From assembly GCA_031370785.1 (NCBI GenBank), contig JANMQY010000044.1:1-19823 (forward strand): DNA of 19,823 nt, written 5' to 3'. This stretch comes from Candidatus Eiseniibacteriota bacterium. GTDB taxonomy: Bacteria > Eisenbacteria > RBG-16-71-46. Shown here piece by piece: positions 1-19,823 of this stretch (its first letter is position 1; every line of letters starts with the position of its first letter). Under the pieces are notes generated by a model. It searched no databases. It was not told the origin of the DNA and saw nothing but the letters and a program-made list of their open reading frames with translations. The position numbers and the translations under genes were made by a program.

Positions 1-612
1 GCGTTCGAGAGCGGGGAGGACGTGCACGTGAACACCGCACGCCGGATCTTCGGCGTCCGCGAGGGACCGCTCGATCCGCAGCTGCGCGCCCGCGCCAAGG
101 TGGTGAACTTCGGAGTCATGTACGGAATGGGCGCGCGAAGCCTTTCGCAGCAGATGGGCATCGGACTGGCCGAGGCACAGGAGTTCATCGCCGGCTACTT
201 CCGAGTGTACGCGCGGGTGCGCGAGTTCCTCGACCAGACCGTGGAGCAGGCGCGCCGCGACGGCTACGTGCGCACGCTGCTCGGAAGGCGGCGCTGGCTG
301 CCGGGTCTCACCAGCGGCAATGGTGCGCTGCGCTCGTTCGCGGAGCGCGCGGCGATCAACACTCCGATCCAGGGCTCGGCGGCGGACCTGATGAAGCTGG
401 CGATGGTGCGCGCGCAGCGCTCCTTGAAGGCCGCGACCCCCTCGGCTAGATTGCTGCTTCAGGTGCACGACGAACTCCTGATCGAATGCGCGGAGCGCGA
501 CGCCGAGACGGTGGCCGAGCGGGTCAAGGCCGAGATGGAGGGTTGCTTCCCGCTGCGCGTACCGCTCGTGGTGTCGCTGGGCACCGGGCGCACCTGGTTC
601 GATGCCCACTGA
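1..612 (+). CDS. polA: DNA polymerase I, C-terminal polymerase domain (5' partial; frame open from base 1)
   Basis: Family A motifs: D-V-H (AFESGEDVH), motif B RARAKVVNFGVMYG, GYVRTLLGRRR, AERAAINTPIQGSAADLMK, motif C LLQVHDEL. TGA at 610-612. Followed by coaE, a common arrangement. Confidence 0.97.
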   Translation, partial: AFESGEDVHVNTARRIFGVREGPLDPQLRARAKVVNFGVMYGMGARSLSQQMGIGLAEAQEFIAGYFRVYARVREFLDQTVEQARRDGYVRTLLGRRRWLPGLTSGNGALRSFAERAAINTPIQGSAADLMKLAMVRAQRSLKAATPSARLLLQVHDELLIECAERDAETVAERVKAEMEGCFPLRVPLVVSLGTGRTWFDAH

Positions 613-1255
613 GTCGCGGCGCGAACCGAGCGGCGATCCGCTGTTCATCCTCGCGCTGATCGGGCGTGCCGGAAGCGGCAAGAGCACGGTGGCCCGGGCA
701 CTGGCCGCGGACGGCGCCGAGCGCATCGAAGCCGACTGGCTCGGCCACGAGGTCACCGACCGCGACCCGGAAGTGCGCGCGGCGCTGACCGACGAATACG
801 GGGCCGGGGTCTATCGCGCCGATGGAACGCTGGATCGTGCTGCGGTCGCGGCGAAAGTGTTCCGCGATCGAGCGGCGCGCGCGCGGCTCGATGCGCTGAC
901 CCACCCGCGCATCATTCGAATGATCCGCGAGCGGCTCGCGGCGCTGCGCGAGCAGGGATTTCGCGGGGTGGTGGTGCTGGACGCAGCGCTGATTCTGGAC
1001 TGGGCACTCGAGCGCGAGTGCGACGCGGTGCTCGCGGTGACCGCACCGGAGGCGCTGCTGATCGAGCGGCTGGTACGCTCGCGCGGCTGGAGCGAAGCCC
1101 ACGCGAAGGCGAGGCTCGCGGCGCAGCGGACGCAGCAGGACTTTCGCGATCATGCCGACATCACACTCGACAATACCGGCACCGAGGACGAGCTGGTGCG
1201 CGTCGCGCGCGCCGCGCTCGCGCAGCTCGAGGAACGGCGCAACTTCCGACACTGA
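602..1255 (+). CDS. coaE: Dephospho-CoA kinase
   Basis: P-loop GRAGSGKST; IEAD..GH, DGTLDRAAVAAKVF, LDALTHPRI, RLAAQ and ADITLDNTG match CoaE. Overlaps the polA end by 11 nt. Confidence 0.92.
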   Translation: MPTESRREPSGDPLFILALIGRAGSGKSTVARALAADGAERIEADWLGHEVTDRDPEVRAALTDEYGAGVYRADGTLDRAAVAAKVFRDRAARARLDALTHPRIIRMIRERLAALREQGFRGVVVLDAALILDWALERECDAVLAVTAPEALLIERLVRSRGWSEAHAKARLAAQRTQQDFRDHADITLDNTGTEDELVRVARAALAQLEERRNFRH

Positions 1256-1273
1256 GGCTATTCGAAAGGACGC

Positions 1274-2384
1274 ATGCTCACTGCCGCAGATCTGCACAAG
1301 CGCCTTGCCGAGTCCCGCGCCACGCTGGACGGACTTCGGAGGTTCCTTTGACGTCGACGCACGCATCCGCGAGGTGGCGGATCTGGAGCGGCGAATGGGC
1401 GAGCCCGGATTCTGGGATCGCCCGGAGGACGCGCAGAAGACCGTCGCCTCGCTCAAGCGCGCCAAGAAAACCGTTGAGGACTGGAGCGCGCGCGATCAGG
1501 CGCTGAAGCACCTGGAGGAGCTGCTCGAGCTTTCCGAGGGCGAAGGCGACGGTGGGCTGCTCGCGGATCTGGCGCGCGAGCTCGACGCGGTCGAGATGCA
1601 GATCGCCGACCTCGAGACGCGTAGCCTGCTCTCCGGGGAACACGACCGGCTGGGCGCGATCGTCTCGATCCATCCCGGCGCGGGCGGCACCGAGTCGCAG
1701 GACTGGGCCGAGATGCTGTTCCGCATGTACACGCGCTGGGCCGAGCGCCACGGCTACGCCGCGAACATCCTCGACCTGCAGCCCGGGGATGAGGCCGGGA
1801 TCAAGGACGCGACGATCGAGATCACCAGCGAGTTTGCCTACGGGTATCTGAAAGGCGAGAGCGGCGTCCACCGGTTGGTCCGCATCTCGCCTTACGACTC
1901 GGCCCAGCGCCGCCACACCTCGTTCGCCTCGGTGTTCGTGTTTCCGATGGTCGACAGCACGATCAACGTCAACATCGCCCCGGGTGACCTGCGGGTCGAC
2001 ACGTTCCGCGCCAGCGGCGCGGGCGGGCAGCACGTCAACAAGACCGAGTCCGCGGTGCGCATCACCCACATCCCGAGCGGACTGGTCGTGCAGTCGCAGG
2101 CCGAGCGCAGCCAGCATCGCAACCGCGAGTTTGCGATGCGCATCCTTCAGGCGCGCCTGTTCGCCTACTACCAGGAGCAGGAGCGCGCGAAGACCCAGGC
2201 GCTCAAGGACGTCAAGAAGGACATCGACTTCGGCAGCCAGATCCGCTCGTACGTACTGCAGCCCTACACCATGGTCAACGACCACCGCACCGAGACCAAG
2301 GTGGGAGACGTTCACGCGGTGCTCGACGGAGAGATCGACACCTTCATCGACGCCTATCTGAAGAGGAAGGACACGTCGCCATGA
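1274..2384 (+). CDS. prfB: Peptide chain release factor 2, translated via programmed +1 frameshift (join 1274..1348, 1350..2384; ~369 aa)
   Basis: SD AAAGGA (1265-1270), then ATG 1274 reading MLTAADLHKRLAESRATLDGLRRFL-TGA. The +1 frame continues DVDARIREV... with GAGGTESQDWAEML, GVHRLVRISPYD, RRHTSF, GAGGQHVNKTESAVR and GSQIRSYV. Confidence 0.97.
1337..1352 (+). promoter_or_regulatory. prfB programmed +1 ribosomal frameshift cassette (internal SD + CTT-TGA-C)
   Basis: CGGAGG TTC CTT TGA C: SD-like GGAGG ends 3 nt before the slippery CTT codon (1346-1348), with in-frame TGA as codon 26. Same layout as E. coli prfB. Confidence 0.95.
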
Positions 2385-3748
2385 TCCCGCGCCACATCTT
2401 TCGCGAATACGACATCCGTGGCCTGCACGCGACCGAGCTCACCGACGCGGTGGCCGAGGGTGTCGGGCGGGCGTTTGGCACCACGCTCGCGCGCGAAGGC
2501 GGCCGGCGCGTGGCGCTCGGGCAGGACGTGCGCCCGAGTAGCTCGCGGCTCGCCGCCGCGGTCGAGCGCGGCTTCGTCGCATGCGGGCTGAAAGTCGAGC
2601 GGGTCGGCGTGGTGCCGACCCCGGCGCTCTACTACGCGGTCGCCGCACGCGACCTCGATGGCGGACTGCAGGTCACCGGCAGCCACAATCCTCCCGAGTT
2701 CAACGGATTCAAGATGTCGAAGCGCAAGGCGCCGGTGTTCGGTGCCGAGATCCAGGCGATGCTCGCCATGATCGAGCGCAGCGACTTCGTGTCCGGCGAG
2801 GGGGAGGCGTCGGGACGGCCGATTCTGGAGGAGTACCGCACCATGCTGGTGGAGCGCGTTTCGAGCACGCGTGGGCTGAAGGTGGTGATGGACTGCGGCA
2901 ACGGCTGCGCCGGAACCGTCGTGCCCGAGACGTTCGAGCGCATGGGACACCGCGTCACCGCGCTGTTCGCCGAGCTGGACGGGCGCTTCCCGAACCACCT
3001 GCCCGATCCGACCGTTCCCGCGCTGCTCGTGGATCTGCAGAACAAGGTGAAGGAGACCGGCGCGGATCTCGGGATCGGCTTCGACGGTGATGCCGATCGC
3101 ATCGGCGCGGTGGACGGCGGTGGACGCATCGTGTTCGGAGACCAGCTGCTTGCCCTGTTCGCGCGCGACGTGCTGCAGCGCGTGCCCGGCGCACAGATCA
3201 TCTTCGACGTGAAGTGCAGCCAGGGGCTCAAGGAGGACATCCTCGCGCACGACGGAAAACCGCTGATGTGGAAGACCGGGCACTCGCTCATCAAGGCGAA
3301 GCTGCTCGAGACCGGCGCGCCGATCGCCGGCGAGATGAGCGGGCACATGTTCTTCAGCGAGGGCTATTTCGGATTCGACGACGCGCTGTTCGCCGCCGGC
3401 CGGCTGTTGCGCTACGTGGCCTCCACCGGAAAGACGCTCGCCCAGCTGGTGGATTCGATCCCGAGCTACTACTCGACACCTGAGCTGCGACTCGCCTGTC
3501 CCGAGGAGCGGAAGTTCGCGGTGGTCGAGGAGCTGCGCCGCGAGTTCGCGGGTCGCTACGACGTGATCGACATCGATGGCGTGCGGGTCGAGTTCGGCGA
3601 CGGGTGGGGGCTGGTGCGCGCCTCGAACACCCAGCCGGTGCTGGTGGTGCGCTTCGAAGCGCGCACCCCGCAGCGCCTCGAAGAGATCCGCGAGATGTTC
3701 ATGGCTCCGCTGCGCCGGCTCGGCGTGGGCGAGGCCGTGGCGCACTGA
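2381..3748 (+). CDS. Phosphomannomutase/phosphoglucomutase (alpha-D-phosphohexomutase, AlgC-like)
   Basis: IFREYDIRG start, phosphoserine loop TGSHNP, metal-binding FDGDADR, sugar-binding GEMSGH, VRASNTQP. ATGA overlap with the prfB stop. Confidence 0.95.
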   Translation: MIPRHIFREYDIRGLHATELTDAVAEGVGRAFGTTLAREGGRRVALGQDVRPSSSRLAAAVERGFVACGLKVERVGVVPTPALYYAVAARDLDGGLQVTGSHNPPEFNGFKMSKRKAPVFGAEIQAMLAMIERSDFVSGEGEASGRPILEEYRTMLVERVSSTRGLKVVMDCGNGCAGTVVPETFERMGHRVTALFAELDGRFPNHLPDPTVPALLVDLQNKVKETGADLGIGFDGDADRIGAVDGGGRIVFGDQLLALFARDVLQRVPGAQIIFDVKCSQGLKEDILAHDGKPLMWKTGHSLIKAKLLETGAPIAGEMSGHMFFSEGYFGFDDALFAAGRLLRYVASTGKTLAQLVDSIPSYYSTPELRLACPEERKFAVVEELRREFAGRYDVIDIDGVRVEFGDGWGLVRASNTQPVLVVRFEARTPQRLEEIREMFMAPLRRLGVGEAVAH

Positions 3749-3767
3749 GTCGAGCGCCGCGCCGGCG

Positions 3768-4451
3768 ATGGCTCGAGCGCCGCATGCTGGAATCCGCCGC
3801 CGCCCCTCGCGCGCCTGGGGCCGTCCGCTGCCGCGTGCGTTCTTCGCCCGCCCGCCGCTGCGGGTCGCGGCCGCGCTGCTCGGGCGCGTGCTGGTGCTGG
3901 AACGCGGCTCCACGCTGCTCGCCGGGCGGATCGTCGAGGTCGAGGCCTACCTGGGCGCCGCCGATCCGGCCAGCCACGCGTTTCGCGGACGCACCGCGCG
4001 CAACGCGGTGATGTTCGGACCGGCCGGGCACGCCTACATCTACTTCACCTATGGCATGCACTACTGCCTGAACGTGGTGACCGGGCCTAAGGGACGCGCC
4101 TCGGCGGTGCTGCTGCGCGCGCTCGAACCGCTGGCCGGCCTCGGCGCGATGCGCAGGAGGCGCGGCATCGTCCCGATCGAGGCGCTTGCGCGCGGGCCGG
4201 GCAATCTGGCGCGCGCGCTGGGCCTGACGCGGGCGGAGAACGGTTGGGATCTCACACGCGGACCGCTATGGATCTCGGACCTTCCCGCGGACCGCGGGAA
4301 ACTCCGGATCGTGCGCGGGCCACGGATCGGGATCCGCCTCGCCGCGGACCGGCCGTGGCGCCTGCGGCTCGACGGCCATGCCTCGGTTTCCGGCGAGCGA
4401 TCCACGCGCGCCAGGTCACGATCGATGAGTTCCTCGTTGACACGCTCGTGA
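3768..4451 (+). CDS. DNA-3-methyladenine glycosylase (MPG/AAG family); start uncertain
   Basis: GRIVEVEAY, SHAFRGRTARNAVMFGPAGHAYIYFTYGMHYCLNVV, AVLLRALEP, GPGNL, PRIGI. The first in-frame ATG after the PMM stop is at 3768; the ORF-track start at 3576 overlaps PMM. Confidence 0.92.
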   Translation: MARAPHAGIRRRPSRAWGRPLPRAFFARPPLRVAAALLGRVLVLERGSTLLAGRIVEVEAYLGAADPASHAFRGRTARNAVMFGPAGHAYIYFTYGMHYCLNVVTGPKGRASAVLLRALEPLAGLGAMRRRRGIVPIEALARGPGNLARALGLTRAENGWDLTRGPLWISDLPADRGKLRIVRGPRIGIRLAADRPWRLRLDGHASVSGERSTRARSRSMSSSLTRS

Positions 4452-4465
4452 CCCGTTCCTAGTAT
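4437..4465 (+). promoter_or_regulatory. Sigma70-type promoter for the envelope locus, overlapping the glycosylase 3' end
   Basis: TTGACA (4437-4442), 17 nt, TAGTAT (4460-4465): perfect -35, optimal spacing and TAnnnT -10, ~125 nt upstream of ATG 4590. Confidence 0.75.
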
Positions 4466-4589
4466 CCCTCGTCCGTGCACCGCGCACCTCGTTGACCGCG
4501 CGCACTTTCGCCCGGCTGGCGGGAGCGTTTCTCTCCGCATTGCGGTCCGCCCGTCCATCGGTCCAGGCAGTTCAGGCAAAGGAGTTGGA

Positions 4590-6218
4590 ATGAGCCCTTC
4601 GCGCAGGGTTCTTCTGAGCGCGCTTTCGATCATATCCGCATTCAGCCTGTCGGCCGCCGCTGTGGCCTCGGGACAAACCATGGACGACACGCGCCGCTCG
4701 TTGGGCCTCGCGCCGGATCCGATCGCGCGTAGCCCGCGACTGCTTGGCATGGGCGGGGTCTCGCTGACGGTCGACGATCCGCACAACCGGATCAACCTGT
4801 GGGACTTTGCCGCCTTCCCGACGGGAGTCGTGGATGCCGACTCCAACTCGGTGATCGAGCTGCGACCGGCCACGGCCAGCGCTTCGTCGGTGCACGATCT
4901 GTCCGGCCTCGAGCGAGGACGCGAGCGCCAGGATCTGGCGCTGCGCGAGAACCGGTTCGGCTTCGAGATCTGGCGACGCAGCGGAATGACCACCTTCGGC
5001 GCGGTCGGTGATCTCGACGGCCTGCGCCACGACGAGCCGTACAGTGACGACACCGAGCATCGCCGCCGCCTGAGCCAGCCGAACATCGTGCCGCTCGTCG
5101 CCGGCCGGCTGCCTTACACGACTTCGGGAAACTCCCGCTTCGCGCTGCGCGTGCACTACCGCACCGAGACCGTGAGCGAGAAGTACCTCACCATCGTCGA
5201 GAACGGGGCCGGACAATATCTCGACCTGCACGGCGAGACATTGAATCCTCCGGACTTCTTCACCCCGGATGAAACTCGCACTTCTTCGCTCGGCGCGGGG
5301 CTGGCGATCTCGCACCGCGTCGCCTCGTGGCTGACGGTTGGCGTGGGAGTGGACGAGATCGCGAATCGGATTCGCGGTGGAAACCATGGCATCAAGTACG
5401 ACTCGCAGATCGACGAGGATCGTGACGTGACCAGCGGACAGGCGACCCTGATCGGGCGCATCGGGCCACACTTCGAGTGGGGTGCCGACGGCCGCGGATG
5501 GAGCTCGACTTCGGAGCAGCACTGGGCGTTCTCGCTCTCGGCAGGTCCGGCCGCCAACGCGGTCGACGGGCGGGGAAAGCTGGACGAGCGCGAGGAGAAA
5601 GGAAACTCGTTGAACACGCGCGCGCGCCTGACGCTGGGCCCGCTCCAGCTGGGCGCAGCGTTCGGCAGCTTCGACCGGAAGATCACGCTCACGCCTCCGG
5701 ATCCGAGCGATCCGACCTCGCTCAATCAATTCCTGCGCAACGTCTACAGTCGCCCGAGCGGAGACACGCTCAACCTGCCCGACAGCGTGAGCTACAACCA
5801 GATCACGACCCATTCATGGAACGCGGGCGGTGGAGTGGGACTCCGCATGGGCACGCATGCCCGATGGGCGGCCGAGTACCACGTCACCCGCGATCGCGAA
5901 GAGATGTTCGTGACCGGAGGGACCGGACCCGAGCGGCGTGCGTGGGATGTGCGCAGCGGACTGGAATGGAAGCTCAATCCGGTGCTCATGGGTCGGGTCG
6001 GCTACCAGTACGCCTGGCTCGACCGCGACCTCAAGATCCAGCAGAACGAGAGCAAGGGAAACAGCATGACGCTCGGGCTGGGACTTCGCCCGGACCGTGC
6101 CGCGTGGTCGTTCGACGCGGGGTATCTGATCCACTGGTCGCAGGCCGACTACGGCAGCCCGTGGAAGCCGCGCGGGAGTCGCCAGCTGCTCTCGAGCCAG
6201 GTGCGATGGGACTTCTAG
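4590..6218 (+). CDS. Uncharacterised outer-membrane beta-barrel protein (PorV/FadL-like N-terminal motif)
   Basis: SD AAGGAG (4579-4584); signal peptide MSPSRRVLLSALSIISAFSLSAAAVA; SPRLLGMGGVSLTVDD motif; many alternating amphipathic strands (WDVRSGLEWKL, LMGRVGYQYAW, WSFDAGYLIHW); C-terminal aromatic BAM-type end QVRWDF. Confidence 0.8.
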   Translation: MSPSRRVLLSALSIISAFSLSAAAVASGQTMDDTRRSLGLAPDPIARSPRLLGMGGVSLTVDDPHNRINLWDFAAFPTGVVDADSNSVIELRPATASASSVHDLSGLERGRERQDLALRENRFGFEIWRRSGMTTFGAVGDLDGLRHDEPYSDDTEHRRRLSQPNIVPLVAGRLPYTTSGNSRFALRVHYRTETVSEKYLTIVENGAGQYLDLHGETLNPPDFFTPDETRTSSLGAGLAISHRVASWLTVGVGVDEIANRIRGGNHGIKYDSQIDEDRDVTSGQATLIGRIGPHFEWGADGRGWSSTSEQHWAFSLSAGPAANAVDGRGKLDEREEKGNSLNTRARLTLGPLQLGAAFGSFDRKITLTPPDPSDPTSLNQFLRNVYSRPSGDTLNLPDSVSYNQITTHSWNAGGGVGLRMGTHARWAAEYHVTRDREEMFVTGGTGPERRAWDVRSGLEWKLNPVLMGRVGYQYAWLDRDLKIQQNESKGNSMTLGLGLRPDRAAWSFDAGYLIHWSQADYGSPWKPRGSRQLLSSQVRWDF

Positions 6219-6242
6219 CCGGGGCGGATCGCAAAAACATCC

Positions 6243-6272
6243 TTGACACAAACGGGCAATGCGCAGCATATT
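6243..6272 (+). promoter_or_regulatory. Candidate sigma70 promoter (distal) upstream of the TBDR
   Basis: TTGACA (6243-6248), 18 nt, CATATT (6267-6272), in a locally AT-richer intergenic stretch. Confidence 0.5.
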
Positions 6273-6465
6273 TCCTTTCGATTGGGCGTACGGCACCTCC
6301 GCGAGCGACCGGCTTGCTGGACCTTCCTCCATGTGCCCGGTTCTCACGCCCGCGAATCCACTCCATACCTGACGGCAATGACTGGGTCGCGCACAGCATG
6401 CGCGGGCGGACGGTTTTGCTTTCACTAACTCTTCTGTGCAAAACGAGTTGAGGTCGGGAAAAGCG

Positions 6466-6494
6466 TTGACACTCCGATGCGAGATTGGCATCGT
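6466..6494 (+). promoter_or_regulatory. Candidate sigma70 promoter (proximal) upstream of the TBDR
   Basis: TTGACA (6466-6471), 17 nt, CATCGT (6489-6494), with extended -10 TG at 6486-6487. Confidence 0.45.
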
Positions 6495-6554
6495 GATCCG
6501 GTCCATTTTCGCAGCGGCCCGAACGATCGAACCCAAGGCGAGGGGTTGAGTCGC

Positions 6555-9290
6555 ATGTCCATTAACAGCAGGGGTTTGGTGATCGCCGCACTGATCGCGG
6601 CTCTCGGATCACTTCTGGTGACTCCCTCGAGCGCGCAGCAATCGGCCCCCGCGGCCCCCGCGGGCGGGACCGGCCGGATCACCGGCAAGGTGACCGAAGG
6701 CAAGGAGCCGGTTCCGTACGCGAACGTCGTCGTGCTCGGCTCGAGACAGGGGACGATGGCCGATGAAAACGGCGTGTTCGTCATCCCCGGCGTTCCGGTC
6801 GGCACGGTTCAGGTCTCCGCGGAGCAGGCCGGCTTCAACAAGTCGGTTCAGTCGATCCAGGTGAACGCAGGGCAGACGGCCACCGCGAACTTCTCGCTCA
6901 CGCCGAAGATCACCAAGAGCTTCGAAGAGATCGTGGTCACCGCCGAGAAGCGCATCGACACCAAGTCCTCGACCACCAAGCAGACCATCAGCGCCGAGAA
7001 GCTGCGCGAGATTCCGGTCGACAACCTTTCGCAGGCAATCGCGGTCAAGGCCGGCATCGTCGCCCAGGGCGGCGAGCTTCATTTCCGCGGCGGACGCGGG
7101 GGCGAGGTCAAGTTCCAGTTCGACGGCGTCGAGGTTTCCGATCCGCTGTTCGGGCGCAACGCCGGTATCGCCAACCTCGCGGTCGCCGGCACCGAAGTGC
7201 TCTCGGGCGGATTCGACGCCGAGTACGGCAACGCGCTTTCGGGAGTGGTCAGCGTGAGCACGAAGGAAGGCACGGAGCGCTTCGGTGGCGAGGTCCGCTG
7301 GGACACCGATCGCTACGGCGATCCGACCAAGACCTTCGACAACTACGACCGGTTCACGTTCGGCTTCGGCGGCCCGACGCCCATCAAGAACCTGACCTAC
7401 TTCGCCACCTACGAGGGCAGCTTTGCCGACACCTACCTGCGCTCGGCCATGACCAAGCCGAACCGCACGCTGCTGGATTTCATCCAGCTCGGCAACCGGC
7501 AGAGCAACCAGATCAACACCAACTTCAAGCTGGCCTACCGGGTGAATTCGAAGAACAAGCTCACCTTCGAGACCGTCAACAACCACACCATCAACACCCC
7601 GTACAACCACATGTGGAGCCGCAAGGGCTTCGTGCAGGTGTCGTACGACACGGTGCACACCCCGGGTCAGCCCGATCGCTACAACCCGCGCTACGGAACC
7701 TGGTCGGCGACCAGCACCGATTCCACCTTCGTGCCGATGAACATGGCGGACCACGTCCCGACCATCGACGACCGCTATCAACAGTTCACCATGGTCTGGA
7801 CCAACCAGCTCTCGGACAAGAGCGTGATCACGACCCGCATCGCAGACTTCGTCTTCAATACCCGCGCCTCGATCGGTCGCAAGCAGCCGTGGGAGTACGA
7901 CACCCAGAGCCCGCAGTATTGGAACGGCAACGTCGTGTTCGGAACCGAGAACAATCCGTACTACGCGACCCACGGCGACTACCCGACCTACTCGCAGGTG
8001 ACCGCGGCGACCTACACGCTCAAGAGTGATTTCTCGACGCGCAAGTGGAAGCAGCACACGGTCAAGACCGGGATCGAAGCCAAGTACAACCGGGTCCAGA
8101 ACCTGAACCTGGTGCTGCCCAACTCGGAGACCAATGGCCTCCCGGGAGGGGCGCGCTCCGACTTCACGAACTTCAATCCGGAGGGCGCGGCCTACATTCA
8201 GGACCGGTGGGAGTTCGAAGGACTGGTGCTCAACGCCGGTGTGCGCTACGACCTGTTCACGCCCGGGCTCCAGATCGCGGATGCGGACCTGGCGAGCGGC
8301 AAGCGCTACAAGGAACAGTTCAGCCCGCGCCTCGGCATCGCCTATCCGATCTCGGACAAGGACGTGCTGTCGTTCCACTACGGGTGGACCTATCAGACCC
8401 CGGCCCGCAACTTCATCTTCCAGAACCGCGCGGTCAACACCAGCGTCGCGGTGCGTGGCAATCCCGACCTCGAGCCCGAGACCAACATCGCGTACCAGGC
8501 TGGCGTCCAGCACCTGTTCTCGCGCGACGTGTCGGGTCAGTTCTCGGTGTTCTTCAAGGACATCTACGGGCTGATCACCTCGCGTCAGGATCGCGACGCC
8601 TTCGGCAATCTGATCAACGTGTACTTCAATGGCGACTACGCCAGCTCGCGCGGCTTCGAGGCCAGCGTGACCAAGAGCTTCAGCCACAAGTTCTCGGCGG
8701 AAGTGAACTACACCTACTCGCTGGCGACGGGCGTCGCCTCGGATCCGAACCAGGCGCTGCAGTTCTCGCAGGGCGGCCGGCTCTACCTGCCGATCTCCGA
8801 GCGCGCGCTCAACTGGGATCAGCGCCACACCCTGACGCTGCAGACGGTGGTGCGCGATCCGGGCAAGTGGGGATTCCGCACGCTGTGGACCTACGGCTCG
8901 GGCTTCCCGTTCACACCCGCATTCCGCAACGATCGCAAGCCGGATCCTGCGCTCGAGAACTCGCGCCGTCTGCCTTCCGAGGCGCGGCTCACCATCGACG
9001 GCGACAAGTTCTACAAGATCTGGGGACAGAACGTGACGCTGTTCTTCGATGCGCGGAACGTACTCAACTCGAAGAACATCTCGGGCCTCAGCCAGAACCT
9101 GTTCCCGAACCCGTTCGTGAATACGGCGGGCGACGACTACACGATCTATTACACCGAGACCGGCCGCGCCGGTGGCGCCTACCTGCAGGACATCAACGGC
9201 GACAACCAGCCCGACTGGATCCCGGTACAGGATCCGCGCGTGTTCGAAGAGGGTCGTAATGTGCGCATGGGCGTGAGTGTCACCTTCTAG
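6555..9290 (+). CDS. TonB-dependent receptor with N-terminal CarboxypepD_reg-like domain (~911 aa)
   Basis: SD GAGGGG (6540-6545) before ATG 6555; signal peptide ending PSSA; GRITGKVTEGKEPVPYANVVVLG...GVPVG domain; TonB-box-like EEIVVTAEK; plug motifs LHFRGGRGGE and SGGFDAEYGNALSGVVSVSTKEG; barrel motifs LNAGVRYD, FSPRLGIAYPI, GNPDLEPE, NYTYS; ends RMGVSVTF. Confidence 0.93.
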   Translation: MSINSRGLVIAALIAALGSLLVTPSSAQQSAPAAPAGGTGRITGKVTEGKEPVPYANVVVLGSRQGTMADENGVFVIPGVPVGTVQVSAEQAGFNKSVQSIQVNAGQTATANFSLTPKITKSFEEIVVTAEKRIDTKSSTTKQTISAEKLREIPVDNLSQAIAVKAGIVAQGGELHFRGGRGGEVKFQFDGVEVSDPLFGRNAGIANLAVAGTEVLSGGFDAEYGNALSGVVSVSTKEGTERFGGEVRWDTDRYGDPTKTFDNYDRFTFGFGGPTPIKNLTYFATYEGSFADTYLRSAMTKPNRTLLDFIQLGNRQSNQINTNFKLAYRVNSKNKLTFETVNNHTINTPYNHMWSRKGFVQVSYDTVHTPGQPDRYNPRYGTWSATSTDSTFVPMNMADHVPTIDDRYQQFTMVWTNQLSDKSVITTRIADFVFNTRASIGRKQPWEYDTQSPQYWNGNVVFGTENNPYYATHGDYPTYSQVTAATYTLKSDFSTRKWKQHTVKTGIEAKYNRVQNLNLVLPNSETNGLPGGARSDFTNFNPEGAAYIQDRWEFEGLVLNAGVRYDLFTPGLQIADADLASGKRYKEQFSPRLGIAYPISDKDVLSFHYGWTYQTPARNFIFQNRAVNTSVAVRGNPDLEPETNIAYQAGVQHLFSRDVSGQFSVFFKDIYGLITSRQDRDAFGNLINVYFNGDYASSRGFEASVTKSFSHKFSAEVNYTYSLATGVASDPNQALQFSQGGRLYLPISERALNWDQRHTLTLQTVVRDPGKWGFRTLWTYGSGFPFTPAFRNDRKPDPALENSRRLPSEARLTIDGDKFYKIWGQNVTLFFDARNVLNSKNISGLSQNLFPNPFVNTAGDDYTIYYTETGRAGGAYLQDINGDNQPDWIPVQDPRVFEEGRNVRMGVSVTF

Positions 9291-9312
9291 CCGACCGGGC
9301 CAGCGAGGGAGC

Positions 9313-12252
9313 ATGAGACCAGCGATGAACAGGATGGCATGGCGGAGTGCCCTGGCGGGGCTCGCGCTGATGGCTACCTTCGCATCGGGCGCGAGCGCCG
9401 ACGAGGAGTTCGGAACTCTGGCCGGGCGCAAGCCCGACATCGACGGCTGGAGTGACGCCCAGATCCGTGCGGCCTACCCCGAGTACTACCCGACCAGTGC
9501 CAACGGGCGCATCCGGCCGGCCGCGATTCCCGACATCTTCGGCCACGGCGCAGTGCTGACCGTCGGCAACATCTACATGAAGGTCACGAACTACGGTCTG
9601 CTAGGAAACCCGTTCACCAACATCTCCAGCGATCCCTCCGGCCAATGGCCGGGATCCTCGGGTGTCGAGTACATGAATGCGATTGCGTTCGCGGTCGCCG
9701 CGGTGAATCCGGCCGCGACCGATCCCGCCGGCGTTCGCCGCGTCAGCTACTTCCGCGAGTGGCGCCCACCGAGCCTCGACGATGTGGACCGGATGTACCC
9801 GGCCTACGATGGCTTCGTGAACGGTGCTCGGTTCGTCAACGACGACGGCGATTTCGATCCGGTCTACGGCGAATCGCGGGTCGATGAGGATTTCCACGAC
9901 GGCCGCGACAACGACGGCGACGGAAAGATCGACGAGGATTTCGCCGCGATCGGACAGTCGGAGTTCACTTGCGTGATCCGGGACGACACGCGCGAGGCGC
10001 TCAACGCCACCTTCAACGAGAAGCACATTCCGCTTGGTCTGGAATGCCAGCAGTCCGCGTGGGCCTACTCGATCCCGGGTTTCACCGACTTCAACGTCGT
10101 CGAGTTCCATATCACCAACGTCTCGGGACACACGCTGGACAGTCTGATGATCGGCTGGCTGGTGGACATGGACTGCGGTCCGGTCTCGAAGAACGACTAC
10201 TTCACGGATGATCTCGATCTGCCGGGATACCCGAGCGGCGAGTTCACCTATCCGCTGCCGCCGACCGATACGCGCCGGCAGGTCACGCACGACGTCACGC
10301 AGACCGGCATCCCCCAGGGCACGCCACTGTGCACCGAGCTGAAGCTGCGCGTGAACGGATTCTCGGTCGCGGATGACGATGGCGACGAGGGCCGGACCAG
10401 CGGCATTCCCTCGTTCCTGCTCATCAACTACGCGCCGCTCGACTTCCAGGGCGGTCAGGCGCCCAACCGCGTCCAGTTCCACTCGTTCCGCTCGTACGCG
10501 GGCGGGACGCCGTATTCGAGCGGTGGCGGACCGACCATCGATCAGGAGCGGTTCGAGTTCATGGCCGGTGGCGAGAACGTCGATCCCGCGACCGGGTTCA
10601 TCACCGCCGAGCCGAACGACAGCAAGGGCGACTACGTCGCCTGGTGCTCGGTGGGCCCCTGGCGCAACGTCGCGAACGGCAAGTCGGTCGATGCGACGAT
10701 CGCGTTAGGTGTGAGACAGGGCAACCTCGTTCGCGCGCTCGGGTACCGCACCGAATATCAGGTGTACCAGCAGAACGGGGCGCTTCCCGCGGAGCTGACC
10801 GAGCTCCGGCGGAACTACAAGTCGCTCGACAACGCGCTGTCCGCGCAGATCGCCTTCGAAGGGGTGTGGGAGCGGGGCGCTGGCGCGAAGGAGCTGTTTA
10901 CCAACGGCCACGGACGCGAGACCGCGATCCGTCTCGAGCGCGGGTCGCCCGATCAGAGCATTCCCGAAGGCTGCGAGGGCCGCGATCGGATCGTCACGGT
11001 GAACAACCGTGAGTTCTCGTGGTTCGATTTCGACTGCGACTACTGCACCGGTGTCTATGACTTCACGAACCAGCTCGGACTCTTCCACAAGACCTGGAAC
11101 GCCGAGTCGCCGCCGCCCAGTCCCAACACCAACGTTTCGGTGAAGTACAACTACACTGACAATCCCGATCGCAAGGTGGCAGCGGGGGGAGACCACAAGA
11201 TCGTGATCGCGTGGGACAACCTCTCCGAAATCACCCAGGATCCGAAGTCGCTGTGGTACGACGCGCGCGGCTACAAGGTATGGAAGGTGGCCAACTGGAC
11301 GCGGCCGGTCGGCTCCCCGGGGCCGAACGAGGACGACTGGTCGCTGCTCGGCGAATTCCGTCTGTTCGATTACCTCGACACCAACAATCAGCCGATTCTC
11401 GACAATCGATACGTTCGCGCGCCCGGTGACACGGTGTGTCCGCAGGTCTACATCCCGAACTGGAAGGATCCCGCGACCGGGATCGTCGGCCCGGCCACCG
11501 TTCCCATCTGCCTCAACCGCGGCGACCTGTGGGACCGTCAGAGCGGTCAGATCATCCGTCCCGACACCGCGATCAAGTGCGTGGGCTATCCGGATTGCGA
11601 GACGGCGACCGGCTGCCAGCTGGGCGTCGCACCAGCCTGCCGGCCCGTCACCCGTATTCGCTATCCGGTCGGCCACTATCAGTACGTCGACACCGAGGTG
11701 AAGAACGGCTTCCTGTACTTCTACTCGGTGACCGCCTTCGACTCGACCGGCGATCCCCGGGTCGGCACCAAGGCCGAACTGAACGGACGGCGCACCGCGG
11801 TGGAAACCGAGGGCGTGACGCCGCAGGTCGCAACCAAGACCGGAAAGAATGTCTGGGTGGTGCCCAATCCGTACCGGGGTTACGCGCAGATCAGCCAGCG
11901 TCCCTCGTCGTGGGACTTGACGCCGAATGCCTCCGATCCCACGGGAACGCACATCGACTTCCTGGGCATGCCGCCGGGGAGATGGACGCTCAAGGTATTC
12001 ACGGTGGCGGGAGATCTGGTGCAGGTGATCCGCTCGGACGATCCGGTGAACGAGTCGCTGCGAACTCCGGTGACCGACGACAACGGAGTCACGCGCCCCG
12101 GATTCAATCGTCAGCAGGATTCGGCGAACGACGGACAGGCGCGCTGGAATCTCATCACGAGAAGCGGGCAGGACGTGGTGAGCGGCATCTATCTGTTCAC
12201 GGTGGATTCGTCTCAGGGGACGCAGCGCGGTCGCTTCGTCATCATCCGCTAG
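9313..12252 (+). CDS. Large exported protein with Asp-rich Ca-binding-like motifs, interrupted FN3-like domain and T9SS type-A/FlgD-Ig-like C-terminal domain (start 9313 or 9325)
   Basis: Signal peptide ...WRSALAGLALMATFASGASA|DEE; DNDGDGKIDED; FN3-like PPPSP...GDHKIVIAWDN...GYKVWK...YVDTEVKNGFLYFYSVTAFD; C-terminal VWVVPNPY...LKVFTVAGDLVQVI...WNLITRSGQDVVSGIYLFTV...GRFVIIR. Confidence 0.82.
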   Translation: MRPAMNRMAWRSALAGLALMATFASGASADEEFGTLAGRKPDIDGWSDAQIRAAYPEYYPTSANGRIRPAAIPDIFGHGAVLTVGNIYMKVTNYGLLGNPFTNISSDPSGQWPGSSGVEYMNAIAFAVAAVNPAATDPAGVRRVSYFREWRPPSLDDVDRMYPAYDGFVNGARFVNDDGDFDPVYGESRVDEDFHDGRDNDGDGKIDEDFAAIGQSEFTCVIRDDTREALNATFNEKHIPLGLECQQSAWAYSIPGFTDFNVVEFHITNVSGHTLDSLMIGWLVDMDCGPVSKNDYFTDDLDLPGYPSGEFTYPLPPTDTRRQVTHDVTQTGIPQGTPLCTELKLRVNGFSVADDDGDEGRTSGIPSFLLINYAPLDFQGGQAPNRVQFHSFRSYAGGTPYSSGGGPTIDQERFEFMAGGENVDPATGFITAEPNDSKGDYVAWCSVGPWRNVANGKSVDATIALGVRQGNLVRALGYRTEYQVYQQNGALPAELTELRRNYKSLDNALSAQIAFEGVWERGAGAKELFTNGHGRETAIRLERGSPDQSIPEGCEGRDRIVTVNNREFSWFDFDCDYCTGVYDFTNQLGLFHKTWNAESPPPSPNTNVSVKYNYTDNPDRKVAAGGDHKIVIAWDNLSEITQDPKSLWYDARGYKVWKVANWTRPVGSPGPNEDDWSLLGEFRLFDYLDTNNQPILDNRYVRAPGDTVCPQVYIPNWKDPATGIVGPATVPICLNRGDLWDRQSGQIIRPDTAIKCVGYPDCETATGCQLGVAPACRPVTRIRYPVGHYQYVDTEVKNGFLYFYSVTAFDSTGDPRVGTKAELNGRRTAVETEGVTPQVATKTGKNVWVVPNPYRGYAQISQRPSSWDLTPNASDPTGTHIDFLGMPPGRWTLKVFTVAGDLVQVIRSDDPVNESLRTPVTDDNGVTRPGFNRQQDSANDGQARWNLITRSGQDVVSGIYLFTVDSSQGTQRGRFVIIR

Positions 12253-12280
12253 TCGCGTTGAACACGAGGAGGAAGGCAAA

Positions 12281-13234
12281 GTGAGAAAGATCATCGCGGC
12301 TTGCGGTCTCATCGGGGTTCTGATCCCGAGCCTGGCCGGCGCTGCCGAGATTTTCGACAAGGTCGCCACATTCGACGGGCAGTTCCTCAAGATCGGCGTC
12401 GGTGCACGTGCCGCCGCGATGGGGGGCGCATTCGTCGGTGTCGCAGACGACGCGACAGCCCTGTACTGGAACGCCGCGGGAATCGCCCGCATCGATCCCG
12501 GCAAGTCCGAGCTCTCGATCAATCACGCCAACTGGCCGGCTGAGCTGTCGTTCGATCAGATCGGGTACGTGTTCCACCTCAAGCGGTTCCCCGGCGCCTT
12601 CGGCGTCTCGGCCCGCGCGCTTTCGATGGACCCGATGGTCGAGACCACGGCGTACCAGCCCGACCCGAACGTCGGAACCGGCCGCACCTTCGACGCCGGA
12701 ATGATGGCCGTCGGGGTGACCTACGCGCGCTCCTTCACCGACAAGTTCAGCGCCGGGCTGACCGCAAACATGATTCACGAGGGGCTCGCCGATCTGTCGC
12801 AGCAGAGCTTCGCCTTCGACATCGGCACGCTCTACGACGTCGGCACGCTGGGCATGAAGATCGGCATGGCGATCTCGAACATCGGCGGGCAGATGAAGTT
12901 CATCGAGCACGAGGCGCGCATTCCCGGCATCTTCCGGGTGGGCACGTCGGCCACGCTGCTCCAGGGCGCCGACCAGAAGCTGATCGGCTCGTTCGAGTTC
13001 TCGCACCCGCCGGACAACGCCGAGCGCCTGAATCTCGGCGGCGAGTACATGTTCCATCGCTTCGTGTTCCTGCGCGGTGGATACAACTTCAACTACGATA
13101 CCGAAGGCATCGCGGGCGGCATGGGCTTCCACTTCCCGGTGTCGATCGCCGGCCAGGCCGACGTCGACTACGCATACACCGACATGAAGGAGCTGGGTGG
13201 AGCGCACCGGTTCACGCTCAAGTTCCTGTTCTAA
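12281..13234 (+). CDS. PorV/PorQ-family (FadL-like) outer-membrane beta-barrel protein
   Basis: Strong SD AGGAGG before GTG; signal peptide; signature QFLKIGVGARAAAMGGAFVGVADDATALYWNAAGIA; FAFDIGTLY, LNLGGEY, LRGGY, DYAY; ends HRFTLKFLF. Confidence 0.88.
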   Translation: MRKIIAACGLIGVLIPSLAGAAEIFDKVATFDGQFLKIGVGARAAAMGGAFVGVADDATALYWNAAGIARIDPGKSELSINHANWPAELSFDQIGYVFHLKRFPGAFGVSARALSMDPMVETTAYQPDPNVGTGRTFDAGMMAVGVTYARSFTDKFSAGLTANMIHEGLADLSQQSFAFDIGTLYDVGTLGMKIGMAISNIGGQMKFIEHEARIPGIFRVGTSATLLQGADQKLIGSFEFSHPPDNAERLNLGGEYMFHRFVFLRGGYNFNYDTEGIAGGMGFHFPVSIAGQADVDYAYTDMKELGGAHRFTLKFLF

Positions 13235-13256
13235 GCCTTTGGTCGAGGGGACCTGG

Positions 13257-14750
13257 GTGATCGGTCGGCATCTCACGACGCGCTTCCCGCGGGGAGCGCG
13301 TCGCGCTTTCGTGGCGGTCTTGGCGCTGATTCTCGCCGCGACCTCGGCCGAGGCGGCTCGGGGCCCCGGCGAAGGGCCAGGTCCCTTGCCGTGGCGCATC
13401 AGCGGCCGGGTGAGCTTCACGGTGGACGCCGCCGCATTCCCGGACAGTGCCGGCCTTTCCCTCGACGTATACGTGCGCATTCCTCCGGCGACGCTGGCCG
13501 CGCTCGACCGCGATTCACTCGGAGTCGCCCGCCTCATGCTCACCACCCGTCTGCGCAGCGCATTCGGCGCGCGCCAGGCCGAGCGCCAGCAGATGCTCAC
13601 CATCGATCGTGCGGATACGCTCGCGGGCTTCGGCAAGGTGGTGGTGGTGCGCTACCCGACCCGATCCGGCGCCCAGCGGCTCACGGTAAAGCTCGAGGAC
13701 CTTCACTCGCGCAAACGCGGCATCGCCTACATGGGAAGGCAGGTGACGGAATCCGGGAGCGTGGACGGTGACTTCCAGGTCGCGAAGGCGCAGATGGAGC
13801 GCGAGCTCTCGGACATCGAGTTCGTGTGGAGTGTGGACACGCTCGGGATTTCCGAGGCCTTCCGCCACGGGGCGCGAAGCGTGCTGCCCAATCCGGAACG
13901 GCTCTACGGGCTCTACGCGGCCGATCTGCGCGCGGGTTTCCTCGCGCGTGCCCGCGCGGGGGACGATCGGGCATGGCACTGGGTCGCGCGGGTAGTGGAC
14001 TCTGGGGATCAGGTCCGGCTGGAGCACGAGGAGACCGCGCCGGCCTCGCGGACTCTTGATGGTGCGGTGGTCTTCGACGTCTCGACTCTCCCTGCCGGGG
14101 GGTACGACCTCGAGATCAAGGCATGGCAGGAGGGGGACGCGGGCGCGCTGCTCCGCCGCTCGCACTTCAGCATCGCGTGGCAGGCGGCCTCGTGGCTGGG
14201 CGATCCCAGGGATCTCGAGGATGTCGCGCACTTCCTGCTGAACGCCGACGCCGAAGAGGCCTTTGCGGCGTTTCAGCCCGGCGAGAAGGAGCGCTTTCTC
14301 GCGGACTTCTGGAAACGCCGCGATCCCACGCCCGAGACCGCGCACAACGAGGCGCTCGAGACCTTCCTGCAGCGTATCGACTACGCGAACCAGACCTACA
14401 GCCGGGTCGGAGTGGGCAAGGGCATGTTCTCCGACATGGGCCGGGTGTACATCCGCTATGGCGAGCCCGGCGAAGTGCTCCACCAGGTCATCCCCGCGGG
14501 TGACGAGACGCTCGAGCGCGTCATTCAGGACATCGCCGACACCGAGACTCGTCCGATCGGCGGCGTCGGCGCGCACGGGCTGGGCGGCGACACCCGGCCG
14601 TACGAGGTGTGGATCTACCAGGGCGACATCCCCCTGCCGCCCGACGCCGATCCCGACGCCGTGGCGCACGTGCGGCGGCAGCGCCTGGTGTTCCTGTTCG
14701 TCGACCAGCAGGGCTTCGGTCAGTACACGCTCCGCTACTCGACGGAGTAG
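13257..14750 (+). CDS. Exported GWxTD-domain protein (~497 aa, degenerate GMFSD signature)
   Basis: SD GAGGGG (13245-13250) before GTG 13257; signal peptide ...AFVAVLALILAATSAEA; VLPNPERLY; Ig-like LPAGGYDLEI; GWxTD domain FWKRRDPTPET..NE....F.QRIDYAN..Y.....GMFSDMGRVYIRYGEP, YEVWIY, FLFVD..G.G.Y.L. Confidence 0.85.
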   Translation: MIGRHLTTRFPRGARRAFVAVLALILAATSAEAARGPGEGPGPLPWRISGRVSFTVDAAAFPDSAGLSLDVYVRIPPATLAALDRDSLGVARLMLTTRLRSAFGARQAERQQMLTIDRADTLAGFGKVVVVRYPTRSGAQRLTVKLEDLHSRKRGIAYMGRQVTESGSVDGDFQVAKAQMERELSDIEFVWSVDTLGISEAFRHGARSVLPNPERLYGLYAADLRAGFLARARAGDDRAWHWVARVVDSGDQVRLEHEETAPASRTLDGAVVFDVSTLPAGGYDLEIKAWQEGDAGALLRRSHFSIAWQAASWLGDPRDLEDVAHFLLNADAEEAFAAFQPGEKERFLADFWKRRDPTPETAHNEALETFLQRIDYANQTYSRVGVGKGMFSDMGRVYIRYGEPGEVLHQVIPAGDETLERVIQDIADTETRPIGGVGAHGLGGDTRPYEVWIYQGDIPLPPDADPDAVAHVRRQRLVFLFVDQQGFGQYTLRYSTE

Positions 14751-14795
14751 ACGAGCGCCCGCGCGGCGGCGCGGCGGTGCGGCTCCGGCCTCGCC

Positions 14796-14825
14796 TTGAC
14801 CGGGCTCGATACGATGCGGCATAGT
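14796..14825 (+). promoter_or_regulatory. Candidate sigma70 promoter for the glycolytic operon
   Basis: TTGACC (14796-14801), 18 nt, CATAGT (14820-14825), in the intergenic gap before pfkA. Confidence 0.45.
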
Positions 14826-14898
14826 CGCCAAATTCGTTCCCGATAACTGCCTGATTTTCCATGCTGTTGGGGCCTTCGGGCCCGGCGGTGGAGCGTTC

Positions 14899-15936
14899 AT
14901 GCGTCTGGGCATTCTTACGGGCGGTGGCGACTGTCCGGGTCTCAATGCGGTGATCCGTGCGGCGGTTGCGCGGTGCGTGCGCACGCATGGCGGGCTGATG
15001 CTCGGATTCGAGGACGGGTGGCGCGGCCTGCTCGAGAATCGCGTGCGCGACCTGACCCTGAATGCGGTGGCCGGAATCCTGCCGCGCGGCGGCACCATGC
15101 TCGGGACTTCGCGGCTGGACCCGTTCCGCGAGCCGGCCGGCATCGAGACCCTGCGAGCCGGATTCGCCGCCCATCGGCTGAATGGGCTGCTGGTGTGCGG
15201 CGGCGACGGGACGCTGGCTGCCGCCTCGCGCCTCTCGGACGCCGGCCTGCCGGTGATCGGGATCCCCAAGACCATCGATAACGACGTGCGCGGCACCGAC
15301 TACTCCTTCGGCTTCGATACCGCGCTCACTACGGTGGTACGCGCAGTAGATGCGCTCCACAGCACGGCCGAGTCGCACGACCGGGTGATCGTGGTCGAGG
15401 TGATGGGCCGCTCGACCGGGTGGCTGGCGGTGTGCGCCGGGATCGCGGGCGGCGCCGATGTGGTGGTCGCGCCTGAACAGCCGGTCAGTGTGGCCGAGGT
15501 GTGCGAGATCATCCGCAGGCGCATGGCGCGTGGCCGCGACTTCAGCATCGTGGTGGTGGCTGAGGGCGCGGAATTCAAGCCCGAGCCCGATGGGCGCCGC
15601 ATCGAATGCCCGGTGCGGCTCGATCCGGTCGGACGGCGCCGCTACGGCGGGGTTGGCGAGACCCTCGCGCTCGAGCTCGAGGCGCAGCTCGGGATCGAGA
15701 CCCGCAATGTCGCGCTCGGCTACGTCCAGCGCGGGGGCACGCCGACCGCCTTCGATCGCCTGCTCGGATCGCGCATGGGCGTGGCGGCGGTCGACCTCGC
15801 GGCGCGCGGCGCCTTCGGGCGCATGGTGAGCCTGCACGGGGGCCGCATCGATTCGGTCGAGCTTGCGGTGGTGCGTGAGGGCCCGCGCACGGTGGATCAC
15901 GAGCTCTACGAAGTTGCGCGGGTCTTCTTCGGCTAA
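14899..15936 (+). CDS. pfkA: 6-phosphofructokinase (PfkA family)
   Basis: GILTGGGDCPGLNAVIR, GGTMLGTSR, GGDGT, PKTIDND, TAESHDRVIVVEVMGR, VVAEG, QRGGTPTAFDR. Confidence 0.95.
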   Translation: MRLGILTGGGDCPGLNAVIRAAVARCVRTHGGLMLGFEDGWRGLLENRVRDLTLNAVAGILPRGGTMLGTSRLDPFREPAGIETLRAGFAAHRLNGLLVCGGDGTLAAASRLSDAGLPVIGIPKTIDNDVRGTDYSFGFDTALTTVVRAVDALHSTAESHDRVIVVEVMGRSTGWLAVCAGIAGGADVVVAPEQPVSVAEVCEIIRRRMARGRDFSIVVVAEGAEFKPEPDGRRIECPVRLDPVGRRRYGGVGETLALELEAQLGIETRNVALGYVQRGGTPTAFDRLLGSRMGVAAVDLAARGAFGRMVSLHGGRIDSVELAVVREGPRTVDHELYEVARVFFG

Positions 15937-15990
15937 AGGCCGGAGCCGAACGGGTCATTCATTCTCCGGGAGACCGGGAAAGAGGGCGAC

Positions 15991-16989
<999 letters not shown>

Positions 16990-16998
16990 GAGGCGGAC

Positions 16999-18203
<1,205 letters not shown>

Positions 18204-18207
<4 letters not shown>

Positions 18208-18968
18208 GCGTTTGGCCGCGCCGGCCGCGACTCGTGGTCGGCAACTGGAAGATGCACAGGACGCCATCGGAAGGCGCGGCCCTTGCCGGCGAGCTGGTCG
18301 CGCTGATGGCGGCGCCGCACGCCGCGGCGGTGGTGGTATGCCCCGCGTTTCCGGCGCTGAGCGCGGTCGCTCGCGCGCTGGCCGGTAGCACGGTCCGGCT
18401 CGGCGCGCAGAACCTTCATCCCGAACCGCAGGGCGCGTTCACCGGCGAAGTGTCGGGCCCGATGCTGCGTGAAGTGGGATGCCGCTTCGTGATCGTCGGT
18501 CACTCCGAGCGCCGCCATGGGATGGGCGAAGATGACGCGACCGTCGCGAGGAAACTGCGCGCGGCGCGGCGCGACGGACTGACGCCGATCGTGTGCGTCG
18601 GCGAAACGCTGAAGGAGCGCGAGTCAGGAGCCACTGCAGAGGTGCTGGTGCGCCAGGTGAGCGCCGCCTATGACGGGCTCGACGCCGCCGAAGCGGCGAG
18701 CACGGTGATCGCGTACGAGCCGGTGTGGGCGATCGGCACCGGGCGCGTGGCCACCGTCGAGCAGGCCGAGGAGGCGCACCGCATCGTGCGCGCGACGCTC
18801 GACCGCGTGGCGGGCGCGACGGTGGCCGTGCTCTATGGCGGGAGCGTCAACGCGGCCAACGCACCGGCGCTGTTCGCATGCGCCGACATCGACGGCGCGC
18901 TGGTCGGCGGCGCCTCGCTCGAAGCGGCGTCGTTCTGGCGCATCATCGCCGCGGCCGGTTCGCCCTGA
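18204..18968 (+). CDS. tpiA: Triosephosphate isomerase
   Basis: GNWKM, GAFTGEVS, GHSERR, AYEPVWAIGTG, LYGGSV, LVGGASL. ATGA overlap with pgk. Confidence 0.97.
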
Positions 18969-18987
18969 GTCGCGGCGGCGCCGGAGT

Positions 18988-19017
18988 TTGACGGGGCAAT
19001 GGCCCGGCTGGTAACGT
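18988..19017 (+). promoter_or_regulatory. Candidate sigma70 promoter for secG-tRNA-Leu
   Basis: TTGACG (18988-18993), 18 nt, TAACGT (19012-19017), with extended -10 TG at 19009-19010. Confidence 0.55.
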
Positions 19018-19069
19018 TCGCCGCCGTTTCACTGCAGGGTCGCTCAACCGATGCAACGCAGGGGAGTTC

Positions 19070-19462
19070 ATGTACGCGTTCCTGATGGTCATTCATCTGC
19101 TGGTGTGCGTCTCCCTGGTCGCCGTGGTCCTGGTCCAGTCCGGCAAGGGCGGTGGGCTGGCCGGCGGGGCTTTCGGTGGCAGCGCGCAGACCGTCTTCGG
19201 CGGGCGTGGCGCCACCGATTTCATCACGCGCGCCACCATGATTCTCGGTGTGGCGTTCTTCCTCACGTCGCTGACGCTGGCGCTGCTCTCGACCAGCACC
19301 GGACAGTCGAAGAGCCTCATGCAGGAAGCCGCGCGCAAGGCCGCCGCCGGCGCTCCCGCGACCCTGCCCAGCAACACTCCGCCTGCCGGCCGCTCGACGA
19401 CGCCGCTCGTGCCGCCTCCCGCGACCGCACCGGCCCCGGCCAAGCCGGGCGGAGGCCCGTAG
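19070..19462 (+). CDS. secG: Preprotein translocase subunit SecG
   Basis: Two TM helices flanking LVQSGKGGGLAGGAFGGSAQTVFGGRGATDFITRAT; SD GGGGAG; conserved tpiA-secG-tRNA-Leu context. Confidence 0.95.
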   Translation: MYAFLMVIHLLVCVSLVAVVLVQSGKGGGLAGGAFGGSAQTVFGGRGATDFITRATMILGVAFFLTSLTLALLSTSTGQSKSLMQEAARKAAAGAPATLPSNTPPAGRSTTPLVPPPATAPAPAKPGGGP

Positions 19463-19500
19463 AACCCAAGTTTCGGCGGCGCGCCGCGCCGTGTGAGCGT

Positions 19501-19585
19501 GCCCGGGTGGTGGAATTGGTAGACACGCACGTTTGAGGGGCGTGTGGGGAAACCCATGCGAGTTCAAATCTCGCCCCGGGCACCA
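19501..19585 (+). tRNA. tRNA-Leu (anticodon GAG)
   Basis: Acceptor stem GCCCGGG/CCCGGGC + ACCA; D-arm GTGGAATTGGTAGACAC; anticodon stem CACGT/GCGTG with loop TT-GAG-GG (19535-19537); long variable arm TGGGGAAACCCA; T-arm GCGAG-TTCAAAT-CTCGC. Confidence 0.97.
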
Positions 19586-19594
19586 TTCGAAATT

Positions 19595-19636
19595 CGAGAA
19601 GCCACGTCGGATCTCCGACGTGGCTTCTCGGTTTTC
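19595..19636. terminator. Intrinsic terminator hairpin, probably bidirectional
   Basis: Perfect 17-bp inverted repeat CGAGAAGCCACGTCGGA-TC-TCCGACGTGGCTTCTCG (19595-19630) followed by GTTTTC, located between the convergent tRNA-Leu and TlpA-like genes. Confidence 0.8.
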
Positions 19637-19660
19637 GGAACGCAATCGAAGCATCGCGCG

Positions 19661-19823
19661 CTAGAACAATTCCTTCGCGTAGGCGTCCATGGTCTCCTGA
19701 TCGATGTAGCCGACGACCCGGCGCACGATGTCCCCGCGACGATTGATGAAGAAGGTGGTCGGGATCGCGCGGATGGGTCCATAGAGATCGAGGATCTTCT
19801 CGTCGGCGAGCGCGATGCGGAAC
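19661..19823 (-). CDS. TlpA/ResA-family thiol-disulfide oxidoreductase, 3' end only (partial; not in ORF track)
   Basis: Minus-strand translation ...FRIALADEKILDLYGPIRAIPTTFFINRRGDIVRRVVGYIDQETMDAYAKELF-TAG (stop at 19663-19661). IPTTFFI..G.IV is the cis-Pro loop of TlpA-like thioredoxin folds. The CxxC lies outside the window. Confidence 0.8.
   Translation of the reverse strand, partial: FRIALADEKILDLYGPIRAIPTTFFINRRGDIVRRVVGYIDQETMDAYAKELF

Follow-up and report, generated by a model that had tools for sequence, protein, structure and literature searches.

The locus described here raises the question of whether a TonB-dependent transporter (TBDR), a large protein of its own family and a PorV-like barrel that are encoded side by side act as one outer-membrane system, and what such a system would do. 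The window, meaning the whole stretch of DNA that was analysed (19,823 nucleotides of contig JANMQY010000044.1 from Candidatus Eiseniibacteriota), carries the following genes:

4590..6218, + strand: FadL/PorV-superfamily outer-membrane beta-barrel, 542 aa, ending in WDF
6555..9290, + strand: TonB-dependent transporter (TBDR), 911 aa, ending in VTF
9313..12252, + strand: large protein, here called the cargo, 979 aa
12281..13234, + strand: PorV/PorQ-family barrel, 317 aa, ending in FLF
13257..14750, + strand: GWxTD-domain protein, 497 aa, with a GTG start at 13257

Organization and predicted transcription of the locus

A preliminary description of this DNA had reported five co-oriented signal-peptide genes, three with aromatic ends, and tight spacing from the TBDR gene through the GWxTD gene. 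Both observations were reproduced: the five ORFs all lie on the + strand, a hydrophobic N-terminus followed by an AxA-type site was recognised in 5/5 proteins by hydropathy and by eye, and the gaps measure 22 nt (TBDR-cargo), 28 nt (cargo-PorV) and 22 nt (PorV-GWxTD). Hydropathy and inspection found no lipobox cysteine in any of the five proteins. Profile searches with the five proteins gave no match to SusD, a CAZyme, SprA or PorU, in keeping with the reported absence of sprA and porU from the window; SprA and PorU-like genes are encoded elsewhere in the genome. The locus contains no hydrolase, regulator or inner-membrane importer, and its closest relatives are from Ca. Eisenbacteria.

The barrel and TBDR genes are separated by 336 nt, a gap that contains two sigma70-type promoter-like sites. 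The sites and the possible leader element were placed as follows:

4437..4465, + strand: sigma70-type promoter-like site preceding the barrel gene, a consensus match only (10/12 positions)
6243..6272, + strand: P1, a conserved promoter-like site that precedes the TBDR gene, its pattern found in 38/40 family-level loci of the same alignment from which it was drawn
6466..6494, + strand: P2, a conserved promoter-like site with a -35 hexamer and an extended -10 across a 17-nt spacer, likewise in 38/40 loci of the alignment that supplied the pattern
6292..6325, + strand: possible leader stem of 6 bp following P1, with weak support and formed only in part in the copy of the window itself

Judged from these motifs, P2 is likely the start of a TBDR-cargo-PorV-GWxTD transcript, and the FadL-like barrel is likely transcribed separately from the triplet. 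In the leader stem 81% of cells are paired versus 76% after shuffling, and its covariation score, reached by 3/500 shuffles, is one that related sequences can attain without structure. The TBDR leader gave no Rfam match to a riboswitch or other element. In two metatranscriptome runs a relative was represented by one long contig, on which read depth was level across genes and spacers; such even coverage cannot show transcription.

The proposal of a five-gene system stands in part. The TBDR-cargo-PorV triplet behaves as a unit, whereas the barrel carries a promoter-like site of its own and, in two families, is separated from the TBDR by a pair of inserted genes, and the GWxTD gene is retained at a paralogous locus when the triplet is absent. 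The idea of a single obligate unit of five genes was accordingly dropped for the barrel and lost ground for the GWxTD gene. The core unit is TBDR-cargo-PorV, with the GWxTD gene sharing its predicted operon and the FadL-like barrel as a looser associate.

Identity of the encoded proteins

The TBDR comprises a CarboxypepD_reg domain, a TonB-box-like segment, a plug and a barrel. Its Pfam matches to Plug (PF07715) and TonB_dep_Rec (PF00593) exceed the cut-offs and are accompanied by a CarboxypepD_reg match, which predicts a member of the class with a plug and a 22-strand barrel. The TonB-box-like segment, recognised by the TonB-box consensus, is kept in the family alignment. The protein also matches the Pfam OMP_b-brl_4 model, and no SusC/RagA model appeared among its NCBIfam matches at E<=0.1.

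The cargo consists of a signal peptide, an N-terminal domain, a Cys-rich variable middle, an Fn3-like domain and a CTD:

~9562-10713, + strand: family-defining N-terminal domain, delimited by its conservation profile, with an invariant acidic loop
~11107-11769, + strand: Fn3-like domain, on weak evidence
11848-12249, + strand: CTD, whose profile matches PorU and PorZ

As a whole the cargo had no Pfam match, and its type A CTD match remained below the cut-off. Sequence searches with the N-terminal domain gave no match in the PDB or in named Atlas clusters, and against Pfam three families appeared, each in only 1/44 members. The cargo family nevertheless comprises 955 clusters at E<=0.001. The best solved matches of the CTD profile were PorU (6ZA2, E 1.8e-4) and PorZ (5M11, E 0.0095); the PorZ model was matched by 24/24 CTDs and the PorU model by 16/24, and this profile comparison indicates that the tail is homologous in sequence to the CTDs of PorU and PorZ and may adopt a seven-strand Ig-like fold. 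TIGR04183 scored 19.8 bits on the window CTD versus a cut-off of 23 and matched 21/24 related CTDs at E<=0.1, TIGR04131 (type B CTD) matched none of the cargo CTDs, and CHU_C matched 11/24 weakly. The CTD profile matches about 90 ORFs genome-wide: five score 61-145 bits and the rest <=43, and 4/5 of the top-scoring ORFs sit in TBDR/PorV triplets. The cargo tail, which had been called T9SS-CTD-like, is thus by its sequence a distinct T9SS-CTD subtype, and the CTDs nearest to it are those of PorZ and PorU, which stay uncleaved.

The PorV-family barrel scored 194 bits with PorV_fam (cut-off 90), and its profile matched F. johnsoniae PorV (6H3I, E 9e-29); as a single sequence it had no match in the PDB, and the profile alone found PorV. 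The canonical PorV equivalog gave 70 bits versus 250 and the PorP model 14 bits versus 91, and a different PorV paralogue adjoins a PorU-like gene on C142. The predicted assignment is to the PorV/PorQ family, set apart from the canonical PorV that acts as the general type A shuttle, in agreement with the earlier idea of a dedicated paralogue beside the cargo. It probably serves the cargo as a cognate anchor or shuttle. One PorV can stand alongside several cargos of the same type, up to five per genome, which parallels the orphan type B substrates that may share one shuttle according to the available text of PMC12618676; two extra PorV copies stand alone. In two trees the grouping of CTDs and PorV paralogues partly follows cassette type. 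Linkage by itself would produce such congruence, and no supported clade unites the cassette-A CTDs.

The profile of the upstream barrel matched P. aeruginosa FadL (3DWO, E 1.3e-6) and TodX. Its alignment with PorV reached 97% probability in hhalign and 18/36 members had weak PorV_fam matches; pairwise BLAST between the two barrels was not significant. The GWxTD protein scored 77 bits with TIGR04514 (cut-off 28) and has a signal peptide; as it has no CTD, it is likely periplasmic, and it is likely a co-transcribed periplasmic accessory. Its gene follows that of PorV in 44/80 metagenome loci. The GWxTD profile had no significant match in the PDB, and the word GWxTD was not found in the literature searched.

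Conservation of the triplet

The TBDR has an orthologue in 70/71 genomes of the phylum and the cargo family was found in 71/71; the PorV paralogue occurs in 67/71, with a single match in 63 of those 67. Within the family, median identity was 75% for the TBDR and 75-76% for the PorV paralogue, both as conserved as GAPDH, and 55% for the faster-diverging cargo; the upstream barrel evolves fast as well, at 41%. The five-gene order is kept in 11/12 other families, in most of which the housekeeping flanks prfB, pgm, gap and pgk are almost as syntenic. Flank genes such as mpg, pfk and gap vary in presence, and no interruption of TBDR-cargo-PorV was seen.

This genome carries the same triplet at four sites unrelated to one another, and a homologous one lies on the Rhodothermus marinus plasmid pRMAR01 (RMAR_RS14110-14120); in the four in-genome triplets and the Rhodothermus triplet, the same cargo family is paired with the same TBDR subfamily. 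At the C133-type paralogous locus the triplet is present in 9/20 genomes and wholly absent in 11/20, where the GWxTD gene is retained with or without the barrel. This loss as a block, together with the gene-neighbourhood comparison, bears out the view of the triplet as a conserved unit. The triplet followed by the GWxTD gene was also seen on contigs with other flanks, and a protein encoded on one of these contigs is identical to that of a Gemmatimonadales record. The paralogous triplets adjoin a MalK ATPase and two PF10091 glucanase-like genes (C126) or adenosine deaminase and RpiB (C32), and the Rhodothermus plasmid triplet adjoins an amidase and a serine hydrolase.

Secretion and energy machinery of the host

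SprA scored over the cut-off in this genome and was found in 69/71 genomes of the phylum, and a missing SprA was therefore rejected. The genome has four Peptidase_C25 (PorU sortase) matches, one of which adjoins a porV gene. GldK, GldL, GldM and GldN were not found in this 100%-complete genome and the GldM domain was found in 0/71 phylum genomes, in searches whose control genomes likewise stayed below the cut-off. The suggestion of a reduced T9SS thus fits the Gld results but not the presence of SprA and PorU, and SprA without a recognisable Gld motor raises the question of what powers the T9SS in this phylum. Nine TonB_C matches and ExbB and ExbD genes were found; the ExbB/ExbD/TonB cluster on C7 is a candidate general T9SS energy source. 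SusD (PF07980) was found in 0/71 phylum genomes, with a positive control in B. thetaiotaomicron, and the cargo has no SusD/TPR match, in line with the first description, which saw no SusD lipoprotein in the window.

Proposed function and alternatives

We propose that the cargo would leave the cell via the SprA translocon, keep its CTD and remain docked on its own PorV-like barrel, and meet the TBDR through its conserved N-terminal domain; the TonB-powered TBDR would import the substrate, with the cargo as a non-lipoprotein surface capture partner in place of the SusD lipoprotein. We give this reading somewhat better than an even chance. It draws on the kinship of the CTD with those of PorU and PorZ, the partial grouping of CTDs and PorV paralogues by cassette type, the joint presence or loss of the triplet, SprA together with a lack of SusD matches in the phylum sample, the kept TonB-box-like segment, the genes beside the paralogous triplets and the several cargos per PorV. 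Against it count the syntenic housekeeping flanks, the solitary TBDR, PorV and cargo copies, the occurrence of the N-terminal domain with the generic CTD, and a locus devoid of hydrolase or inner-membrane importer genes. Since the N-terminal domain has no known homologue, the role of the cargo as a "lid" is read from gene context. The core-genome status and the strong, regulator-free promoter-like sites suggest a substrate that is constantly needed, not an occasional polysaccharide.

The cargo could instead be displayed on its cognate PorV-like barrel yet act independently of the TBDR, as a co-expressed adhesin, surface-layer element or enzyme, which we consider unlikely. Among 40 loci around cargo matches, 15 held a cargo without TBDR or PorV, and 14 extra TBDR copies comprised 7 alone, 4 with an adjoining cargo and 3 cut by contig ends. 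The N-terminal domain is also found joined to generic CTDs, the cargo diverges faster than the TBDR or PorV, and adhesins are among the type B cargos that PorP/SprF anchors (available text of PMC9143113). This independence is hard to reconcile with the constant pairing of one cargo family with one TBDR subfamily, the loss of the triplet as a block, and the 4 duplicated TBDRs retained beside a cargo.

It is rather more doubtful that the locus encodes a core envelope machine of T9SS lineages without a Gld motor, in which the TonB-energised barrel, the dedicated PorV paralogue and a periplasmic GWxTD adaptor would form one platform to export, load or swap interchangeable surface proteins; if so, TonB power would be tied to type IX-type secretion and the GWxTD family would gain a first function. 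Similarly improbable, and slightly more so, is a TBDR for export or assembly, in which TonB power would move or release the cargo, with the PorV paralogue as acceptor and the GWxTD protein as periplasmic adaptor. The core-gene distribution and housekeeping-level conservation of the TBDR, which are unusual for a nutrient TBDR, and its OMP_b-brl_4 match point this way, as do the Gld results, although the cut-off was not reached by any positive control in those searches. A precedent is Oar of Myxococcus xanthus, a TBDT needed for PopC secretion (available text of PMC6434023). However, the CTD of the cargo is of T9SS type and the genome encodes SprA, the paralogous triplets lie in nutrient-use contexts, and a TBDR partner is lacking for ~85 other CTD-like proteins, which means that the general T9SS energy source must lie elsewhere. 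That the grouping is mostly ancient synteny of genes with no function in common, as the prfB, pgm, gap and pgk flanks might suggest, is very improbable given the triplets at unrelated genome sites and on the Rhodothermus plasmid, the triplet-GWxTD contigs with other flanks, and the uninterrupted triplet amid varying mpg, pfk and gap.

Comparison with known systems

The TBDR-cargo-PorV module is not described in the literature searched, which covered few subscription papers. If the proposed function is true, a partner delivered by the T9SS and anchored on a barrel would give assisted TonB transporters a second design, and the locus would bring in another class of CTD and shuttle together with a large protein family of no known fold. 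Direct testing is feasible in Rhodothermus marinus, a cultured thermophile with a homologous triplet, one strain of which has been genetically modified (available text of PMC5822342).

The nearest parallels in architecture are PorZ-PorQ and PorU-PorV of the P. gingivalis T9SS attachment complex, which likewise combine a CTD protein with a PorV/PorQ-family barrel. Their CTDs, the nearest to that of the cargo, remain bound uncleaved to PorQ and PorV (available text of PMC10202324); the cargo body, however, is neither PorZ nor PorU, a separate porU-porV locus exists here, and a TBDR is co-encoded. In the type B pairs SprB-SprF and PG1035-PorP the shuttle gene also lies directly downstream of the cargo gene (available text of PMC12618676 and PMC9143113), but here the barrel is of PorV_fam and not PorP, the CTD has no TIGR04131 match, and a TBDR is linked. 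The Oar system differs in that, as described in the available text of PMC6434023, it has no PorV barrel or T9SS CTD. The upstream barrel is FadL-like, as is BamG of the Bacteroidota BAM (BamG/BamH), a FadL-family barrel conserved across FCB phyla (available text of PMC12611786); its profile matched FadL and TodX but no BamG chain among the PDB matches, and no bamA match was noted in the window.

SusC/SusD (RagA/RagB) and other lipoprotein-assisted TBDTs such as BtuB/BtuG likewise join a TBDT bearing an N-terminal CarboxypepD_reg domain to the gene of a large exported protein, and some paralogous triplet loci resemble utilisation loci. In contrast to SusC/SusD, the locus has no SusC model match, lipoprotein, TPR lid, hydrolase or regulator. 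SusC/SusD define nutrient capture in Bacteroidota, and in this sister phylum, where SusD was found in none of the 71 genomes, the module would offer a so far unstudied counterpart to the pairs by which gut Bacteroides capture nutrients.

Organization of the five-gene locus

The window is one entire contig of a 3.44-Mb, 68% GC genome rated 100% complete, and its closest relatives are mostly Ca. Eisenbacteria. We found five co-oriented ORFs, with an mpg-like gene on one side and pfk-gap-pgk on the other (flanking genes named by reading translations):

4590-6218, + strand: FadL/PorV-like barrel (by profile comparison), 542 aa, first of five
6555-9290, + strand: TonB-dependent transporter (TBDR), 911 aa, with a TonB-box-like segment, second
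9313-12252, + strand: cargo, a predicted exported protein of 979 aa with no Pfam match, third
12281-13234, + strand: PorV-family barrel (PorV), 317 aa, fourth
13257-14750, + strand: GWxTD protein, 497 aa, fifth

The TBDR, cargo, PorV and GWxTD genes are spaced by 22-28 nt, within the ~20-35 nt of the preliminary description, and the barrel lies 336 nt upstream. The co-orientation claimed there is likewise plain; the signal peptides of all five were called by hydropathy only, and none of the five proteins has a lipobox cysteine.

Three sigma70-like sites emerged from a consensus scan of the window, where 1.3 ± 0.9 were expected; each is on the + strand and precedes a gene (barrel, TBDR and pfk). 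Alignment of the barrel-TBDR spacer revealed two conserved promoter-like sites, each present in 38/40 family-level loci by a pattern derived from that same alignment. Because of the placement and conservation of these sites, TBDR, cargo, PorV and GWxTD are likely to share an operon, with the barrel in a separate one. No Rfam element was found. Covariation weakly supports a possible short stem downstream of the first site; the region 6243-6325, in which this site precedes an invariant four-base motif and the stem, could be a leader RNA.

Two further features of the window were noted. Release factor 2 genes usually carry a programmed frameshift; the release factor 2-like ORF at 1152-2384 is a single open frame. 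A tRNA-like sequence (19317-19557) lies apparently 3' of secG, close to the window end.

The cargo and its C-terminal domain

The cargo has a conserved N-terminal domain of ~380 aa. After it come a variable middle region rich in cysteine, an Fn3-like domain with weak support (3MPC, E 0.057) and a T9SS-type C-terminal domain (CTD). Invariant acidic residues in the N-terminal domain suggest calcium binding. At E ≤ 0.001 the cargo is matched by 955 protein clusters; its N-terminal domain has no named match in PDB, Pfam or named clusters. Profile searches supported the proposed T9SS-CTD-like tail: its best solved-structure matches are PorU and PorZ, and 24/24 related CTDs match the PorZ model. None matches the type B model, and the window CTD scores slightly below the type A cut-off.

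The host genome alone encodes ~90 CTD-like ORFs matching the cargo CTD profile, five at 61-145 bits and the remainder at ≤43; cargos of the TBDR-cargo-PorV triplet are four of these five. On these scores the cargo CTD is a distinct subtype. In trees, a long branch splits triplet-type from generic CTDs (support 89/90, not starred), and supported clades are formed by cassette-B CTDs, cassette-A PorVs and cassette-B PorVs. Lone cargos cluster beside the locus cargo from the same lineage. In both the CTD and PorV trees, the copy on host contig C126 is paired with that of Rhodothermus. Linkage alone could explain this congruence of the trees.

Conservation and recurrence

In our sample of 71 phylum genomes, the cargo family was present in 71/71, a TBDR orthologue in 70/71 and a PorV orthologue in 67/71 (single in 63 of the 67); GWxTD genes were found in 41/41. 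All five genes occur in order at 36/63 loci retrieved with the cargo, most of the others being interrupted by contig ends. Forty loci around cargo matches comprised 20 with the five-gene order, 3 cut, 2 with TBDR and cargo and 15 lone cargos, the full order appearing in 11/12 other families. Median within-family identity was 75% (TBDR), 76% (PorV), 72% (gap), 55% (cargo), 54% (GWxTD) and 41% (barrel); across distant families it was 46% (TBDR), 52% (PorV), 63% (gap), 30% (cargo) and 29% (GWxTD). Since the housekeeping flanks are largely syntenic as well, gene order at this locus alone proves little.

Two to five same-type CTDs occur in 17/49 genomes. An extra cargo copy lies between PorV and GWxTD, or past GWxTD, at four loci (L071, L074, L085, L086), and several distant families (L086-L089, L094, L096, L098) have an additional, mostly lipoprotein-like gene 5' of the barrel, which the window does not.

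The triplet recurs at three further host sites (contigs C126, C133 and C32) and on Rhodothermus marinus plasmid pRMAR01, with cargos that all match one profile. At C126 (G000:C126:19670-34445, L208) its flanks encode a MalK ATPase, a CBM9-like protein and, in two PF10091 genes, glucanase-like proteins, so that the region looks like a SusD-less utilisation locus. The C32 triplet adjoins adenosine deaminase and RpiB; that of pRMAR01 (L107:8638-21117) has an FG-GAP CTD protein on one side and amidase/serine-hydrolase genes on the other, amid CRISPR-Cas loci. No such hydrolase or utilisation-type neighbour adjoins the window's own triplet. The triplet followed by GWxTD was also found on metagenome contigs with other flanks, one of which encodes an exact match to a Gemmatimonadales protein record. 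PorV lies directly 5' of GWxTD in 44/80 metagenome loci retrieved with GWxTD, a query biased to this type; most of the rest begin near a contig edge, and 5 have at least 900 nt upstream without PorV.

A second five-part locus near mreB (G000:C133:73083-84076, L212) has the order GWxTD, barrel, TBDR, cargo, PorV, and C133-type cargos carry a conserved 8-10-residue tail past the CTD. Counted at this type of locus only, the triplet is present in 9/20 genomes (in one of them truncated at a contig end) and absent as a block in 11/20, of which 4 keep the barrel. Barrel and TBDR are split in two families by a pair of other genes, TldD/PmbA-like by reading. Recurrence and block-wise absence point to the triplet as the unit; the barrel's own promoter-like site and these inserted genes speak against the proposal that all five genes form one system. 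Strict triplet adjacency is counted against by solitary copies: of 14 extra TBDRs, 4 are beside a cargo, 7 alone and 3 cut, and two extra PorVs are alone. A separate host locus (G000:C129:37768-47966, L211) encodes a 361-aa triplet-type-CTD protein, preceded by a pair of large lipoprotein-like genes and the gene for a generic CTD protein; the locus contains neither TBDR nor PorV, and these three preceding genes have no Pfam match.

Secretion and energy context

SprA scored above cut-off in the host and was matched in 69/71 phylum genomes, and a host PorU-like gene adjoins another porV. In searches without a positive control, GldK, GldL, GldM and GldN were not found in the host genome and the GldM domain was matched in 0/71 phylum genomes. 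The suggested reduced-T9SS lineage therefore agrees with the Gld searches and is opposed by SprA and the PorU-like gene. SusD, reported missing from the window, was matched in 0/71 phylum genomes with its positive control matched.

Host contig C7 (G000:C7:6353-16595, L210), on which no TBDR was matched, has a row of genes encoding a CTD protein, a PorV-family barrel with a fused FlgD-Ig domain, a TPR protein of 1071 aa, ExbB, two copies of ExbD and a TonB_C protein. The ExbB/ExbD/TonB_C row is a candidate energy module for a T9SS without GldLM.

Proposed function of the triplet

On balance we lean towards a surface capture role. Sec export and SprA translocation would deliver the cargo outside, where its CTD would remain on the cognate PorV-like barrel, just as the available text of PMC10202324 describes the PorZ CTD staying on PorQ and the PorU CTD on PorV. 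The cargo N-terminal domain and the TBDR would, from their gene context, cooperate in substrate capture, with TonB powering import. It is unlikely that the cargo is instead displayed independently of the TBDR, and a little less likely again that the TBDR acts in export or assembly, for which the available text of PMC6434023 offers a precedent. Grouping by synteny alone, which the syntenic housekeeping flanks would allow, is highly improbable, as the triplet recurs on C126, C133, C32, pRMAR01 and metagenome contigs with other flanks.

Comparison with known systems

Our literature search found no paper on the module and none with the word 'GWxTD'. The module is not described in the available portions of PMC12635249, PMC13543919 and bioRxiv 10.64898/2025.12.01.691665, and that of PMC13543919 mentions neither PorV nor T9SS. 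According to the accessible part of PMC12611786, BamG is a FadL/PorV-like barrel, as is the upstream barrel here, for which no BamG match appeared in a profile search. The proposed capture-and-import role resembles that of SusC/SusD, and the proposed anchoring of the cargo on a barrel resembles PorZ-PorQ (PMC10202324) and type B substrate/PorP pairs (PMC12618676; PMC9143113), so far as the accessible parts of these sources describe them, but the triplet falls outside all three systems. The five-gene locus is genuine and core to the phylum, and it combines known parts in a way that is apparently undescribed.
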